Below, piece after piece: positions 1 to 54,789 of a stretch of 54,789 bases of DNA. Below the pieces are notes generated by a model, which was given only the letters and a program-made list of their open reading frames with translations, was not told where the DNA came from and ran no database searches. The position numbers were made by a program, and so were the translations under genes. Positions within the stretch are counted from its first letter, which is position 1. Each line of letters opens with the position of its first letter. This DNA comes from Nitrospiraceae bacterium (lineage in GTDB: Bacteria; Nitrospirota; Thermodesulfovibrionia; UBA6902): contig CP070788.1 in NCBI GenBank assembly GCA_020346765.1, positions 1,908,783 to 1,963,571 of the forward strand, read 5' to 3'.

Positions 1-537
1 CTTGGTCAGGGCGTAGATGTTGGATTTAGCGACCCTGCTGTGGGCGATATCTCCGATTATGGCCACCGTAAGGCCGTTCAACCCTTTTCTATGGGACTGT
101 ATCGTGAACAGGTCAAGGAGGGCCTGCGTGGGATGTTCGTTGGCGCCGTCGCCGGCATTGATCACGGACATGTTAAGGAAGGTGCTGAGAAAGTGGGGGA
201 CTCCTGCCGCACCGTGCCGTATGACAACGAAGTCAGCGCCAAGGGCCTGGATTGTCATGGCCGTATCACGCACGGTCTCGCCTTTCACCACACTGCTTGT
301 TGATACGGAAAAGTTGACGAAGTCCGCGCTCAGGCGCTTTGCGGCAAGGGCAAAAGACGTCTTTGTCCTCGTGGAGGGCTCAAAGAACAGACTGACCAGG
401 GTTTTGCCTCTCAGGGGAGGGACCTTTTTGATGTCACGCTTCAGAACGTCCCTGAAGCTGGACGCTGTATCGAGAATATGGTATATCTCCGCGGACGTGA
501 GGTCCTTGATTCCCAGAAGGTGTTGTGATTTAAGCAT
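1..537 (-). CDS. pyrB: aspartate carbamoyltransferase catalytic subunit, N-terminal 179 codons (gene continues past the left edge)
   Basis: My own minus-strand translation from the ATG at 537-535 reads [79 protein letters not shown]... It contains the ATCase carbamoyl-phosphate motif (S-T-R-T-K). The ORF is open at the window edge, so it is absent from the ORF track. It lies directly downstream of pyrR. Confidence 0.85.
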
Positions 538-590
538 TCAAACCTTTTAGTGCGCCGGCGGGTTCATCCCCCCGGGGCTGCACGACTCAA

Positions 591-1124
591 TTATTTTTCA
601 CCGAGCAGGACAACCCTGTCGCTGCCCTGCTCTGTGCCAATGGTTGCCTCCACGCGCTCGTGAACGGATGTGGGGATGTTCTTCCCCGCGTAGTCGGCCC
701 GTATGGGCAGCTCCCGGTGGCCTCTGTCAATAAGGACGGCCAGCTGAATGGCCGCAGGCCGGCCGAAATCAATGAGGGCGTCCATGGCAGCCCTGATGCT
801 CCTGCCCGTGAAAAGGACGTCATCAACCAGCACAACGGTCTTGCTGTCTATATTGCAGGGGATTTCCGTGCGTTTGACCACGGGCTGCTCTTCCTTGGTG
901 TGGATGTCGTCCCGGTAGAAGGAAATGTCCAGGGTGCCCACTTCAATGTGCCCCCCCTCGATGGCCTCAATCTGGGCAGCCAGCCGTTCGGCGAGAACCA
1001 CGCCGCCCTTCTGGATGCCCACAAGGCACAGATCATGTGTGCCCTTGTTTTTCTCAATGATTTCATGAGCCATCCGTCTGATTGCCCGGATGATGTCATT
1101 GCTGTCGAGCAGTACTTTAGGCAC
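591..1124 (-). CDS. pyrR: bifunctional pyrimidine operon regulator / uracil phosphoribosyltransferase PyrR
   Basis: 177-aa ORF with a GTG start. It carries the PRPP-binding loop VVLVDDVLFTGRSIRAA and a typical PyrR N-terminus (ILDSNDIIRAIRRMAHEIIEKN). It is followed by pyrB. Confidence 0.9.
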   Translation of the reverse strand: MPKVLLDSNDIIRAIRRMAHEIIEKNKGTHDLCLVGIQKGGVVLAERLAAQIEAIEGGHIEVGTLDISFYRDDIHTKEEQPVVKRTEIPCNIDSKTVVLVDDVLFTGRSIRAAMDALIDFGRPAAIQLAVLIDRGHRELPIRADYAGKNIPTSVHERVEATIGTEQGSDRVVLLGEK

Positions 1125-1220
1125 AGGTATCCCCTTTTTTGCTTATCGTTACAGGAAATTAGAGGTCTCGGCGAGGTCGGCAGTCCAGCTTTTCCAGGAT
1201 AAATAATGCATGGATGAATC

Positions 1221-1250
1221 CTTTCCAGCCTCTCGGGACCAGTTTAAAGG
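1221..1250 (-). promoter_or_regulatory. candidate PyrR-binding RNA hairpin in the pyrR-pyrB leader
   Basis: The minus-strand leader reads CCUUUAAACUGGUCCCGAGAGGCUGGAAAGG, about 100 nt upstream of the pyrR GTG. The core UCCCGAGAGGCU differs at one position from the PyrR site core UCCAGAGAGGCU as I remember it. The flanks CCUUU/AAAGG can pair. Confidence 0.5.
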
Positions 1251-1431
1251 TTACTGCTGCTGGTCATAGTAATATAATTGAAAACGCATTGTCAAGAGGC
1301 AGGCGGCGCGCACGGGACTTAATAATAAAACGGAATGATCCGAAAATAATGCTATTTAAGGAAAGGCTCATTATCCACGGTATATACATTAAGCATATGG
1401 AGATCAAGCACTTAAGTATGGGAGAAAATAT

Positions 1432-2289
1432 ATGGAAGTCCTGTCACGGGAAGACCTCATAGCAAAAGCCGGAGACCTGAATGTACTGCCTTTTGTGGCC
1501 AAAAAGCTTCTTGAGGCGGTGAGTGACCACAACGTGACCATTGAAACGCTGTGCAGCATCATAGAAAAAGACCAGACCATTGCCGCCCGGGTTCTCAAGA
1601 TATCCAACAGCGCGCTCTACGGCCTGCGGCAGGAAGTAACAAGTCTCAATCAGGCCGTCATGGTCCTCGGGCTCAGGACCATCCGGAGCCTGGTGCTGTC
1701 CGTATCGACGAAGTCCCTGTACCGTACCTTTGGCATGACGGAGAAAATGATGTGGGAGCATTCGGTTGGCGCTGCTGTTGCCAGCCGGCTGATATCGGCC
1801 GATTTCGGAAACGAGATGAAAGAGGTGGCTTTCACGGGCGGCCTTATGCATGACCTTGGCAAGATATTCATGAACAATGAGACACCCAAGGCCTTTTCGC
1901 AGACAATGATGAATATTTACAATGAACACATGGACTCAATTGAAGCGGAAAAGGATGTCTACGGATTCATCCATCCTGAGATCGGCGCCGCGGTCGTGAG
2001 AAAGTGGGGCCTTTCGCCGATGACCGCGGAAATTATTGCACATCACCATCTTCAGGACACAAGCCTTGAGAGCATCAGGGAGCCTGTGGCCGCGAAAGGC
2101 GTTGCCACGGTGCACCTGGCAAATCATGTCTGCAAGGTTCTGGGGATCGGGTATCGCACTCCCGATGCAAGCATCGTACTCCATGATCTTCCCTCTGCCC
2201 GGTTCCTTGGCATAAACAAAGACAGGATGGAAAGCCTTGCTGCCCAGACCGGTGATATGTTCGCGAGCGAAAAATCGCTCTTTGATTAA
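1432..2289 (+). CDS. HDOD domain signalling protein
   Basis: 285 aa. The HDOD-like N-terminal half is LPFVAKKLLEAVSDHNVTIETLCSIIEKDQTIAARVLKISNSALYGLRQEVTSLNQAVMVLGLRTIRSLVL. An HD-like segment HDLGK follows. An SD-like GGGAG lies upstream of the ATG. Confidence 0.8.
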   Translation: MEVLSREDLIAKAGDLNVLPFVAKKLLEAVSDHNVTIETLCSIIEKDQTIAARVLKISNSALYGLRQEVTSLNQAVMVLGLRTIRSLVLSVSTKSLYRTFGMTEKMMWEHSVGAAVASRLISADFGNEMKEVAFTGGLMHDLGKIFMNNETPKAFSQTMMNIYNEHMDSIEAEKDVYGFIHPEIGAAVVRKWGLSPMTAEIIAHHHLQDTSLESIREPVAAKGVATVHLANHVCKVLGIGYRTPDASIVLHDLPSARFLGINKDRMESLAAQTGDMFASEKSLFD

Positions 2290-2317
2290 GACGGCAGAAA
2301 CCTGCTCCGGGGCGGTC

Positions 2318-2659
2318 TTACCGTTCCTTCCCGCTCCGGTACCTGATCACAGATACCTTCTCCATGGTAATGAGCCCCTCCTTCACGGTCTCGTCAAGGA
2401 AGGGGAGTATCTTTTCGATGTTTTCTGCGCTGTCAACGATCTCGATCATCACGGGCAGGTCGTCTGAAAGGCGGAGGAGCTTTATGGAGTGGATGCGACT
2501 TGCCGCGCCGTAGCCCATGATACCCCTGAAGACCGTGGCTCCTGCCAGGTTCATCTCCCGGGCCTTCAGGACAATGGCCTCGTGGAGGGCCTTGCCCTTA
2601 TGGGTGTCCGACTCTCCGATAAATATTCTCAGCAGTGTTCCCTCTTCGGGCAGTTTCAT
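2318..2659 (-). CDS. DUF190 (PII-like) protein, usual partner of CrcB
   Basis: 113 aa. The pattern LLRIFIGESD..GKALHEAIVLKAREMNLAGATVFRGIMGYG...DLPVMIEIVD matches the DUF190/COG1993 family as I remember it. Its start lies 9 nt downstream of the crcB stop. Confidence 0.7.
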   Translation of the reverse strand: MKLPEEGTLLRIFIGESDTHKGKALHEAIVLKAREMNLAGATVFRGIMGYGAASRIHSIKLLRLSDDLPVMIEIVDSAENIEKILPFLDETVKEGLITMEKVSVIRYRSGKER

Positions 2660-2668
2660 TTGTCTATC

Positions 2669-3055
2669 CTATTTCATGTGGTTAATGAGATATCGTGCAA
2701 GCAAAAAGCCTCCGCACACCAGAACCAGGGTGAGCATGTTGCTGGCAAGCACATTGAAAAAGGCAAGCTTCAGCTCTCCCTCCCTGAAGAGGTTCATGGT
2801 TTCCAGGGCATAGGATGAGAACGTGGTAAACCCGCCGAGCACGCCGATAAAGAGGAAGTTCCGCGCCTGCGGAGGCAGGTCTTCCATCTCGAAAAGGCCC
2901 CAGAGCGCGCCTATCAGAAATGAACCAAGGCTGTTGACCGCGAGTGTGCCCCAGGGGAATATGCCTCCCGTGACCCGGTAGGTGTATCCCGACAGGGAAT
3001 AGCGGAACACCGTGCCGATTGCCCCGCCTGCTGCAAGGAAAATGTATTTTATCAT
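2669..3055 (-). CDS. crcB: fluoride ion channel CrcB/FluC
   Basis: 128 aa with four hydrophobic segments. CrcB signatures are GGAIGTVFRY, GTLAVNSLGSFLIG and GVLGGFTTFSS. Confidence 0.9.
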   Translation of the reverse strand: MIKYIFLAAGGAIGTVFRYSLSGYTYRVTGGIFPWGTLAVNSLGSFLIGALWGLFEMEDLPPQARNFLFIGVLGGFTTFSSYALETMNLFREGELKLAFFNVLASNMLTLVLVCGGFLLARYLINHMK

Positions 3056-3411
3056 GGAACTGGCTGTAAATCCCGGAAAAGCGGCTCCTCCAGGGAATGA
3101 CGTTTTTTTTAAACATTACCCTGACCTGCACCGAAAAATCAATGAAGGGTAGTGCCGCATAAACGTCGACCCCCGTGTAAGGATGAAACCGAGGGAATGC
3201 CGCACAAGGCACGGCCACACCCGCTCCTTAATCGATTTCTCAATTCGTCTTGGACAATCTGATAATTGACGGTGGTGTTTTTTTATGGTATGTCTGCCTT
3301 AATGACTTATTGTTCTGCCCCGGCAAGGGCCCATGTCAGGCATGTACGGGACGAACACAATCAATAGGATGTGGCATTATGTGCGCTGGCAGCGCATGGA
3401 ACGGAGGAAAG

Positions 3412-4137
3412 ATGAAAGGAATAGCAGGCGCAGCACTGTCTCTGGTTTTTCTGGCTATTGCTGTCAGTCACGCCGGGTATCTGGATGAGCTTTTAAAAAA
3501 AGTGACCCCGATGGCCGAAAGCGAGCTGGATACTGATACGATTATCAAAGGCCTCAAGGAAGCGCTCGCGGTGGGGACGGACAAGGCGGTCACGCAGGTG
3601 TCCCAGGTGGACGGATATTTCGGTAATGAGGCGATAAAAATCCTGATGCCCGAGAAGATGAGCAGCGTGGCCGACATGCTGGCACGGGTGGGCTTTCAGG
3701 AGGAGGTGGACAACTTTGTCATGAGCATGAACCGGGCCGCCGAAAAGGCCGCCCCTGAAGCAGCGGGCCTCTTCACGGACTCAATCAGGCAGATGTCCAT
3801 CAATGACGCGAAGAAGATCCTGAACGGCGGTGACACTGCTGCCACGGATTACTTCAGGGAGAAGACCGGGAAACAGCTCGGAGAAAAATTCAGGCCGCGC
3901 ATTTCTGAAAGCATGAACTCCGTGGGTGTGGCGCGCTATTACAAGGACATGATGGACAAATACTCCCAGATCCCCTTTGCGAAGGACGTGGCCTTTGACC
4001 TCGATGAGTATGTGACAGACAAGTCCGTTGACGGCCTCTTCCACATGGTGGCCCAGGAGGAAAAGAAGATCAGGACAGACCCGGCGGCACGGGTCACGGA
4101 CCTTCTGAAAAAGGTCTTTGAAAAACAGGCTCCCTGA
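3412..4137 (+). CDS. DUF4197 family secreted protein
   Basis: I place the start at the internal ATG (codon 55 of ORF 3250..4137), which is preceded by GGAGGAAAG. A signal peptide [21 protein letters not shown] follows. The body ([17 protein letters not shown]...[15 protein letters not shown]) resembles DUF4197. Confidence 0.65.
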
Positions 4138-4297
4138 CAGGGCCGGCAAGAGTGTTCTTGACATCCCTCTGTACTGTCACATTTACTTCTTCATATTTAC
4201 TTCTTGTAATCCGCCTGAAGTTGTGATACATTAGTGCGCATTAAAAGGATCCAGAGGAAGCAAAAAATACATTGACAATAAAAAGGGAGGAGTGAAC

Positions 4298-5584
4298 ATG
4301 AAGAAGCAACTCGCCGTTGTTGTATTGTCATTCATTTTTGTTCTCGCTGCTGCCGTTGGCATGGCAGATGCAGAGAACCGGAAGGGGGCTGTTTCGTTCA
4401 GCCCTCATCTGGGAGGGTATGTCTTTGAAGGGAACCAGAACATTAACAGCGACCCCGTTTATGGAGTAGGGCTTGGCTATAACATTACCGAGAGATTCGG
4501 GCTTGAAGGTGTCTTTGACTGGGTAGATACGGACAGCAGGACAAGCAGCAAGGAGCCTGATGTGGAGGCCATGATTTACCGGCTTGATGCCCTCTATCAT
4601 TTTATGCCGGAAAGCAGCTTTGTGCCCTACGTCAGCCTCGGCGGCGGTGCAATAAACATTAACAAGGACCCCGGGGAGAGCGATACCGACGCCCTGGTTA
4701 ACTACGGAGGCGGGTTCAAGTACTTTGTGACCGACTCCTTTGCCGTACGGGCAGACGTGCGCCATATTATCGATGTTGAAGATGATGTATACAACAATCT
4801 CATTTATACCCTGGGGCTGAACGTGCTCTTCGGCGGACAGGAAAAGGCGCCGGAACCCATGGACAGTGACGGCGACGGGGTTTATGACGATGCAGACAAA
4901 TGCCCTGACACGCCCACGGGGGTGGTTGTTGACCATGACGGATGCCCGCTGGACAGCGACGGGGACGGAGTGCCTGATTACCTGGATAAGTGCCCGGGAA
5001 CACCGGCAGGCGCGGCCGTGGACAAAAATGGATGCCCGCTGGACAGTGACGGTGATGGCGTGCCTGATTACCTGGACAAGTGCCCGGGGACACCGGCAGG
5101 TGCTGCTGTTGACAGCAAAGGATGCCCGCTGGACAGCGACGGTGATGGCGTGCCCGATTATATGGACAAATGTCCCGATACCCCCAAGGGCATCGAGGTT
5201 GATTCTGTGGGGTGCCCCGTACCCATTAAGGAGAAAGTTTCCATCGAACTCCATGTGCTCTTTGATTTCGACAGTGACAGGGTCAAGAGCGTCTACCGCG
5301 AGGACATCGAGAAAGTCGCTGCATTCCTCCAGGCCTATCCTGAGGTGACGGCTGAAATTGAAGGCCACACGGACAGCGTCGGTGCAGAGGAATACAACCA
5401 GAAGCTGTCCCAGAGAAGGGCCACGAACGTCATGAACTACCTGATCGGACAGGGCATTGACCCGAACCGCATTCAGGCCGTGGGGTATGGTGAAAGCAGG
5501 CCCGTTGCTGACAACCAGACAAAGGAGGGACGGGACAGGAACAGGCGGGTACAGGCGGTGATATCCACCATCGTCACAAAGTAA
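4298..5584 (+). CDS. OmpA-family outer membrane protein: N-terminal beta-barrel, thrombospondin type-3-like Ca-binding repeats, C-terminal OmpA peptidoglycan-binding domain
   Basis: The ATG at 4298 lies 7 nt after GGGAGG and is followed by a signal peptide. A barrel-like region comes first. Repeats DSDGDGVPDYLDKCPGTP follow. The C-terminus carries the OmpA_C motif (GHTDSVGAEEYNQKLSQRRA...NRRV). Confidence 0.85.
   Translation: MKKQLAVVVLSFIFVLAAAVGMADAENRKGAVSFSPHLGGYVFEGNQNINSDPVYGVGLGYNITERFGLEGVFDWVDTDSRTSSKEPDVEAMIYRLDALYHFMPESSFVPYVSLGGGAININKDPGESDTDALVNYGGGFKYFVTDSFAVRADVRHIIDVEDDVYNNLIYTLGLNVLFGGQEKAPEPMDSDGDGVYDDADKCPDTPTGVVVDHDGCPLDSDGDGVPDYLDKCPGTPAGAAVDKNGCPLDSDGDGVPDYLDKCPGTPAGAAVDSKGCPLDSDGDGVPDYMDKCPDTPKGIEVDSVGCPVPIKEKVSIELHVLFDFDSDRVKSVYREDIEKVAAFLQAYPEVTAEIEGHTDSVGAEEYNQKLSQRRATNVMNYLIGQGIDPNRIQAVGYGESRPVADNQTKEGRDRNRRVQAVISTIVTK
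4859..5215 (+). repeat. in-frame 90-bp tandem repeats encoding the TSP3-like modules
   Basis: Units start at about 4940, 5030 and 5120 (gatgcccgctggacag[c/t]gacgg...). The first two differ at only a few mostly synonymous positions. A degenerate copy precedes them at about 4859-4939, and the last copy diverges in its second half. Confidence 0.85.
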
Positions 5585-5606
5585 CCGGTTCATAGCACAT
5601 ACAGGG

Positions 5607-5644
5607 GAAGCCTGCCCGGACTGACGGGCAGGCTTCTTTTTTTT
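5607..5644 (+). terminator. Rho-independent terminator after the ompA-family gene
   Basis: The stem GAAGCCTGCCCG / CGGGCAGGCTTC is followed by a T8 run, 23 nt after the stop codon. Confidence 0.85.
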
Positions 5645-5747
5645 ATTCTCCATACAGAGGTTCTTCAAGTCCGGCATGGGCTCTTCCGCACTCTTGCACT
5701 GCTGCTCTTTGTTGATAGAGCGCAAAGCGATCTGATATACTCATCCC

Positions 5748-6473
5748 GTGATTGTAATCCCTGCCATAGACCTGAAAGACGGCAAGTGTGTTAGGCTCCT
5801 TCAGGGCAGGAAAGAAGAGGTTACGGTGTACTCCGATGATCCCCCCTCTGTGGCCATGCACTGGGTCGACCTCGGTGCCAAGCTCCTTCACCTTGTTGAC
5901 CTTGACGGTGCGTTTACCGGTGAACAGAAGAACTTTGACCAGATCCGGAAAATCAGAAAGGCCGTGCACATTCCCATACAGCTGGGCGGGGGGATCCGGG
6001 ACCTTTCAAGAATTGACCATCTGATAAACGCCGGCGTTGACCGGGTGATCATCGGGACGTCTGCTGCCACGAATCCTGAAATGGTACAGGAGGCCTGCGG
6101 CGAATATCCGGGAAAGGTCCTTGTCGGCATAGACGCAAAGGATGGAAATGTTGCCGTGAAAGGGTGGGTGGAGGTGACGGAATTCGAAGCCATTGCATTC
6201 GCACGGAAGATGGAAGGAATGGGGACTGCGGGCATCATCTACACGGACATTTCTCGGGATGGCATGATGACGGGTCCCAATGTTGAGGCAATGGCGAAGA
6301 TGGTCAGGGCCGTGAGCATACCGGTGATCGCGTCAGGAGGCGTGTCACGCCTTGACGATATCAGGAACCTGATGCAGGTTGCGGACCTCTGGGGCGTTAT
6401 AACGGGCAAGGCCCTGTACACGGGATCGCTTGACCTGAAGCAGGCGATTGAGATGACGATGAGCAGTGCGTGA
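5748..6473 (+). CDS. hisA: ProFAR isomerase HisA
   Basis: 241 aa with a GTG start. The N-terminus IVIPAIDLKDGKCVRLLQG and the motif VDLDGA, plus a TIM-barrel phosphate-binding end, are typical of HisA. Confidence 0.9.
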   Translation: MIVIPAIDLKDGKCVRLLQGRKEEVTVYSDDPPSVAMHWVDLGAKLLHLVDLDGAFTGEQKNFDQIRKIRKAVHIPIQLGGGIRDLSRIDHLINAGVDRVIIGTSAATNPEMVQEACGEYPGKVLVGIDAKDGNVAVKGWVEVTEFEAIAFARKMEGMGTAGIIYTDISRDGMMTGPNVEAMAKMVRAVSIPVIASGGVSRLDDIRNLMQVADLWGVITGKALYTGSLDLKQAIEMTMSSA

Positions 6474-6532
6474 AGACAGTGAGGCCAAAGGCGAGGGGCA
6501 CGAGGCCATAGAAAAACAATCGAGGAAGAAAC

Positions 6533-7375
6533 ATGTTAGCCAAGAGAATCATCCCCTGTCTTGATGTGAAAGACGGGCGGGTTGTGAAAGGGGTCAACTT
6601 TCAGAACCTTACTGACGCAGGAGACCCTGTGGAGAACGCGAAGTTCTACGATGACGAGGGCGCTGATGAACTGGTGTTCCTCGACGTGACCGCATCCCAT
6701 GAAAAGAGAAAGATCATCCTCGACGTCGTAGGCCGGACAGCAGATGATGTCTTCATGCCCCTTACCGTGGGAGGGGGGATAAAGGGCCTGGACGACATCC
6801 GCGACCTCCTCAACGCGGGGTGCGACAAGGTATCCATCAATACCACGGCAGTCCACGATCCCTTTTTCATTAAAAAGGCCTCTGAGCGTTTTGGGAGCCA
6901 GTGTATTGTCGTTGCTGTGGATGCCAAGCGCGTCAGGCCTGACATGACTTATGAACCGGAAGAGCCGTGGTTCAGCGACCCCTTTCTGCGTGAGGTCCGT
7001 CTTGTTGTTCCCTCCAACGGCGGGCTGGTGTGGGCAATATCCACGCACGGAGGAAGAAAGATGCGCTTCATCGATGCGGTGAAGTGGGCGAAGAAAATGG
7101 AAGACCTCGGGGCCGGGGAAATCCTGCTCACGAGCATGGATAGGGATGGTACCAGGGACGGCTACGATATTGACCTGACGAGGGCGATTGCCGAGGCCGT
7201 CACCATCCCCGTTGTCGCATCAGGCGGTGTGGGCACGCTGGAGCACCTGAGGGAAGGCCTGGTAGAAGGCAAGGCAGATGCTGCCCTGGCCGCATCCATT
7301 TTTCACTACCGGGAGTACTCAATTACCCAGGCCAAGGAGTACCTGAGGGAACGGGGCGTGCCCGTCAGGCTCTGA
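6533..7375 (+). CDS. hisF: imidazole glycerol phosphate synthase cyclase subunit HisF (with an internal insertion)
   Basis: 280 aa. It reads [20 protein letters not shown]...[14 protein letters not shown]...ASGGVG...ALAASIFHY. See the finding on the insertion between AKRV and THGGRK. Confidence 0.9.
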
Positions 7376-7442
7376 AGTTTTTTTTTCACTCTTCGGACTT
7401 TCCTGTCTGTAATACAACCAATGGAATGGTCTTTGCCAGAAA

Positions 7443-8486
7443 CTATGCGGGCTGACTGTTCAGGACTTCTTCTCTGTGCCTCTTCTTTTCGATCCTGAAG
7501 GCGTTGATGACGGCGTCGCTTGCAGGCTCTGCGGTGACATGATGCTTGTCAACACCCTGCCAGACAGCAACAGTGACACGGGGGAGGTGTTTGGCGTCTG
7601 AGTAGCGGGCGCAGATTGACGCTGCAAGGGCAAAGGCCTCGTCAGTCCCTTCCCCGAGGACGACAGTGGTGGGGCTGCCATACCCTTCAACGTCCAGGAT
7701 CACGTCATCATGGCCGGCCAAGCTGCGGATTGCGCTGTTTTCGCTTTTGTTCCTTCCCACGACAATCTTGCAGCGCGAAGAAAACCTGAAATGGCGACCC
7801 ACTCTCAGAAAATTGATCTCCCGGTAGCCGGGGTCTTTACTGTGCTCAAGGAGGTCCCTCAGTCTGTGCGAGTAATTGGGTTCAGTCAAGAGGCATCCAC
7901 CTGCCGGAGCAGGGTACTCCGTAAGACCCCATTCTTCGGCAAGGGACATCTGGGGCTTCCGTGTCCGGCCGTTAATATCATGCATGAGCTTACGGCTAAT
8001 GAGACCTTTCTCTTCCGGTATTGTGACGGGGAGAAGCTTTCCGCTTAGCGGCCTGACCACAAGGCCGCTTACACCGGCTTCCCGGTCGATGCGCGGGAAG
8101 CAGTCCCTGCGCTGGCTCATGGGACGCTGGCCAAGGACCTCGCCGGTTATGAGAAAGTCAGCGCCGGTCATGTCCATGAACTCCCGCGCCTCCCTGAGCA
8201 TAAGGATACGGCAGTCCATGCAGGGGTTCATGTTTTTCCCATGGCCGTATTTAGGATTAATTATTATATTCAAGAACTTGCCAGATAAATGTGCAAGTTT
8301 AACTTTAAATCCGAACTTGAGCGAAGCAGCAAAGGGGTCCTTTGAACAGGAGGACCTGTCGCTGATATCGCACCCGAAATGATTCATGAAGGTAATGGCC
8401 GTTACCTCCACTCCCTGCTTCATCATGGCAATCACGGCAAGGGTGCTGTCCAGGCCGCCTGAATAGAGGGCAACCGCCTTTGGCAT
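7443..8486 (-). CDS. PP-loop ATP pyrophosphatase, tRNA-thiolation-like (ThiI/MnmA-related)
   Basis: 347 aa. It has an N-terminal SGGLDS PP-loop (AVALYSGGLDSTLAV), a CxxC (NPCMDCRILM), and ITGEVLGQRPMSQ, typical of thiouridylase-type adenine nucleotide alpha hydrolases. Confidence 0.6.
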   Translation of the reverse strand: MPKAVALYSGGLDSTLAVIAMMKQGVEVTAITFMNHFGCDISDRSSCSKDPFAASLKFGFKVKLAHLSGKFLNIIINPKYGHGKNMNPCMDCRILMLREAREFMDMTGADFLITGEVLGQRPMSQRRDCFPRIDREAGVSGLVVRPLSGKLLPVTIPEEKGLISRKLMHDINGRTRKPQMSLAEEWGLTEYPAPAGGCLLTEPNYSHRLRDLLEHSKDPGYREINFLRVGRHFRFSSRCKIVVGRNKSENSAIRSLAGHDDVILDVEGYGSPTTVVLGEGTDEAFALAASICARYSDAKHLPRVTVAVWQGVDKHHVTAEPASDAVINAFRIEKKRHREEVLNSQPA

Positions 8487-8695
8487 GGGTTCTCCTTCCT
8501 GGGAATCAATAAACGTACTTCATTGTACAACGGCAGAGAGGTAACTTTCAAATAAACCCGAGATGAAAAGCGGGAATACCGGGCCTTCTGTTGCGCGGAG
8601 AGTTGATTTATGGTAACGTGAAGGGGCAGGATATGACGTACGCATGTGCAGGAATCAGGAAAGCACCGCATAATGTCTGTTCAGGAGGATGAGTC

Positions 8696-9163
8696 ATGCG
8701 CGTCACGCCGCTGGATATTCACCAGAAACAGTTCAGGAAACGGTCCAAGGGGTTTGATCCCCAGGAGGTCAGGGCCTTCCTCCAGCTTCTGAGAAAGGAG
8801 ATGGAGGACCTGCTGAGGGAGAACGCCACGCTGAAGGAAGAGGCACGGAAGATTGAAAATCAGGTAAAGGAATTCACGAACCTGGAGGTCGCAATGAGAG
8901 ACACCCTTATAAAAGGACAGGATTCCGTCAATACCTTCAGGGAAAACGCGGAGAAATCAGCGGAGCTGCATGCGCAGGAGGCACGGAACAAGGCGGAAGA
9001 GCTGCTGAAGGAGCATCAGCAGAACGTTGTAAAGATCCATGAAGACATTTCGGAACTCAAGCGCATCCGAAAGAGCTTCAAGGAGGAGATGGAGCAGCTG
9101 ATCGAAAGCAGCCTGGCCTGGTTTATCAATGAAGAGGGGCAGGCGCCCCCCGCAGGGCGGTAA
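8696..9163 (+). CDS. DivIVA domain protein
   Basis: 155 aa. The N-terminus MRVTPLDIHQKQFRKRSKGFDPQEVRAFL is the canonical DivIVA lipid-binding motif. The rest is coiled coil. Confidence 0.8.
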   Translation: MRVTPLDIHQKQFRKRSKGFDPQEVRAFLQLLRKEMEDLLRENATLKEEARKIENQVKEFTNLEVAMRDTLIKGQDSVNTFRENAEKSAELHAQEARNKAEELLKEHQQNVVKIHEDISELKRIRKSFKEEMEQLIESSLAWFINEEGQAPPAGR

Positions 9164-9166
9164 GGT

Positions 9167-9934
9167 TCAGGGGATATTGGCAGCGTCCAGTATTGAAAAG
9201 ACCTTGGTCACTGCAGCCGAATCAGCCGGCAGCTCAAAGACAGGTCTCCCCTCAAGGTCGAGGTTGAAGATGTTTTCATCTTCCGGAATATTGTAGATAC
9301 TCTCAAAGGCCAGTTCCACGCCGCAGTTTTTCAGCTTCTCAAAATGATCGTCTGATACCCTGTTGATAATCAGTCTGCGCTGCGCCACATCAAGCTGAAG
9401 CTCATCAACAAGGTTGTTGATGCGGTTTCCTGTCAGGACACCCTTCTTTGTAGGGTCGCTTATGACGAGCAGCAGGTCTACCTTGTGGGTCGTGCGCCTG
9501 CTCAGGTGCTCCATACCGGCTTCATTGTCAATGACCACGTAAGTATATTTTTCGGAGAGCCTGTCCGTATATTTCCGGATAATGTTATTTGCGGCACAGT
9601 AGCAGCCGGGCCCTTCGGGCCTGCCCATGACCATGAGGTCAAATCCCTGTGCCTCGATAAGGGACTGCTGGACCTGGTAGTCAAAGAGCTGCTCCATACT
9701 CATGCCGCCGGGACGGTCTGCTCCGCTCCGCACCGTGGCAAGGGACTCCTCCCTGAGCCTGCCGATCGTGGCGTGAACAGTTACGCCCAGCGCCTCATTG
9801 AGGCAGTTATTGCTGTCAGCGTCAACGGCAAGGACTGCCTTCTGTTTTTTTTCAACAAGATAGCGCACGGTCAGGGCAGCAATGGTTGTCTTTCCCGTGC
9901 CCCCTTTCCCTGCAAATCCGATCACATATGCCAT
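9167..9934 (-). CDS. cooC: CooC/AcsF-type nickel-insertion ATPase (CO dehydrogenase maturation factor family)
   Basis: 255 aa. It has the deviant Walker A GKGGTGKTT and the CooC-type CxC metal motif (PEGPGCYCAANN). An extended -10 (TGCTATAAT) is readable on the minus strand about 25 nt upstream. Confidence 0.75.
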   Translation of the reverse strand: MAYVIGFAGKGGTGKTTIAALTVRYLVEKKQKAVLAVDADSNNCLNEALGVTVHATIGRLREESLATVRSGADRPGGMSMEQLFDYQVQQSLIEAQGFDLMVMGRPEGPGCYCAANNIIRKYTDRLSEKYTYVVIDNEAGMEHLSRRTTHKVDLLLVISDPTKKGVLTGNRINNLVDELQLDVAQRRLIINRVSDDHFEKLKNCGVELAFESIYNIPEDENIFNLDLEGRPVFELPADSAAVTKVFSILDAANIP

Positions 9935-10153
9935 GGTGTATAGAATATCCCTTTCCCGGCATTATAGCAAGGCCGGGCGAGCTCTTGTTCTTGCTGGCCG
10001 GACTAAAACAATCTCAAGAAAGCATGCCTGCCGTGCCGGTACGCGAAAGGACACTCATGAGAGGGGTTTCGTACTTTGCCCCTGTCACTTAAAGTATTGA
10101 TAAATAATACCGATATATAAAAACACATTGCTAAATCCGGAGGATGAGGAATT

Positions 10154-11824
10154 ATGAAATTAACTATCGGGAATAAACTGCTCCTGCTCTTTGCCGTCCT
10201 GGTTGTCATGTTTATCATTTTTGCCCTCTATGTCAGGCATGACCTGAAGGAGTACGAAAGGGACTTCGAGAGTGCGGGAGTCGTTCAGAAGAAAATACTG
10301 ATCGCAAAGGACATACAGCTCCATGTCCTGAACCTCTGGCAGTACATGACTGATGCCTCACTGACGAAAGACATGACGGTAATTGAAAAAAAGGCACGGC
10401 CTCATTACGAGGCTGCCCTGCAGCAGGTCGATACGTTTCTCACAACCGGCGATGAGCGGGAACATGAAAAGGAGCTGGCAGCAATAAAGGATGACCTTGC
10501 CGATATGTGGATGACCGGCAAAGAAATGTTTGCTGCCTACAGCCAGGACCAGGATGGGGGAAACAGGATCATGGAGGACTATGCCAGAGGCGCCGGAGGG
10601 ATTGTTGACGCTGTCTCCTCTCTCGAAAAGAGTGTAAACGAAGGGGGCCAGGCTGCCACCGGGACGATATTCCTCAAGGTGGATAAGTCCCTGGCCATTG
10701 TGTCCGCGGTGCTCATCGCGGCATGTATCATCGGAGTGGGTATTTTCCTGTCCCTGCGTTTGCTGAACAAATCTATCACGGTGCCGATCTCCCGAATCGC
10801 CGAAGTTGTGCACAAAGTTGCATCGGGAGACCTGACCGCTTCACTGAAGGACATGACAGTGAAGAACGAGGTGGGTGATCTAGCCCGTGATGTTGATACC
10901 ATGATTGATAAGCTCAGGCTCCTTATCAACCAGGTCATGGGCGGGGTAAATGAACTTTCAGGATCGGCTGACGATCTATCGGAAGTGGCCGTCTATATCG
11001 TTGAAGGTGTATCTGAACAAAGCGGGAAGACCTCCCAGGTGGCAGCTGCCTCTCATGAGCTGAATGCCACGATTCTCGATGTCGCGAAAAACGCCTCAGG
11101 CGCTGCGGACGCAGCGCGGGAGGCCAACGAGGTCGCCAGGGAAGGCGGAAAAATAGTGGAGAAGAGCGTTGTCAGCATCAATGGGATAGCCAGTACGTCG
11201 AAAGAAACGTCGAGTGTCATGGCGGTTTTGGGAACCCGGTCCAAGGAAGTGGGTAACATTATTCAGGTCATCGACGAAATTGCCAGCCAGACGAATCTCC
11301 TCGCCCTGAATGCTGCCATCGAGGCAGCCCGGGCCGGGGAACAGGGCAGGGGGTTCGCTGTTGTGGCAGACGAAGTGAGGAAGCTTGCTGAAAAGACAAC
11401 GGATGCCACAAAGGAAATCGCCCAGACCATCAAGGTAATACAGGAAGACACGGGCAAGGCACTCTCCAGCATGGAGCGAGAAATTGAGGCCGTGGAAGAG
11501 GGGGTTCGCCTTGCCACGGACGCAGGGAGCGCCCTGCAGGACATTGTCAGGAAAGTGGATGAAGTAAGCTCCATGATAGAACATATAGCCGCTGCCTCGG
11601 AAGAACAGTCAACGGCAGCCGAACAGATCGGCAGTGATATTGAACTGGTGGCAAACATATCAAGGGATACGGCTGGAAAAGCCCAGAAGATAGCTGAGAG
11701 AAGCCAGGGAATTGCTATACTTACACAGCAGCTGCGCTCATCGGTAAAGTCCTTCAGGGCAGCAGAAGACCATCCTGCGGCCCGCTCCGAACAGCAGGCA
11801 GAAGCAGCCAGCAGCACCTCATAA
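10154..11824 (+). CDS. methyl-accepting chemotaxis protein (2 TM helices, periplasmic helical sensor, HAMP, MA domain)
   Basis: 556 aa. The highly conserved MCP hairpin is [45 protein letters not shown] segment (ASGDLTA) follows TM2. Confidence 0.9.
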
Positions 11825-13117
11825 TTTCCTTCTGTCAATGACCCTGACGGCCTTGCCCTCGGCGCGTTCCAGGGTCTTTTTCTCAACGAGATTTACCTCT
11901 ACGGCAATGCCGAGTTCAGAGGACAGCCTGTTCCTGATCAGGTCAACAAGGGCATGTTGCTTTTTCATCTCATCGAAAAATATCTGCTCCGACACCTCAA
12001 CGAGAACTGCCACATGGTCCAGGGCTCCTTTCCTGTCAATGATGATCTGGTAGTGGGGTTCCGTGCCTTCAATGTCAAAAAGGACTGCCTCAACCTGTGA
12101 AGGAAAGACATTGACCCCTTTGATGATCAGCATGTCGTCTGTCCTCCCCCTGACCCGGGCGATCTTCCTGAAGGACCTGCCGCAAGGACAGGGCTCCGTG
12201 ATGAAGCTGGTGCGGTCCCGTGTCCTGAAGCGGATCACGGGAAAGGCCTCCTTCGCAAGTGTGGTGATGACCAGCTCACCCTCTTCACCGGAAGGGACCG
12301 GTTCCAGCGTATCGGGATGGACGATTTCAGCAAGGAAGTGGTCTTCGTTCACGTGCAGGCCGTTCTGCTCAAGGCACTCAAAGGCGACGCCCGGACCCAT
12401 CACTTCACTCAGCCCGTAGTTGTCTGTCGCCCGTATCCTGAGCTTGTCTTCGATTTCCTTCCTCATTTTTTCAGACCATGGTTCGGCTCCGAAAAGCCCG
12501 TATTTCAGGGACAGTGAACTGATACTGATCCCCATGTCAAAAATCGTTTCGGCAATGAGCATGGCGTAGCTCGGTGTGCAGATCAGTGCCGTGGTCCTGA
12601 AGTCCTGCATGATCTTGATCTGGCGTGCCGTGTTGCCGCTGGACATGGGTATTACCGAGGCGCCCAGCCGCTCCGCGCCGTAGTGGATCCCGAAGCCGCC
12701 GGTGAACAGGCCGTAGCCAAAGGCTATCTGCACCACATCGTCCCGTGTCACGCCCCCGGCGGTGAGCACGCGGGCAACGAGGTTTGACCATTTCCTGATG
12801 TCGTTTTGTGTGTAGCCTACGACAGTGGACATCCCCGTTGTCCCGGAGGAGGCATGAATCCGCACCACTTCCCGGAGCGGAACGGCAAAAAGGCCGTAGG
12901 GATAGTTGTTCCTCAGGTCGTCCTTGGTCGTGAAGGGAAGCCTCCTGAGGTCATCGACGGACCTGACCGTGTCCGTGTCAATGCCCAGTTCGTCAAACTT
13001 CTTCCGGTAAAAGGGGACGTTCATCTGGACCCTGCTCAGCGTGGACTCCAGTCTCTCCAGCTGGAGCTGCTCAAGCTCGTCCCGGTCCATGCACTCCCTC
13101 TCCTGCTCCCAGTACAT
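11819..13117 (-). CDS. paaK: phenylacetate-CoA ligase family (aryl-acid CoA ligase), copy 1
   Basis: 432 aa. PaaK-family features are the N-terminus ([25 protein letters not shown]), the AMP motif IHASSGTTG, and YGLSE. Confidence 0.85.
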
Positions 13118-13127
13118 AATGCCCTCC

Positions 13128-13188
13128 CTGATATCAGTTGTAAGTTGTTAGTTATCAGTTTTCAGTCTAAAAACTAACAACTAACAGC
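13128..13188 (-). repeat. heptad-periodic hairpin element A in the livF-paaK spacer
   Basis: The mRNA-sense sequence reads GCUGUUA GUUGUUA GUUUUUA GACUGAA AACUGAU AACUAAC AACUUAC AACUGAU AUCAG, then GGGAGGGCAUU-AUG. GUUAGUUGUUAGUU pairs with AACUAACAACUUAC at 13 of 14 positions. Confidence 0.7.
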
Positions 13189-13217
13189 GTGTCTTTGCAC
13201 TCGAATCCTCAAGCAAC

Positions 13218-13949
13218 TCACCTCTCAGCATCAAGGTCCCTTCCCAGGTAGGCCCTCTGGACGTCCCTGTTTGCAAGGAGTTCTTCCGACGGCCCCTGGA
13301 CAATGATCCTGCCTGTCTCAAGAACGTAGCCCCGGTCAGCGATTCCCAGGGCCGCCCTGGCGTTCTGCTCCACGAGGAGAATAGTGATGCCCTCGTCGCG
13401 CAGCTTCCTGACGATGAAGAATATCTGCTTTACCACAAGGGGCGCCAGCCCCATGGACGGCTCATCCATCATGATGAGCTTTGGCCGGGCCATCTGCGCC
13501 CTGCCGATGGCAAGCATCTGCTGCTCGCCCCCTGAAAGAGTGCCGGCAAGCTGATGCTGCCGTTCCCTGAGCACGGGAAACAGATGATAAACGTTATCGA
13601 GTTCCTCACCGGTCTTACTCCCTTCCCCCCGCTTCCTGAGGACTGAGGCCCCCAGGAGAAGGTTCTCCCGCACGGTCATGGTCTGAAAGACCTGTCTGCC
13701 TTCGGGGACCAGGGAGCACCCTGCAGCCACTCTCTGTTCCGGCGGGAGGCCTGATATGTCTCTCCCGCTGAAAAGGACTTCTCCTGCCCGCGCCCTGACG
13801 AGTCCGGAAAGGGTGCTGAGGAGCGTTGTCTTGCCTGCGCCGTTTGCGCCGATCATGGTGACGATCTCGCCGGGGCTCACATGCATGGTGACCCTTCTCA
13901 GTACCGTAAGGCTTCCGTAGCCCGCCTCCAGGTTCCTGATCTTAAGCAC
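13218..13949 (-). CDS. livF: branched-chain amino acid ABC transporter ATP-binding protein LivF
   Basis: 243 aa. It has Walker A GANGAGKTT, the signature LSGGEQQML, and the LivF-type C-terminus. Confidence 0.9.
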   Translation of the reverse strand: MLKIRNLEAGYGSLTVLRRVTMHVSPGEIVTMIGANGAGKTTLLSTLSGLVRARAGEVLFSGRDISGLPPEQRVAAGCSLVPEGRQVFQTMTVRENLLLGASVLRKRGEGSKTGEELDNVYHLFPVLRERQHQLAGTLSGGEQQMLAIGRAQMARPKLIMMDEPSMGLAPLVVKQIFFIVRKLRDEGITILLVEQNARAALGIADRGYVLETGRIIVQGPSEELLANRDVQRAYLGRDLDAER

Positions 13950-14709
13950 TCTCCTCCTCCCCGAGATAGACCCGGATCACTTCACTATTTTTCTGGATGG
14001 CGAGGGGCATGTCATCGGCGATCTTCTCGCCGTAGCTCAGAACGAGGATCTCATCGGAGATATTCATGACAAGCCCCATGTCGTGTTCAACAACAAGTAC
14101 CGTGACTCCCGCGTCCCGTATTTTCTCAATGAGCCTTGCCATGGCAGCGGTCTCCCGCATGTTCAGCCCGGCCGCAGGTTCGTCGAGCATGAGAAGGCGG
14201 GGCTCTCCGGCCAGGGCACGGGCCAGTTCAACCGTCCTCTGCTGCCCGTAGGAAAGGCTCACGGCATCGGCCTCTGCCAGCCCGGCAATGCCCAGGAACC
14301 CGAGAATCTCCATTGATGTGTCCCTGATTCTGTTCTCCTCGGCGCGTGTCCAGGGCAGCGAGAGCATGCCTGCCAGAAATCCTGACCTCCCGTGCAGGTG
14401 CCGTCCGATCATGACATTTTCAAGGGCGGACATCTTCGGAAAGAGCCTGATGTGCTGAAATGTCCGCGATATACCCTTTGCGGCGATCTGGAAGGGTTTG
14501 AGGCCCTGAACAGGTTCACCGTTAAAGGAAACGGTCCCGTTGTCGGGCGGGAGAAAACCGGACACGAGATTGAACAGCGTTGTTTTACCCGCTCCGTTGG
14601 GCCCTATGAGTGCCTTTATGGAACCTTCCCTGACAGCGAAGCTCACATTGCTGACGGCCCTGAGCCCCCCGAAGTTCCGGCTAAGCCCTTCCACGTTCAG
14701 GAGGCTCAT
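13942..14709 (-). CDS. livG: branched-chain amino acid ABC transporter ATP-binding protein LivG
   Basis: 255 aa. It has Walker A GPNGAGKTT and the signature LSYGQQR. It overlaps livF by 8 nt. Confidence 0.9.
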   Translation of the reverse strand: MSLLNVEGLSRNFGGLRAVSNVSFAVREGSIKALIGPNGAGKTTLFNLVSGFLPPDNGTVSFNGEPVQGLKPFQIAAKGISRTFQHIRLFPKMSALENVMIGRHLHGRSGFLAGMLSLPWTRAEENRIRDTSMEILGFLGIAGLAEADAVSLSYGQQRTVELARALAGEPRLLMLDEPAAGLNMRETAAMARLIEKIRDAGVTVLVVEHDMGLVMNISDEILVLSYGEKIADDMPLAIQKNSEVIRVYLGEEESA

Positions 14710-15785
14710 GATGCCTCTTCCTCTGCGCTGCCCCTGCGGAACAGGCCACTCAGGGCGCGTACTATTTCCATTCTCAGCAGCCCCTCAGGGGAAAAGAGCA
14801 TGATCACTATCAGTATGGTGCCAAACACGGCGTCATCGAAGGACCCGAAATAGCCCCGAAGGGAGAAAAAGTTCAGCAGGCTTCCCATGACAAGAGCGCC
14901 CCAGAGGTTTGCCATACCGCCGATAGCTACGATAGCTACATAGCGCACGGACTTCATGATCGATGCCTCTGACGGCCCGATGCCGCCGTTATAGTGAGTG
15001 AGGCATACCCCGGCTATTGCGGCGAAGGCAGCACTGAGCACAAAGGTCTTCAGCTTGTATTGTGCCGTGTCAACCCCCATGGCATTTGCCGCGTCCTCAG
15101 CCCCGTGTATGGATCGCAGGGCCCTCCCCACGCGGGAATGTACCAGGTTCTGAAGCAGGATAATAGTGGCGATAACCAGGACCCAGGCAATGTAATAATT
15201 CTGCACCCTCAGCGAAAGCTTCCCGCTGATGCTCAGCCCCGGCAGGAGCTCAAAAGGGGGAACGTCAGACAGCCCGTCTGCCTCACCGAAGAGGGGTGTT
15301 GCCAGGACAATGGCATAGACGATTATGCCGAATCCCAGCGGTGCCATGGCAAGATAGTGGCCCTTCAGCTTCAGCACAGGCCCCCCGATTACGGAGGCGA
15401 TGGTCACCGCGACCAGGACCGCCAGAAGGCAGGCTGACCATGGGTGAAGCGTCAGCAGATGACCGCCGTAGAGGTCCTGACGCGCCTGAAGGAGGCCCGT
15501 GTCAGCACGAAAGGAGACCAGTCTGCCGGTCTGGTACGGCGTAAGGTCGAAGGTCGTGAGGAAGGCTGAAATATAGCCTCCTATCGCGAAGAACCCCGCG
15601 TGGCCGAGCGAGATCTGTCCCGCGTATCCCATGAGGAGGCAGAGACCGACGATGAGGAGTGAGTAGTAGGCCGACATGGTAAGCTGCGTCAGATAAAATC
15701 CTTTCCCCATTGCAGCGGTGATGGCCTGGACAGAAATAACTACCGCTGTTAAGACCAGCACCGGGATGTATTTGCTTCGGTCCAT
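14706..15785 (-). CDS. livM: branched-chain amino acid ABC transporter permease LivM
   Basis: 359 aa and polytopic. It shows a LivM-like GYAGQISLGHAGFFAIGGY. It overlaps livG by 4 nt. Confidence 0.85.
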   Translation of the reverse strand: MDRSKYIPVLVLTAVVISVQAITAAMGKGFYLTQLTMSAYYSLLIVGLCLLMGYAGQISLGHAGFFAIGGYISAFLTTFDLTPYQTGRLVSFRADTGLLQARQDLYGGHLLTLHPWSACLLAVLVAVTIASVIGGPVLKLKGHYLAMAPLGFGIIVYAIVLATPLFGEADGLSDVPPFELLPGLSISGKLSLRVQNYYIAWVLVIATIILLQNLVHSRVGRALRSIHGAEDAANAMGVDTAQYKLKTFVLSAAFAAIAGVCLTHYNGGIGPSEASIMKSVRYVAIVAIGGMANLWGALVMGSLLNFFSLRGYFGSFDDAVFGTILIVIMLFSPEGLLRMEIVRALSGLFRRGSAEEEAS

Positions 15786-16675
15786 CAGAACTCCTTCATG
15801 CTGAAGACTTCCCTGCTGCCAAAGAGCCCGCTGGGCCTCGCAAAGAGGATGATGAGCAGAATCGAAATGGACAGAGCGTCCTTGAACGCCGTGGGCATGA
15901 CCCAGATGCTGAAGGACTCAAGGACACCAAGGAGAATGCCTGCTGCCACGGCAGCCATGCTGTTTCCCAGGCCTCCCAGGATTGCAACGGTAAATCCCTT
16001 GATCGCCAGCCCTGTTCCGCTGTCATACTGGACATAGGTAATGGGCGAGACCACGCAGCCCGCGAGGGCGCCTATGCCCGCGCTGAGGACAAAGGAGAGG
16101 GTAACCATGTTCCGGGCGCTTATCCCGCAGAGCCGGGCAGCGTTCCTGTTGTCCGAGCAGGCGCGCATTTGCCTGCCCATGGATGTGCAGGAGAAGAAGA
16201 AATTCAGAATGATCACAATAACGGTGCAGACCCCGATGACCCAGAGCACTTGGGGCGATATGTGGACGCCGCCGACCTCGATAGAGGAGACGGAGGTCCC
16301 CGTGAAATAGGGCAGTGCCCTGACTTTTTCGTCCCAGACATGGAGAGCGATCTCCCTGATGAGGATAGACAGCCCGATGGTGATGATGATCATGCGCAGG
16401 ACCGAGGGGTTCACGAGCCAGCGGATAAAGACGATTTCCACCAGTGCGCCGATGGCCATGGTAACAAGAACGGCAACGACAATGGCCGCAGGCAGCGGCA
16501 TGAATCCGTTCAGGGTCACGGCGGTCATCCCACCGAGCATGACGAACTCTCCCTGGGCAAAGTTGATGATGCCCGTTGTGTTGTAGATGATGTTGAACCC
16601 TATTGCAACTATGGAATAAATGATTCCATAGGTGACCCCTGCAACAAGATACTGGAAAAAAAGTTCTGCGCTCAT
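15785..16675 (-). CDS. livH: branched-chain amino acid ABC transporter permease LivH
   Basis: 296 aa and polytopic. It shows a LivH-like GIINFAQGEFVMLG. It overlaps livM by 1 nt. Confidence 0.85.
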   Translation of the reverse strand: MSAELFFQYLVAGVTYGIIYSIVAIGFNIIYNTTGIINFAQGEFVMLGGMTAVTLNGFMPLPAAIVVAVLVTMAIGALVEIVFIRWLVNPSVLRMIIITIGLSILIREIALHVWDEKVRALPYFTGTSVSSIEVGGVHISPQVLWVIGVCTVIVIILNFFFSCTSMGRQMRACSDNRNAARLCGISARNMVTLSFVLSAGIGALAGCVVSPITYVQYDSGTGLAIKGFTVAILGGLGNSMAAVAAGILLGVLESFSIWVMPTAFKDALSISILLIILFARPSGLFGSREVFSMKEF

Positions 16676-16691
16676 AGCGGTTGATATGAAT

Positions 16692-16724
16692 CAGGGAGTA
16701 TTCAGACATTGTGAATACTCCCTG
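16692..16724 (-). other. intercistronic 13-bp perfect stem-loop between the binding-protein gene and livH
   Basis: CAGGGAGTATTCA - 7 nt - TGAATACTCCCTG. There is no U-tract. The position after the highly expressed binding-protein gene suggests a decay barrier or partial attenuator. Confidence 0.6.
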
Positions 16725-16751
16725 TAAGAAGAACAGCGCTGATACGGTTAA

Positions 16752-17897
16752 TTAATTTGTCAGCAAGGTGAACTTCCCGTCCTTGACGGTGAGCATGTCA
16801 AAAGCATTGATGTCCAGTCCGTTGTGGTCCTCTGCTGAAAAGTTAAACACGCCGCCGGTGCCGACAAAGCCCTTTGTGCTCTCGATGGCATCCCTGACTT
16901 TTTCCGTGTCCGTTCCTGCTGTTTCAACGGCCTTTGCGAGGATCATGAACGCGTCGTAGGCATGGCCGCCGAAGGTGCTTGCGTCCTCCTGGAATTTTGA
17001 CTCATAATCACTCTTGTACTTGGCGAGGACAGGCTTCTGGGAATTCTCCTCGGGGAGGACATTGACGACCAGGAGCCTTCCCGCAGGGAAGATGATTCCC
17101 TCTGCTGCCGGGCCTGCTGCTTCCACATACTTGATGTTGCCGAAGCCGTGGCTCTGGAAGAGGGGGACGGTCATCCCGATCTGCCGCATGTTTTTTGCTA
17201 TGATGGACTGGGCCGGGACGATGGACCAGTTGACCACGGCCTGGACATCGGCTGCCTTCAGTTTTGTTACGACGGCCGTGAGATCAGTGGCAGACTTGTC
17301 ATAGACTTCGCTGATGAGGATGTCGATTCCGAATTCAGGGGCTATCTTTTCAAGCTGTTCCTTGCCGGCCTTTCCGAAGCCGGTGTTGCCCGCGGCAACG
17401 CCTATTTTGGAAATGCCCATCTTCTTCATCTCCATGTAGATCTTCCTTACGGCAAAGCTGTCCTTCTGGGGGGTCTTGAACACGTATTTGGCTACGGGGT
17501 CCACGATCACCTCGGCAGCGGCGCAGGACAGGAGAATGGTCTTTGCCTCTTCCAGGAGATTCTTTATGGCCATGGTTTCACCGCTTGTAGAGGGGCCGAT
17601 GATGGCAAGGACCTTGTCTTCCTCGATGAGCTGTTTGGCAAAGGAAACGGCGTTTTCGGGTTTTCCCATGGAATCCTTGATGATGAGCTCAACCTTTTTG
17701 CCCTTGATGCCGCCTTTCGCATTGATTTCTTCGGCGAGCATTTCGAGGGTCTTTGACTCGGGGGCGCCGAGAAACGATGCGGGCCCTGTGACGGACAGGA
17801 TGGCTCCGAACTTGATGGTGTCCTCAGCCGCGGAGGGGGTCAGGGTCACGGCAAACAGCAACAGCAGCACTGCAGCGAAAACCTTTGCAAACTTCAT
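16752..17897 (-). CDS. periplasmic amino-acid binding protein (LivJ/K type I PBP)
   Basis: 381 aa. It has a signal peptide MKFAKVFAAVLLLLFAVTLTPSAA and a PBP type I fold pattern (IKFGAILSVTGPASFLG...). It is the first gene of the transporter block. Confidence 0.85.
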   Translation of the reverse strand: MKFAKVFAAVLLLLFAVTLTPSAAEDTIKFGAILSVTGPASFLGAPESKTLEMLAEEINAKGGIKGKKVELIIKDSMGKPENAVSFAKQLIEEDKVLAIIGPSTSGETMAIKNLLEEAKTILLSCAAAEVIVDPVAKYVFKTPQKDSFAVRKIYMEMKKMGISKIGVAAGNTGFGKAGKEQLEKIAPEFGIDILISEVYDKSATDLTAVVTKLKAADVQAVVNWSIVPAQSIIAKNMRQIGMTVPLFQSHGFGNIKYVEAAGPAAEGIIFPAGRLLVVNVLPEENSQKPVLAKYKSDYESKFQEDASTFGGHAYDAFMILAKAVETAGTDTEKVRDAIESTKGFVGTGGVFNFSAEDHNGLDINAFDMLTVKDGKFTLLTN

Positions 17898-17935
17898 GGC
17901 AAACCTCCTTTTAGGAAACGTTATTAAACAGCATA

Positions 17936-18367
17936 TCAGAGGGAGTAAATGTCCTCACCCTTCAGTATGCCGATACCTGCCCTGTTCAGTGCGTCCATGG
18001 CCTTTTCGATTTCGTCAAAGCGGAAGATGATGATCGCCTTGCCGATGCTCTTCTGCACCAGGGCGTACATGTACTCCACATTGATCCCCTCGTTCCTCAT
18101 GGTATTCAGGATCTTCGAGAGTCCGCCCGGCCTGTCCTGGACCTCCACGGCCAGCACCTCCGTCTTTCCCACGGTAAAACCGCTGTCTTTCAGCACCTGC
18201 TTTGCCTTTTCCGTGTCATTCACGATGATGCGGAGGATGCCGAAGTCAGAGGTGTCTGCCAGAGAAAGGGCACGGATGTTGATTCCGGCTGAGGCCAGTA
18301 CGTGGGATACCTCGGCCAGGCGCCCAGATTTGTTCTCCAGAAAAACCGATATCTGTTCAACTTTCAT
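17936..18367 (-). CDS. tandem ACT-domain protein
   Basis: 143 aa with two ACT-like beta-alpha-beta-beta-alpha-beta units ([29 protein letters not shown]; [28 protein letters not shown]). This is the usual companion of paaK/ior genes. Confidence 0.8.
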
Positions 18368-18377
18368 GGAGCGCTCC

Positions 18378-18464
18378 TTTTCAGCTGCAAGCTTTTAGCT
18401 ATAAGCTTTCAGCTACAAAAAAAGATTTATTATGTCGTTTGCTGACAGCTTACAGCCAACAGCG
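18378..18464 (-). repeat. heptad-periodic hairpin element B in the paaK-ACT spacer (homologous to element A)
   Basis: The mRNA-sense sequence reads GCUGUUG GCUGUAA GCUGUCA GC, then a 27-nt loop, then GCUGAAA GCUUAUA GCUAAAA GCUUGCA GCUGAAA AGGAGCGCUCC-AUG. The two heptad blocks are largely complementary. Confidence 0.7.
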
Positions 18465-18474
18465 CATAACTGAT

Positions 18475-19776
18475 TTATATCTTCCTCTTATCAATGACCC
18501 GCTTCGCCTTGCCTTCGCTTCTCTGTATGGTCCTGGGCTCCACGAGCTTGATCCTGCACGAGACCCCCAGGAGGTCTTTAATTTCACGTTCAATGCGCTT
18601 CGAGAGGTTTTCCAGAACCTTGATTTCATCGGAGAATATCTGGTCCATCACTTCCACCTGGACTTCCATAATGTCAAGGGCGCCCTGCCTGTCCACGATG
18701 ATCTGGTAGTGGGGCTCAACCCCTTCTATGCTCATGAGGACATGCTCGATCTGCGATGGAAAGACATTCACTCCGCGGATGATGAGCATGTCATCACTCC
18801 TGCCGGTTATGCGCTGCATCCGGTAAAAGGTCCTCCCGCATGAGCATTGCTCCGTGATGAGCCGTGATATGTCCTTTGTCCTGTACCGCATGACGGGAAA
18901 GGCCTCCTTGGTGAGTGTGGTGAAGACAAGCTCGCCGGTCTGGCCGGGGGGCAGGGACTCACCCGTCTCAGGGTTGATGATTTCGGGAATGAAAAAATCC
19001 TCAAAGACATGGAGTCCGCTTTTTTCCTCGATACATTCACTGGCAACACCGGGGCCCATGACTTCGCTGAGTCCGTAGATGTCAATTGCCTTGATGCCGA
19101 GCTTTTTCTCGATTTCATCCCGCATGTTTTCGCTCCAGGGCTCGGCGCCGAAGAGGCCCACCCGGAGTTTCAGCGTCGCAGGCTCGACGTTCATTTCTCT
19201 CATGACGTCAGCAAGGTTCAGGGCGTAGGAGGGCGTACAGAGGAGAACGGTGGATCCGAAGTCCTGCATGATCATGATCTGACGCTTGGAGTTGCCCCCT
19301 GAAATGGGGATGACGGCGGTGCCCATCTTCTCCGCCCCGTAGTGGGCGCCCAGGCCACCGGTGAAGAGTCCGTAGCCGTAGGCGTTGTGCACCACATCAC
19401 CCTGGTGGGCCCCGCCGCAGGCAAGGGTCCGGGCCATGAGCTCGGCCCATGAGTCGATGTCCTGTTTCGTGTACCCTACGACCGTGGGCTTGCCCGTTGT
19501 TCCTGACGAGGCGTGTATCCTCACGACCTGCTCAAAGGGCACGGCAAAGAGGCCAAAGGGATAGTTGATTCTCAGGTCCTCCTTGGTAGTAAAAGGAATC
19601 CTGGCAAGATCGGACAGGCTTTTCATATCCCGTGGTGACACGCCTGCCTCGTCCATCTTCTTTTGGTAGTAGGGCACAGCGGAGTAGACGCGTTCGACCA
19701 GTCGTTTCAGCCTCTTCAACTGGAGTGCTTCCAGGGCTTCACGGGGAAGGGTTTCGAATTCCTCATTCCATATCAT
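18475..19776 (-). CDS. paaK: phenylacetate-CoA ligase family (aryl-acid CoA ligase), copy 2
   Basis: 433 aa and a clear paralog of 11819..13117 ([37 protein letters not shown]). It overlaps iorB by 4 nt. Confidence 0.85.
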
Positions 19777-20393
19777 CGTCTTTTATGCACCTCCTGTAAT
19801 GCCCCTGCTGCCTCGCGTCCCGCCATGAATGCGGAACGGTTCACGTCGAGAAACCTGGCGGGCACCCTGTTCCGAAGCACGCCGAGAAAGGTTTTTTCCG
19901 GAACAGGCAGGAGCAGGGACAGCGCCCCCACTAGGACCATGTTCACGGCACGCGTCTCTCCCAGGTGCTGCGCAATGGTGAGGGCATTCACGGGGATGAC
20001 CCTGAGCCTTTTCGCCGTGAGCTTCTCAAGGATGTCCTCGGGGTACTGCTCGATCCCCGTTGCCACCGAGGGTGGGAATATCTTCTGGGTGTTCACAATG
20101 ACAGTGCTGTTTTTGTGAAGGTAACGGAGGTAGCGGGCGGACTCCAGCATTTCAAAGGCCACCTCAATGTCCGCTGTGCCCGGCTCGATCAGAGGAGAGT
20201 AGACCTTGTCACCGTACCGGAGATGGGCCACCACCGATCCGCCGCGCTGGGCCATCCCGTGCACCTCGCTCTGCTTGACGTCAAATCCGGCCTCCATGAA
20301 GGCTGTGGAAAGTATTTCGCTGGCAAGGAGGATGCCCTGCCCGCCGACGCCGCAGATCAGGATATTCTTGCCTCTCCTATCGTTCATGGTCAT
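19773..20393 (-). CDS. iorB: indolepyruvate:ferredoxin oxidoreductase beta subunit
   Basis: 206 aa. It is a pyruvate/ketoisovalerate oxidoreductase gamma-type domain ([18 protein letters not shown]...HGMAQRGG). It overlaps iorA by 17 nt. Confidence 0.85.
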
Positions 20394-22203
20394 TGACCTC
20401 TACAATAGCGCCGAACTTGCACAAAGGAGCGCACTGGTTGCAGCCGTCACAGAGAACAGGACTGATCCGAGAGTGGCCCCGCTGCTTTGGCTTCAGGCCG
20501 AGGCGCACTGCTGTTTTTTCGTCAAGGGGAACCCACTCGATGGCAGGACAGCCGAGTTTCAGGCAGGTGCGGCAGCCCGTGCATTTTTCTGTGATGACCG
20601 TAAAGAGGAGCCTGTCCTTCCTCTTCCTCACTTCCGGCAGGAGAGCGCAGGGTGATTTTGTGATAATCACTGAAGGCTCGGGCCGTTCGATTTCCCGTCT
20701 GAGCACTTTCTCTGCTGCAGCGCTATCGTGGGGGTTCAGGGTATAGACATGATTGACGCCCACAGCCCTGCAGAGCTTTTCAATATCGATGGCAGCGGTC
20801 GGCTCACCTTTCAGTGTGGTCCCTGTGGCCGGATGGGGCTGGTGACCGGTCATGCCTGTGGTCCTGTTGTCAAGGATGATGACCGTTGAGAAACCCCTGT
20901 TGTACACAATGTCGATGAGGCCGGTGATGCCCGAGTGCACGAACGTCGAATCGCCGATCACGGCAATGACTTTGCCGAGGGCGTCGCTGCCCAGTGCCTT
21001 CTCCATACCCAGGGCCATTCCAATGCTGGCACCCATGCACACGCAGGTGTCCATGGCAGCAAGGGGCCGAAGTGCCGCAAGGGTGTAGCACCCGATGTCC
21101 CCTGAGACAAAGAGGCCGAGCTTCGAGATGGCGTAAAAGATCCCTCTGTGAGGGCACCCGGGGCAGAGGTTTGGCGGCCTGAGCGGTATCTCGCCGGATT
21201 CAAAGAGCCGGGGGCCCTTTTTACCCGTGACTGCTGACCTCACGGCCCGGGGGTCAAGCTCCCCGAATGAGGGGACACGGTCCTTTCCCCTGCAGTGAAT
21301 ACCCATGGCCTTGACATGAAGTTCGATGAAGGGGTCAAGCTCTTCCACAATCCAGAGCTCCCGTACGGAACGCGCGAACTTTCTGATCAGCTTTTCCGGG
21401 AAAGGGTAGACCATTCCCAGCTTGAGCACCGAGGCCTTCGGGAATGCCTCTTTCACATAAAGATAGGAGATGCCCGATGTGATGAAGCCGATTTTTCTGT
21501 CGCCCTTTTCGACCCTGTTCAGCTGGAAGGTATCGGCAAAGCGCGCCAGCCTCTTCATCCTCTCTTCAATCACGACGCGTCTCTTCCGGGCATTGGCAGG
21601 GAGCATGACAAACTTCTGGGGCATCTTCTCGATGCCCGGCGCTGCCCGCGGCACGGACGGCTTTTCCAGAGAGACCAGTCCCTTGACGTGGGAAACCCGC
21701 GTAGTGGTCCTCACGAGCACAGGCGTATCAAAGTCTTCGCTGAGCTCAAAGGCCTTCTTTGTGAAGCCTTTTGCCTCGGCAGCGTCGGAAGGCTCGAGCA
21801 TGGGGACTTTTGCTGCAAAGGCATAGTTGCGGTTGTCCTGCTCATTCTGGGAGCTGTGCATTTCCGGGTCGTCCGCCGTGATGATGACGAGCCCTCCCCG
21901 CACGCCCGTGTAGGAGGAGGTGAAAAGGGGGTCGGCAGCGACGTTGAGCCCCACATGCTTCATGCTGGCAAGGGCGCGGGCCCCTGCGAAGGAGGCACCG
22001 AGGGCCACCTCAAGGGCGACTTTTTCATTGGGAGACCACTCGGCATAGATCTCGTCATAACGGGACAGGTTCTCGAGTATTTCCGTAGAGGGAGTGCCGG
22101 GGTAACCTGATGCTACGCGCACCCCTGCCTCGTGGGCGGCACGGGCAATGGCCTCGTTTCCCGAGAGCAGGACTTTTTTGATGTTCGATGCTGACGTTTT
22201 CAT
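20377..22203 (-). CDS. iorA: indolepyruvate:ferredoxin oxidoreductase alpha subunit
   Basis: 608 aa. It has a TPP-binding region (GDIGCYTL...GDSTFVHSG) and a C-terminal 2x[4Fe-4S] region (CTGCRTCLKLGCPAI...CDGCNQCAPLC). Confidence 0.9.
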   Translation of the reverse strand: MKTSASNIKKVLLSGNEAIARAAHEAGVRVASGYPGTPSTEILENLSRYDEIYAEWSPNEKVALEVALGASFAGARALASMKHVGLNVAADPLFTSSYTGVRGGLVIITADDPEMHSSQNEQDNRNYAFAAKVPMLEPSDAAEAKGFTKKAFELSEDFDTPVLVRTTTRVSHVKGLVSLEKPSVPRAAPGIEKMPQKFVMLPANARKRRVVIEERMKRLARFADTFQLNRVEKGDRKIGFITSGISYLYVKEAFPKASVLKLGMVYPFPEKLIRKFARSVRELWIVEELDPFIELHVKAMGIHCRGKDRVPSFGELDPRAVRSAVTGKKGPRLFESGEIPLRPPNLCPGCPHRGIFYAISKLGLFVSGDIGCYTLAALRPLAAMDTCVCMGASIGMALGMEKALGSDALGKVIAVIGDSTFVHSGITGLIDIVYNRGFSTVIILDNRTTGMTGHQPHPATGTTLKGEPTAAIDIEKLCRAVGVNHVYTLNPHDSAAAEKVLRREIERPEPSVIITKSPCALLPEVRKRKDRLLFTVITEKCTGCRTCLKLGCPAIEWVPLDEKTAVRLGLKPKQRGHSRISPVLCDGCNQCAPLCKFGAIVEVNDHER

Positions 22204-22248
22204 TCCGTCTCAGTGCCGCAGCGTCAAGAGGACGCTTACAGGTGACTG

Positions 22249-23055
22249 CTATCCTTCCCCGGCGGAATTGAGGAGGCGGAGGGCATTATCCCTTACGATC
22301 CGCTGTTCAGACTCCTGTCCCAGGCCGAGCATTCGCACAAGCTCCAGTGTCTTCGCCTGGTCAGTCCAGGGCGAGTCTGTACCAAAAAGGATGCAGTCGT
22401 CAGGATGCCTTGATATTATAGATTTTGCGCGGTCCTTAGTCAAGAACTCAAGGGAAAATGACAGTTCCGTGTATATCTTCCTGCCGATCAGGAGCCGCTC
22501 CACTTCGTCCCAGTCATCCCATGCGCCGAGGTGGGTGGCGACGAGCTTTAGCCCGGGGAAGCTCTCCGTTACCTTCAGAATTTTTTCCGGGTCAGCGATC
22601 CGTTTCCGCGCAAAGGCAAAGTCAAAGCCCGTGTGCATTACCAGGATGAGGCCGCAGCTGGCAATCCGCTCGTACAGGGGGAACATCCGCGGCTCATCGA
22701 TGGCAAAATCCTGGTAATACGGATGGAGTTTGATTCCCCTGAACCCGGCCTGCCTGATCTGATCGACCCGTTCGCGCGCAACAGGGTCGTCAGGGTGCAG
22801 GGACGGGAATGGGATGATCCGGTCAGAGTTGATCCGTTTCGACCACGCAAGAATCGGTTCAAACTGAGACGGCTTCGTCGCTATGGAGCAGACAACGCTC
22901 TGTTCAATCCCGCTCCGGTCCATGGACGCCAGGAGGGAGGCCACCTTTCCGTCCAGATGGGCCTTCACATCACCTTCAAGCTCAAGGTGCGCCATTGCCT
23001 TTTCAGCGAGTTCGTCAGGAAAGGCATGGGTATGGAAGTCGATAATGCCTGTCAT
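22249..23055 (-). CDS. amidohydrolase-2 family metal-dependent TIM-barrel hydrolase
   Basis: 268 aa. It starts with IDFHTHAFP, the N-terminal metal-binding HxH of the family. Later His/Asp positions are present (LVMHTGF, ILFGTDSPW). Confidence 0.65.
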   Translation of the reverse strand: MTGIIDFHTHAFPDELAEKAMAHLELEGDVKAHLDGKVASLLASMDRSGIEQSVVCSIATKPSQFEPILAWSKRINSDRIIPFPSLHPDDPVARERVDQIRQAGFRGIKLHPYYQDFAIDEPRMFPLYERIASCGLILVMHTGFDFAFARKRIADPEKILKVTESFPGLKLVATHLGAWDDWDEVERLLIGRKIYTELSFSLEFLTKDRAKSIISRHPDDCILFGTDSPWTDQAKTLELVRMLGLGQESEQRIVRDNALRLLNSAGEG

Positions 23056-23067
23056 GTCCCTGGACCG

Positions 23068-24420
23068 TCAGAAGACGGGGAGGCGCGAAAGGGCCTCTTT
23101 TATTTTTTCTTCGGGATACTCGTAGTCCGTCAGTTTGCCTTCAAGGAAGTCGGCATAGGCCTGGAGGTCGAGATACCCATGACCGCTCAGGTTGAACAGG
23201 ATGGTACGCTCCTTCCCTTCCTCTTTGCAGAGGAGGGCCTCGTCGATCACTGCTTTGATCGCGTGGGCTGTTTCAGGGGCAGGGATAATGGACTCGGTGC
23301 GGGCGAACTGGAGCGCCGCCTCAAAGACCCCGAGCTGGTGGTATGCCTTTGCCTCGATGAGGCCGTCGTGATAGAGCTGGCAGACGAGAGGAGAATCAGC
23401 GTGATATCTCAGCCCTCCGGCATGGATCCCCGGCGGAATAAAATCATGGCCCAGCGTGTACATCATCAGAAAGGGCGTGAGGCCTGCCACATCGCCGTAA
23501 TCGTATCTGAATTCGCCCTTGGTGAGGGTAGGGCAGGAAGCAGGCTCCACGGCGATGACCCTGAGGTCCCGGCCGTTTATCTTGTCGGCAATAAACGGGA
23601 AGGCAATGCCTGCAAGGTTGCTGCCTCCCCCACAGCACCCGATGATAATGTCAGGGAAATCACCGGCGATCTCCAGCTGTTTCCTTGCCTCAAGACCGAT
23701 AACGGTCTGGTGAAGACACACATGATTGAGCACTGATCCAAGTGCATAGTTGGTGTCATCATGGGTAGCCGCATCCTCAACAGCCTCTGAAATGGCAAGC
23801 CCGAGGCTCCCGGGGTTTTCCGGATCTGCCTCAAGGGCCTTTTTTCCGGACTGTGTCACCGCGGAGGGGCTTGCGTGGACTTCTGCGCCCCAGGTTTCCA
23901 TGGCGATCCTGCGGTAGGGTTTCTGGTTGTAACTGACCTTGACCATGTAGACCGTGACATCGAGGCCGAAGAGCTGTCCCGCCAGTGCCATGGATGAACC
24001 CCACTGTCCCGCTCCTGTTTCCGTGGCGATTCTCCTGATGCCTGCCTTTTTGTTGTAATAGGCCTGTGGGATTGAGGTGTTTGGCTTGTGGCTCCCCGCG
24101 GGGCTTACCCCTTCGTACTTGTAGTAGATTTTGGCGGGCGTTCCGAGGGCCTTTTCAAGCCTGTGGGCCCTGTAGAGCGGCGAGGGCCTCCAGAGCGCAT
24201 ATATCTCACGCACCTCTTCCGGAATATCGATCCACCGCTCCCTGCTGACCTCCTGCTCAATCAGGGCGAGGGGGAAAATTGCCGAGAGGTCATCGGGTGT
24301 CACAGGCTGACGTGTGGCCGGGTGGAGCGGCGCCTGTGGCAGGTTGGGCATATCTGCCATGATGTTGTACCACCGGGCCGGAATGTCCTTTTCAGGAATA
24401 ATGATTTTCGTGTCTTTCAT
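23068..24420 (-). CDS. TrpB2-type tryptophan synthase beta-like PLP enzyme
   Basis: 450 aa, a long TrpB2-type length. It has the N-terminal IPARWYNI...LPQAPLHP motif and the PLP lysine context [10 protein letters not shown]. Confidence 0.85.
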
Positions 24421-24598
24421 GGTACCTCCTGGTTTCCAGTAAAATCAGGTGATCTGCACGCACAGAATTATAAAACAATTCAGCAGGTAGTGCAATTTAC
24501 CCTGCAGACTTCAGAGCTTATTTGGCAGGGGGCTTCTGATGATTTGCTATACTTTAGGTATAATCGCCGGCAGGATGAAACTGGAAAAGGAGGATACG

Positions 24599-25060
24599 AT
24601 GGCAAGGAAGACAGCAGGCAAAAAAAGATCGGCAAGGCCCGCAGTCAGGAAAGGAAGGAAGAAGAAAGAGGCATCCATCGAGGAGATCGAGGCATCCATG
24701 GAGAAGATGGCCCTGAAAGACTTTGCGAAAAAGACCAGGGATGACCTGACGAAACTGGGCGACAAGATCCACGAGGCTACGGACCGTGGGATGCATGTCG
24801 TGAAGGAGATCGCCGAGGAAGTCCAGCGTTTCGCAAAAGACGCGACGGAACGCACGAGAATCAAGATGGAACTCCACAATCTGAAGGGGGAGCGGGACAA
24901 GTTGTACGCACTCATGGGAGAGCAGTTGAGGAACCTCTACCGGTCAAACCAGTTGAGCAGTTTGAAGAAGCGCTTCAGGTCAGACTTTGAAAAGCTCGAT
25001 GAACTGGAGCACGCCATAGAAGAGCATGAACAGACTGATCGTGAATTATCGGCCCGATAA
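24599..25060 (+). CDS. hypothetical coiled-coil protein with Lys/Arg-rich N-terminal tail
   Basis: I place the start at codon 21 of ORF 24539..25060, an ATG preceded by AAAGGAGGA. The N-terminus is MARKTAGKKRSARPAVRKGRKKKE, followed by helical heptad-like sequence. It resembles 38339..38782, where the basic tail is at the opposite end. Confidence 0.6.
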   Translation: MARKTAGKKRSARPAVRKGRKKKEASIEEIEASMEKMALKDFAKKTRDDLTKLGDKIHEATDRGMHVVKEIAEEVQRFAKDATERTRIKMELHNLKGERDKLYALMGEQLRNLYRSNQLSSLKKRFRSDFEKLDELEHAIEEHEQTDRELSAR

Positions 25061-25190
25061 AGGTTACTATAGAAGTACGTGAGATTGACCCCGGCCTGCC
25101 CGGGCCGGGGATTGTGCGCTGCCTGTACATCAGGTGCAGGCACGATCCTGAAAACAGACAACATCTGACAGGAAAGCAGGAGAACCCGGC

Positions 25191-26936
25191 ATGGGGAATC
25201 ATGGAACATCGCTGAGATATGAACGGGCGATAAAGGTGGCGGCTGTGCCGCTGTCCCTGATCATGTGCCTGCTGTTCATGACGCCCTGTCCGTCCGGGGC
25301 TGAGCCGGAAACGTGGGACCCTGCCAGGAATTATCTCCAGGAGAGGGCAGGAGAGTTCATCAGGGTAATGGTCAGCAGTGAGAATGCAATGAGCCTCGGG
25401 GGGACAACGCTCCTTGTCCCGGATATGCTTGAGCGTTTCTACCGAAGGAGGCATTACCAGCCGGCCTGGTTTGGTCATGACGGGTCATTCCCTCATACGG
25501 AGACAATGCTTGATGCCATCAGGGAGGTGGAGAAAGAAGGGCTGTCGCCTGATTTCTACCATCACCAGTCTATTACCATGCTCAGAGATGAGCTGGCCAG
25601 GGAACTGAACATGAATCCTGAAACCATGGCCGAACTTGACGTGCTCCTGACCGATGCCTATCTCATGCTGGGGTGCCACTTTTCGGCAGGTTGCATCGAC
25701 CCCTTAACCACTGAATCCGGCTGGTATGTCAACCGTGATGATCTCGATGTAAGCCTGTACCTTGAAGACGCCCTCCGGGAGAACAACATCAGGGAAAGCC
25801 TCGTCAACCTTCTGCCCATGCAGCCGTCCTATTACGGCCTCAGGCAGAAGCTTATGGAACTGCGTGAAATAACTGTCCGTGGAGGATGGCCCGAGCTTTG
25901 GGCCAGCAGGCTGCTCAGAAGAGGCGCTGATGACCCCCTGATCGGGGACATCCGGGAACGGCTTGCAGTCTCCGGCGACCTTGACGACAGCGGCAGCGAA
26001 AAGAGGAACCTCTTTGACGCCGGTCTTGAAAAGGCCGTAAGGAAGTTCCAGAAGCGTCACGGTTTGAGTCCTGATGGTATTGTCGGAAGGGAAACCCTTG
26101 CGGCCATGAACGTTACTGCTGACCGCCGCATGCGTCAGATCGAGGTGAATCTGGAACGGATGCGCTGGACGTCACGGAACCTTGGCCACCGGTATATCAT
26201 CGTAAACATTGCCGATTTCACTCTTGACATCATAGAGCACGGTGCATCTGTCATGAAGATGGATGTGGTCGTGGGCAAACCCTTCTGGCACACGCCGGTC
26301 TTCAGCGGGAAGATGCGATACATCATTGTGAATCCCTCATGGAATGTTCCTGAAAGCATTGCTCTGGAAGAGGTCATTCCCAAGGTAAAACATGACCCGG
26401 GGTACCTGGAAGCGCAGCAGATAAAGATCTTCAAAAGCTGGTCTGACAGCGCTGAGGAAATAGACCCGGAGACCATTGACTGGACACGTATAGGGGACAA
26501 TCACTTTCCCTATGCGTTCCGCCAGATGCCCGGCCCACTGAATCCCCTGGGAAATATAAAATTCATGCTCCCCAATAAATACAATGTTTATCTCCATGAC
26601 ACCCCGGCAAAGGGCCTCTTTTCCCGCAACTCACGGGCCTTCAGCCACGGCTGCATACGCGTGAGATACCCCATGAGCCTTGCCGAATACCTGCTGCGCG
26701 ACAGTCAGGAATGGAGCAGGGCGAAGATTCAGGCAGCAGTCGATGAGGGCAGGGAGCAGAGAATAAATCTTCCCGCTCCCATTGATGTCCATATTGTATA
26801 CCTCACTGCCTGGGTTGACAACGAGGGGGTCCTGAATTTCCGTAATGATGTCTATGGCAGGGATGAACTGCTCTTGAAGGCCCTGAAGAGGAGTCCTCTG
26901 CTGGTCGTCACTAAGGAAGAGGGTGCACCGCTTTAG
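25191..26936 (+). CDS. L,D-transpeptidase, YcbB/LdtD-like (PG-binding domain + YkuD catalytic domain)
   Basis: 581 aa. It has a PG_binding_1 motif (AVRKFQKRHGLSPDGIVGRETLAAMN) and the YkuD active site (YLHDTPAKGLFSRNSRAFSHGCIRV). Confidence 0.85.
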   Translation: MGNHGTSLRYERAIKVAAVPLSLIMCLLFMTPCPSGAEPETWDPARNYLQERAGEFIRVMVSSENAMSLGGTTLLVPDMLERFYRRRHYQPAWFGHDGSFPHTETMLDAIREVEKEGLSPDFYHHQSITMLRDELARELNMNPETMAELDVLLTDAYLMLGCHFSAGCIDPLTTESGWYVNRDDLDVSLYLEDALRENNIRESLVNLLPMQPSYYGLRQKLMELREITVRGGWPELWASRLLRRGADDPLIGDIRERLAVSGDLDDSGSEKRNLFDAGLEKAVRKFQKRHGLSPDGIVGRETLAAMNVTADRRMRQIEVNLERMRWTSRNLGHRYIIVNIADFTLDIIEHGASVMKMDVVVGKPFWHTPVFSGKMRYIIVNPSWNVPESIALEEVIPKVKHDPGYLEAQQIKIFKSWSDSAEEIDPETIDWTRIGDNHFPYAFRQMPGPLNPLGNIKFMLPNKYNVYLHDTPAKGLFSRNSRAFSHGCIRVRYPMSLAEYLLRDSQEWSRAKIQAAVDEGREQRINLPAPIDVHIVYLTAWVDNEGVLNFRNDVYGRDELLLKALKRSPLLVVTKEEGAPL

Positions 26937-27104
26937 CCTGCTTCTTGAAAGAATTTCCATTTATTCCAGCCGTTTCATTACGGCCCCGGCCTGCTGACAA
27001 AACGCGTCAATTTGTCTGAAATTTGACGGTTTTTATTTGGGAAATGGCAGTATTCTTCTCCGCGCTCAGCCTTTCTTTTCTTTATAATACAATGCCTTAA
27101 AAAA

Positions 27105-27120
27105 TGGCACTTAACTTGCT
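27105..27120 (+). promoter_or_regulatory. sigma54 (-24/-12) promoter upstream of the DUF882 gene
   Basis: TGGCAC-ttaac-TTGCT matches the TGGCAC-N5-TTGC consensus exactly. It lies 48 nt upstream of the ATG at 27168. Confidence 0.65.
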
Positions 27121-27146
27121 TTCTTATCCTGCCGATAAGAAAGCAA
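27116..27146 (+). promoter_or_regulatory. perfect 13-bp inverted repeat overlapping the -12 element and the start of the 5' UTR
   Basis: TTGCTTTCTTATC - ctgcc - GATAAGAAAGCAA. It is followed by AAAAAGGGGAG (SD) and the ATG. Confidence 0.6.
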
Positions 27147-27167
27147 AAAAGGGGAGTAGAGGCACGC

Positions 27168-27755
27168 ATGAGCAGAATCAAGGGGCGAAAAAGGAGCCTG
27201 CTGCCGGAAATCAGCCGAAGGCAGTTGCTCAGGATGGGACTCATCACCGTTGCCTCGGGTCTTATCCCCGGCAGGGCAATGGCTGCGGTGAACAGGCTTG
27301 CCGCCGGAGAGCGTTCAGTCTGTATTTATAACCTGCATACCAAGGAATACCTCGATGTTGTTTACTGGAGAGACGGTAAATATCTTCCTGAGGCGTTCCG
27401 GGACATCAATCACGTATTCCGCGACCATTACAACGGGGCAGTCAAGCCGATTGACAAAAAGCTCATTGACTTTCTCTATTCAATCCAGGGTAGGCTGGAC
27501 TGCAACGAACCCATCCACCTCATTTCGGGATACCGCTCGCCAGCTACGAACGCGCGGCTGAGAAAGAAGAGCAACGGCGTAGCCAGACGAAGCCTCCACA
27601 TCAAGGGGCAGGCAGCGGACATCAGGATGCCCGGTTATCAGATAAAAACCCTGAGAAGCGTTGCCTATAACCTCCAGAACGGCGGCGTAGGATACTATCC
27701 CCGGTCCAATTTTCTTCATGTTGACGTGGGAAGGGTCAGGTTCTGGAGGGGATAA
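27168..27755 (+). CDS. DUF882 / peptidase M15A family protein (YcbK/MepK-like murein endopeptidase) with Tat signal
   Basis: 195 aa. It has a twin-arginine leader (SRRQLLRMGLITVASGLIPGRAMA) and M15-type metal ligands in SGYRSP..N......S.H..G.AADI...HVD. Confidence 0.8.
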   Translation: MSRIKGRKRSLLPEISRRQLLRMGLITVASGLIPGRAMAAVNRLAAGERSVCIYNLHTKEYLDVVYWRDGKYLPEAFRDINHVFRDHYNGAVKPIDKKLIDFLYSIQGRLDCNEPIHLISGYRSPATNARLRKKSNGVARRSLHIKGQAADIRMPGYQIKTLRSVAYNLQNGGVGYYPRSNFLHVDVGRVRFWRG

Positions 27756-27756
27756 A

Positions 27757-28146
27757 TCAGGGCCTGCTCTTGCCCGACGCAATTACCAGCAGTCCCAGCC
27801 CCGAGCATGCCAGTAATACCCCGGCAGAAAAGAGATAGCGGTACGGTATTGCCAGAGGGGCCTGTCCTGATCCTGCCGTGAATGTCTCAATGCCAGCACC
27901 TGAGCGTCCCAGAACGACCATCATATTCCCCATGTTCTGAAAAAAATTTGACGTGAGGCACAGTTCCGGCACAGGCCTGAACTCTGAGATTAAGGGAAGG
28001 GTTGCCGTGGGAAGGCATATCCCTGCGATGATGAGGAACAGGGCCATTTTTTTTGTCATTGTCATCCGGTGTCTCTCTTTATCGTCCCGGCTGACCTTCG
28101 CGATGCCCGGACAGTTTAATTTATCAGGTGCTTCATCGATTGTCAA
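27757..28146 (-). CDS. hypothetical small membrane protein (start uncertain; ATGs at 28065, 28059 or 28047 are more likely)
   Basis: A hydrophobic N-terminal segment (MALFLIIAGICLP) and a C-terminal TM segment (LFSAGVLLACSGLGLLVIA) are present. I recognise no homology. Confidence 0.4.
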   Translation of the reverse strand: MTIDEAPDKLNCPGIAKVSRDDKERHRMTMTKKMALFLIIAGICLPTATLPLISEFRPVPELCLTSNFFQNMGNMMVVLGRSGAGIETFTAGSGQAPLAIPYRYLFSAGVLLACSGLGLLVIASGKSRP

Positions 28147-28260
28147 ATCAGCGCCGCCATAGCAAGGTTGAACCTTGATTTGAGCGCTGTCTCTCTTTAC
28201 ATGAGCCGATAAGGGTGCTATACAGGTACTGATGCTGTTTAATAATCAAGGAGGGTTTTT

Positions 28261-28701
28261 ATGAGAAGAGTGTCTGCAGTATTTATGAGCGGTATTTTTT
28301 TACTCCTCTTCATGGTGTCTTCATCTGGCAGTGCCCATGCCCAGCCCGGAAAGGGGACGGGGATGGGGCAGGAAAAGGCCCGGCAGAAGTACGAGCACAA
28401 TAAAGAGGACATTGATGAAAGAATGAGAGAACAGCGGGAAGAGCTGGAGCAGCGCCGGCTCGGCACGGACGAGGATGGTTCCCATGAGAGAAATCAGGAG
28501 CGGTACAAGGAGCGGGAGCGCTATGAAAGGGGGGAGGATGATGACCGCTATAAAGACAGGAGAGAGCGCTCCGAAGAGGAGCGGGAAGAACGCCGGGGCG
28601 ATGTAAAGGGAGAAGAAGGACGGCAAAAGGCAGCGGAACGGGCAGGTGACCTGGGGACGGACGAAAAACAGGGAAGGCCCTGGTGGAAGTTCTGGGAATG
28701 A
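28261..28701 (+). CDS. secreted, highly charged low-complexity (E/R/D/K-rich) protein
   Basis: An SD AAGGAGGG lies upstream. A signal peptide ends in ..SSGSAHA. The mature part is dominated by ERxxE/RYE/DDR repeats and ends in WWKFWE. Confidence 0.6.
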   Translation: MRRVSAVFMSGIFLLLFMVSSSGSAHAQPGKGTGMGQEKARQKYEHNKEDIDERMREQREELEQRRLGTDEDGSHERNQERYKERERYERGEDDDRYKDRRERSEEEREERRGDVKGEEGRQKAAERAGDLGTDEKQGRPWWKFWE

Positions 28702-28714
28702 AAGGGCAGGGTAA

Positions 28715-29071
28715 TCATTTCGCCAAAGGGGTCTTGCGGCCCTCTCTGTCTACATTCACAAGGGTCACACGGGTGGAAAAGATGATCTCATTTTGTTTCT
28801 CCCTCATGTTGCCGCGGAAAACGTTCACGTGATACTGAACGGAGGTGGTGCCCTCCCGGGTCTTTTCCGCAATGAACGTGAGGATTGTCCCCTCTTTCAC
28901 GCTCTTTCTGAATTCGACCCGGTCCATACCAATGGTGACAAAGCTGCATCCGGGGTATTCCATGCTGGCGGCTATCCAGGCATATTCATCCACCCACTTG
29001 AGCAGGTTGCCGCCAAAGAGAAAGCCATAGTGGTTCAGGTGTTCAGGATGTACCAGCTTGTGATTTTCCAT
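28715..29071 (-). CDS. acyl-CoA thioesterase (hotdog fold, YciA-like)
   Basis: 118 aa. HLNHYGFLFGGNLLKWVDEYAWIAA and VTIGMDRVEFRKSVKEG are typical of 4HBT/YciA thioesterases. Confidence 0.8.
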   Translation of the reverse strand: MENHKLVHPEHLNHYGFLFGGNLLKWVDEYAWIAASMEYPGCSFVTIGMDRVEFRKSVKEGTILTFIAEKTREGTTSVQYHVNVFRGNMREKQNEIIFSTRVTLVNVDREGRKTPLAK

Positions 29072-29304
29072 TGCGTTTCTTCAACCTGCATTAATCATTA
29101 AGTCGACCCTATTCTGAAACGGGCATGCACTTATGCTATGCATTTTCCAGGATCTTAAATTTCTTGTAATATCTTTATATGCTCAAAGGGCAGCCTGCCA
29201 TTGGTGTCTCTGTGCCTTCCACTTGAACGAAATTCGCCATGAATTATCCAGGACAATGCTCAGGTTCTGCTTTATCAATAGTATACGTGCAACCCGGTGC
29301 CTCT

Positions 29305-30489
29305 TCAACGGGACCCTTGGAGAAGGTCAATCGTCGAGAACACAAGAAAGAGTATGCCTGAGCGCAGCGCCTCGTCATTGAAGTCGAAGGCGCTGCTGTG
29401 CAGGGAAGGACTGTCCTCGCCCATGCCGAGAAAGAACATGGCCCCCGGGTTCTTCTCGAGGTAGTAAGAAAAATCTTCAGACCCCATGACAGGCTCCTGG
29501 ACATCCTGCCAAAAGCCTTCACCCAGATATTGCTCGGCAACACGCCTGCACTGCCCGACCACCCGGTGGTCATTGATAACGGGGATATAGGGCCTCCGGT
29601 ACTCCATCTCGTACTCAGCGCCGGTCCATGAGCACTCCGCCTGCACCGACTGTTCAATGAGGGCAGGGATCCTGTCTCCGACTTTGCGGGAAAAATAACG
29701 CACTGATCCCTGCAGAACTATATCGTCGGGAATGACATTGGCGCTTACGCCGCCGTGAACACTGCATGTGCTGATCACAACCGGCTCCTGAGCCTCTATT
29801 TTCTTTGACGGCAGGAGGGAGAGCCCGGTTATTACACGGGCAGCGGTAAACACAGGGTCAACGGCCTTCCAGGGGGCGGACCCGTGCCCTCCCTTTCCAC
29901 GGATAATCAGTCTGTATACGTCGGCGGCTGCCATGAACTGGCCAGGACGTGATGCTATGGTCCCGGCAGGATATCCCGGCCAGGAGTGCAGGGCTATGAC
30001 AGCGTCAGGTCTGGGATTATCGAGGATGCCCCTTGCGACAAGGTCTTTCCCGGCGGCATGAATTTCCTCTCCCGGCTGAAAAACAAAACGCACTGATCCG
30101 GCGATACGGTCCTTTACTGCGGTAAGAACCCTGGCTGCTGCCAGGAGCATTGCCATGTGCCCGTCGTGACCGCAGGCGTGCATGACGCCCTCTATGAGCG
30201 AATGATAAGGAAGGAGGGCGGGTTCATGAATAGGCAGGGCGTCCATGTCAGCCCTGAGGGTGACGTTTCTGCCGCTGCTCCTTCCCCGCAGGAGGGCCAC
30301 CACATCAGTGGAAAGACAGGGTTTATGGATGTCCATATTAAGCTCTCCCAGGCGGGCCCTTATATAACGGGATGTTGACGCTTCGTGAAGGGACAATTCG
30401 GGGTGTGCGTGCAGGTGCTGCCTGATGTCCCTGATCTCGGGAAGAAGGCCGTCAACCAGTTCTTCGATCTGTGAGCGATACGGAATCAA
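29305..30489 (-). CDS. M20D family amidohydrolase (N-acyl-amino-acid / hippurate hydrolase type)
   Basis: 394 aa with a TTG start. It shows IRQHLHAHPELSLHE, HACGHDGH and the FQPGEE motifs of the M20D subfamily. Confidence 0.85.
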   Translation of the reverse strand: MIPYRSQIEELVDGLLPEIRDIRQHLHAHPELSLHEASTSRYIRARLGELNMDIHKPCLSTDVVALLRGRSSGRNVTLRADMDALPIHEPALLPYHSLIEGVMHACGHDGHMAMLLAAARVLTAVKDRIAGSVRFVFQPGEEIHAAGKDLVARGILDNPRPDAVIALHSWPGYPAGTIASRPGQFMAAADVYRLIIRGKGGHGSAPWKAVDPVFTAARVITGLSLLPSKKIEAQEPVVISTCSVHGGVSANVIPDDIVLQGSVRYFSRKVGDRIPALIEQSVQAECSWTGAEYEMEYRRPYIPVINDHRVVGQCRRVAEQYLGEGFWQDVQEPVMGSEDFSYYLEKNPGAMFFLGMGEDSPSLHSSAFDFNDEALRSGILFLVFSTIDLLQGSR

Positions 30490-30571
30490 TTATTCATTCC
30501 TCTGTGGCATGGTCATAGAGAGGCCGCAGGTATCATTGTAAACATTTTCCCTGAAGAGAGTCCAACAGCAC

Positions 30572-30598
30572 AAAAAAAACCGCAGGGTCAGCCTGCGG
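30572..30598 (-). terminator. Rho-independent terminator (bidirectional geometry; U8 on the minus strand)
   Basis: The minus strand reads CCGCAGG-cugac-CCUGCGG followed by UUUUUUUU. It lies about 85 nt upstream of the M20 start codon. Confidence 0.8.
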
Positions 30599-30803
30599 TT
30601 TTGAAGGGTGGTATATTCTTCCCACCTTGCCGTGTAGAAAAAAAACTATAAACCCCGTTTTACAGGTGGGTTCCCCGAAAGCAGGATCAGGCTTCCCCGA
30701 AGGGGCGCACCACATGCTTTACGCAGGATCCCTTAATTAATTTGGTCGGAATAAGTTTTAATTCCAATCACGAGCAAGGCAGGTATTTCTGGTCATGCCT
30801 TGT
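30572..30803 (-). ncRNA. candidate structured RNA (sRNA, or terminator-containing leader of the M20 gene), class unknown
   Basis: It is bounded by a sigma70-like promoter (30810..30838) and an intrinsic terminator (30572..30598). Several hairpins lie in between, including a C(UUCG)G tetraloop stem (GCCCCUUCGGGGA) and GGUGG-N10-CCACC. No credible ORF is present. Confidence 0.35.
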
Positions 30804-30809
30804 AGCACT

Positions 30810-30838
30810 ATTAAACATGATCGGGTTTCATTATTCAA
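30810..30838 (-). promoter_or_regulatory. sigma70-type promoter TTGAAT-N17-TTTAAT
   Basis: Read on the minus strand inside the AT-rich thyX/M20 spacer. The spacing is exactly 17 nt. Confidence 0.45.
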
Positions 30839-30904
30839 ATTAAAAATAGTTATCACGTCTATTAATTCTGCTAATAGATAATGTGATGCACGAACAAAGA
30901 ACGG

Positions 30905-31636
30905 TTAAGTCTTTACCCCGTAATTTTTTCTCACCTCTTTTATTTTTCCGCAGGTGTATTCGCCTTCAGGACAGGGGGCATAGAGGCATCCCGGACCGGC
31001 CTTTTCAAATATGATAGGGGCCACCTTCTTTACCAGCTTCAGCATGTCTTCAGCCATGCGACGTATTTCCCACTGGGCCCGGTTGCAGCATCGCTGCCTG
31101 AAAAAGTGCAGCAGCTCCCGGGCGTTCATGGTCACCATGATTTTCGTCTCCGCTGCGTTGGGCAGGAGAAAGCGTGCATCCTGGTTGGCCGACTCGCCTT
31201 TAACGCCCTTTTCATTCAGCTTTTGTGCAATGGTATTGTAGGCAACCTGGGATGACTTCATGAAGGCGATAAAGATCTGTTTCAGCTCCCTGTCTTCTTT
31301 TACCGAGGGGGGGATGATGTAGTCAAAGCCCTGCTCTTCACTGACGTACCGCTGCGACTGCTGGCTGTACGAGGCCAGCCTGTGCCGCACGAGCTGATGA
31401 GAGCATGCCCGGGAAATACCCTCCACTGCAAAGGTGAATGACGGATGTTCAATAGGTGTCATGTGGCCCATCTTCACAAGCCGTTCCACAAAGGACTTCT
31501 GGTCTTTTGACTCAATCCGTTTTTTCAGCGACCTGATGTCTGCAGGGCTGTAGCAGAGCCGGGCAGCCATGGCAATGGTCTCTTCAGGGTGCGGGGTATG
31601 GCGCAGAAGGATGACCTTCAGCTTTGCCTCTGACAT
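30905..31636 (-). CDS. thyX: FAD-dependent thymidylate synthase ThyX
   Basis: The ThyX motif RHRLASYSQQSQRY is present. I place the start at codon 22 of the tracked ORF (MSEAKLKVILL), preceded by TAAGGAGAA. The longer ORF would run into the promoter at 31684..31712. Confidence 0.9.
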   Translation of the reverse strand: MSEAKLKVILLRHTPHPEETIAMAARLCYSPADIRSLKKRIESKDQKSFVERLVKMGHMTPIEHPSFTFAVEGISRACSHQLVRHRLASYSQQSQRYVSEEQGFDYIIPPSVKEDRELKQIFIAFMKSSQVAYNTIAQKLNEKGVKGESANQDARFLLPNAAETKIMVTMNARELLHFFRQRCCNRAQWEIRRMAEDMLKLVKKVAPIIFEKAGPGCLYAPCPEGEYTCGKIKEVRKNYGVKT

Positions 31637-31683
31637 TGCGTTCTCCTTATGGGTTGCGGAAAGAATGATGCTGATCAGATGAT

Positions 31684-31712
31684 ATGATAATCCAGCCACT
31701 GCATGATGTCAA
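31684..31712 (-). promoter_or_regulatory. sigma70-type promoter TTGACA-N17-TATCAT for thyX
   Basis: The minus strand reads cttcaTTGACAtcatgcagtggctggatTATCATatc. It lies about 48 nt upstream of the preferred thyX ATG. Confidence 0.55.
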
Positions 31713-31794
31713 TGAAGCCAGAGATCAAAAGTGCAGAAGTTCCATCGTTTAATTGTTTGACTTCTTGCTCTGGAGCTATGGAACTATAGAACTT

Positions 31795-33168
31795 TCATTG
31801 CTTCTTGATGAATCTGTTTCTCAGGGTTTTTGCTGCCGTGATGATCCGTACCAGTGCGTCGGTCAGGCTGTGGGGCCTCGGGCGTATTTTGATGGAATCC
31901 AGGTGTTCCATCATTACCCCTGGTTGAATAAAAATCGAGGGTGATTTTGTCGTGGCGAGCACCTGGCTTGGATAGACGCTCCTGTGCCCTGTCATGAGGT
32001 AGCTGACGATGCAGGAAACAGCAGCATACGGCGCTATTTCAGGGCCGAAGAATTCCATGGCCATGATACTTGCAGATATGGGCGTATTGGCAGCGCCTGC
32101 AAGAAGACTCACCATGCCGATGGCAGCAAACATTGAGGGATCGTATCCCAGGACCATGCCTATGAAGCTTCCGGCAGTGACCCCAGTAAAAAATATGGGG
32201 GTTACCACGCCGCCGCTTCCGCAAAATGCCAGAGTGACGGCGGTAAAAAGAATTTTGAAAGCGAAATCGAAAGGCATGACCTTGCTGCCTTCGAGCACGG
32301 ACTCAATGGTCCCGAGCCCCAGGCCGAGGTACTTTGGTGATATAGTGAAGGCTAGCAGTACGAGGAAGGCCCCTCCAATGAGCCCCTTGAGCGGCTCCCA
32401 CAGAGTGATTTTCCTGCTTATGGACTCGGCGAGCTTCAGTGCTTCAATGAGCAGCAACGAGCACAGTCCGAAAAAGACTGCTCCCGTGAGGACCTTGATG
32501 AAAAAGAATTCGCTGAATTTCGGGACGAACTCCACGGTATGATAAAAGTATTCCACCCCCAGGGATGACGATACCTGATGGGCGATGATGCCGGCCACAA
32601 AGGACGGAAACATCACGTCATAGAATATGCTGCCGATGGAGAGGACCTCGATGCCGAATAATGCACCGGCGATGGGCGTCCCGAACACCGAGGCGAACCC
32701 GGCGCTGATGCCGCAGATTACCAGTTTCCTGCGGTCCTTTTTGTTGAAGCGGAACAGGGACGAGAAGATGTATGAAAGGCCCGCGCCGATCTGTGCCGCC
32801 GGCCCTTCTTTCCCCGCAGACCCTCCCGCAGCTATGGTTATTACCGTGGCAGCAAGCTTCACCGGAACGGTAAGGGGATTCATCCTGCCGCTGTACCGGT
32901 GTATGGCGTCTATTACCCTTTCCGTTCCATGACCCCGGGCTTCGGGGCAGAGGTACTTTATGAGAAGGCCGGACAGGAAGAGGGCAAAGGGAAGTGCGAG
33001 GAAGTAGTAGGGGTATTCGGAGATGAAAAATATGCTTGAGTTCAGAATACTGATGAAAAAGGCCGTGGAAGCGCCCACAATGGCTCCCGTGGAGGTCGCG
33101 AGAAAGAACCACTTAACCACACTGATGAAGAGCACTGACTGTTCCAGGAAAAGCTCTTTCTTTCTCAT
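31795..33168 (-). CDS. ClC-family anion channel/antiporter, short form without CBS domains
   Basis: 457 aa and polytopic. ClC motifs are GHGTE (in the GSGIP position), GKEGP and GVVTP (in the GxFxP position). Confidence 0.85.
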   Translation of the reverse strand: MRKKELFLEQSVLFISVVKWFFLATSTGAIVGASTAFFISILNSSIFFISEYPYYFLALPFALFLSGLLIKYLCPEARGHGTERVIDAIHRYSGRMNPLTVPVKLAATVITIAAGGSAGKEGPAAQIGAGLSYIFSSLFRFNKKDRRKLVICGISAGFASVFGTPIAGALFGIEVLSIGSIFYDVMFPSFVAGIIAHQVSSSLGVEYFYHTVEFVPKFSEFFFIKVLTGAVFFGLCSLLLIEALKLAESISRKITLWEPLKGLIGGAFLVLLAFTISPKYLGLGLGTIESVLEGSKVMPFDFAFKILFTAVTLAFCGSGGVVTPIFFTGVTAGSFIGMVLGYDPSMFAAIGMVSLLAGAANTPISASIMAMEFFGPEIAPYAAVSCIVSYLMTGHRSVYPSQVLATTKSPSIFIQPGVMMEHLDSIKIRPRPHSLTDALVRIITAAKTLRNRFIKKQ

Positions 33169-33179
33169 GGCATCCCCAT

Positions 33180-34934
33180 TTAAAATCGCCTTCTCAGAAG
33201 TTCCCGGTTGTATGCCGTGATCACATCGCCCCTCTTCAGCATTCCCACGACCCTTCTCCTGTTGAACATGTCCACCACTGGTATTTCTCCCAGGTCTTTC
33301 AGGGCGAACTTTTCTATGGCGCTATTGAGGTTGTCATTGGGAGTGACGACAATGACGTTACGGGACGCTATGAACTTGACCTTTACCAGTTTCTTGAGGT
33401 CCTCTTCAAAGAGGACGCTCCTGATGTCCTGGAGGGAAATGATTCCGGTCAAAAGGCCGTCGTCGTCAACGGCGGGGAAGTAAAAGTCATCGCCCTCGGC
33501 CACCTTGTTCAGAAGTTCATGGATGTCAGTGTCTTCATGGACCGTGGTGAAGTCTGTCTTCATCACCCTGCCCACAGCAATCGTGCTGAGGACCGTTGCC
33601 TCCCTTCCGTCATGGATGTTGATGCCTTTCCTGGTGAGCTCCACGGTGTCAATGGAGTCATGGAAGAGGTGCTTTGCCGTGAGCGTTCCGATGATGCTCG
33701 CAAACATGATGGGGATGATGATCTTGTAATTGGCCGTCATCTCGAAGAGAAGGAATATCGCTGTCAGGGGAGCGTGGGTAGTGGCCGCAAGAAAGGCCCC
33801 CACGCCGACGGTGGCATAGGCCCCGGGCGTTGCCGTGTAGGCGGGCAGGAGCGTGTGCACTGCCCATCCGAAGCTGCCTCCCACCATGGCCCCGATGAAC
33901 AGGGCAGGGGCGAAGACTCCGCCGGCACCGCCAGAGCCAAGCGTAAGGGATGTAGCAATAATCTTCATGAAGATGAGAACGGCCATTACGGAAAAGATGA
34001 TGTTCCCCTCAAGGGCATGCTCGATGTGTTCGTAGCCGTCTCCAAGGACATGGGGGAACATGATGCCCATGACGCCAACCAGGAAGGCGCCCAGAACGGG
34101 CTTGAGCTGGGGGTGGAGCTTGAGTCTGTCAAAACCGTCATTTACCCAGTGAAACACCCTGATATAGAGGACTGCCGTGACGCCGATGAGGAGTCCCAAA
34201 AGAATATAGAGGGGAATCTCAAAGGCAGTCACCTCATAGGTGGGTACCGTAAATGCCGGACTCGCTCCGTAAAAGGCGCGGGATACCACGGTGGCAAGGC
34301 CTGATGAAATAACAATGGCCGAGAACGACGTCAGTTCGTAATTGCCGAGAAGGACAATTTCCGTTGCGAACATGACGCCGGCAATGGGGGCGTTGAACGT
34401 GGCTGCCACGGCACCTGCAGAGCCGGCAGCGATGAGGAGCTTGATCCTGTTGCCTGATACCTTGAAGACCTGACCCACAAATGAACCGACGGCTCCGCCG
34501 AGCTGTGCAATGGGGCCCTCAACACCGGCTGATCCGCCGGAGCCGATCGTCAGGGCAGGGGCCAGTATCTTGGCGAAAAAAGTCCGCCTCTTGACCCGTC
34601 CACCCTTGATGTTTACCAGTTCGATAAATCTGGGGAAGCCGTAGCCGTTCACATCGCCCCTGAAGGCAAGGGAAAGCGGTATAAGGAGAAGGGCGCCGGA
34701 GACCGGCAGGAGCGGCAGGAGCAGGGTATGTAGGCCTCCTTCACCGATGCGGAGGATGAGGGAGCCTCCATCAAAAATGACACGGTGGACAAGATGCATG
34801 GTGGAGCGGAACAGGATATTGGCAAAGCCGCTCAGCATGCCCACGACGATGGACATGGCGATGATCACCGTGTGTTCGCCCAGCCTGAATTTCAGGAGCC
34901 TGTCCAGAAATGTCTGTCTGTCTCTGTCGTTCAT
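33180..34934 (-). CDS. ClC-family anion channel/antiporter with C-terminal CBS pair
   Basis: 584 aa. ClC motifs are GYGFP (in the GSGIP position), GVEGP and GVFAP. The C-terminal ~140 aa form two CBS-like units. Confidence 0.85.
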   Translation of the reverse strand: MNDRDRQTFLDRLLKFRLGEHTVIIAMSIVVGMLSGFANILFRSTMHLVHRVIFDGGSLILRIGEGGLHTLLLPLLPVSGALLLIPLSLAFRGDVNGYGFPRFIELVNIKGGRVKRRTFFAKILAPALTIGSGGSAGVEGPIAQLGGAVGSFVGQVFKVSGNRIKLLIAAGSAGAVAATFNAPIAGVMFATEIVLLGNYELTSFSAIVISSGLATVVSRAFYGASPAFTVPTYEVTAFEIPLYILLGLLIGVTAVLYIRVFHWVNDGFDRLKLHPQLKPVLGAFLVGVMGIMFPHVLGDGYEHIEHALEGNIIFSVMAVLIFMKIIATSLTLGSGGAGGVFAPALFIGAMVGGSFGWAVHTLLPAYTATPGAYATVGVGAFLAATTHAPLTAIFLLFEMTANYKIIIPIMFASIIGTLTAKHLFHDSIDTVELTRKGINIHDGREATVLSTIAVGRVMKTDFTTVHEDTDIHELLNKVAEGDDFYFPAVDDDGLLTGIISLQDIRSVLFEEDLKKLVKVKFIASRNVIVVTPNDNLNSAIEKFALKDLGEIPVVDMFNRRRVVGMLKRGDVITAYNRELLRRRF

Positions 34935-35088
34935 GATGCAGTGCTGGCAGGCGCAGGAAACAGGGGAGGTGCGAAGTTGGTCAGTTTTCGGCGAGACTGG
35001 CGGTTCTCCGGAATGGTTTCCGCTCTGTACCGAAGAAGGGGGCCCTGTTTAACAGATTCTCTTCATGACGTTTCATGCGCAGTGCCTC

Positions 35089-36309
35089 TTATAACTCGAT
35101 AACATGTTTGCCTTTTTGGATATGGCAATACCAGAGCGAGAGATAATCCCTGATTTGCCGTGTCAGGAGGTAATTGTTTCTCACATACTCCTTGCCGCTC
35201 TGCCCCATACGCTGTGCCATGAGGGGGTTGTTCAGGTATTGCCGTATCCTGAAGGCTGCCCCCTCGACGGAATAGACGACAAAACCTGTTATGCCGTGCA
35301 CAATCTGCAGGGGGATGCCCCCCACGGCGCCTCCGATGACCGGTTTTTCTTTCCACATGGCCTCGGAAACGGTCAGGCCGAAGCCCTCCTTGAGGGACTT
35401 CTGAAGGATTATTGTTGCCATCCTCTGAAGGGCGTTTATTTCGATGTGATTGTCCGGTGGCAGCAGGAGGATGCGAATGTCAGGATCGCTGCCAGCGAAT
35501 TCCCTCACCTCATTGAGCACCGCTTCCCCCTCGGGGTCATCGGTGGCAGGACTGCCGACGAGGACGAGGGTGCACTCATTGTATTTCTTCACGATCTTGT
35601 ATGCATTGATGACACCGATGGGGTCCTTGAAACGGTCAAACCGGGATACCTGAAGGATGATGGGCTTGTCCCGGTTGATCTGGAGTTTTTCCGCCACGCT
35701 GCTTATCTCCTGTTGTGTGAGATCTCTGTTTTTGCTGCTCAGAGGGTCTATGGACGGTGTCACGATATATTCGTCCACAGGGAGAGACTTGGCGAACCGT
35801 GAAACTGAAAATATGGCTGAATCATAGCGTGAGACATAGGCCTTCAGCTTTGCCCACACACCAGGCATGGGATTGGAGATATCGATGTGGCATCTCCACA
35901 TCCAGACCGACATGCGGGAACGGGGCCTGAAGTCAATAAGGGGAGCAGGCTGGGGGTCATGGATGAGTACGGCATCGGCGTTCAGGTCAAGGGATTTCCT
36001 GTTCCGTTTGTTCACTTCATAGTAGTGGTCCCACATGCTCTCCGTGATCTTTTCCCTGGTGCCCTGCAGGGCGTTGTGGGTCTTTTTGGTGAAGTCGAAA
36101 AAGGTGGCGTCTCCCTCGATCACTTCCCACCGTGCATCGATGCCCAGGTTACGCAAAAGGGGGACCATGCGGTTGAGGATCTCTGCAACGCCTCCGCCTT
36201 CGCGGGTTGAGTTGACGTGAAGGAATGATTTGCCCTCCAGTTTGCTGCAGAGCCTCTGGATAAGCAGCAGGTCGCCCTTGGGCGCTATGCCTGAATACTG
36301 GGTGATCAC
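35089..36309 (-). CDS. GT4 glycosyltransferase of the TreT (trehalose glycosyltransferring synthase) type
   Basis: 406 aa. The N-terminus GKSFLHVNSTREGGGVAEILNRMVPLLRNLGIDARWEVIEGDATFFDFTKKTHNALQG...LIHDPQPAPLI closely follows the archaeal TreT N-terminal region as I remember it. The C-terminal half is a GT1-type Rossmann fold (EGFGLTVSEAM). Confidence 0.7.
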   Translation of the reverse strand: MITQYSGIAPKGDLLLIQRLCSKLEGKSFLHVNSTREGGGVAEILNRMVPLLRNLGIDARWEVIEGDATFFDFTKKTHNALQGTREKITESMWDHYYEVNKRNRKSLDLNADAVLIHDPQPAPLIDFRPRSRMSVWMWRCHIDISNPMPGVWAKLKAYVSRYDSAIFSVSRFAKSLPVDEYIVTPSIDPLSSKNRDLTQQEISSVAEKLQINRDKPIILQVSRFDRFKDPIGVINAYKIVKKYNECTLVLVGSPATDDPEGEAVLNEVREFAGSDPDIRILLLPPDNHIEINALQRMATIILQKSLKEGFGLTVSEAMWKEKPVIGGAVGGIPLQIVHGITGFVVYSVEGAAFRIRQYLNNPLMAQRMGQSGKEYVRNNYLLTRQIRDYLSLWYCHIQKGKHVIEL

Positions 36310-37052
36310 CGGGTCACTCCTTCCATGTCTGCCCTGACATATTTCTCGATGATTTCCCTGATGTGCTCCCTGATGCTCACGATGCTGTGCATGAAGGGGT
36401 CGATGGCTCTGATACGGTCAGCGATCTCCTTTCTCATGAGCGTATGTTCAATCCAGCGGGAAAAGTCATCAACGATGCCCTCGCCGAGCCGTACCCTCGC
36501 GTCGTAAAAGTGATAATAGATGCTCCCCGGGTCAATATGATCAATGGCAACGAGAAACTCCGCCAGGTTTCTGGCCTGCACTCCGATTGGAAAGATCAGG
36601 TTTATTGTTTCATTGAAGTAAAACTCATTGCCGGGGATGACATCATGGGGTTCTGGAAAGTGCGAAAGGAAGTCATCTACCTCCCGCAGCAGTTCTATCC
36701 TCACGGACTCAACAGACTTCAATGTGTAGGGGTCGATGCAGGTAAGCCGTTCAGCCAGGGCGCGCTCCTCAAGGGTCTCGCCGGCCCACTGCGCAAAGTC
36801 GTTGGTGTACTCGAGGATATGGCCTTTGAGGAAATACTGGCAGACATGATGAAATATGCTTTCGTCGCCGACCTGGGCAACCAGCTTCCTCAGTTCCTTC
36901 AGGTTCTTTGCCTTTTTGCCCGTGGACTTGACAACACTGACACACTGCCTGAATTCAAACGGTTCGATCTCTTCTTCCAATGCAATCCCTTTCCGCATAA
37001 GGCAGTGCGGTCCCCGGACAAGCGGCGCGACGGCCCGGGAAGCTGCCTTCAA
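36306..37052 (-). CDS. conserved hypothetical protein made of two homologous ~100-aa halves (possibly the DUF5752 family; start may be the ATG at 36998)
   Basis: 248 aa. The internal duplication is visible by eye: FEF..GKKAKNLKEL....SIFHH....DFAQWAGETL....AERL..IDPY..SVESVR versus FYF..GVQARNLAEF....SIYYH....DFSRWIEHTL....ADRI..IDPF..SIVSIR. It overlaps the TreT-like gene by 4 nt. Confidence 0.6.
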   Translation of the reverse strand: MKAASRAVAPLVRGPHCLMRKGIALEEEIEPFEFRQCVSVVKSTGKKAKNLKELRKLVAQVGDESIFHHVCQYFLKGHILEYTNDFAQWAGETLEERALAERLTCIDPYTLKSVESVRIELLREVDDFLSHFPEPHDVIPGNEFYFNETINLIFPIGVQARNLAEFLVAIDHIDPGSIYYHFYDARVRLGEGIVDDFSRWIEHTLMRKEIADRIRAIDPFMHSIVSIREHIREIIEKYVRADMEGVTR

Positions 37053-37094
37053 TGCCGTGTTTATCGCAACGACCGTCTGGCAGAGCGCCGGCGG

Positions 37095-38339
37095 TCAGCA
37101 CGGTGACCTGTCCTCTTCCCTGCACACAACAACAGGCACGGAGATAGTGTCGATTCTGGCTTCGAGCCCCTGGACAACCTCCCTGAACCGGGCAATGGCC
37201 CCGTGACGTACCGGTGTTCCCCTGGGCAGACGTATGGTGAGAGGATTGACAAACTTTCCGTTATACCTGATGCGGTAGTCGAGATGAGGCCCCGTTGAAA
37301 GACCCGACGAGCCGACGTACCCGACCGTGTTTCCCTGTGACACCTTTGTTCCTCTCCGGATGCCCTTTGGAATCCGCGACAGGTGGCCGTAATAGGTTTC
37401 GTAATTGCCGGGATGCCTTATTTTGACCATCCTGCCCATCTGCCCCTTGAATCCCGCGAACTCAACAGTGCCGTTTCCCGCAGCTGACACCGGCGTGCCC
37501 GTGGGAGCCGCGTAATCAACGCCCAGGTGAGGCCTGTAGATCCTGAGCCTGGGGTGGAGGCGGTTTTTCGTGAATCCTGAGCTTATATATCTGAACCTGA
37601 GGGGAGACCGCAGCAGCGCCTTGCGCAGGGAATTCCCCCTTTCGTCATAGTAATCGGCCTGTCCATCGTCTTCGAAGCGGAATGCATAGCGAGACTCCCC
37701 GTCATTGATGAACGCCGCTGCCAGGATGTCCCCGTATCCCCGAAAGACATCCCCCACCCAAAGCTCTTCGATAATGAGTTTTACTTCATCACCGTTGCGG
37801 ATATCGTGCGAGAAATCTATGTCCCAGGCATAAATGTCAGATAAGGCGAGGGCGATTTTGAGGTACTCGACGTGGCTTCCCGGCATGGATGATATCAGGT
37901 TCTCCCTGATCAAGATGTAGAGCGAACTAGTCCTCCTCTCAACGGGAAGGGACACCGTTTCAGCCTCGAAGCGGTCTTCGCGCCGGCTCACATCAAGATA
38001 GGACAGGTCGTCAATGCCGTAGCGCATACGCAGGACCGTCTTATCGTCCTGGTCAAGATCAAAGGTGTACACGTTTCCCACGGCAATCCGGGAAAGATTG
38101 TACATACCCCGGGTATCGCGGATAATGCTGTACATGTCAGACTTGTCGAGTCCGTGCCTGTCAAAGATAAGCTCCAGGGTGTCAGAGGGCCGGACGATTC
38201 CGCTGATGATGTTTTCCCGTTTCTCCGGTTCTGGCGATACAGCAGGGGGATCAAGAGGTTTTGATGACTGTGCGCCCGGGCTGAACATCATGTACGCAAC
38301 GACGAGGGCAGCCGGGATGATGATAAACATGAGCCTCAT
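37095..38339 (-). CDS. M23 family metallopeptidase (membrane-anchored)
   Basis: 414 aa with an N-terminal TM segment. M23 motifs are HLGVDYAAPTGTPV and GSSGLSTGPHLDYR. Confidence 0.85.
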   Translation of the reverse strand: MRLMFIIIPAALVVAYMMFSPGAQSSKPLDPPAVSPEPEKRENIISGIVRPSDTLELIFDRHGLDKSDMYSIIRDTRGMYNLSRIAVGNVYTFDLDQDDKTVLRMRYGIDDLSYLDVSRREDRFEAETVSLPVERRTSSLYILIRENLISSMPGSHVEYLKIALALSDIYAWDIDFSHDIRNGDEVKLIIEELWVGDVFRGYGDILAAAFINDGESRYAFRFEDDGQADYYDERGNSLRKALLRSPLRFRYISSGFTKNRLHPRLRIYRPHLGVDYAAPTGTPVSAAGNGTVEFAGFKGQMGRMVKIRHPGNYETYYGHLSRIPKGIRRGTKVSQGNTVGYVGSSGLSTGPHLDYRIRYNGKFVNPLTIRLPRGTPVRHGAIARFREVVQGLEARIDTISVPVVVCREEDRSPC

Positions 38340-38782
38340 TAAGTCTCTCTGCTTTTGACGGTTCTCGTGCGGGCTGCCCGTGTCTTTGTTGGAGAGGGGG
38401 TGCTCTTTTTCCGGGTGCCTTTGCGTGCGGTTTTCCGAGCGGTTGTGCGTCCGGCCTTTTTCACGGGCTTGTTGGCTTCCTTTTCATCCAGGGAGCTGAT
38501 CTCGGCCTCCAGTTTATTGATCTTGGCTATGATGGACTTAACCGTGCTGTTGGCAAGGGGGTTCTTGGACTTTCTGGCGATGAGGTCATAGACTGTTCCC
38601 CCAAGAGCGGAAAACTCCTCCTGCACCTTCATGTTGAGATTGAATGAACGGTACTTCTTCTTGCCCTCCCCTGTAAGCTTCTCAATTTTTTCCGTTACGA
38701 CCGAGCTGCCTTCCTTGAAGATCTCGATACCTTCCTGCAGGTTTTTTTTCAGGTCCTCCTGAATTCTGCTCCAGAAGCTCAT
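38339..38782 (-). CDS. hypothetical helical protein with Lys/Arg/Thr-rich C-terminal tail
   Basis: 147 aa. The helical body is followed by KPVKKAGRTTARKTARKGTRKKSTPSPTKTRAARTRTVKSR. Its stop overlaps the M23 start by 1 nt. Confidence 0.6.
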   Translation of the reverse strand: MSFWSRIQEDLKKNLQEGIEIFKEGSSVVTEKIEKLTGEGKKKYRSFNLNMKVQEEFSALGGTVYDLIARKSKNPLANSTVKSIIAKINKLEAEISSLDEKEANKPVKKAGRTTARKTARKGTRKKSTPSPTKTRAARTRTVKSRET

Positions 38783-38859
38783 GATTCCTCCCTTTGACCA
38801 CGCCAGGATCAGCCATGCTGATCCGTCTTTTTATCCCTGTGCCGGATATGGCTCAGGAC

Positions 38860-40068
38860 CTATTTATTGTCTTCCTCAACGGCGAATTTCACCATATCCA
38901 GTATCTTCGGCAGTGCCGATGTGACCCTGTCCCAGCTCGATATGAGGGGTACGCCCAGGGGGTCCTTCATGATGGTCTCCGAGGCGAGGCGTATCCCTTC
39001 GGTGAATGTTTCAACAGCAAGGCTCTCCTGATGGCGGTCAAAAAAAAGTCCGTTTACGGCAGCGTCGTCCTCGTAGCGCTTGACCATGTCCTGGGCGGTT
39101 CTCACGTATGTGGCAATGAGCGTCTTGAACAGGCCGTCCGAGAATACGAGCCCTTCGGAGGCAAGGGTCCTGAAGATGGACTTGCTGATGTCAATGCACA
39201 TTTTCAAAAGCCCCTTTGAGGCGTCATCCGGGGAGAGGGCCTGGTGCTTGTGCTCGTAATTGTCGGCAATATCAATCTGGCAGACTCTCCTTACCGCGCA
39301 GTTCCGGTAGACCTCGGCCAGCACGCCCACTTCCAGTCCCCAGTCACCCGGTATCTTGTTCACGCGGGCAAGGTCCACGTCCATGGAAAACTCCCCGGCA
39401 AGGGGATAGCGGAAGCTGTCGAGGAACTCCAGGAGCGGAACGGGTCCGTGAATTTTCTTGAGCGAGCGGAGCAGGGGGGTCACGAGAAGCCTCGTCACCC
39501 TCCCGTGCATCCTGTCCGTCACCCGGCTGTAAAAACCCTTGCAGAATTCATAGTCCAGATTCGGATTGGTGACGGGGTAGCAGAGCCTGGCGAGCATCTG
39601 ACGGTCATAGGAGAGGATGTCGCAGTCATGGAGGGCGATCACACTGATGTTTTTCTGCGCGATGATGTATCCGTATGACATCCACGCCGACTGGCCCTTC
39701 CCTGCATCGCCGAGCTGCAGGCCCGCTGACCTGATGGTCTTGTACACCTCACTGACCCTCCGTCCGTTGTTCCAGATGAGCATGGTCGTCTGGGGGAGGA
39801 CGGAGAAAAACTTGCGTGCATGGCTGAATTCTTTTTTCGTGCAGGGCCCGAGGGTGACGATTACTTCCTTCAGGTAGGTGACATTTTTTAGTTCGTTGAT
39901 GATGATCTTCAGTGCCTGCCCTTTCAGTTCAGAGTAGAGAGAGGGGAGGACGAGGGCAATGGGCCGTTCCTGTGAGTACCAGGTAAGTTCTTCCTCGATC
40001 TTATCAGGGCTGGATTGACCGAGCCTGTGAAATGTGGGGAGAATCCCGCCTTGATGAAAATCAGCCAT
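38860..40068 (-). CDS. gpgS: glucosyl-3-phosphoglycerate synthase-like glycosyltransferase (long GpgS form)
   Basis: 402 aa. It has the N-terminus MADFHQGGILPTFHRLG and a GT-A core with a DxD-like HDCD. The neighbourhood includes an MpgP-type phosphatase and a glycerate kinase. The family assignment is from memory, not from a search. Confidence 0.55.
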   Translation of the reverse strand: MADFHQGGILPTFHRLGQSSPDKIEEELTWYSQERPIALVLPSLYSELKGQALKIIINELKNVTYLKEVIVTLGPCTKKEFSHARKFFSVLPQTTMLIWNNGRRVSEVYKTIRSAGLQLGDAGKGQSAWMSYGYIIAQKNISVIALHDCDILSYDRQMLARLCYPVTNPNLDYEFCKGFYSRVTDRMHGRVTRLLVTPLLRSLKKIHGPVPLLEFLDSFRYPLAGEFSMDVDLARVNKIPGDWGLEVGVLAEVYRNCAVRRVCQIDIADNYEHKHQALSPDDASKGLLKMCIDISKSIFRTLASEGLVFSDGLFKTLIATYVRTAQDMVKRYEDDAAVNGLFFDRHQESLAVETFTEGIRLASETIMKDPLGVPLISSWDRVTSALPKILDMVKFAVEEDNK

Positions 40069-40215
40069 AAATACCTTTCGGTTATCCTGTTATAATTACT
40101 TTAGTATGAAAGATCCCGAACAGGGAGTTTCCCCGGGTGTTATGATGCCTTAAACTCAGATAAGTATAATGACTGCGAGACAAATGGTCAAGACAATCGG
40201 AAGGATGCACGGAAC

Positions 40216-41571
40216 ATGCAAATGAGGGAAATAGCAGGCAAAATATTTTCTGGAGTTCTGGAGAGTGTTAATCCCCTTGCTATCGTAAAGGGCTATGGTG
40301 AACAGATACGCTCCTACTCCTCGTCAAAGGATTTCAACAGCATACGTGTCGTTGGATTTGGCAAGGCCTCCTGTCAAATGGCCCGCGCTGTTGAGGAATC
40401 ACTTGGGCCGGACGCAATTGCCAGCGGTATTGTTATTACCAAGTACGGGCATGCAGGAGCGATGCATTCAGCTGTCAGTCATCGACCCGAGGGCAGTGAG
40501 CTGTCCGGGCTCAGGAAAATAAGAGTCTTTGAGGCCGGACATCCCATCCCTGATCAGCAGGGTGTGGAGGCCGCTGAAGAAATTATCCGCCTGCTGGCTC
40601 ATTCCAAAGACAGGGACCTCGTGCTCTGCCTTGTCTCAGGAGGAGGGTCAGCCCTCTTTGTCTCTCCCTGTGAGGGGATTACGCTCAGGGAGAAGCAGGC
40701 AATCACTGACCTTCTCCTGAAATCCGGGGCGGACATTACGGAGCTAAATGCCGTGAGAAAGCACCTGTCGAAGGTCAAGGGAGGGAGGCTTGCGGAGATA
40801 GCCGCCCCTGCTGAGATCATCAGTCTCATGATATCAGACGTGATCGGAGACAGACTTGATGTGATCGCATCGGGCCCCACCGCCCCCGACCCATCGACGT
40901 TTCAGGACGCGCTGGACGTGATCAGGAAGTATTCCCTCGCTGACAGCGCACCGGCATCGGTGATGGAACTGCTGGAGCGGGGACTCCGGGGGGATATCCC
41001 TGACACCCCCAAGGCGGGAGACCCCCTGTTCAGCAGGGTGCAGAACCTGATAGTGGGGAGCAACAGAATTGCCATTGAACGGGCCCGGCAAGAGGCAGAG
41101 GCACTGGGGTACCGCACGGAGGTGCTTTCCTCGGAAATCAGCGGCGAGGCGCGGGACGTTGGTCAGTGGCTTGCCCGAAAGGCCCGGGAAGCGAGGGAAG
41201 CAGTGGGCGGGAGCACACAGTGCTTCATATCGGGGGGTGAGACAACGGTTCACGTAAGAGGGAGAGGGAAGGGCGGACGTAACACAGAGCTCGCACTGAG
41301 CTTTGCCATGGAAGCGGACGGCATGAAAGGCGTCACTCTCCTTTCGGCAGGGACGGACGGAACGGACGGACCTACGGATGCCGCTGGCGCCATTGTTGAC
41401 GGCGGCACCGTGGAAAGAGCACGGAGCCGGGGACTGAACCCCCGGGAATATCTTGAGAACAATGACTCCTATACCTTTTTTAAAGCCATAGACTCCCTGC
41501 TCATTACGGGCCCGACCGGGACCAATGTCATGGATGTGCAGATACTAATCGTGGAACAGCAGGCGGGATGA
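40216..41571 (+). CDS. glycerate 2-kinase, MOFRL family (DUF4147 + MOFRL; TtuD-like)
   Basis: 451 aa. It shows RVVGFGKASCQMA, LVSGGGSAL, LNAVRKHLSKVKGG, and the C-terminal GGETTV...GKGGRN..LAL...LLSAGTDGTDGPTDAAGA. Confidence 0.85.
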   Translation: MQMREIAGKIFSGVLESVNPLAIVKGYGEQIRSYSSSKDFNSIRVVGFGKASCQMARAVEESLGPDAIASGIVITKYGHAGAMHSAVSHRPEGSELSGLRKIRVFEAGHPIPDQQGVEAAEEIIRLLAHSKDRDLVLCLVSGGGSALFVSPCEGITLREKQAITDLLLKSGADITELNAVRKHLSKVKGGRLAEIAAPAEIISLMISDVIGDRLDVIASGPTAPDPSTFQDALDVIRKYSLADSAPASVMELLERGLRGDIPDTPKAGDPLFSRVQNLIVGSNRIAIERARQEAEALGYRTEVLSSEISGEARDVGQWLARKAREAREAVGGSTQCFISGGETTVHVRGRGKGGRNTELALSFAMEADGMKGVTLLSAGTDGTDGPTDAAGAIVDGGTVERARSRGLNPREYLENNDSYTFFKAIDSLLITGPTGTNVMDVQILIVEQQAG

Positions 41572-41885
41572 ATCCACGGAACTCGTGACAAGTGTTGCTC
41601 TGTGCGGCAGCCGCTTCAGGGACGTTGGGAGCAGGGGGCCTGAATGGACAGATCTATCTCCTCAATGTTTGCCGGGTAATCGAAGACTGAATCGGACATG
41701 GTGTTCATGCTGGGCTATGTGGAGGGGATGACGCAGGAGCTACTGTGGACGAGGGCCTGCACCTCCCGTGAAGATGCTGCTGCCTTGGCAGTGCTTCGTG
41801 CTGCACTGGAAAAGGACGGGTTTATTGCTTTGATGACGCTTATTGCGAGCTGTACGAGGTCACCGTGTGGGGTCTGTGAGAGGGC

Positions 41886-41991
41886 AAAAAAATAGGATGC
41901 TGACTTTTTGAGGGGACATGGCTAAAGTTATTGTGGGCTCTCGTTTTAGGCGGGAAAACTTTATAGCCAAAAGTCAGCATCCGTATTTTTT
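41886..41991. repeat. palindromic element E1 (long imperfect hairpin)
   Basis: AAAAAATA-GGATGCTGACTTTT ... AAAAGTCAGCATCC-G-TATTTTTT, with a 14-bp perfect core. There is an inner second pairing GGCTAAAGTT / AACTTTATAGCC. Confidence 0.75.
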
Positions 41992-42342
41992 ATTTATATA
42001 CTCTTATCTTTAATCGGGTTCGTTGCGCTCCTTTTGTCCGTGCTCCTTCGTACTGTGAATCAGTATAGCATTATTTTCAAACTAAGGCAACCCCCTAAGA
42101 AATTATTTTTCATGCATTAATCCAAGGGATGAGATGGCAGAACCATTCAGAGGATGCCGGGGCCCGCTCTGAAAAAAATAGGATTAGAAACAGAGAGTTA
42201 AATGATGCATCTGGATCGGTGTTATCTTCATCCTGGCTGCGAAACGGGATGTATGGGACAATGAATTCCCATAGGGTAACCGGTCAGGAGGTAATAATGG
42301 GCAGGGCCACTCAATGGATATCCACGAATGAATAAAGACTAC

Positions 42343-42437
42343 GAGGGGATGGTGACTTATTTTTTGTGCGAGGTACGGTACTCAGGATCAGCAGAAAAGG
42401 GATTTCCCTTGATCAGTGCACTGTCAGCCATCCCCTC
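42343..42437. repeat. palindromic element E2, related to E1
   Basis: GAGGGGATGGTGAC ... GTCAGCCATCCCCTC. It shares the GGATG[C/G]TGAC / GTCAGC(C)ATCC arms with E1. It encloses the palindrome AAGGGA-TT-TCCCTT flanked by GATCAG direct repeats. Confidence 0.7.
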
Positions 42438-42504
42438 AAATAGTACATCTTTAATTATACGCGACCGGCAGGGGTTGTGACGTCTGTCCCCCATTACTGG
42501 CGGC

Positions 42505-42813
42505 CTATTTTGAAGAAGCTGCGTATGCCTGCCCCGGCTTCATCAGCGAGAACTTTTCCGGGCCTTCCTCGGTTTTTACCTGTTTGAATACTTCACAGGA
42601 CATGCAGGACACTGACTTCTGGGCAAAATCGCCCTGCACCTTTCCTCCGCAGAAGGTGCCAGCTACGGCCCAGCATATGCGGCCGCCGTTTTTCCCTCCG
42701 TTGATCCCGTTACACGATGTATCAGTGGCCGCAGGGCATACGCCCATTTCCGCCGATTTGCTTCCTCCTGCTTCCCTCCCGCACTTTTTTACTTCCCAGC
42801 AGTTCTTTTTCAC
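42505..42813 (-). CDS. stand-alone cysteine-rich 'two-CW'-type domain protein
   Basis: 102 aa. The GTG start lies 5 nt after AAGGAGGG. It reads MKKNCWEVKKCGRE...CPAA...C...GGRICWAVAGTFCGG...CMSCEVF. Eight Cys (positions 5, 11, 26, 34, 47, 55, 70, 73) and two CW dipeptides are present. There is no signal peptide and no TM segment. Confidence 0.65.
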   Translation of the reverse strand: MKKNCWEVKKCGREAGGSKSAEMGVCPAATDTSCNGINGGKNGGRICWAVAGTFCGGKVQGDFAQKSVSCMSCEVFKQVKTEEGPEKFSLMKPGQAYAASSK

Positions 42814-43163
42814 TATACCCTCCTTTCTGGTTCTTTTATTTCTGAACAGTCTATGAAATCAGTTTTACTGCTCCTCTGCACTTTCTATCGGCACGGGAAA
42901 AATTATCTTTAGTCTGCCAGCGGTATCAGGAACAGGGCTCTGGTGAAGGCCTCCTGTCCGGGTATGGGGATGCCCGGGATGGGTTAAGCCGCCAGGGCAG
43001 AACGTCCTATAGTTTTACTCAACGAAAGGACAGTATCCCATGATATCTCTGGAATCAGAAATATACACTCCAATTTCTGGCCTGGGCAATATATGAACGC
43101 GCTGAGTCCAGAAGGGACGCTCATGGCGGTAAAATGTGTGAAATAATAAGCGTGATGACTGTT

Positions 43164-43811
43164 TTAAACCGACGTGAGTCCTTCCCTGATGGCATACTTT
43201 GTCAATTCGGCGACCGTGCGGATATTCAGCTTGCCCATGACCTGCCGGCGGTGGGACTCGACGGTCTTGGCACTCACGTGAAGGTCAGCGGCAATCTGTT
43301 TGGTGGATTTCCCCTCAGTGATAAGCTGAAGGACTTCACGCTCCCGATCGGTCAGCAGGGCAAAGGACTTGGGGCTTGGCAGGGGAGGATGGTTGACGAG
43401 GCTCTCCACGAGAAGGGACGCTATCTGGGGGTTTACATAGGTCTTGCCGTTCATCACGATGCGAACGGCCTGCTCCAGTTCATCAAAGGCGCTATCCTTG
43501 ATCAGATAGCCCGATGCGCCTGCCTTGAATATTTCCGAAACGAACTGTTTGTCATAATGCATGGACAGGGCTATAACCCTGGTTGCAGGGTTGTCTGATA
43601 GTATTCTTCTTGTGGCCTCAATACCGTTCATATCGGGCATGCTGATATCCATAATCACGATGTCCGGGTGAAGTTCTTTTGCCAGGTCTATTGCCCTGGC
43701 CCCCTCGCCGGCCTCACCGATAACTTCCATGTCCGCATATTCCTTGATGAGTGAACAGATTCCCTCCCGGAGGATCTTATGGTCATCGACAAGCAATATT
43801 CTTATTTTCAT
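43164..43811 (-). CDS. NarL/FixJ (LuxR-type HTH) response regulator
   Basis: 215 aa. It has a REC domain (ILLVDDH...DIVIMDISMPDMNG) and a C-terminal LuxR HTH (LTDREREVLQLITEGKSTKQIAADLHVSAKTVESHR). Confidence 0.9.
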   Translation of the reverse strand: MKIRILLVDDHKILREGICSLIKEYADMEVIGEAGEGARAIDLAKELHPDIVIMDISMPDMNGIEATRRILSDNPATRVIALSMHYDKQFVSEIFKAGASGYLIKDSAFDELEQAVRIVMNGKTYVNPQIASLLVESLVNHPPLPSPKSFALLTDREREVLQLITEGKSTKQIAADLHVSAKTVESHRRQVMGKLNIRTVAELTKYAIREGLTSV

Positions 43812-46255
43812 ACGTACCTCGTATCCTGTTCTCCGGGCAGGGGGGCTGAAAGGGTGACCCTTGTCCCCTCGCCGGGAGCTGATTTGATGTCAAACTCACC
43901 TTGTATATGGCGCATCTTTTCCCGAATGCTGAAAAGCCCGAAACCCTCACGGGATGCTGAAGGCGGGGAAAAGCCTGTCCCGTTGTCCTCAACGACAATG
44001 ATAAACCGGCCGTCTTTCTTGCTCAATACAATTGTAATGGCCGATGCATGTGCGTGCTTTGCTGCGTTGAACAGCAGCTCCCTCACGGCCTGATACAGGA
44101 AAAAGCGCGTGCTGCTGTCATATGCCTTGTCCAGGTTGCAGTCGATCAGCGTGACCGGGATGCTATAGTTGCGGCTGAACTGTTCGATGAGCCACTTGAT
44201 TGCCTGGACGAGCCCCAGTTCGTAGAGTATAGGCGGGCTCAGCTCAAATGTCAATGACCGTGTCTCCCCAATTGTCTGTTCGATCATCTGGAGGACCTCC
44301 CTGATGCTGTTCTTAAGATCCGGCGATTCGATAGACTTGCTCAGGAGGCCGAGCTTGATCCGTGAAAGGGCCAGGGTCTGGCCGACGCAATCATGGAGTT
44401 CCGTGGCAATACGCCGTTTTTCGTTCTCTTCGATGAGAGCCATCTCTGAGCTGAGGGCCTGGAGCTGCTTCAGATACCCCTGAGATATTTTCTCCGCCTT
44501 CTTCCGGCCTTCTATCTCGTTACGGAGGTTCCTGTTGGCCTCGGTCAACTCCTGGGTCCTCTCGGCGACAAGCTCCTCAAGGCGGTCGTGATGCTTACGC
44601 AGTTCCGCTTCAACCTCCTTGTGATGCGACATGTCCCTGAATATTCCCTGTATAACCTGTTTCCCGCCTATTTCCGTGACACTTACGCTGATCTCAACGG
44701 GGATCTCCTTTCCCGAACTGTGCACGACGTATAGATCATAGGTCCTGCCTTCGCCTTTACGGACATAATCCATGAAAATTTTCCGGCAGCGCTCTTTTTC
44801 CCGGGGGGGATGAAGATAAGACTGGTGCATCCCGATGATGTTGCTGAGGGGTATTCCCAGCATCTGTGCCGCCCTCCTGTTCGCGTCTATGATAATGCCG
44901 GTTTTAGTATCGGCAAGGAATATGGCGTCATTGGCGATTTCAATGAGCTTTTTGTACTTCTCCTCCGATTTTCTCAGATCGGCCTGGGACTGTCTTGCTT
45001 CGGTTATGTCGAGAAGCACTCCCGTGATGACATCGCCGTCAATGGCGGCGCTCATGAGAATGTTCATATTATTCCCTGATTTCGTCACCGCCGTCATTTC
45101 ATAGTTTGCAACCCTTTCTGATTGACGCAGAAGCTTGAGGAACCGGGTACGGTCTTTTTCGTACCGGTAGAATGAAAGGACCGAGGCCTGCATCATTTCT
45201 TCGGAAGAGCTGAAGCCGAACATGCCCGCCGCGGTCCTGTTGACAAAAAGAATTTCTCCCTGGACCGTTGTCTTGAAAATCCCCACGAGGGAGTTTTCCA
45301 GAATGTTCTTGTATTCCCTGTTGGCCCTGGCGATTTCCATTTCCGAGCGAGTGCGCTCTATTTCCGAAGATGCACGGGAAGCAAATATCTGAAGCACTGA
45401 CTCGACCAACCGGACATTCCTTATGGATTTCCGGTACATGACCGCCATAAGACCGAGCTGTTCACCCGCTGAATCAAAGAGGGGCACCCCTGCGTATCCT
45501 TCCACGTGCAGGGCTGCCATCACACCTGCCTCAGGAAAAAGCCGCTGTACTCCCGACGGGTACGTGCGCGCTGTCCTGCCTTGGACGGTAAAACAGGGGG
45601 TGCCGGCCATGTTCACTTCCATGTTGTCAATGACTGCGCCGTCAGTAATGAAGGAGAGCGTCCTGGCGTGGCCGGGTTTTTCTGGGATAATCTCGGCGAT
45701 GTATGCGTAATCTGCCTCCAGTATGAGCGCAATATGTTTGACCATCCTGCTGAAAAAATCTTTCCCCGTGGCAGCAGACACGGCCTCTGCCAGGGCAAAA
45801 ACAGAATCTCGGGCAAGCTTGTGGTCGGTGATATCCGTCACGACGCCCAGGATGGCTGGCCCCCCCTCATGTTCTATAAGCCTGGTTGCGTGAACTGCCC
45901 TCAGGTCCCTGCCTCCCTTCGTGACTAATCTGTACTCATAGGGCTCCAGTTCTTCGCCCTGCATGTGCCTCTGGAAGTTGTCCTGCACAAGAGTCTGTGA
46001 GTCATGATGGATAAGCGTCATGAAATCAAAACCTTCAGAGCAGAGTTCCTCCTTGCCATAGCCCATGACCTCTTCACACTTTTTATTGACATAGATGATA
46101 CGGCCGCCCTGATTGATAAAAATCATGACGGGGGCTTTATCAACGATTTGACGGAACAGTAACCCTGTCTCAAGGGCTGGTGTTTCTGCTTTTTTTAAGC
46201 TGTCCATTGTGCCGGGGGTTCCTGCTTTTTTTATAACGGCTACTGGCCGGGTCAC
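43808..46255 (-). CDS. cytoplasmic sensor histidine kinase, PAS-GAF-PAS-PAS-HisKA_3-HATPase
   Basis: 815 aa with no TM segment. It has the NarX/DegS-type phospho-acceptor (RRIATELHDCVGQTLA) and ATPase G-boxes (VEDNGTGF, GFGLFSIRE). It overlaps the RR gene by 4 nt. Confidence 0.85.
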   Translation of the reverse strand: MTRPVAVIKKAGTPGTMDSLKKAETPALETGLLFRQIVDKAPVMIFINQGGRIIYVNKKCEEVMGYGKEELCSEGFDFMTLIHHDSQTLVQDNFQRHMQGEELEPYEYRLVTKGGRDLRAVHATRLIEHEGGPAILGVVTDITDHKLARDSVFALAEAVSAATGKDFFSRMVKHIALILEADYAYIAEIIPEKPGHARTLSFITDGAVIDNMEVNMAGTPCFTVQGRTARTYPSGVQRLFPEAGVMAALHVEGYAGVPLFDSAGEQLGLMAVMYRKSIRNVRLVESVLQIFASRASSEIERTRSEMEIARANREYKNILENSLVGIFKTTVQGEILFVNRTAAGMFGFSSSEEMMQASVLSFYRYEKDRTRFLKLLRQSERVANYEMTAVTKSGNNMNILMSAAIDGDVITGVLLDITEARQSQADLRKSEEKYKKLIEIANDAIFLADTKTGIIIDANRRAAQMLGIPLSNIIGMHQSYLHPPREKERCRKIFMDYVRKGEGRTYDLYVVHSSGKEIPVEISVSVTEIGGKQVIQGIFRDMSHHKEVEAELRKHHDRLEELVAERTQELTEANRNLRNEIEGRKKAEKISQGYLKQLQALSSEMALIEENEKRRIATELHDCVGQTLALSRIKLGLLSKSIESPDLKNSIREVLQMIEQTIGETRSLTFELSPPILYELGLVQAIKWLIEQFSRNYSIPVTLIDCNLDKAYDSSTRFFLYQAVRELLFNAAKHAHASAITIVLSKKDGRFIIVVEDNGTGFSPPSASREGFGLFSIREKMRHIQGEFDIKSAPGEGTRVTLSAPLPGEQDTRYV

Positions 46256-46456
46256 TGCATGGATGTGAAAAATGATACAGTAACTATATCGGTATCAGAG
46301 CGGAAAAATCAATTTTATCGAGTTGAATCGCTGGAATTCTGCAGGGCCCATACGAGGAGGGTGAATGAGGGCTCCATGAGCTCAGCGACTATTGATGATA
46401 TGCAGGAAACGGTGCTGATGGTACGGGACTTTGCATTGATGTAAAATAAAAATGTC

Positions 46457-47278
46457 ATGAATATTCTTTTCTTTACAGATCTCGATGGCACCCTTCTTGA
46501 TTCACGCTACTCCTTCAGAAAGGCCGTGCCCGCCCTGAAGCGTATCAGGAACCTTGCCATCCCGCTGGTGCTGTGCTCAAGCAAGACCGCCGCTGAAATA
46601 GAGGTTATCAGAAAAAGGATCGGCAACCATGATCCCTTTGTCTCAGAAAACGGAGGAGGGATCTTCATTCCAGAGGAAGCCGGCCTGAAGGTCCGGAAAT
46701 CCCAGTTTCACGTGATGAAGGAGGGTAGCTATTCTGTCATTAAACTGGGGGCGTCCTACAGTGATCTGCGAAAGGCTCTCAGTGATCTGCGCTCGAAGGG
46801 TGTTGCAGTTCGGGGATTTGGCGATATGACTGCCCGCGAGGTTGCCGGCCTCACGGGACTCAGACTGTCTGACGCCAGACTGGCAAAGCAACGGCACTTT
46901 GACGAGCCCTTTGTCTTTGAGGGAAGCCCCCGGACTGCTGCCGCACTCCTGCGTCAGATCAGGGCACAAGGCCTCCGCCATACACGGGGGGAGTTTTTTC
47001 ACCTCATGGGCGACAGCGACAAGGGGAAGGCGGTGGAGATCGTAAAAAGCCTGTATCTCAAAGGCCACGGTGCACTCATTACCGCGGCTCTTGGAGACAG
47101 CCCCAATGACATTGAAATGCTGCTCCAGGTAGATTATCCCGTCGTGGTGAAAAAGGAGAACGGTCGTTATCATCCCGAAGTGGTCAAAAGGGTGCCGGGG
47201 CTCATACGGGCCCGCGGAGCGGGGCCTGAAGGATGGAACAGGGCGGTGAATGAACTACTTGAAGCTCTGCTCCTCTGA
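46457..47278 (+). CDS. HAD-IIB phosphatase of the mannosyl-/glucosyl-3-phosphoglycerate phosphatase (MpgP/YedP) family
   Basis: 273 aa. It has the N-terminal nucleophile motif [10 protein letters not shown], then CSSKT, and a C-terminal GDSPND. Confidence 0.8.
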
Positions 47279-48073
47279 GGGAAATATCCCCTGTTCTATT
47301 TCATCCCGGTATGCTGTGATCGCCTTCAGCGCATCCTCTTTCAGGTTCGCGTAACGCTTTATGAATTTCGGTATGAACCGTTCAAATAGTCCGATCACGT
47401 CATGGAGCACCAGCACCTGACCGTCACACCGGGGGCCGGCGCCGATGCCGATCGTGGGAATCGACAGCTCGGAGGTGATCTGGGCAGCGAGGTCCATGGG
47501 GATGGCCTCCAGAAGGAGCGCAAAGGCCCCGGCATCCTCGACGATATGGGCTTCATCAACAAGCCTCAGCGCCGACTCTTCAGTCTTCCCCTGTACCTTG
47601 TAGCCGCCCATCCGGTGGATTGACTGGGGTGTGAGCCCGATGTGGGCCATGACGGGGATGTCCGATTTTTTCATTGCCCTGATGTGGTTCGCTATCTCCG
47701 CCCCCCCTTCCATCTTCACGGCCGCTGCACCGGCTTCTTTAAGGAAGCGGCCTGCATTTCTCAGTGCATCGGCCTTTCCGGTCTGGTAGGACATGAATGG
47801 CATGTCACCGATGATCAGGGCGTTACTGACCCCGCGGGAAACCATTTTGGTATGGTAGATCATTTCATCCATGGTAACAGGCAGGGTGTTCTCAAGGCCC
47901 TGGACGACCATACCGAGGGAATCGCCAACGAGTATCCCGTCGATGCCGGCCTCGTCAACAATCCGGGCAAAGGGATAGTCGTAGGCAGTGAGCATGGTTA
48001 TTTTCCTGCCCTCCTTTTTCTTCTTCAGGAAATCCTGGATCGTAAACCTGGCCATGGTAATCTCTCTGTCCAT
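47255..48073 (-). CDS. panB: 3-methyl-2-oxobutanoate hydroxymethyltransferase (true start probably the ATG at 48055)
   Basis: [36 protein letters not shown] is canonical PanB. Codon 7 (MARFTIQDF) gives the usual N-terminus. Confidence 0.9.
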
Positions 48074-48136
48074 TCGGCGGAGATGATCTAAAGGGAAGAA
48101 AAGTCTTTCTCCCCTCCGCCGCCATTGCGCCGACTT

Positions 48137-48565
48137 TTATTTCACTATCTCAATCAGTTCGAGATCAAAAATGAGTTCTTTGCCGGCAAGAGGATGGTTG
48201 GCATCCATCATATATCCCTTTTCCGTCCGGCTCAGGACCGTGACAACAACACTCTTTCCGTCAGGCCTGTGCATCTGAACGGTCTGCCCGATCTGCGGGT
48301 CAAAGTTGCCCGGCGCATTCTTACGGGAGAACTCGAAGACCCTCCCTTCGTCGCGGTGGCCGTATCCTTCTTCCGGCGGGATGGTGACGGTGGTGGAGCT
48401 CCCGGCCTTCATGCCCACAATGTTTCTTTCGAAACCGCGGATTACCTTCCCCTCCCCGATAACAAATTCTATGGGAATGCTGTCACGGGATGATTCTACA
48501 ACCTTCCCCTGGACGTCTTTCAGGGTGTAATGCACCCGGACCCTGTCTCCCTGCTGTGCTGCCAT
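48137..48565 (-). CDS. FKBP-type peptidyl-prolyl cis-trans isomerase (SlyD/FkpB-like, with IF insert)
   Basis: I place the start at codon 12 of the tracked ORF, preceded by AAAGGAGA. It shows GDRVRVHYTLKD..G.V..S.......F.IGEGKVIRGFERNIVGMKAG and HPLAGKELIFDLELIEI. Confidence 0.85.
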   Translation of the reverse strand: MAAQQGDRVRVHYTLKDVQGKVVESSRDSIPIEFVIGEGKVIRGFERNIVGMKAGSSTTVTIPPEEGYGHRDEGRVFEFSRKNAPGNFDPQIGQTVQMHRPDGKSVVVTVLSRTEKGYMMDANHPLAGKELIFDLELIEIVK

Positions 48566-48659
48566 GAATGGTCTCCTTTGCTCTGTGACGGTTCTCAATA
48601 ATCAATAATTGGTTACTGGCCGTGTTCATTTAATTCCCGGTCGCCTCATTATACCACAT

Positions 48660-49508
48660 TCATCTCCTCCGCCGGTCCGCAGCTCTGAGGAAGAAAAAGA
48701 CTGCCAGGCCTGCCAGTATCATGGCAAGGCACAGTATCTGGCCAAGGGTGAGGACGCCGAGAATGTAGCCGATGTGGGAGTCAGGCTCGCGGACCGTTTC
48801 AATGACGAAGCGCACCGTTCCGTAGCCCATGATGTACAGGGCGAAGAAAAAGCCTTCAAAGGCCCTTTTTTTGCGTATGCCCCAGAGGAGCGCAAAAAGG
48901 ACGATTCCTTCCAACAGGGCCTCATACAGCTGGGAAGGATGCCGCAGCTGGTGTGTTTCGTCAAGGGGAAAATACATGCCCCAGGGCAGGGAGGTGACCC
49001 GGCCAAAGAGTTCTCCGTTGATAAAATTACCGATCCTTCCAAAGGTGTATCCCAGCGGAATTGAGGGGACGAGAAAATCCACGAACTGCCAGAAGGGTAT
49101 GGTATAGCTCCTGCAAAACAGGATTGTGGCAACGATGACGCCGATGAGCCCGCCATGGTAGGACATGCCGGAGAGCCCGGTAAAGTGAAATCCTCCTGAA
49201 AAACTGAAGGGGAGGATGATCTCCAGGGGATTTGACAGATAGTAGCGAAGATTATAGAAGAGCACATAACCGAGCCGAGCCCCCAGCATGAGGCCCAGGA
49301 TGGCCCAGACAAAATAGTTCTCTACGGCGACTTTCGGGTAGTCGTACTTTTCCGTCTTCAGCCTGTACAGGGAGAGCAGGTAAACGATTGCAAAGGCCAC
49401 GATATACATCAGGCCGTAATAGCGGAGTTCAAACTGGCCTATTTTTATGATGTAGGGCCTGATATGCTCCGGCAGATGCTGCCAGAAATAAAGAAAGCTG
49501 CTGTTCAT
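48660..49508 (-). CDS. lgt: prolipoprotein diacylglyceryl transferase
   Basis: 282 aa. It shows YGLMYIVAF, HGGLIG, and GRIGNFINGELFGR. Confidence 0.9.
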   Translation of the reverse strand: MNSSFLYFWQHLPEHIRPYIIKIGQFELRYYGLMYIVAFAIVYLLSLYRLKTEKYDYPKVAVENYFVWAILGLMLGARLGYVLFYNLRYYLSNPLEIILPFSFSGGFHFTGLSGMSYHGGLIGVIVATILFCRSYTIPFWQFVDFLVPSIPLGYTFGRIGNFINGELFGRVTSLPWGMYFPLDETHQLRHPSQLYEALLEGIVLFALLWGIRKKRAFEGFFFALYIMGYGTVRFVIETVREPDSHIGYILGVLTLGQILCLAMILAGLAVFFFLRAADRRRR

Positions 49509-49686
49509 TCTATGTGAGCCTCATCATTACCTTAACGTGGACAGGTCATACCAATCAATGCTGAGATTATTAATCATGAAATCACTCATATTTATTTTAG
49601 ATACTGTCCTGCCTGACAGGGGGCCCGTTACTCTATTACTCCATGAGTAACAGCGGGATTAGTATACCACAGCAGGGAGTCGGTGA

Positions 49687-49971
49687 TCAGGGCAGGAGGT
49701 CAGGGAAGAACAGGGTCTTGATACGATGAAAGATGCGGCCTGTCGACCGAAGGTAGAGACGGAGGGAGACCAGGAAAATGGCGGCGCCCGCGATCATACC
49801 GGGATAGACCGTCTGGCCGGGGTCAAGGTAGGGCCTGCTCATGATGGCCAGCGTGCTCAGGACAAGGAGGATGACCACGAAGGTCACAAGGAAATGAATG
49901 GCTGTGACCAGGATAAAGACCGCTGCGCAGGCGGCACGCCTGAAGAGAGTGCCTGATTCCTCATGTGTCAT
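49687..49971 (-). CDS. hypothetical small membrane protein (weak call)
   Basis: 94 aa with three hydrophobic segments. There is no SD. The ATG sits only 4 nt after the U-tract of the metF terminator, so expression is doubtful. Confidence 0.35.
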   Translation of the reverse strand: MTHEESGTLFRRAACAAVFILVTAIHFLVTFVVILLVLSTLAIMSRPYLDPGQTVYPGMIAGAAIFLVSLRLYLRSTGRIFHRIKTLFFPDLLP

Positions 49972-49975
49972 CGGG

Positions 49976-50011
49976 AAAAATAAAAAGAGAGTTCAGAGTA
50001 GCGAACTCTCT
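49976..50011 (-). terminator. Rho-independent terminator after metF
   Basis: The minus strand reads AGAGAGUUC-gcuacucu-GAACUCUCU followed by UUUUAUUUUU. It begins 25 nt after the metF stop. Confidence 0.8.
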
Positions 50012-50036
50012 TCCTCTCCGGAGCATCAGGGACGTA

Positions 50037-50918
50037 TCAGAGCAGGCCGGCCCTTTCCATGATGATGGGGACTTTGTCTTCCATGCCGATAGCCATGATG
50101 TGTACGCCGTCGCAAATTTTTTCCTCGTTCAGTTGTTTAATGTGCCGGGCGGTGATGTTCAGACCGGTGTCGAGGGCCTTCTCCTTGCCCGCGGCCTTGA
50201 GTTCATCGATCAGGTCCTGGGGCACGTTGATCCCGGGTACAAACTTGTTCAGAAAATTTGCCATGCCGGAGCTCTTCAGCACCACAAACCCCGCAAGGAC
50301 CTTGACCGGAAATTTACGTGCGTGGGCCATGAACGTCCTGAACTTCTCGATGTCATAAATTGCCTGGGTCTGGAAGAAGTTTGCCCCAGCATTGACCTTT
50401 TTTTCGAACTTCATGAGCTGCGGCTCGATCGGGTTTGCCTCAGGCGTGACCACGGCGCCCTGAAAGAACTTCGTGGATCCCTTGAGGTCGCTGCCCATCA
50501 TGTCCTTGCCCCTGTTCAGGGAATCAACGATCCTCAAAAGCTGAACGGACTCTATGTCATAGACCGGCTTTGCCTCCTTGTGGTCACCTGCCGACACATG
50601 ATCACCTGTCATGCACAGGACATTGTGAATGCCGAGGATGCTTGCACCCAGGAGGTCTGACTGGAGCCCGATCCTGTTCCTGTCTCTGCAGGTCATCTGC
50701 AGTATCGGTTCAAGGCCCTTGTCCATGGCGATCTTGCACACGGAAAGTGAATTGATCCTCATGACAGCGGACTGGTTGTCTGTTACATTGGCGGCATCAA
50801 TCTTGCCTTTCAGCAAATCGATGTGATGGAGCATTTCCGAAATGTCCGTTCCCTTCGGAGGGCCCACCTCAGCGGTGACAACAAATTTGCCTGATTCGAG
50901 CGCTTCCTTAAAACTCAT
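50037..50918 (-). CDS. metF: 5,10-methylenetetrahydrofolate reductase (MetF, anaerobe type)
   Basis: 293 aa. It shows VVTAEVGPPKG, VTDNQSAVMR and QMTCRDRNRIGLQSDLLGA. Confidence 0.9.
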   Translation of the reverse strand: MSFKEALESGKFVVTAEVGPPKGTDISEMLHHIDLLKGKIDAANVTDNQSAVMRINSLSVCKIAMDKGLEPILQMTCRDRNRIGLQSDLLGASILGIHNVLCMTGDHVSAGDHKEAKPVYDIESVQLLRIVDSLNRGKDMMGSDLKGSTKFFQGAVVTPEANPIEPQLMKFEKKVNAGANFFQTQAIYDIEKFRTFMAHARKFPVKVLAGFVVLKSSGMANFLNKFVPGINVPQDLIDELKAAGKEKALDTGLNITARHIKQLNEEKICDGVHIMAIGMEDKVPIIMERAGLL

Positions 50919-50945
50919 GTGATCTGTCTCCTCTCCGGGTCGTGG

Positions 50946-51617
50946 TTATTCTGTCAATTCCTTTTTGTCCTTGCGGGTGGCCAGGGTCCCGGGCTTCTGG
51001 CCCTTCGACCAGTCCTTGGGCTCTATGACCTCTTTCATCTCTTCAAGGTTGCCCAGGGCCTTCTGCCGTTCGTATATCCTGACCCAGGCACAGGGAGTAT
51101 CAGGACTGACTTCGCACTTGCCGTCGCTCATCCCGCCGCAGGGCCCCACGAGGAGACCCTTGGGGCAGTTGGTGATTGGGCAGATTCCTGCAGTCTTGCC
51201 GATGATGCACTCACCACAGAGGGAGCACCGTTCATCAAACATCTGAAAGCGGGTCATATTGCCGAGAAAGAGGGAATCGTTTGCCGGGTACACGGGCTTG
51301 TCCTTGAATATCTCCGTCGCTGACTGCGTCCCCGCCCCGCAGGACATGACAATGATTGCGTCGGCTGCTTCACAGGCGTCCTTGTCCTTTTTGAGCTCTA
51401 TCTTCGTTCCCAGTGTCTGGCATCCGGTCTTTGGCACCATCATACCCGTTACCTCTTTGCCGTTGCTTTTGAGGAATCCGGCCATGTCCTTGAGGGCGTC
51501 TTCATTTCCGGTGCCGCAGAGCGATGCGCACTCTGAGCAGCCGATCAGGAAGAAGCTCTTGTACTTGCTGATGGTTTCCAGGATGCTGTTGGGGTCCTTC
51601 TGCTTAGTTATTATCAT
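50946..51617 (-). CDS. metV: MetV, Cys-rich (Fe-S/Zn) small subunit associated with MetF
   Basis: I place the start at codon 13 of the tracked ORF (MIITKQKD), preceded by TAAGGAGAA. It is Cys-rich (GCSECASLCG, CSLCGECI, ICPITNCPKGLLVGPCGG). It lies immediately upstream of metF, as in acetogens. Confidence 0.75.
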   Translation of the reverse strand: MIITKQKDPNSILETISKYKSFFLIGCSECASLCGTGNEDALKDMAGFLKSNGKEVTGMMVPKTGCQTLGTKIELKKDKDACEAADAIIVMSCGAGTQSATEIFKDKPVYPANDSLFLGNMTRFQMFDERCSLCGECIIGKTAGICPITNCPKGLLVGPCGGMSDGKCEVSPDTPCAWVRIYERQKALGNLEEMKEVIEPKDWSKGQKPGTLATRKDKKELTE

Positions 51618-51765
51618 GATGTTTCTCCTTAAAATTAGTATGGAGCCCGGCAATTCCGCGGAACCGGGGCTCCGGTGTTTCTCACACCGGAGTGCTGCTG
51701 CTCCATACGACTTTTTTCCAGTTGCTGTATCTTACTGCAACGGCAGGACAGAATATCAAGGGGCA

Positions 51766-52329
51766 TCAGCCTCTCATCTTGATCAGCTCGAGAAGCTCGG
51801 CCCTTGTGGATTCCTTGGTGCGGAAGAGCCCTCTCACTGCCGAGGTTACTGTCCTGGTGTTCGGTTTTTTCACACCCCTCATGGACATGCACAGGTGTTC
51901 CGCATCGATAATAACCATGGCGCCCTTGGGCTTCAGCCTGTCCATGATCATGTCGGCAAGCTGGGACGTCAGGCGCTCCTGTACCTGGGGCCGTTTAGCG
52001 AAGACCTCCACGGCCCTGGCGAGCTTGCTGAGGCCCACAATTTTACCTCCTGAAGGTATGTAGGCGACGTGGGCCTTTCCGATAAAGGGGAGCAGGTGAT
52101 GCTCGCATACGGAGTAGAAGGGAATGTCCCTGAGCATCACCATCTCATCGTGACTTTCCCCCTCTATGGGTTTCAGGACGTCCTTTGAGGGGGTCTTCAG
52201 CCCGGAAAAGATCTCTTCGTAAAGGTCGGCGATGCGCCGGGGGGTATCCTTCAGACCGGGCCGTGCCGGGTCCTCCCCGATGCCTTCGAGGATCAGCTTC
52301 ACGCCTTTTTCAATCTTTTTCTTGTCCAT
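51766..52329 (-). CDS. folE: GTP cyclohydrolase I
   Basis: 187 aa. It has the active-site block [22 protein letters not shown] and the C-terminal HLCMSMRGV. Confidence 0.9.
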
Positions 52330-52466
52330 TACGTGTAACGATCGTTCAGGCTTTGTGCCGCAACCTTTGAGGGTATGACCTGAAAATGGTAGAAAAGTCT
52401 AACATGTGATAGCAAACGGTGTCAAAAGCCCTGTATCAGGGTTCAGCATCCATACGAGAGCGATAT

Positions 52467-52494
52467 GAAAAAGCCCGCTCACCGAGCGGGCTTT
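52467..52494 (-). terminator. Rho-independent terminator after the FolD-like gene
   Basis: The minus strand reads AAAGCCCGCUC-ggug-AGCGGGCUUU followed by UU. It lies about 40 nt downstream of the stop at 52535. Confidence 0.7.
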
Positions 52495-52534
52495 GCAGAT
52501 GGCGTGATACGCGACGGAGGGAAGCACCGAATCC

Positions 52535-53878
52535 TTACTTCATCAGCTCGGGAAAGATTGCTTCAAGAGCGTCAACAGCGTGGACCGGGTGGCTGTTTTT
52601 GTCTGCCGCCCTGCTGACGAGCTGTTCGGCATTGCCCTTCACATCGGCTTCGCCGGCGCCGGCGTAGGATGCAAGAAGTCTTGTGAAGGTCGACAGGACA
52701 ACGGGTTTGCTGTCCTGAACAGCTTTTCTGACCTTGTCGATGTTCTGGTAGAGCATGCCCCGCCATCCCTGGTGGACGAGTTTGGTCACTGTGGCAGGAC
52801 CGACACCGCCTGTCTCCAGAGTATAGGCGCAGGCCTTGGCACGTGCCGCAGGGTCGACATCTCCGAAGGGCTTTTTGCCGTCTTTTCTGAAGGACGTTGA
52901 TGCGTCGACTATCAGTACGCCCTCCTTTAGCATATGGGCAGTAAAGAAGTACTCCGTGTCAGGATGTGTCTTGTAGGGATGAAATCCCATGCAGCTGAAT
53001 ATGATGTCGGCCCGTTGAGAAAGTTCGGTATACACCTTCACCTGGGTATCCCTGTCTGACTTCCCTCCCGTTCCCGTGCGGGTATGGAGCGGGCCCAGGG
53101 CAGTCGCGTCGAATCGTTTCAAAAGGTTGAAAAGGGGCTCACCCACGATGTTGCTTCTGCCTGCCACGAGGACTTCGTATCCGGCAAAGCTGGCTATTCC
53201 GTCAGGGCGGAGCCTCCTGCCTTTCTCTCGAACAAGATAGACGCTTGCGAGATCGACCATGCCGCTGGGGGTGCAGCAGTCGTAATATCGGTCAGCGCCC
53301 AGGGACATGAGGCCCAGTGTTGTCTGGTTCAGCCCGTCACCGTCCTTGTGAAGGGCAATGCGATTGCAGAGGGCAGTGGTGTCTATGTCATGGCCTGCCT
53401 TTCCGCCGAAGGGGAGCTGGAACATGAGGATGGAAATGGAGCTGTCTCTGTTCCACTTCTCGAGTTTATCGTAGAGCTCGGCTGCTGTGATTGTGGACGG
53501 GAATTCCTCCATCATGCTCGAAAGGCCGGAAAGCTTGGTTGTGACATTTTTCATTCCCACGTAACTTCTTGATGCAGCGACCTTCGGGTCGTCCTTATCG
53601 CCGACCAGCACGGTGAGCACCTTATGCGCATCGGGCTTTATCTCTTTCAGCGCCGGGATTTCCCTGAGAAAGTCTGAGCGCCGCTTCAACTCGGGGATGA
53701 TCACGTCCTGGTATCCCATGGGGAATTTCTGTTCGCCCTTGACTGAGCCGGAACCGTTGATTACCGCAGTGTATTCCTGGTCCCTGAAGGATCGGCTGAT
53801 AATGTGCCTGAATTCTTCCTGTGCAAAGAGCCAGTGATTGATGCCGCCGATGCGGTCATGGTATTCCCTGTACGCCAT
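52535..53878 (-). CDS. long-form FolD-like methylene-THF dehydrogenase/methenyl-THF cyclohydrolase homolog
   Basis: 447 aa. The FolD core landmarks are retained: SYVGMK (YxxxK), MFQLPFG, KDGDGL, CCTPSG, VAGRSNIVGEP, ETGGVGPATV. N- and C-terminal extensions and internal insertions are present. Confidence 0.65.
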   Translation of the reverse strand: MAYREYHDRIGGINHWLFAQEEFRHIISRSFRDQEYTAVINGSGSVKGEQKFPMGYQDVIIPELKRRSDFLREIPALKEIKPDAHKVLTVLVGDKDDPKVAASRSYVGMKNVTTKLSGLSSMMEEFPSTITAAELYDKLEKWNRDSSISILMFQLPFGGKAGHDIDTTALCNRIALHKDGDGLNQTTLGLMSLGADRYYDCCTPSGMVDLASVYLVREKGRRLRPDGIASFAGYEVLVAGRSNIVGEPLFNLLKRFDATALGPLHTRTGTGGKSDRDTQVKVYTELSQRADIIFSCMGFHPYKTHPDTEYFFTAHMLKEGVLIVDASTSFRKDGKKPFGDVDPAARAKACAYTLETGGVGPATVTKLVHQGWRGMLYQNIDKVRKAVQDSKPVVLSTFTRLLASYAGAGEADVKGNAEQLVSRAADKNSHPVHAVDALEAIFPELMK

Positions 53879-53931
53879 GGTGACCTCCTGTATGGTGAAA
53901 TATAAAAGCGTGATGCTCGGTAAAGTTTAAT

Positions 53932-53960
53932 AATTTAATGGTTACCATGGGTAATGTCAA
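53932..53960 (-). promoter_or_regulatory. sigma70-type promoter TTGACA-N17-TAAATT upstream of the FolD-like gene
   Basis: The minus strand reads ctgcTTGACAttacccatggtaaccatTAAATTatt. It lies about 54 nt upstream of the ATG at 53878. Confidence 0.55.
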
Positions 53961-54029
53961 GCAGGAGAGGGCCAAAGTGCAGAAATGCCAAAGCACTGAG
54001 GACGTGGGATCAGCGCCTTGACTGTGGAA

Positions 54030-54629
54030 CTACGGCACTACGGTACTAGGGCACTTAATTATCCGCTTATCGGTGATGATGATGTCGACTTTGATATCGT
54101 GGGGCTCGTCGGGGATGTGGTCGCCGATCTGTTCTTCATAGGCGAGGGCGACTGTGGGGATATGGTCGACCCGGGCAAGTTTTTTGGCCTCCAGGCTCAG
54201 CAGCCTGTCATAATAACCGCCGCCATAGCCGAGGCGGCTGCCTCTCAGGTTGAATCCTGTGCCGGGGATAACAACGAGGTCAATATTATTTAAAAATACT
54301 TGCCGGCCCGCTCTAACCCCCGGCTCGGGAATCCCCATATATCCCGGGACAAGCTCCGATATGTCTTTTATCTCGTAGAGGTGCAGGACTTTGCGGCCCG
54401 GATCGACAACAGGCAGGACCAGTCTCTTACCCAGGGCGAGCACATCCTGAAGATAACTTCTGGTATTTACCTCAGAGCGGAATGAGACATACATCAGCAA
54501 ACAGGCCGCTTTTTTGAAGGTCTCAAGGGCAAAGAGCCGCTTTTTGATGGAAGCATCCTTCAGCTTCTTCCTGTCGGGAGGTATGGCGTCCCGCTTTTTC
54601 AGCAGATGTGCCCTGAGCTTCTGTTTCAC
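54030..54629 (-). CDS. 5-formyltetrahydrofolate cyclo-ligase
   Basis: 199 aa with a GTG start. It shows LRAHLLKKRDAI, VLPVV, VVIPGTGFNLRGSRLGYGGGYYDR. Confidence 0.85.
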   Translation of the reverse strand: MKQKLRAHLLKKRDAIPPDRKKLKDASIKKRLFALETFKKAACLLMYVSFRSEVNTRSYLQDVLALGKRLVLPVVDPGRKVLHLYEIKDISELVPGYMGIPEPGVRAGRQVFLNNIDLVVIPGTGFNLRGSRLGYGGGYYDRLLSLEAKKLARVDHIPTVALAYEEQIGDHIPDEPHDIKVDIIITDKRIIKCPSTVVP

Positions 54630-54789
54630 ACGGACTTCTCTAAGGCGGTCTTGATTGCGAGTGCTTCATTGTATGCCTTTTCCGATGCCTTGTAGGAAGG
54701 CAGCCCCCTGATGTCTGACTCCATGATGCTGTCATTAAAACTCATGGAGCCGATAAACTCCATCCCTTCCAGTTCCTTTTTAATGAACG
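54626..54789 (-). CDS. 3' end of an unidentified gene (runs off the right edge)
   Basis: My own translation reads ..FIKKELEGMEFIGSMSFNDSIMESDIRGLPSYKASEKAYNEALAIKTALEKSV*. The stop overlaps the GTG of the cyclo-ligase gene (GTGA). Confidence 0.5.
   Translation of the reverse strand, partial: FIKKELEGMEFIGSMSFNDSIMESDIRGLPSYKASEKAYNEALAIKTALEKSV

Follow-up and report, generated by a model that had tools for sequence, protein, structure and literature searches.

The livF-paaK1 spacer and its heptad hairpin

The window analysed here is a 54,789-nt stretch of a Nitrospiraceae genome (contig CP070788.1). On its minus strand livF (13218-13949, stop codon 13218-13220) is followed by paaK copy 1 (paaK1, 11819-13117), and the 100-nt spacer between the two cistrons contains arrays of 7-nt units (13135-13188, minus strand), referred to here as E1. 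In the mRNA sense this region reads ACGC UGUUAGU UGUUAGU UUUUAGA CUGAAAA CUGAUAA CUAACAA CUUACAA CUGAUAU CAG GGAGGG CAUU AUG, with three heptads of the UGUUAGU type in the 5′ arm and five of the nAACUnA type in the 3′ arm. The array ends 7 nt before the Shine-Dalgarno sequence (SD) of paaK1, a strong GGGAGGG (13122-13128, minus strand) that lies 4 nt from the AUG (13115-13117) and is kept in orthologues that do not carry E1. The palindrome CUGAUAUCAG (13128-13137), correctly placed next to the SD in a preliminary description of this DNA, does not abut it but shares one base with it. The left flank of E1 holds what is left of an outer arm made of octamer repeats, CUUGAGGAUUCGAGUGCAAAG (13193-13213, minus strand), recognized by alignment to composite elements; it aligns with their (AAGGRTTC)n...CAAGTGAAA arms and with the arm preceding IVP1, an S23p gene of this genome (genome positions 361361-361675), and no right-hand counterpart arm was found for it. 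Heptads therefore do not dominate the whole spacer as had been supposed, since they make up about 55-60 of its 100 bases and the 5′ third is the octamer remnant.

Direct reading of the sequence, TRF and lag-7 autocorrelation all gave the three plus five heptads of the preliminary description. Comparing 13128-13188 with itself at lag 7 gives 39 identities in 54 positions (11-20 at the remaining lags), a value reached in none of 2000 dinucleotide shuffles of the region (15.0 ± 3.3, maximum 25), and TRF assigned period 7 to both arms. The periodicity is thus real but not strict, as it had been called, the identity being 72-78%. The RNA is predicted to form a hairpin (13146-13186, minus strand) of 19 bp, including G-U pairs, with an A/U-rich stem, a 3-nt loop (13165-13167) and a minimum free energy of −25.3 kcal/mol in context. 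An alternative register with the arms shifted by 7 nt lies 2.4 kcal/mol above this minimum (−22.9 kcal/mol). The arms of the 14-bp stem and 18-nt loop described earlier were confirmed, but that form is slid by one heptad from the best fold.

An intrinsic terminator, which requires a GC-rich stem and a U-tract, was rejected for E1, the stem being A/U-rich and the U-tract absent, in agreement with the earlier reading; a terminator scan found no terminator-like site at E1 or at the second element described below (E2). A promoter scan found no promoter-like site at either element, Rfam gave no match for either at gathering or permissive thresholds (chance-level hits only for E1, E > 3), and there is no ORF in the loop of E1 (3 nt) or of E2 (26 nt). 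In one 271-nt context the mean unpaired probability of the SD was 0.31 with E1 and 0.55 without it, values too dependent on context to be relied on.

E2, in the spacer between paaK2 and an ACT gene (18368-18474, minus strand), is the homologous element that had been noticed 5 kb away, and it has the same 3 + 5 plan: three UGUnnGC units, a 26-nt A/U-rich loop and five AGCUnnn units, belonging to a TCAGCnn/GCUGAnn family. Its lag-7 matches number 48, compared with 25.4 ± 4.6 in shuffles. Compared unit by unit (ACUGAAA ACUGAUA ACUAACA ACUUACA ACUGAUA in E1; GCUGAAA GCUUAUA GCUAAAA GCUUGCA GCUGAAA in E2), the two elements agree at 11 of 15 variable positions, and the core A-U pair of E1 is a G-C pair in all E2 units. 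Folding is better for the sense than for the antisense strand, by 5.6 kcal/mol for E1 and 9.8 kcal/mol for E2, which would allow for selection at the RNA level in these two cases. In a second sample (Logan SRR31444218), where an exact look-up of the ACT protein led to a single contig, E2 has the same copy number and one loop SNP; the exact-protein look-up for LivF gave no match. The same spacer is occupied by E2-like hairpins in one relative (G007) and in one MAG that is more distantly related, and the three hairpins at this position have their structure in common, with net covariation support absent.

Turnover in relatives and the genome-wide array class

Operon synteny is kept in three relatives (G018, G007 and G013). 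Of their livF-paaK1 spacers, those of G018 and G013 measure 18-19 nt, and that of G007 holds 196 nt of unrelated sequence. Short livF-paaK spacers of 14-24 nt, with the SD as here and no element, occur in G018, in G013 and in nine or more other relatives. Many of the spacers at 80 paaK loci are again 14-24 nt long, and others carry different periodic hairpins, with units that include GATTGGT, GTGTCAG, AAGGATTC, CCCTAAC and more. The paaK2-ACT spacer shows the same pattern of turnover in relatives. The E1 core has about ten further matches within this genome and dozens more in other genera, its apex TTTTTAGACTGAAAA is conserved across genera, and three nAACTnA units in succession occur, with a patchy distribution, in 62 of 301 Nitrospirota genomes.

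The genome contains some 165 arrays whose units are 7 or 8 nt long, compared with about eight in a block-shuffled genome (seven of period 7 and one of period 8). Among arrays with at least three copies, period 7 (83) and period 8 (82) are followed by period 6 (24) and period 9 (14), with at most six for any remaining period. They are mostly intergenic (71 of 83 period-7 and 63 of 82 period-8 arrays, or 134 of 165), although non-coding DNA makes up 22% of the genome. Per kb, there are 0.32 arrays in co-directional and 0.35 in convergent spacers, compared with 0.06 in divergent spacers, where they are depleted five-fold (p = 6e-6). Many arrays are inverted pairs, and a hairpin of at least 14 bp is present in 76% of array-bearing spacers. 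The units fall into about nine families, each with an invariant core of 5-6 nt and about two free positions, and conservation is position-specific (chi-square p from 3e-3 to 6e-26); octamer-plus-heptamer composites recur. No family showed a preference for sense or antisense orientation relative to transcription, and array-bearing spacers fold 1.2 kcal/mol better in the sense direction (32 vs 25 loci, p = 0.31), similar to ordinary spacers.

Copies also lie inside protein-coding genes. An octamer palindrome in NrdJ forms a 24-residue in-frame insert whose flanking positions are adjacent in T. maritima NrdJ, and the insert loop is hypervariable among relatives. Similar in-frame octamer copies are present in CarB and in an MqnE-like gene, all three belonging to a family of (CGGAAGnn)n palindromes.

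A BLAST search for close paralogues of E1 and E2 returned nothing beyond apex matches of 24-28 nt. Since neither has a long close paralogue, the class does not look, by sequence, like a recently active copy-and-paste element, and for the same reason there are no orthologues on which to build a covariance model of the spacer. Mobility is presumed rather than observed, because neither a transposase nor a target-site duplication was found, nor any site that is filled in one strain and empty in a close one.

These distributions bear on the proposal of dedicated control, in which an oligomeric RNA-binding protein would occupy the heptads as a multi-site platform and so govern translation of paaK1 or, for E2, of the ACT gene. 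The invariant unit cores at a fixed 7-nt spacing, a 5′ arm of E1 patterned like a HutP site, the position of E1 7-14 nt from the SD and the better folding of the sense strand of E1 and E2 speak for such control. Against it, the same SD serves paaK1 in orthologues without the element, arrays are equally dense in convergent spacers, where no start codon follows, no unit family has a sense bias, and at least nine different cores would need as many binders. Both outcomes that the preliminary description had named as speaking against a dedicated role, namely absence of the element from orthologous operons and a generic dispersed repeat, were observed, and translational control specific to paaK is therefore unsupported.

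S23p genes and previously described repeats

Arrays flank all three PF05635 genes of this genome, small genes that encode the S23p four-helix-bundle protein, compared with 7.2% of all genes. Six Thermodesulfovibrionia genomes together have 24 PF05635 genes, of which 20 lie between inverted flanks made of the unit families seen in the gene-less hairpins, and the flanks are strongly periodic for 16 of the 24, compared with none of 44 control windows. S23p proteins with a common arm family are reciprocal best matches between genomes (68-81% identity), and paralogues within a genome average 29% identity; the observed association of arm family with S23p lineage was reached in none of 5000 label shuffles. 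At the level of the phylum, about 31 genomes have four or more array hits, and PF05635 is present in 30 of them; four families without PF05635 (52 genomes) have zero arrays. IVP1 matches XCC0516 (2gsc, five chains, E = 8e-24), and RNase III is encoded in the genome. A supposed relationship between S23p and Avd, a DGR protein, is not used as evidence, since a profile of the 24 proteins recovered PDB 2rld and 2gsc only and no Avd chain.

Both elements were compared with the arms of S23p cassettes, of which they may be gene-less forms. The octamer remnant beside E1 matches the IVP1 arm, and units of the E2 family (TCAGCnn) flank a PF05635 gene in G020 (L235). The E1 heptads resemble the GAACTNA arms around PF05635 genes in G020 and G014, but the arm polarity of E1 (5′ TnAGTTn ... 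nAACTnA 3′) is opposite, and a PF05635 gene with E1-type arms was not found (this genome is 80% complete). That arms of the E1 class flank genes for homopentameric S23p proteins is circumstantial support for a generalized form of the oligomer-platform idea. Of the earlier alternatives, recruited simple sequence or an oligomer platform, the first holds in so far as E1 is an intercistronic hairpin of simple-sequence-like DNA, and the second gains support in this generalized form but not for paaK.

Several known repeat systems are comparable. REP, BIME and REPIN elements are short intergenic palindromes that abound where neighbouring genes are co-directional or convergent and are scarce between divergent genes; REPs are non-periodic, high-copy, near-identical and tied to RAYT transposases, and have generic hairpin effects on operon mRNA. 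The array densities given above are REP-like, but the copies here are highly diverged. A RAYT/REP model was rejected, as the single Y1 transposase gene (PF01797) of this 80% complete genome is IS200-like with non-periodic GC-hairpin flanks. Rickettsia palindromic elements reportedly lie in frame within conserved genes and are read through as extra peptide (so Ogata and colleagues in 2000). The octamer palindromes share this in-frame insertion, a likeness of the octamer family and not of E1, but the Rickettsia elements are 100-150 bp long and are not built of 7- or 8-nt units. The cyanobacterial STRR heptanucleotides are said to go back to Mazel and colleagues in 1990.

Tandem heptamers of Nostoc and Xanthomonas are enriched in intergenic regions, sometimes as inverted, hairpin-forming pairs, and differ in length and sequence between close species (PMC4692102; bioRxiv 10.1101/2022.06.06.494920). 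The cyanobacterial and Xanthomonas heptamers are often long and near-perfect, some of them G-rich and quadruplex-capable, whereas the Thermodesulfovibrionia arrays run to only 3-5 units, show degeneracy at fixed positions, occur together with octamer families and are sometimes nested. Similar in layout are paired sites of Geobacter metallireducens, which also have 3-5 tandem units of 7-9 nt (GTTGCTYN, TCTCCGTS(Y), MTYCTGA, GGACCGG) and are mostly opposite-strand pairs at variable distance, with dozens per genome (Aklujkar et al. 2009, PMC2700814). Those sites are intergenic, including the intercistronic proB-proA spacer, and also occur within genes, and a sister species has other sequence at the same site (PMC2700814). 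They belong to a different phylum and have different unit sequences, and no link to S23p was reported there (PMC2700814). E1 resembles the Geobacter and STRR-like repeats in having at least three tandem units of 7-8 nt, inverted arrays, many intergenic loci and no conservation of site.

The 3′ arm of E1, read as AGACUGA AAACUGA UAACUAA CAACUUA CAACUGA, consists of one-base variants of TAACTGA, direct repeats of which are found in marine Beggiatoaceae, some Cyanobacteria and Bacteroidetes (MacGregor 2015, PMC4679880). In the Beggiatoaceae genome BOGUAY these sets are direct (1 of 170 inverted), 147 of 170 are oriented to a start codon, and related heptamers rarely repeat (PMC4679880). E1-type hairpins in G014, G010 and G035 abut start codons without an SD, as the BOGUAY repeats do (PMC4679880), which is a further point for dedicated control; the GAACTNA family, however, adjoins a start codon in the opposite orientation. 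E1 itself does not belong to the TAACTGA class, being a palindrome, one of about nine unit families, without orientation bias and with its SD kept.

The intervening sequences (IVS) of 23S rRNA in Leptospira, Coxiella and Xanthomonas carry an S23p ORF inside complementary termini whose stem is cut by RNase III; a 7- or 8-nt periodic substructure of these stems is not described in that account (PMC4990558). E1 differs in having no ORF in its loop and in lying, as its position implies, in mRNA rather than rRNA.

Origin and possible effects of the paaK1 hairpin

E1 is best read as a selfish or neutral repeat in a permissive stop-to-SD spacer. It is probably a gene-less copy of a class of dispersed palindromic repeats with fast turnover, E1 and E2 being miniature or orphan relatives of S23p cassettes with at most a generic effect. 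The arms of such elements are 3-5 tandem units of 7 or 8 nt with an invariant core, and in Thermodesulfovibrionia the elements, on this reading, colonize permissive sites: stop-to-SD spacers within operons, convergent gaps and, in frame, variable surface loops of proteins. Similar arms bracket S23p/PF05635 genes, an arrangement known as the hairpin cassette of 23S rRNA IVS. E1 would have entered between the livF stop codon and a pre-existing paaK1 SD, would be co-transcribed with the operon and, as mRNA, is predicted to form, ahead of the SD, the A/U-rich hairpin of about 19 bp. Its influence on paaK1, if any, would be generic and incidental, the hairpin acting as an exonuclease barrier or as a candidate RNase III site that uncouples the cistrons.

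A wider version of this reading is offered tentatively, and we consider it rather doubtful. The palindromes of 7- and 8-nt units, including STRR, the Geobacter sites, E1 and E2, might all be arms or gene-less miniatures of one widespread selfish cassette, with the homopentameric, toroidal S23p/PF05635 protein as its cargo. Each S23p lineage would recognize its own unit, with one subunit per 7-8 nt, which would explain both why an arm has 3-5 units and why free positions accompany an invariant core. Protein and arm together would promote the spread or upkeep of the cassette, and cutting of the stem by RNase III would be its consequence at the RNA level.

Purely local simple sequence, born by slippage and decaying neutrally, with neither mobility nor a link to S23p, is an unlikely source of E1. 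Different units do occupy one spacer in different lineages, E1 and E2 lack close paralogues, and in many bacteria heptanucleotides outnumber all other long simple-sequence repeats, with slippage as the proposed cause, according to Mrazek 2007 as relayed in PMC4679880 and PMC4692102. Slippage, however, yields direct arrays, whereas most loci are hairpins, and it does not account for variation confined to fixed unit positions, for an apex kept across genera, for the recurring octamer-plus-heptamer composites, for arm families that track S23p protein lineages or, in a single comparison, for the unchanged copy number of E2 in the second sample.

Somewhat less probable still is that the inverted arrays act on the chromosome as DNA sites for a nucleoid-associated protein, global regulator or recombinase. 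We know of no binding protein for paired inverted arrays. The lack of strand bias relative to transcription, a sense-over-antisense folding advantage no greater in array-bearing than in ordinary spacers and the copies within genes are consistent with such sites, but the arrays are depleted in divergent spacers, where promoters lie and where transcription-factor sites would be expected instead, and a spacing of 7-8 bp is out of phase with the DNA helix. The equivalent octa- and heptanucleotide pairs of Geobacter were proposed, in an interpretation of this kind, to bind global regulators (IHF/HU) (Aklujkar et al. 2009, PMC2700814).

Dedicated control of paaK1 translation is very improbable, since to the distributions set out above are added a predicted effect on SD accessibility that is small and context-dependent and the failure of a HutP-type site, the 5′ arm of E1 reading UAG-N4-UAG-N4-UAG as in the HutP site, but with no HutP gene (PF09021) found in the genome and no such motif in E2.

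Because orthologous operons work without the element, the paaK1 hairpin does not merit annotation as a regulatory element of aromatic-acid activation. More generally, elements of this kind lengthen spacers, give rise to spurious ORFs and interrupt assemblies, which is of concern for annotation. Repeats of this kind have been described previously in Geobacter metallireducens, cyanobacteria, Xanthomonas and Beggiatoaceae, and the Thermodesulfovibrionia, along with Desulfobacterota MAGs, now join the lineages with hepta- and octanucleotide palindromes in their spacers, a phenomenon noted since 1990. Three clues are contributed here: unit conservation at fixed positions, in-frame copies in essential genes and, in six genomes, the statistically clear association of arm family with S23p lineage, the last of which makes the question of heptamer repeats testable at the bench. 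If true, the S23p-cassette reading would give a function to S23p and to bacterial heptamer repeats, and would rescue the idea of an oligomeric binder in a general form.

Periodic hairpins of the liv-paaK operon

According to the gene calls, iorA, iorB, paaK2, ACT, livK, livH, livM, livG, livF and paaK1 follow in this order, all on the minus strand, at 11.8-24.4 kb of the window. The 100-nt livF-paaK1 spacer, which holds the heptad hairpin E1 (13135-13188, minus strand), reads in mRNA sense UGA GUUGCUUGAGGAUUCGAGUGCAAAGACACGC UGUUAGU UGUUAGU UUUUAGA CUGAAAA CUGAUAA CUAACAA CUUACAA CUGAUAU CAG GGAGGG CAUU AUG. Its 7-nt period is genuine, since 39 of 54 positions between 13128 and 13188 are identical at lag 7, against 11-20 at the remaining lags and 15.0 ± 3.3 at lag 7 in dinucleotide shuffles, none of which (0/2000) attained 39. 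The arms were predicted to form a 19-bp hairpin with a 3-nt loop; the preliminary description, which gave a 14-bp stem and an 18-nt loop, had the arms right, but its register is this hairpin slid by one heptad, just 2.4 kcal/mol higher. The U-tract is absent, as claimed, a scan of E1 revealed no terminator-like or promoter-like site, and an Rfam search there gave no match.

The homologous element reported about 5 kb away is a second heptad hairpin, E2, in the paaK2-ACT spacer (18368-18474, minus strand), which repeats the plan of three plus five units around an A/U-rich loop of 26 nt. When the two were aligned unit by unit, variable positions were in common in 11 of 15 cases, and the core A-U pair of E1 was replaced by G-C in all E2 units. 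With these minor corrections the original observation stands. No long close paralogue of E1 or E2 was found, and E2 in a second sample was identical but for one SNP in the loop; the two resemble neither hypervariable microsatellites nor recent copy-and-paste products.

Elsewhere in the window, a 6S RNA was identified at 30615-30788 on the minus strand (Rfam RF00013, 76 bits). TRF also detected 2.6 copies, 87% identical, of a 90-nt unit at 4940-5177, judged from its sequence to be probably a coding repeat, one frame of which resembles calcium-binding DxDxDG-type repeats.

A dispersed class of repeat-built palindromes

The genome from which the window comes, G000, is a MAG of 2.69 Mb, 80% complete and in 353 pieces, whose genes were called with a codon model for this analysis. 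TRF found 83 tandem arrays of period 7 and 82 of period 8 with at least 3 copies, together with 24 of period 6, 14 of period 9 and at most 6 of each remaining period; the block-shuffled genome had 7 and 1 of periods 7 and 8. A search for (NAGYTNN) x 4, suggested in the preliminary description, gave 14 matches in G000 and none in its shuffled version. About nine unit families were distinguished, including AGCTnnn/CAGCTnn, CCAGATG, GTCAAAA, nAACTnA, CGGAAGnn, AAGGRTTC/AAGGGGTC, TGGAACTA and ATGGAGnA, each with an invariant core of 5-6 nt beside about two positions that are free to vary (chi-square p 3e-3 to 6e-26). Hairpins pair core against core, with the free positions often opposed as small internal loops. 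Two further octamer arrays found by TRF in the window, TGGAACTA x 2.9 at 31771-31793 and ACTACGGC x 3.4 at 54029-54055, belong to families common in G000, and neither has a convincing inverted partner.

Most arrays (134/165) lie for the greater part between genes, although just 22% of G000 is non-coding. Their density per kb is 0.32 in co-directional and 0.35 in convergent spacers and five-fold lower, 0.06, in divergent ones (p = 6e-6), a placement that matches the typical one of REP-type elements and is hard to square with a function directed at start codons. Elements in co-directional spacers usually occupy the whole interval from stop codon to SD. Hairpins of at least 14 bp are present in 76% of spacers with arrays versus 55% of the remainder; the sense-strand folding gain of the former was not above that of ordinary spacers, and no unit family in G000 favoured one strand over the other with respect to transcription.

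Twenty-odd arrays lie within long ORFs of G000. A (CGGAAGnn)n palindrome at G000:C1:1178396-1178466 (L211) forms a 24-residue insert in class II ribonucleotide reductase (NrdJ), at a point where the T. maritima enzyme has positions 344 and 346 next to each other; the loop concerned is hypervariable, differing in length and sequence in each relative examined. In-frame copies of this type also occur in CarB, an MqnE-like radical-SAM enzyme, a second, paralogous NrdJ and others (further genes at G000 2375717-2377177, 1824318-1825484, 1877484-1879346, 1366219-1368018, 2118909-2122976 and 495236-496384), and translation of the palindromes gives SAEVRK..GLP.FRSS-type peptides. Long ORFs of the related genome G020 contain perfect (AACTCAA) x 4 arrays (L101, L116, L127, L129). 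Such copies indicate that the class settles at any site tolerating insertion. At one contig end G000 also carries a Y1 transposase gene of IS200-like type (G000:C1:2238914-2239273, L096), with ordinary GC-rich subterminal hairpins.

Distribution among relatives

The ten-gene order from iorA to paaK1 is kept in three further genera, represented by G018, G007 and G013. The livF-paaK1 spacers of G018 (18 nt) and G013 (19 nt) carry the same GGAGG-N4-6-AUG module and lack the element, and that of G007 (196 nt) is AT-rich and unrelated. Among 80 paaK loci surveyed in public genomes, spacers of 14-24 nt were found in many Nitrospirota; others hold different periodic hairpins in the same place, built from GATTGGT, GTGTCAG, AAGGATTC octamers or an E1-like AAAACTN type, and in Desulfobacterota from ATCTTCA, CCCTAAC and AACCTTG. 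E1 is not kept by position. Two outcomes that the preliminary description listed as refuting a dedicated role at paaK, orthologous operons without the element and its membership of a generic dispersed class, here of 165 arrays with REP-type placement, have both been observed. A conserved intercistronic structure is detectable in this operon where one is present: a non-periodic 13-bp hairpin, GGGAGUAUUCA...UGAAUACUCCC, in the livK-livH spacer (16690-16740, minus strand; z = -4.3) is found again at this position in G018, G007 and G013, where compensatory changes accompany it, and probably marks a genuine site of stabilisation or processing downstream of the binding-protein gene.

The paaK2-ACT spacer measures 8-50 nt and lacks the element in most relatives; G007 and one distant MAG have an E2-like TCAGCnn/GCTGAnn hairpin there, and G018 retains 2-3 units. 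In four Desulfobaccales/delta-proteobacterial MAGs (L176, L190, L194, L195) this spacer shares another arrangement, with 4-5 direct CCACTGR heptads immediately 5' of the SD, without inverted partner, and a conserved small hairpin (GGAAAAGATTTCT..) upstream.

The E1 core, whose apex is UUUUUAGACUGAAAA, has about 10 further matches in G000 and dozens in other genera. Of 301 Nitrospirota genomes sampled, 62 contain nAACTnA x 3, in a patchy pattern and with as many as 99 matches in a single one. In G014, G010 and G035, E1-type hairpins abut the AUG directly, with no SD, and recall the TAACTGA repeats of Beggiatoaceae, a further relative of the heptamer-repeat phenomenon (PMC4679880). The GAACTNA family of G020 adjoins start codons in the opposite orientation, so that the common feature is the palindrome rather than a sense-strand motif.

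Arms of S23p genes and the likely origin of E1

Arms of the palindrome class flank genes for S23p (PF05635), the homopentameric protein of 23S rRNA intervening sequences. Arrays adjoin all three PF05635 genes of G000 (G000:C1:361361-361675, 1486460-1486759 and 1161930-1162205; L225-L227), compared with 7.2% of all genes. One of them, IVP1, occupies the loop of an (AAGGRTTC)n octamer hairpin that shares its inner ends (...GGGTTCAAGTGAAA / CACTCGAATCC...) with the gene-less octamer hairpins; another, IVP2, is flanked by (CGAAATn)n and (nATTTCG)n. Over six genomes, inverted flanks were found at 20 of 24 PF05635 genes, and strongly periodic flanks at 16 of 24 versus none of 44 control windows placed at a distance of 700-900 nt. 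The E2 family, TCAGCnn/GCTGAnn, is one of the arm families there (G020), and GAACTNA is another (G020, G014). Across genomes, proteins whose genes share an arm family are each other's best match (68, 73 and 81% identity), whereas paralogues within a genome average 29%; 0 of 5000 label shuffles reached this agreement, for which labels were assigned by eye and the related genomes are non-independent. Of the roughly 31 genomes in the Nitrospirota sample that have four or more array hits, 30 have PF05635, and four families without it (52 genomes) have zero arrays.

Closely homologous to IVP1 is XCC0516 (2gsc, five chains, E = 8e-24), the homopentameric toroid to which PMC4990558 refers for the structure of S23p. 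S23p-bearing intervening sequences have complementary termini at their borders that RNase III cuts (PMC4990558), and G000 has an RNase III gene. An alignment places the left flank of E1, GAGGAUUCGAGUGCAAAG, on the inner end of octamer arms: it matches four composite elements, in which an E1-type heptad hairpin lies between octamer arms, and the arm 5' of IVP1. By this sequence match E1 appears tied to the S23p-flanking arm system; the right-hand octamer arm is absent from it.

Taken together, these findings make it likely that E1, a member of the dispersed class, is a relative of S23p cassettes that has no gene and is partly decayed. Such a relative, if mobile, would have landed behind the livF stop codon, in front of an already existing paaK1 SD; it would be co-transcribed with the operon and then fold, and any effect would be generic, for instance through protection of upstream mRNA or an RNase III cut uncoupling paaK1. 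Origin purely by in-place slippage is improbable. Cyanobacterial STRR are a further relative of the heptamer-repeat phenomenon. Nostoc heptamers also belong to it, together with GGGAATC repeats of Xanthomonas, which are inverted in part (PMC4692102; bioRxiv 10.1101/2022.06.06.494920). The closest earlier description is that of Geobacter metallireducens, with 24 + 21 + 8 inverted pairs of sites, each site made of 3-5 octa- or heptanucleotides in tandem, as in the proB-proA gap, and 49 four-heptamer elements, some within genes (PMC2700814). E1 therefore belongs to an already known kind of element. The G. metallireducens sites were interpreted as putative 'global regulator' sites (PMC2700814), and a DNA-level regulator site is a slightly poorer account of E1 than slippage. 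That E1 is a dedicated translational platform for an oligomeric RNA-binding protein is very unlikely, given arrays as dense in convergent as in co-directional spacers and the SD-AUG module kept by G018 and G013 without it. The association with S23p, if general, could make heptamer and octamer palindromes an understood system.

Follow-up and report, generated by a model that had tools for sequence, protein, structure and literature searches.

The window analysed here, a stretch of 54,789 nt, belongs to a 2.69-Mb metagenome-assembled genome (MAG) of the Nitrospiraceae that consists of 353 contigs joined by N runs, with 53% G+C, 80% completeness and its rRNA unassembled; the nearest relatives of its ACT protein place it in the class Thermodesulfovibrionia of the Nitrospirota. 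Its minus strand carries an operon in the order PALP enzyme, amidohydrolase, iorA, iorB, paaK1, a 107-nt spacer, an ACT_8 gene, livK, livHMGF, element A and paaK2. The spacer between paaK1 and the ACT gene is occupied by a periodic inverted repeat, element B, and further periodic elements lie elsewhere in the window, as follows (window coordinates; SD, Shine–Dalgarno sequence):

18475–19776, minus strand: paaK1-like aryl-acid CoA ligase, the upstream cistron, whose stop codon precedes element B (Pfam AMP-binding_C_2, 4.3e-37; AMP-binding, 2.5e-14)
18368–18474, minus strand: paaK1–ACT spacer, 107 nt, nearly filled by element B (108 nt in the G007 ortholog, 8–22 nt in eight relatives)
18382–18463, minus-strand mRNA: element B as a whole, two heptad-periodic arms and a 27-nt A/U loop
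18441–18463, minus strand: 5′ arm of element B, GCUGUUG GCUGUAA GCUGUCA GC, unit type nnTnAGC (from coordinates and pairing count)
18414–18440, minus strand: A/U-rich loop of element B, 27 nt, AAACGACAUAAUAAAUCUUUUUUUGUA, resembling the loop of the paralogous copy at G000 2564871–2564949
18382–18413, minus strand: 3′ arm of element B, GCUGAAA GCUUAUA GCUAAAA GCUUGCA GCUG, unit GCTnAnn, stopping 2 nt before the SD
18374–18379, minus strand: SD AAGGAG of the ACT gene, outside the hairpin (start codon 18365–18367)
17936–18367, minus strand: ACT-domain pair protein, the downstream cistron (Pfam ACT_8, 4.5e-30)
13135–13188, minus strand: element A, an AGTT/AACT-type heptad hairpin in the livF–paaK2 gap, with the 3′-arm unit AACUGAU, a rotation of TAACTGA
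31756–31806, no strand assigned: periodic array of the same superfamily, octad GGAACTAT type
54016–54062, no strand assigned: octad array of GGAACTAC/GGCACTAC type, near a contig end

Read in mRNA sense, the spacer consists of AUCAGUUAUGC, the 5′ arm, the 27-nt loop, the 3′ arm and AAAAGGAGCGCUCC, followed by AUG. The two arms hold 3 and 4.5–5 heptads of the form GCUGnnn/GCUnAnn, as in a class of heptamer- or octamer-armed inverted repeats with at least three units per arm. The heptad-periodic arms and the A/U loop reported in a preliminary description are present in the letters of the spacer, its arm pairing (19 Watson–Crick pairs, 2 G–U pairs and 2 mismatches over 23 positions) was reproduced exactly by a scripted count, and the last heptad, which had been said to end at the SD, does abut it with the short gap given above. 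The RNA folds into one long hairpin of −38.9 kcal/mol (z = −3.4), a stability reached by 1 of 200 shuffles, with the AAGGAG just outside the stem and not sequestered by it. Element B is a genuine, non-random, heptad-periodic inverted repeat abutting an SD.

Scanned at the gathering threshold, the whole window gave only 6S RNA among Rfam families and no match to element B, and a permissive Rfam scan of 18300–18550 returned chance-level miRNA-like hairpin matches only, none of them at or near the gathering score. Promoter and terminator scans of 18250–18600 found neither. The ACT-domain protein encoded downstream has relatives in 563 scanned stretches, mostly without element B.

Periodic arrays in the operon and across the genome

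Elements A and B are alike in design, with TnTnAGY and RCTnAnn units, and element A also folds into a stable RNA structure (−32.8 kcal/mol, z = −2.9). The heptad-by-heptad alignment of the two given in the preliminary description can be recovered by script, with 24 of 35 positions identical; the further claim that they form a matched pair belonging to this operon is not borne out, since each is closer to other loci in the genome and B-type hairpins flank unrelated genes. The best genome match of element B lies at G000 2564871–2564949 (71% identity over 79 nt), where one arm agrees at 21 of 23 positions, counted from the alignment, and the loop has a similar A-run/T-run composition, and another match lies at 2085586–2085678. 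The best relatives of element A are G000 1150424–1150478 (80%) and 1034942–1035024, not element B. The two are not mutual closest relatives, and they belong to different subfamilies (AACTGAT units in A, GCTGAnn units in B), element B falling in a TCAGC...GCTGA heptad subfamily. Other B-type hairpins in the genome occupy the rplR–rpsE, nuoD–nuoE and dCMP deaminase–RlpA-like gaps and lie beside [2Fe-2S] ferredoxin, IPMDH and tilS genes. None of these flanks is tied to ACT domains or aromatic amino acids, and nothing links the adjacent ACT protein, which had been put forward as a factor acting on the RNA, to element B.

To gauge the extent of such arrays, the genome was compared with itself lag by lag, a similarity of at least 70% across three units being required and shuffled sequence serving as control; this census was used in place of TRF, too noisy within coding sequence at score 30. 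At period 7 it counted 174 arrays (9 in shuffles) and at period 8 it counted 108 (1 in shuffles); a further 23 arrays have period 9, and periods 10–14 yield 0–2. Heptad units fall into the families AGCTnnn (element B), AGTTnnn/AACTnAn (element A), CCAGATn, TCAAATn, GGGCnAT, GTCAAAA and CGAAATn, and octad units into CGGAAGnn, TTCAAGGn, ACTATGGn and TGGAGnAn. A search for four consecutive AGCTNNN units with at most one mismatch gave 30 matches per strand, overlaps counted, at about 20 loci, compared with 1 for the reversed control. Furthermore, local ungapped scoring located an inverted partner no more than 170 nt to the right of at least 46 arrays (full-length ungapped comparison was too strict), and the reversed-only and complement-only controls yielded 0. 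The polarity of the arms is fixed genome-wide: among same-family comparisons, a left arm matched another left arm in 53 cases and a right arm in 1. At a density of 282 arrays per 2.66 Mb, 1.3 arrays are expected in the 12.6-kb operon and 5.8 in the window, for which four are listed above; at this density, the occurrence of two copies in one operon, earlier taken to argue for function over chance, does not argue for an operon-specific function.

All location statistics rest on our own crude ORF calls. By these, 207 of the 282 arrays are non-coding, and the 170 arrays assignable to a spacer type comprise 111 in tandem, 42 in convergent and 17 in divergent spacers, set against 59%, 18% and 23% of spacer bases, respectively. 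Arrays thus favour transcribed spacers and avoid those that hold promoters only; within tandem spacers they are spread from stop codon to start codon, with only about one-fifth adjoining an SD. Across the class, 59 of the 121 Thermodesulfovibrionia genomes sampled contain AGCT-heptad arrays, at up to 130 matches per genome; the arrays are patchy by family, being found in 33 of 43 genomes of the window's own family and in 0 of 10 of another. The reversed control stays near 0 in most of the 121 genomes, three of which show a different, TCGA-type heptad.

Orthologous junctions and strand symmetry

Comparison with 15 other operons in which paaK lies next to an ACT gene showed that eight of the orthologous spacers (G013 and seven others) measure only 8–22 nt, with the ACT gene kept. 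The ortholog in G007, a member of another genus in the same family, has a spacer of 108 nt with GCGGTCA/GCTCTCA units in the 5′ arm, an A/T loop and five heptads in the 3′ arm, the first of which is GCTGAAA as in element B and in the same register, the arm ending 12 nt before the ATG. In L006, four heptads end at AGGAGG and a small extra repeat is nested in the loop, while G018 (= L010) has a remnant of about 2.5 heptads, G097 has two heptads (AGCTTAC CGCTTAA) followed by AAGGAG, and in L008 this site is taken by a periodic hairpin of another kind. A tree of PaaK and ACT sequences places G007 as sister to the element-less G013 (support 100/99). Conservation by comparative genomics, proposed earlier as a check on the element, is patchy: B-like hairpins are found in G007 and L006 and remnants in G018 and G097, and the eight short spacers lack the element.

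On these sequences, the simplest reading is that the paaK–ACT element would be an old resident, shortened or lost on several occasions; a permissive site colonised more than once is a possible alternative. Under either history, the eight junctions that retain the ACT gene without element B indicate that the element is dispensable for the operon. As a separate observation, a B-like hairpin stands in the same register beside the SD in three lineages, which could reflect selection rather than inheritance and is a counterpoint to reading the element as a dispersed repeat.

Selection at the RNA level was assessed from the asymmetry of G–U and A–C mismatches in 32 hairpins of known transcription direction, in which 66% of the examined arm positions are Watson–Crick pairs (a 7-nt extension of each arm included). 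The result was negative, the mismatches that make G–U pairs numbering 72 in sense and 61 in antisense RNA. Element B folds at −36.8 kcal/mol in sense and −26.0 kcal/mol in antisense, its G007 ortholog at −46.6 and −47.9 kcal/mol. The lack of a G–U strand bias, taken together with the near-equal folds in G007, indicates no consistent selection for RNA structure on one strand. For element B itself the sense fold is better than the antisense fold by 11 kcal/mol, a further counterpoint to the repeat reading. In addition, perfect internal duplications (GCGGTCAGCTCTCA twice in the 5′ arm of G007; TTCCGGTC three times and TTACCCGC three times in inserts within carB) fit turnover of the arms by slippage.

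PF05635 genes and in-frame insertions

Arms of the same kind also border genes. Pfam PF05635, the "23S rRNA intervening-sequence protein", is a four-helix-bundle family named after the ORFs of 23S intervening sequences (IVS). All three PF05635 genes of the genome are bordered by periodic arms on every assessable side: one has octad arms, GGATTCAA...TTGAATCC, and an inner junction, CAAGTGA...CACTYGA, that is shared with gene-less octad hairpins; another has heptad CGAAAT...ATTTCG arms; and the third has an ATTTGA arm on one side and a contig end on the other. Five relatives together have 23 PF05635 genes, and for 20 of these a periodic array lies no more than 260 nt away, compared with about 9% expected for a random gene from the array density. 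Three of the 20, at L106 (G043), L104 (G025) and L110 (G095), have arms of B type and in the polarity of element B (nnTCAGC ... GCTGAnn) around or beside the gene.

The association extends to the level of genomes, PF05635 being multi-copy in 94 of 121 genomes of the class and present in 1 of 14 control genomes. AGCT arrays occur in 57 of the PF05635-positive genomes and are lacking in 37, the corresponding numbers for PF05635-negative genomes being 2 and 25 (Fisher p = 5e-7, a value overstated by kinship among the genomes). The loop of element B, AAAGAUUUAUUA, resembles the first and last coding words of a PF05635 cassette, the sequences concerned being very short. The same coding words, AAAGAC/GTCTTT, were counted 7 times, spread over 6 of the 45 loops, where 2 occurrences were expected, a weak enrichment of likewise short sequences, and a search of the 27-nt loop of element B revealed no clear remnant of a PF05635 gene.

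Sister elements reside within reading frames as well. Octad hairpins of the form CGGAAGnn...nnCTTCCG occur in frame within two paralogs of class II ribonucleotide reductase (nrdJ), carB, purL, a radical-SAM gene, a MoeA-like gene and aspS, adding peptides such as SAEVRKRGGAE...GLPxFRSSxL, and AGC-heptads are likewise read in frame within a CbiA-like gene and two further genes. In carB, a 30-residue insert splits a pair of residues that are adjacent in the E. coli protein (549|550, PDB 1BXR). At this point all 14 of 14 related genomes carry an insert of 15–49 residues, built from different 7–8-nt palindromic arrays, the one in G012 being of B type, so that a single site holds different unit families in different genera. 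As neither 7 nor 8 is a multiple of 3, an array free of stop codons yields the same short peptide repeat in any frame, which may be the reason why in-frame inserts are tolerated.

Known repeat systems and the probable origin of element B

Several described systems share this architecture. In Geobacter metallireducens GS-15, where classes 1–3 are designated Gmet_I### and GGACCGG x4 elements Gmet_H4## (Aklujkar et al., 2009, PMC2700814), four to five tandem 7–8-nt units likewise form opposite-strand pairs at variable distance, in dozens of copies and several families, some of them intragenic; the units differ from those found here (GTTGCTYN, MTYCTGA, GGACCGG), were read as sites of the global regulators IHF/HU, and were reported with no PF05635 link. 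The GGGAATC heptamer repeats of Xanthomonas, with 70–75 convergent (inverted) pairs per genome, and the GGGGAYT repeats of Nostoc (Rehm et al., 2015, PMC4692102) resemble the present arrays in being intergenic, mostly in co-directional gaps and rarer in divergent ones, with orthologous sites that vary in length and sequence. Those repeats have a single G-rich unit and were the subject of a G-quadruplex study, whereas element B is A/U-rich, has a GCUGA core and is one among many unit families. The TAACTGA direct repeats of marine Beggiatoaceae, cyanobacteria and Bacteroidetes often lie just upstream of start codons, show indels in 7-nt steps between strains and take the place of the SD, with one indirect repeat among 170 sets in Beggiatoaceae (MacGregor, 2015, PMC4679880). 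Element A shares this unit by rotation (AACUGAU); element B does not, as its unit is GCUGAnn, its arm has an inverted partner and a canonical AAGGAG follows. Its architecture, matching PMC2700814 and PMC4692102 and, for element A, PMC4679880, places element B in a known but unexplained kind, one that within the literature searched was previously undescribed in the Nitrospirota lineage. In our literature search, no paper turned up that deals with heptamer repeats in Nitrospirae or that ties PF05635 to such repeats, and both the PF05635 association and the in-frame hot spots go beyond the literature searched.

A relation to intervening sequences is suggested by Coxiella burnetii, in which a four-helix-bundle gene, S23p, is enclosed in a long inverted repeat and the whole is viewed as a selfish element excised by RNase III (PMC4990558). 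As in such ORF-bearing sequences, the PF05635 genes described here are enclosed by inverted arms, and these are the same periodic arms that form gene-less hairpins; unlike the 23S intervening sequence (PMC4990558), element B is gene-less and lies outside rRNA, and its cleavage by RNase III is putative, by analogy. In the closed relative G036, neither 23S gene has arrays inside it and one of the two has arrays upstream, and the 23S rRNA of the MAG itself is represented by an 85-nt fragment only.

No transposase or other mobilising enzyme for the arrays was identified in the genome. A RAYT/IS200 mobiliser was considered and set aside, the single Y1 (PF01797) gene lying at a contig end with no arrays beside it. 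Other short repeats of bacteria offer further points of comparison. Short heptamer arrays in spacers are known from cyanobacteria as STRR, REP/BIME elements, associated with RAYT transposases, are short dispersed palindromes in transcribed spacers, of which REP can stabilise upstream mRNA, and Rickettsia palindromic elements (RPE) are found in frame within conserved genes. The sister elements described above resemble RPE in their in-frame residence in conserved genes, with no sequence relation to them. The arms described here differ from REP in their internal 7–8-nt periodicity, in lacking a GTAG head and in having no array-flanked Y1 transposase.

As one of about 280 arrays of a kind spread across the genome and its relatives, element B looks like a small selfish repeat and not like an operon switch. 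The data above establish its membership in a class of dispersed, polar, palindromic repeats tied to PF05635 cassettes, and it is probably a gene-less copy that is selfish or neutral and acts at the DNA level, and not a dedicated switch of this operon. In this class, each arm is built from 3–6 tandem units of 7 or 8 nt, and copies fill transcribed spacers and some reading frames in this genome and many relatives. Element B would have arisen at the DNA level, having been inserted into, or inherited by, an ancestor of the operon, and replication slippage would then have reshaped it in 7-nt steps, with whole or partial deletion in most descendants. At full length, a member of the class would be a cassette, with a small PF05635 four-helix-bundle gene set between the same arms, and it is from such cassettes that gene-less copies may descend.

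In the operon mRNA, element B is expected to fold into a hairpin of about 30 bp, placed after the stop codon of paaK1 and ahead of the SD of the ACT gene, and a secondary effect of this hairpin on the relative expression of the cistrons is possible by analogy. Such an effect would be a by-product, the stem acting either as a barrier to 3′ exonucleases, as in REP, or as a substrate of RNase III, as in rRNA intervening sequences; either would alter the ratio of upstream to downstream mRNA, and a gene for RNase III is present in the genome. That element B has a measurable effect on expression is, on these parallels, rather doubtful.

The preliminary description offered a different account, in which A and B are matched, operon-specific cis-regulatory RNAs that set differential expression of the cistrons, possibly through the amino-acid-sensing ACT protein. 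Each element does lie between a stop codon and the next SD, both fold stably, and the sense strand of element B folds better than its antisense strand. Nevertheless, array density alone yields 1.3 elements per operon, A and B fall into different subfamilies, eight orthologous operons keep the ACT gene behind a spacer of 8–22 nt, terminator, promoter and Rfam searches gave no match, and B-type hairpins sit in ribosomal-protein and nuo operons. The operon-specific RNA reading is largely refuted by this distribution and has very little probability left, and an ACT-linked, amino-acid-sensing switch is very unlikely indeed. The register beside the SD, kept in three lineages, would also suit arrays that serve as sites for abundant nucleic-acid-binding proteins (IHF/HU-type on DNA; Csp, S1 or CsrA-type on RNA), each 7–8-nt unit binding one protomer and the proteins having a role in global regulation. 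A unit made of a conserved 4–5-nt core and variable linker positions agrees with this idea, which has been proposed for the Geobacter metallireducens sites (PMC2700814) and for TAACTGA repeats (PMC4679880). It is nonetheless improbable here, as at least 12 unrelated unit sequences in one genome would call for many proteins, the elements are dispensable at orthologous sites and also occur in frame inside enzymes, and there is neither a strand bias nor a preference for promoter-only spacers, which are avoided.

A purely local origin would require neither proteins nor mobility: slippage of a chance heptamer followed by inverted duplication would leave an immobile simple-sequence repeat with no tie to PF05635. 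The perfect tandem duplications within arms are in keeping with this, as is the over-representation of heptameric simple repeats in bacteria, for which polymerase slippage has been suggested as the cause (PMC4692102). Yet the polarity of dispersed copies is fixed, at 53 to 1, a distant copy has both arm and loop in common with element B, the same arm type surrounds PF05635 genes in relatives, and one carB site holds different unit families across genera, which together make an exclusively local origin a poor candidate. The reading as a dispersed repeat may be carried a step further, to periodic-armed hairpins as the non-autonomous form of an undescribed mobile element, the full form of which carries a PF05635 (IVS-protein/Avd-like) gene and the transcripts of which are cut by RNase III; this extension is tentative, with chances short of even.

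For decades, paired arrays of heptamers and octamers have been described from cyanobacteria, Xanthomonas, Geobacter and Beggiatoaceae without explanation. In the Nitrospirota lineage studied here, the fixed polarity of the arms, their consistent place at the flanks of PF05635 genes and the in-frame residence in carB, purL, nrdJ and aspS point to a mobile, IVS-like element rather than to regulator sites. For the operon itself, the tempting account of an RNA switch governed by the ACT protein loses support, and for annotation some caution is in order, as such hairpins lengthen spacers, insert peptides into enzymes and can supply stop codons. If the mobile-element reading is true, an element of this kind would colonise transcribed spacers and even, in frame, essential genes, with hot spots of turnover that include the carB linker and the paaK–ACT junction; an RNase III cut at element B would split the ior–paaK from the ACT–liv transcript; and the heptameric repeat excess long noted in bacteria would be accounted for.

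The paaK1–ACT spacer and other structured families

The final 10 nt ahead of the ACT start codon (window 18368-18377), beside the heptad-armed hairpin B, form a perfect palindrome, GGAGCGCUCC, which could pair the GGA of the Shine–Dalgarno sequence with UCC, as in the predicted minimum-free-energy fold; a similar small hairpin (GGGAGAUUUCC) occurs in the relative G007. In the orthologous spacer L006, upstream of position 4001, the loop of the B-like hairpin holds a second small structured repeat of about 80 nt, built as twin hairpins (GTCATTCCCG...CGGGAATCC...), and similar sequence lies upstream of an IS200-like Y1 transposase gene of the organism's own genome (G000), about 100-160 nt before G000:C1:2238914.

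Elsewhere, the window carries one Rfam-matched RNA:

30615-30788, (-), 6S RNA (SsrS), RF00013, 76.2 bits

The reversed control for AGCT heptads, TCGAnnn x4, is itself abundant in the relatives G012, G038 and G004 (12-47 matches), and for this reason the sequences indicate a separate, putative TCGA-heptad family in these genomes.

PF05635 genes within periodic arms

In 94 of the 121 genomes of the class, the 23S rRNA intervening-sequence protein family PF05635 has multiple gene copies, as many as 15 in one genome. G000 has three, all within periodic inverted arms on every side that can be assessed, and the arm families around them also occur as gene-less hairpins:

G000:C1:361361-361675 (L095:1501-1815), PF05635 gene
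G000:C1:1486460-1486759 (L096:1501-1800), PF05635 gene
G000:C1:1161930-1162205 (L097:1501-1776), PF05635 gene

In the relative G025 (contig C41; L104:700-1500), a tyrosine-recombinase (integrase-like) gene appears to be interrupted midway by an AGCT-armed PF05635 cassette, with recognisable N-terminal recombinase coding sequence upstream and C-terminal sequence (…VQELLGH…TTMIYTHV…) downstream.

In-frame palindromes and the carB insertion point

Octad-periodic palindromes of the form CGGAAGnn ... nnCTTCCG reside in frame in conserved enzyme genes of G000, adding peptides of 13-30 residues (type SAEVRKRGGAE...GLPxFRSSxL), and in this they behave like Rickettsia palindromic elements:

G000:C1:1879076-1879158 (L128:1779-1861), carB
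G000:C1:1178396-1178468 and 2376316-2376357, two nrdJ-like genes
G000:C1:2121738-2121828, purL
G000:C1:1825089-1825170, radical SAM gene
G000:C1:495417-495512, MoeA-like gene
G000:C1:1366585-1366622, aspS

Separately, TTCAAGG-type octad arrays overlap gene 3' ends (G000:C1:2623179-2623218 and the 3' end of the ORF at 1824417-1825484), so placed that the stop codon and the residues just before it (…KKGVKDSRGQGVE*, …KKGSKGSRGQGR*) come from the array.

The position of the G000 carB insert is flanked by E. coli residues 549 and 550 (PDB 1BXR), and 13 of 13 related genomes carry inserts of varying length (15-49 aa) at one common point:

L129-L141, carB inserts of relatives, between ...YSTYE(K/R)P and ECEA...

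These inserts are made of differing 7-8-nt palindromic arrays, several sharing a central AAAGACT, and that of G012 consists of TCAGC...GCTGA heptads, the type of element B. The carB point is a hot spot, at which arm sequences are swapped or homogenised.

Follow-up and report, generated by a model that had tools for sequence, protein, structure and literature searches.

The window that we analyzed, a stretch of DNA of 54.8 kb, encodes a small Cys-rich protein that belongs, in stand-alone form, to the two-CW domain family (NCBIfam NF045718), and we hold with moderate confidence that this protein is a cytoplasmic sensor module of a motility regulon, probably metal-binding, that would act in trans. 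The gene is a real one, located at 42505..42813 on the minus strand, and was assigned from its ORF and translation, its match to NF045718, and homologs of 68–88% identity. Its product is 102 aa, starts with a GTG codon, and has the N-terminus MKKNCWEVKKCGRE; a Shine–Dalgarno sequence read from the DNA, AAGGAGGG (42818..42825, minus strand), lies 4 nt before the GTG, and the AGGAGG equivalent is kept in all orthologous upstream regions that were aligned. The protein has Cys residues at positions 5, 11, 26, 34, 47, 55, 70, and 73, two of which form Cys-Trp dipeptides (C5-W6 and C47-W48), and a Gly-rich stretch, NGINGGKNGGR. On rereading the sequence, we found the ORF, strand, Shine–Dalgarno sequence, eight Cys positions, two CW dipeptides, and Gly-rich middle all as the first-pass annotation of this DNA had described them, and its statement that a TM helix is absent agrees with a Kyte–Doolittle 19-residue average that peaks at 0.78. 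The protein, which has a pI of 9.0, is predicted to be soluble and basic. A search of the 54.8-kb window found no other two-CW copy, and no structured 5' UTR or riboswitch was detected ahead of the gene (z = −0.14; the only Rfam match was sub-threshold).

The match to the NF045718 model (two_CW_domain) extends over the full profile (E = 5.8e-31; 106.7 bits against a cutoff of 35; profile positions 1–80 of 80, residues 3–82 of the protein), and the RefSeq label "two-CW domain," which the first-pass annotation had given, is the right one. The family has approximately 1,400 representatives at 50% identity. We collected 1,017 homologs of the window protein, the best 120 of which are 101–104 aa and 68–88% identical to it. 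Cys 5, 11, 26, 47, 55, 70, and 73 are each present in at least 94% of 155 diverse representatives and in 100% of 202 close relatives, whereas position 34 is a Cys in 13 of the diverse and 104 of the close sequences. C34 is variable and lies outside the family-conserved set; the eight Cys first described as a signature are present here, but the family core comprises seven. N4, W6, R13, G44, R45, W48, and T53 are near-invariant in both sets, and residues 45–95, together with the C-terminal tail F-x-L-L/M-K-P-G-Q-x-Y, show extreme conservation. Because C34 is variable, a reading of the protein as one in which eight Cys hold two [4Fe-4S] clusters is weakened. An internal duplication, with the pattern CW-x4–6-CG-x13-C present twice, was considered and rejected, the two halves scoring 29 against each other versus 23.6 ± 4.8 for shuffles, with 77 of 500 shuffles reaching the observed score. 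In the literature library that was searched, neither the two-CW domain (NF045718) nor Cys-rich sensor domains of chemoreceptors yielded a relevant paper or experiment.

The first-pass annotation had called the protein an orphan and the domain one that is normally fused to other domains, and neither description holds. Among the best 150 two-CW representatives at 50% identity, 100 are shorter than 180 aa; stand-alone forms of approximately 100 aa equal or outnumber the fused ones, and Thermodesulfovibrionia genomes each encode two to four or more stand-alone paralogs with 65–87% identity. The 48 long representatives include matches to HATPase_c (14), HisKA (11), Pkinase (8), cNMP_binding (7), PAS (7), REC (4), PilZ (4), PP2C (3), MCPsignal (2), and STAS (2), with the two-CW domain at the N- or C-terminal side of its signaling partners. 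The expectation that the domain joins signaling outputs was therefore borne out, with histidine kinases, Pkinase proteins, and MCPs among the fused forms. Since cytoplasmic signaling proteins carry the domain as a fusion, a RiPP-precursor reading of the protein was rejected. Given the fusions to kinases, phosphatases, PilZ, cNMP-binding, STAS, MCP, and receiver domains, a sensory or regulatory role in trans is the most likely one, and the free-standing protein would be a cytoplasmic module acting on motility-linked signaling proteins.

The same fused proteins bear on whether the domain might instead be an output or interaction module that contacts a sigma factor, the motor switch, or the chemosensory array, with its Cys residues serving a structural (zinc) role. 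Three proteins (P0147, P0193, and P0234) consist of REC and two-CW without a further domain, another (P0148) carries the two-CW domain C-terminal to an MCP fragment, and the extreme conservation of residues 45–95 and of the tail would suit a docking surface. However, input modules typically have the position that two-CW takes in fused proteins, N-terminal to a kinase, phosphatase, PilZ, or cNMP domain, and no Pfam model, those for FlgM and anti-sigma factors included, matched the window protein. We consider an effector or adaptor role rather improbable. With regard to a FlgM-type anti-sigma-28 identity in particular, no FlgM model matched because Pfam returns no family for this protein, and the gene is not single copy, there being two to four or more paralogs per genome.

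The gene is preceded by a putative sigma-28 (FliA)-type promoter, TAAAGATA-N11-GCCGATAG (42885..42911, minus strand; −35 at 42904..42911 and −10 at 42885..42892), the −10 of which ends 72 nt before the start codon. It agrees with the Escherichia coli sigma-28 consensus, TAAAGTTT-n11-GCCGATAA (PMC2859248), and the assignment was made by consensus alone. The pattern TAAAG-N13–17-CCGATA occurs twice in the 54.8 kb versus 0.05 expected occurrences, and one of the two precedes the two-CW gene. The other, TAAAGTAT-N11-ACCGATA (10090..10115, plus strand), lies 38 nt before a chemoreceptor gene and, as the sole other match in the window, served as an internal positive control; this gene (10154..11824, plus strand) encodes a methyl-accepting chemotaxis protein with HAMP and MCPsignal domains (Pfam MCPsignal 5.1e-52, HAMP 2.1e-11). 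Across a set of 82 nonredundant two-CW copies used for synteny analysis, a strict sigma-28 motif is found within 200 nt upstream of 26 two-CW genes versus 6 of 811 other ORFs in the same loci (Fisher p = 1e-23), and a loose motif upstream of 35 versus 13. The loose pattern is present in all 14 loci of the synteny class to which the window belongs, in which a histidine kinase and a REC-GerE regulator are followed by two-CW, and near-variants are found in most of the cheB-class and pilC-class loci without an exact match. The motif is missing from about half of all two-CW copies, including most copies outside Nitrospirota, and one paralog class has a sigma-54 promoter in place of sigma-28. Only 1 of 14 MCP genes in the fetched loci has the motif directly upstream, and the motif is therefore no universal marker of chemotaxis genes here. 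Several of these MCP genes stand behind a first gene that bears the motif, and MCP genes are a weak positive control.

We propose that the two-CW gene is transcribed from this promoter of its own, which would be FliA-dependent judging from its boxes and would place the gene in the late flagellar/chemotaxis regulon, alongside chemoreceptor genes. The 54.8-kb window contains no che or flagellar genes; in related genomes, che and flagellar clusters are found beside two-CW paralogs. No minus-strand terminator was found, and so transcription might also read through from the upstream regulator gene into the two-CW gene.

In the largest synteny class, 24 of the 82 copies, two-CW comes after cheB where a che operon ends, the gene order being cheR-cheY-cheY-cheA-cheW/Z-cheW-cheB and then two-CW, and flgE/flgD/fliK adjoin. 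A further 14 copies follow a HisKA_3 kinase and a NarL-type (REC-GerE) regulator as in the window; 44 fall outside the cheB and kinase classes, 5 of the 82 follow pilB/pilC (T2SSE/T2SSF), and the 34 copies classed as "other" have heterogeneous neighbors. In our proposal, the paralogs would each stand where a motility or signaling cluster has its 3' end, be it a che operon, pilB/pilC, or a NarL-type two-component system (TCS) followed by MCP genes. Homologs of the window's chemoreceptor are encoded one to three genes 3' of two-CW in the orthologous loci L013, L030, L056, and L079. We searched the ORF-free region 41572..42504 of the window for pseudogene remnants, and tblastn with two-CW neighbor genes from related loci gave no match. 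One two-CW paralog in L001 is located upstream of an operon for a group-3-type NiFe hydrogenase.

In the window, the regulator (REC plus GerE; 43164..43811, minus strand; Pfam Response_reg 2.3e-29, GerE 2.7e-20) is separated from the two-CW gene by 350 nt, and its orthologs (69–80% identity) occupy the same position in nine loci. The kinase gene (43808..46255, minus strand) encodes a soluble histidine kinase in which Pfam and NCBIfam assign PAS, a stretch of approximately 150 aa without assignment, PAS, PAS, HisKA_3, and HATPase_c. The coordinates agree with the earlier placement of two-CW on the same strand, 350 bp downstream of regulator and kinase. As for the proposed PAS-GAF-PAS-PAS architecture, the three PAS domains are confirmed, together with HisKA_3 and HATPase_c, but the GAF is not, residues 150–320 having no Pfam match at E ≤ 0.1; with three PAS domains present, the kinase is not one without obvious input, as had been claimed. 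The 14 TCS-adjacent copies belong to two TCS lineages, with regulators 69–80% or approximately 30% identical to that of the window; the second lineage comprises L001, L035, L037, L050, and L058. At some loci of this class, the kinase is reduced to a HisKA_3 plus HATPase core of 285–304 aa.

This arrangement is the basis of the suggestion, made in the first-pass annotation, that the two proteins form a split sensor in which two-CW is the dedicated trans input of the adjacent PAS-HisKA_3 kinase. Control of neighboring kinases by stand-alone H-NOX or NosP proteins would be comparable. Part of the split-sensor idea stands, in that the adjacency recurs in 14 of 82 copies and in two unrelated TCS lineages, which gives it some support; the short kinases just described and the histidine kinase fusions among 14 of the 48 long representatives also fit. 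Against it are the 350-nt gap, the gene's own sigma-28-type promoter (by the loose pattern, in 14 of 14 loci), and the greater number of copies that follow cheB (24) or lie elsewhere. Moreover, HisKA, present in 11 of the 48 long representatives, appears to be the type of the fused kinases, HisKA_3 being absent from the families listed for these proteins, and only P0179 (two-CW plus HATPase_c) resembles the window kinase core, weakly, at 25% identity; the window kinase, in addition, already has its three PAS inputs. A dedicated pairing with the kinase is on balance unlikely. Given the presence of the promoter in all 14 loci, the two-CW gene does not appear to be simply the tail of a TCS operon, and because this promoter is of the flagellar/chemotaxis type, the protein appears to be more than an accessory of the adjacent kinase, namely a small sensor module linked to motility.

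The regulator could also act on the gene without any contact between the proteins, by modulating the sigma-28 promoter of two-CW, with the two-CW protein then acting elsewhere. The position of two-CW directly downstream of the regulator is conserved, (G/T)CCTATTAA-like repeats overlap the −35 region in the five loci of the second TCS lineage, and activator-dependent sigma-28 promoters exist, CRP acting at E. coli aer being an example (PMC2859248). However, inspection by eye of the window's own ortholog group shows no conserved upstream element beyond the sigma-28 boxes. We attach little probability to this possibility, which is compatible with the explanation that we favor, that of a motility-linked sensor module.

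For such a module, the Cys cluster probably carries a metal or Fe-S center that would report the redox state or a small ligand; cofactor binding, action in trans, and the identity of the partners are what we infer for the window protein. An AF2 model built with 34 close homologs was unusable (pLDDT 40), and a 77-sequence alignment gave a pLDDT of 81. Two profile searches found no PDB sequence relatives at E ≤ 10, Foldseek with the AF2 model found no PDB fold relatives (best E = 5.5), and no Pfam family, Fer4 and other Fe-S families included, matched at E ≤ 0.01. Likeness to the metal-site families Fer4, HiPIP, Wbl, CZB, and ZAS was detected neither by sequence (Pfam and PDB) nor by fold (Foldseek). 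With neither a metal-binding family nor a solved structure as a match, the nature of the cofactor is a guess. Seven conserved Cys with a Cys-Pro appear to resemble 7Fe ferredoxins, and the hydrogenase-adjacent paralog in L001 would be in keeping with a small electron carrier outside signaling; yet Fer4 and other Fe-S models and structural searches gave no match, the fusions are overwhelmingly with signaling domains, and the synteny is with che, pilus, and TCS genes, making a ferredoxin-like role highly improbable. More speculatively, and as a possibility that we put forward tentatively, two-CW may be a new class of Fe-S or poly-thiolate sensor with a new fold, whose FliA-driven paralogs in Thermodesulfovibrionia feed information on redox state, oxygen, or sulfur species in trans to the chemotaxis array, the type IV pilus, and the NarL-type TCS. 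If this is true, anaerobes would have in it a system of modular "sensor cassettes" serving energy or redox taxis.

A catalogued but uncharacterized domain, two-CW is nevertheless present on every major class of bacterial signaling output. The ultra-conserved, multicopy, free-standing genes with their putative sigma-28 (in one class sigma-54) promoters offer a testable route to its function, one made concrete by the combination of these promoter types with che, pilus, and TCS/MCP neighbors. If the seven-Cys center turns out to sense redox state through an Fe-S cluster or a metal, a new class of input domain would join those of bacterial signal transduction, and redox or sulfur taxis in anaerobic Nitrospirota would gain a candidate mechanism.

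Several known systems share features with the one proposed here. The CZB domain of TlpD and DgcZ is a small cytoplasmic metal-thiolate module for redox and oxidant sensing that occurs at either end of chemoreceptors and other signaling proteins, and it is a four-helix bundle with a 3His/1Cys zinc site. It works in a similar manner to what we propose, whereas two-CW has seven Cys and no conserved His and is often stand-alone; no sequence or fold relation between them was detected (Pfam, PDB profile search, and Foldseek). The WhiB-like (Wbl) proteins are approximately 100 aa, Cys-rich, highly conserved, and present as multiple paralogs, and they bind a [4Fe-4S] cluster and act by protein–protein contacts. 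Two-CW is like them in size, Cys richness, paralogy, and conservation, but Wbl proteins are actinobacterial, are not fused to signaling domains, and have four Cys rather than seven, and no homology was detected. The H-NOX and NosP gas sensors are heme proteins that are co-transcribed with their kinase; depending on the organism, the sensor domain is either free-standing beside the kinase or part of a fusion with an MCP or kinase. Two-CW shares this genetic logic but differs in its own sigma-28-type promoter, its many paralogs, and its lack of a heme motif. To our knowledge, the classical sigma-28 regulon has no small Cys-rich protein among its members. Compared with that regulon (aer, tar, and tsr in E. 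coli), the −35 of the two-CW promoter is identical to the −35 of E. coli aer (PMC2859248), and the chemoreceptor gene in the window shares the motif with the two-CW gene. Within its own family, the window protein matches the NF045718 domain over its full length, including both CW dipeptides and the seven family-conserved Cys, and differs in sequence only by the additional, nonconserved Cys34.

The two-CW gene was identified by ORF calling as a minus-strand CDS of 102 codons (42505..42813) with a GTG start, which the Shine-Dalgarno sequence AAGGAGGG (42818..42825, minus strand) precedes at a spacing of 4 nt. Its translation, MKKNCWEVKKCGREAGGSKSAEMGVCPAATDTSCNGINGGKNGGRICWAVAGTFCGGKVQGDFAQKSVSCMSCEVFKQVKTEEGPEKFSLMKPGQAYAASSK, contains eight Cys (positions 5, 11, 26, 34, 47, 55, 70, and 73), two of which form Cys-Trp dipeptides; ORF, Shine-Dalgarno sequence, Cys positions, and dipeptides are all as the first-pass annotation had read them. 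With a peak 19-residue Kyte-Doolittle mean of 0.78 and a pI of 9.0, the protein is soluble and basic. No second copy was found in the window, where the gene is single copy. The first-pass annotation had named the family, correctly, as the "two-CW domain" and proposed profile searches; the NCBIfam scan returned NF045718 (two_CW_domain) over the entire model (E = 5.8e-31, 106.7 bits vs. a cutoff of 35), and the Pfam scan matched no family. The window protein is thus firmly assigned to NF045718, a catalogued yet uncharacterised family.

Searching 5.8 billion proteins by word index identified 1017 two-CW homologues, the best 120 of which are nearly all 101–104 aa long, have full-length identities of 68–88%, and, where named, come from Nitrospirota/Thermodesulfovibrionia MAGs. 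HMMER, run exhaustively against 1.84 billion representatives at 50% identity, gave 1435 matches at E ≤ 1e-3, of which 806 reached E ≤ 1e-10. Among the best 150 representatives, 100 are free-standing proteins shorter than 180 aa, 48 are at least 200 aa, and a few are tandem double two-CW proteins. Because of these 100 sequences, the earlier statement that the domain is normally fused has to be corrected; forms that stand alone occur at least as often. The 48 long representatives contain HATPase_c (14), HisKA (11), Pkinase (8), cNMP_binding (7), PAS_9 (7), Response_reg (4), PilZ (4), PP2C (3), GAF_2 (3), MCPsignal (2), and STAS (2) domains. Two-CW is mostly N-terminal in fused proteins; in three representatives (P0147, P0193, and P0234) it lies C-terminal to a receiver (REC) domain with no further domain, and in P0148 it is at the C-terminal side of an MCP fragment. 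Four representatives (P0121–P0124) have unusual architectures including tandem two-CW, with mid-protein copies in the 820-aa P0124. We conclude that the gene is genuine and under strong purifying selection and that two-CW is a bacterial signal-transduction module.

In a conservation sample of 155 diverse and 202 close sequences, seven Cys (C5, C11, C26, C47, C55, C70, and C73) are conserved at 94% or more, as are N4, W6, G12, R13, G36, G40, G44, R45, W48, and T53; positions 35 (D/N), 38 (N/H), 42 (N), 60 (Q), 66 (K), and 82–83 (EE) are strongly kept. Position 34 has Cys in roughly half of the close sequences and in only 13 of the 155 diverse representatives, most of which have L, F, A, or V there; the family signature therefore consists of seven Cys, so that the eight-Cys pattern noted earlier holds for the window protein with C34 falling outside the signature. 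Within Thermodesulfovibrionia residues 45–95 are near-invariant (GRICWAIAGTFCGGKVQGDFAQKSVSCMSCEVFKQxKxEEGxxxFxLLKPGQxY), and the C-terminal tail, which is part of this stretch, is absent from fused forms. This tail, together with the REC-two-CW proteins, suggests that two-CW could be an adaptor or effector instead of a sensor. The pattern CW-x4-6-CG-x13-C is common to both protein halves; an internal duplication was considered and lacked statistical support.

An AF2 model built with 34 close homologues reached a pLDDT of 40, and one with 77 diverse sequences reached 81.4 (pTM 0.72) and predicts a small bundle of short helices; confidence is low at 54–65, yet that segment is the most conserved. 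Foldseek against the PDB revealed no relative of the model (best E = 5.5), and profile searches against PDB sequences gave no match at E ≤ 10. Because the protein has, besides its seven invariant Cys, a Cys-Pro and loops rich in glycine, the most economical guess from its sequence is that it may hold a metal or Fe-S centre. Ferredoxin-like and RiPP-like readings were judged unlikely.

Our GTDB scan, with one genome per species, gave 373 confirmed two-CW matches, and we fetched the best 80 (79 loci, numbered with L); together with loci from contig look-ups and after removal of duplicates these comprise 82 non-redundant copies, for which ORFs were called, neighbours clustered, and cluster representatives annotated. 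Many MAGs have two to four two-CW loci (four in Glo_13 and in SRR26215679_binner12_Refined_101, at least four in SURF_23); the protein is therefore multi-copy, and the paralogues are 65–87% identical. Class (a), with 24 copies, lies directly 3' of the cheB that ends cheR-cheY-cheY-cheA-cheW/cheZ-cheW-cheB and faces flgE-flgD-fliK. Class (b), with 14, has the arrangement of the window, behind genes for a HisKA_3 kinase and a REC-GerE regulator. Class (c) (5 copies) follows T2SSE (PilB-like, with MshEN) and T2SSF (PilC-like) genes, class (d) (5 copies) has on one side a divergent PocR-domain gene (with LivG/F-like ABC ATPases) and on the other a DUF116 gene, and class (e) (34 copies) has heterogeneous neighbours (HD 4, MCP 3, PAS 3, GerE 3, and HATPase 3 of 120). 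Nearest-neighbour analysis showed that these classes largely correspond to orthologous groups, and individual genomes encode one copy from each of several classes. The tabulation of fusions and neighbours proposed in the first-pass annotation yielded both signalling-domain fusions and motility or signalling neighbours. We conclude that in Thermodesulfovibrionia the free-standing paralogues sit at clusters of motility and signalling genes. Rhodanese (sulfurtransferase) genes recur beside two-CW, one gene 3' of it at L045:8521-9075 and L056:4861-5316, the latter with its own sigma-28-type promoter, and upstream of a che remnant at L005:2489-3325, a possible hint that the protein handles sulfur species.

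Alignment of class (b) upstream regions revealed a common CTAAAG(T/A)T-N11-12-(G/T)CCGATA(A/G). In the window this corresponds to a putative promoter for sigma-28 (FliA, the flagellar/chemotaxis sigma factor), TAAAGATA-ATTTTTCCCGT-GCCGATAG (42911..42885, minus strand), the -10 element of which ends 72 nt before the GTG. The Escherichia coli sigma-28 consensus is TAAAGTTT-n11-GCCGATAA, and the -35 element of the E. coli aer promoter, TAAAGATA, is identical to that of the window gene (PMC2859248). TAAAG-N13-17-CCGATA has two matches in the 54.8-kb window vs. 0.05 expected, and none of 100 shuffles reached two; the second match (10090..10115, plus strand) is 38 nt 5' of a gene for a chemoreceptor with HAMP and MCPsignal domains. 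The sigma-28 regulon classically includes chemoreceptor genes. Within 200 nt upstream, the strict motif is present for 26 of 82 two-CW genes vs. 6 of 811 other ORFs in the same loci (Fisher p = 1e-23), and a looser motif for 35 of 82 vs. 13 of 811 (p = 2e-29), distributed as 14/14 in class (b), 14/24 in (a), 1/5 in (c), 0/5 in (d), and 6/34 in (e). Most motif-less class (a) and (c) loci have one-mismatch variants (e.g., TAAAGTTT-N11-GCCGATGA or TAAAGTTCC-N11-GCCGTTTA), and class (d) (L031, L046, L052, L072, and L083) has a conserved sigma-54-type GGCAT/C-N5-TTGCA about 40–60 nt before the two-CW start. In class (c) (L014, L015, L020, L026, and L064) elements of the TAAAGTTCC-N11-GCCGTTTA type lie upstream, which, given the position directly after pilB-like and pilC-like genes, associates the family with type IV pili besides flagella. 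The remaining strict matches are mostly intergenic, before MCP, GGDEF, HEAT-repeat, rhodanese, and PBP-like genes and small unknown ORFs; MCP genes in the fetched loci have the motif directly upstream in only 1 of 14 cases, and several come after a first gene that has it. We are confident that a predicted sigma-28-type promoter is conserved upstream of the window copy and its orthologues.

Two unannotated ORFs of 77–80 aa without a Pfam match (L001:12794-13077 and L035:10142-10418) start 16–18 nt 3' of strict motifs and are candidate members of the same regulon. The two-CW 5' UTRs of L030, L042, L053, and L057 contain a short hairpin, in L030 and L053 with GGA in its loop (e.g., GAATCTCT-GAAGGATGA-GAGATTC); with the AGGAGG Shine-Dalgarno sequence it recalls the CsrA-binding sites of flagellin mRNAs, whereas the window copy lacks the hairpin, its 5' UTR having no significant structure (z = -0.14) and no credible match in an Rfam scan.

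Upstream of the two-CW gene, at the 350-nt distance and on the same strand as previously noted, are the REC-GerE response regulator (43164..43811, minus strand) and a soluble 815-aa kinase (43808..46255, minus strand) with three PAS stretches, HisKA_3, and HATPase_c. In residues 150–320 the kinase matches no Pfam model at E ≤ 0.1, which leaves the proposed GAF domain unsupported, and the PAS stretches contradict the description of a kinase with no obvious input. No minus-strand terminator was found between regulator and two-CW gene, so read-through is possible; the gene could conceivably also be a target of the regulator. Class (b) regulators fall into two groups, one 69–80% identical to that of the window (L012, L013, L030, L042, L045, L053, L056, L057, and L079) and one only ~30% identical (L001, L035, L037, L050, and L058); two-CW is therefore found repeatedly with NarL-type two-component systems (TCS), and these belong to two distinct lineages. 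In the first group kinase input is variable (REC-PAS, PAS-PAS, or a bare 285–304 aa core), and MCP genes are usually one to three genes downstream, at times after a rhodanese or PBP-like gene. The proposal that two-CW serves the adjacent kinase as a split sensor keeps some support from the synteny in both TCS lineages, from the minimal cores at some loci, and from histidine kinase fusions elsewhere. It is weakened by the independent promoter of the gene, by the larger number of cheB-linked than kinase-linked copies (24 vs. 14), by the finding of no HisKA_3 fusions, and by the PAS inputs of the window kinase itself, and we regard this proposal as improbable. We lean, by a little over even chances, toward a cytoplasmic metal-thiolate sensory module of the late motility regulon that would act in trans on chemotaxis or TCS proteins.

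Downstream of the two-CW gene, ~930 nt (41572..42504) contain no ORF longer than 70 aa, and tblastn detected no pseudogene remnant there; the equivalent site in L013, L056, and L079 has a rhodanese or PBP-like gene and one or two MCP genes. The DUF4147/MOFRL (glycerate-kinase-like) gene at 40216..41571 is the counterpart of the gene after the MCPs in L013, and the ParA/CooC-like gene at 9167..9934, beside the only MCP in the window, that of a gene near the L079 two-CW locus. Judged by flanking genes, relatives have the MCP locus (9167..11824) and the two-CW locus side by side, and because the window lacks MCP genes by two-CW, a deletion or rearrangement is likely in this genome. The TCS/two-CW block is set among metabolic genes (38860..41571 and 46457..48073), flanks that L012, L045, and L079 share; besides the DUF4147/MOFRL gene, these include a 402-aa gene without a Pfam match (38860..40068), a HAD Hydrolase_3 phosphatase gene (46457..47278), and an ORF (47255..48073) 85% identical to an L045 gene, in the position of Pantoate_transf (panB) in L012. 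A hairpin at 41886..41991 on either strand (23-nt arms, 87% complementary, 60-nt loop, flanking A- and T-runs; minus-strand fold z = -3.2; no Rfam match) could terminate transcription in both directions or represent a ~170-nt small RNA, and a sigma-70-like promoter, TTGCCT-17-TATACT with TG, lies at 42090..42062 (minus strand). A 6S RNA (RF00013) is encoded at 30615..30788 (minus strand; 76.2 bits vs. a gathering score of 46.4).

Our literature search found no description of a link between two-CW and sigma-28-type (flagellar) promoters, of an organisation with one paralogue per motility or signalling cluster, of the seven-Cys signature, or of the lack of any solved structural relative, and because these four features combine, the family is an attractive target in the search for a new sensor class in anaerobes. 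The working logic of two-CW is like that of CZB domains, cytoplasmic metal-thiolate sensors that chemoreceptors and cyclases carry at one end or the other, and like that of the stand-alone H-NOX/NosP sensors, which some organisms encode as free proteins beside kinases and others as MCP fusions. No relation in sequence or fold to CZB or H-NOX/NosP was detected.
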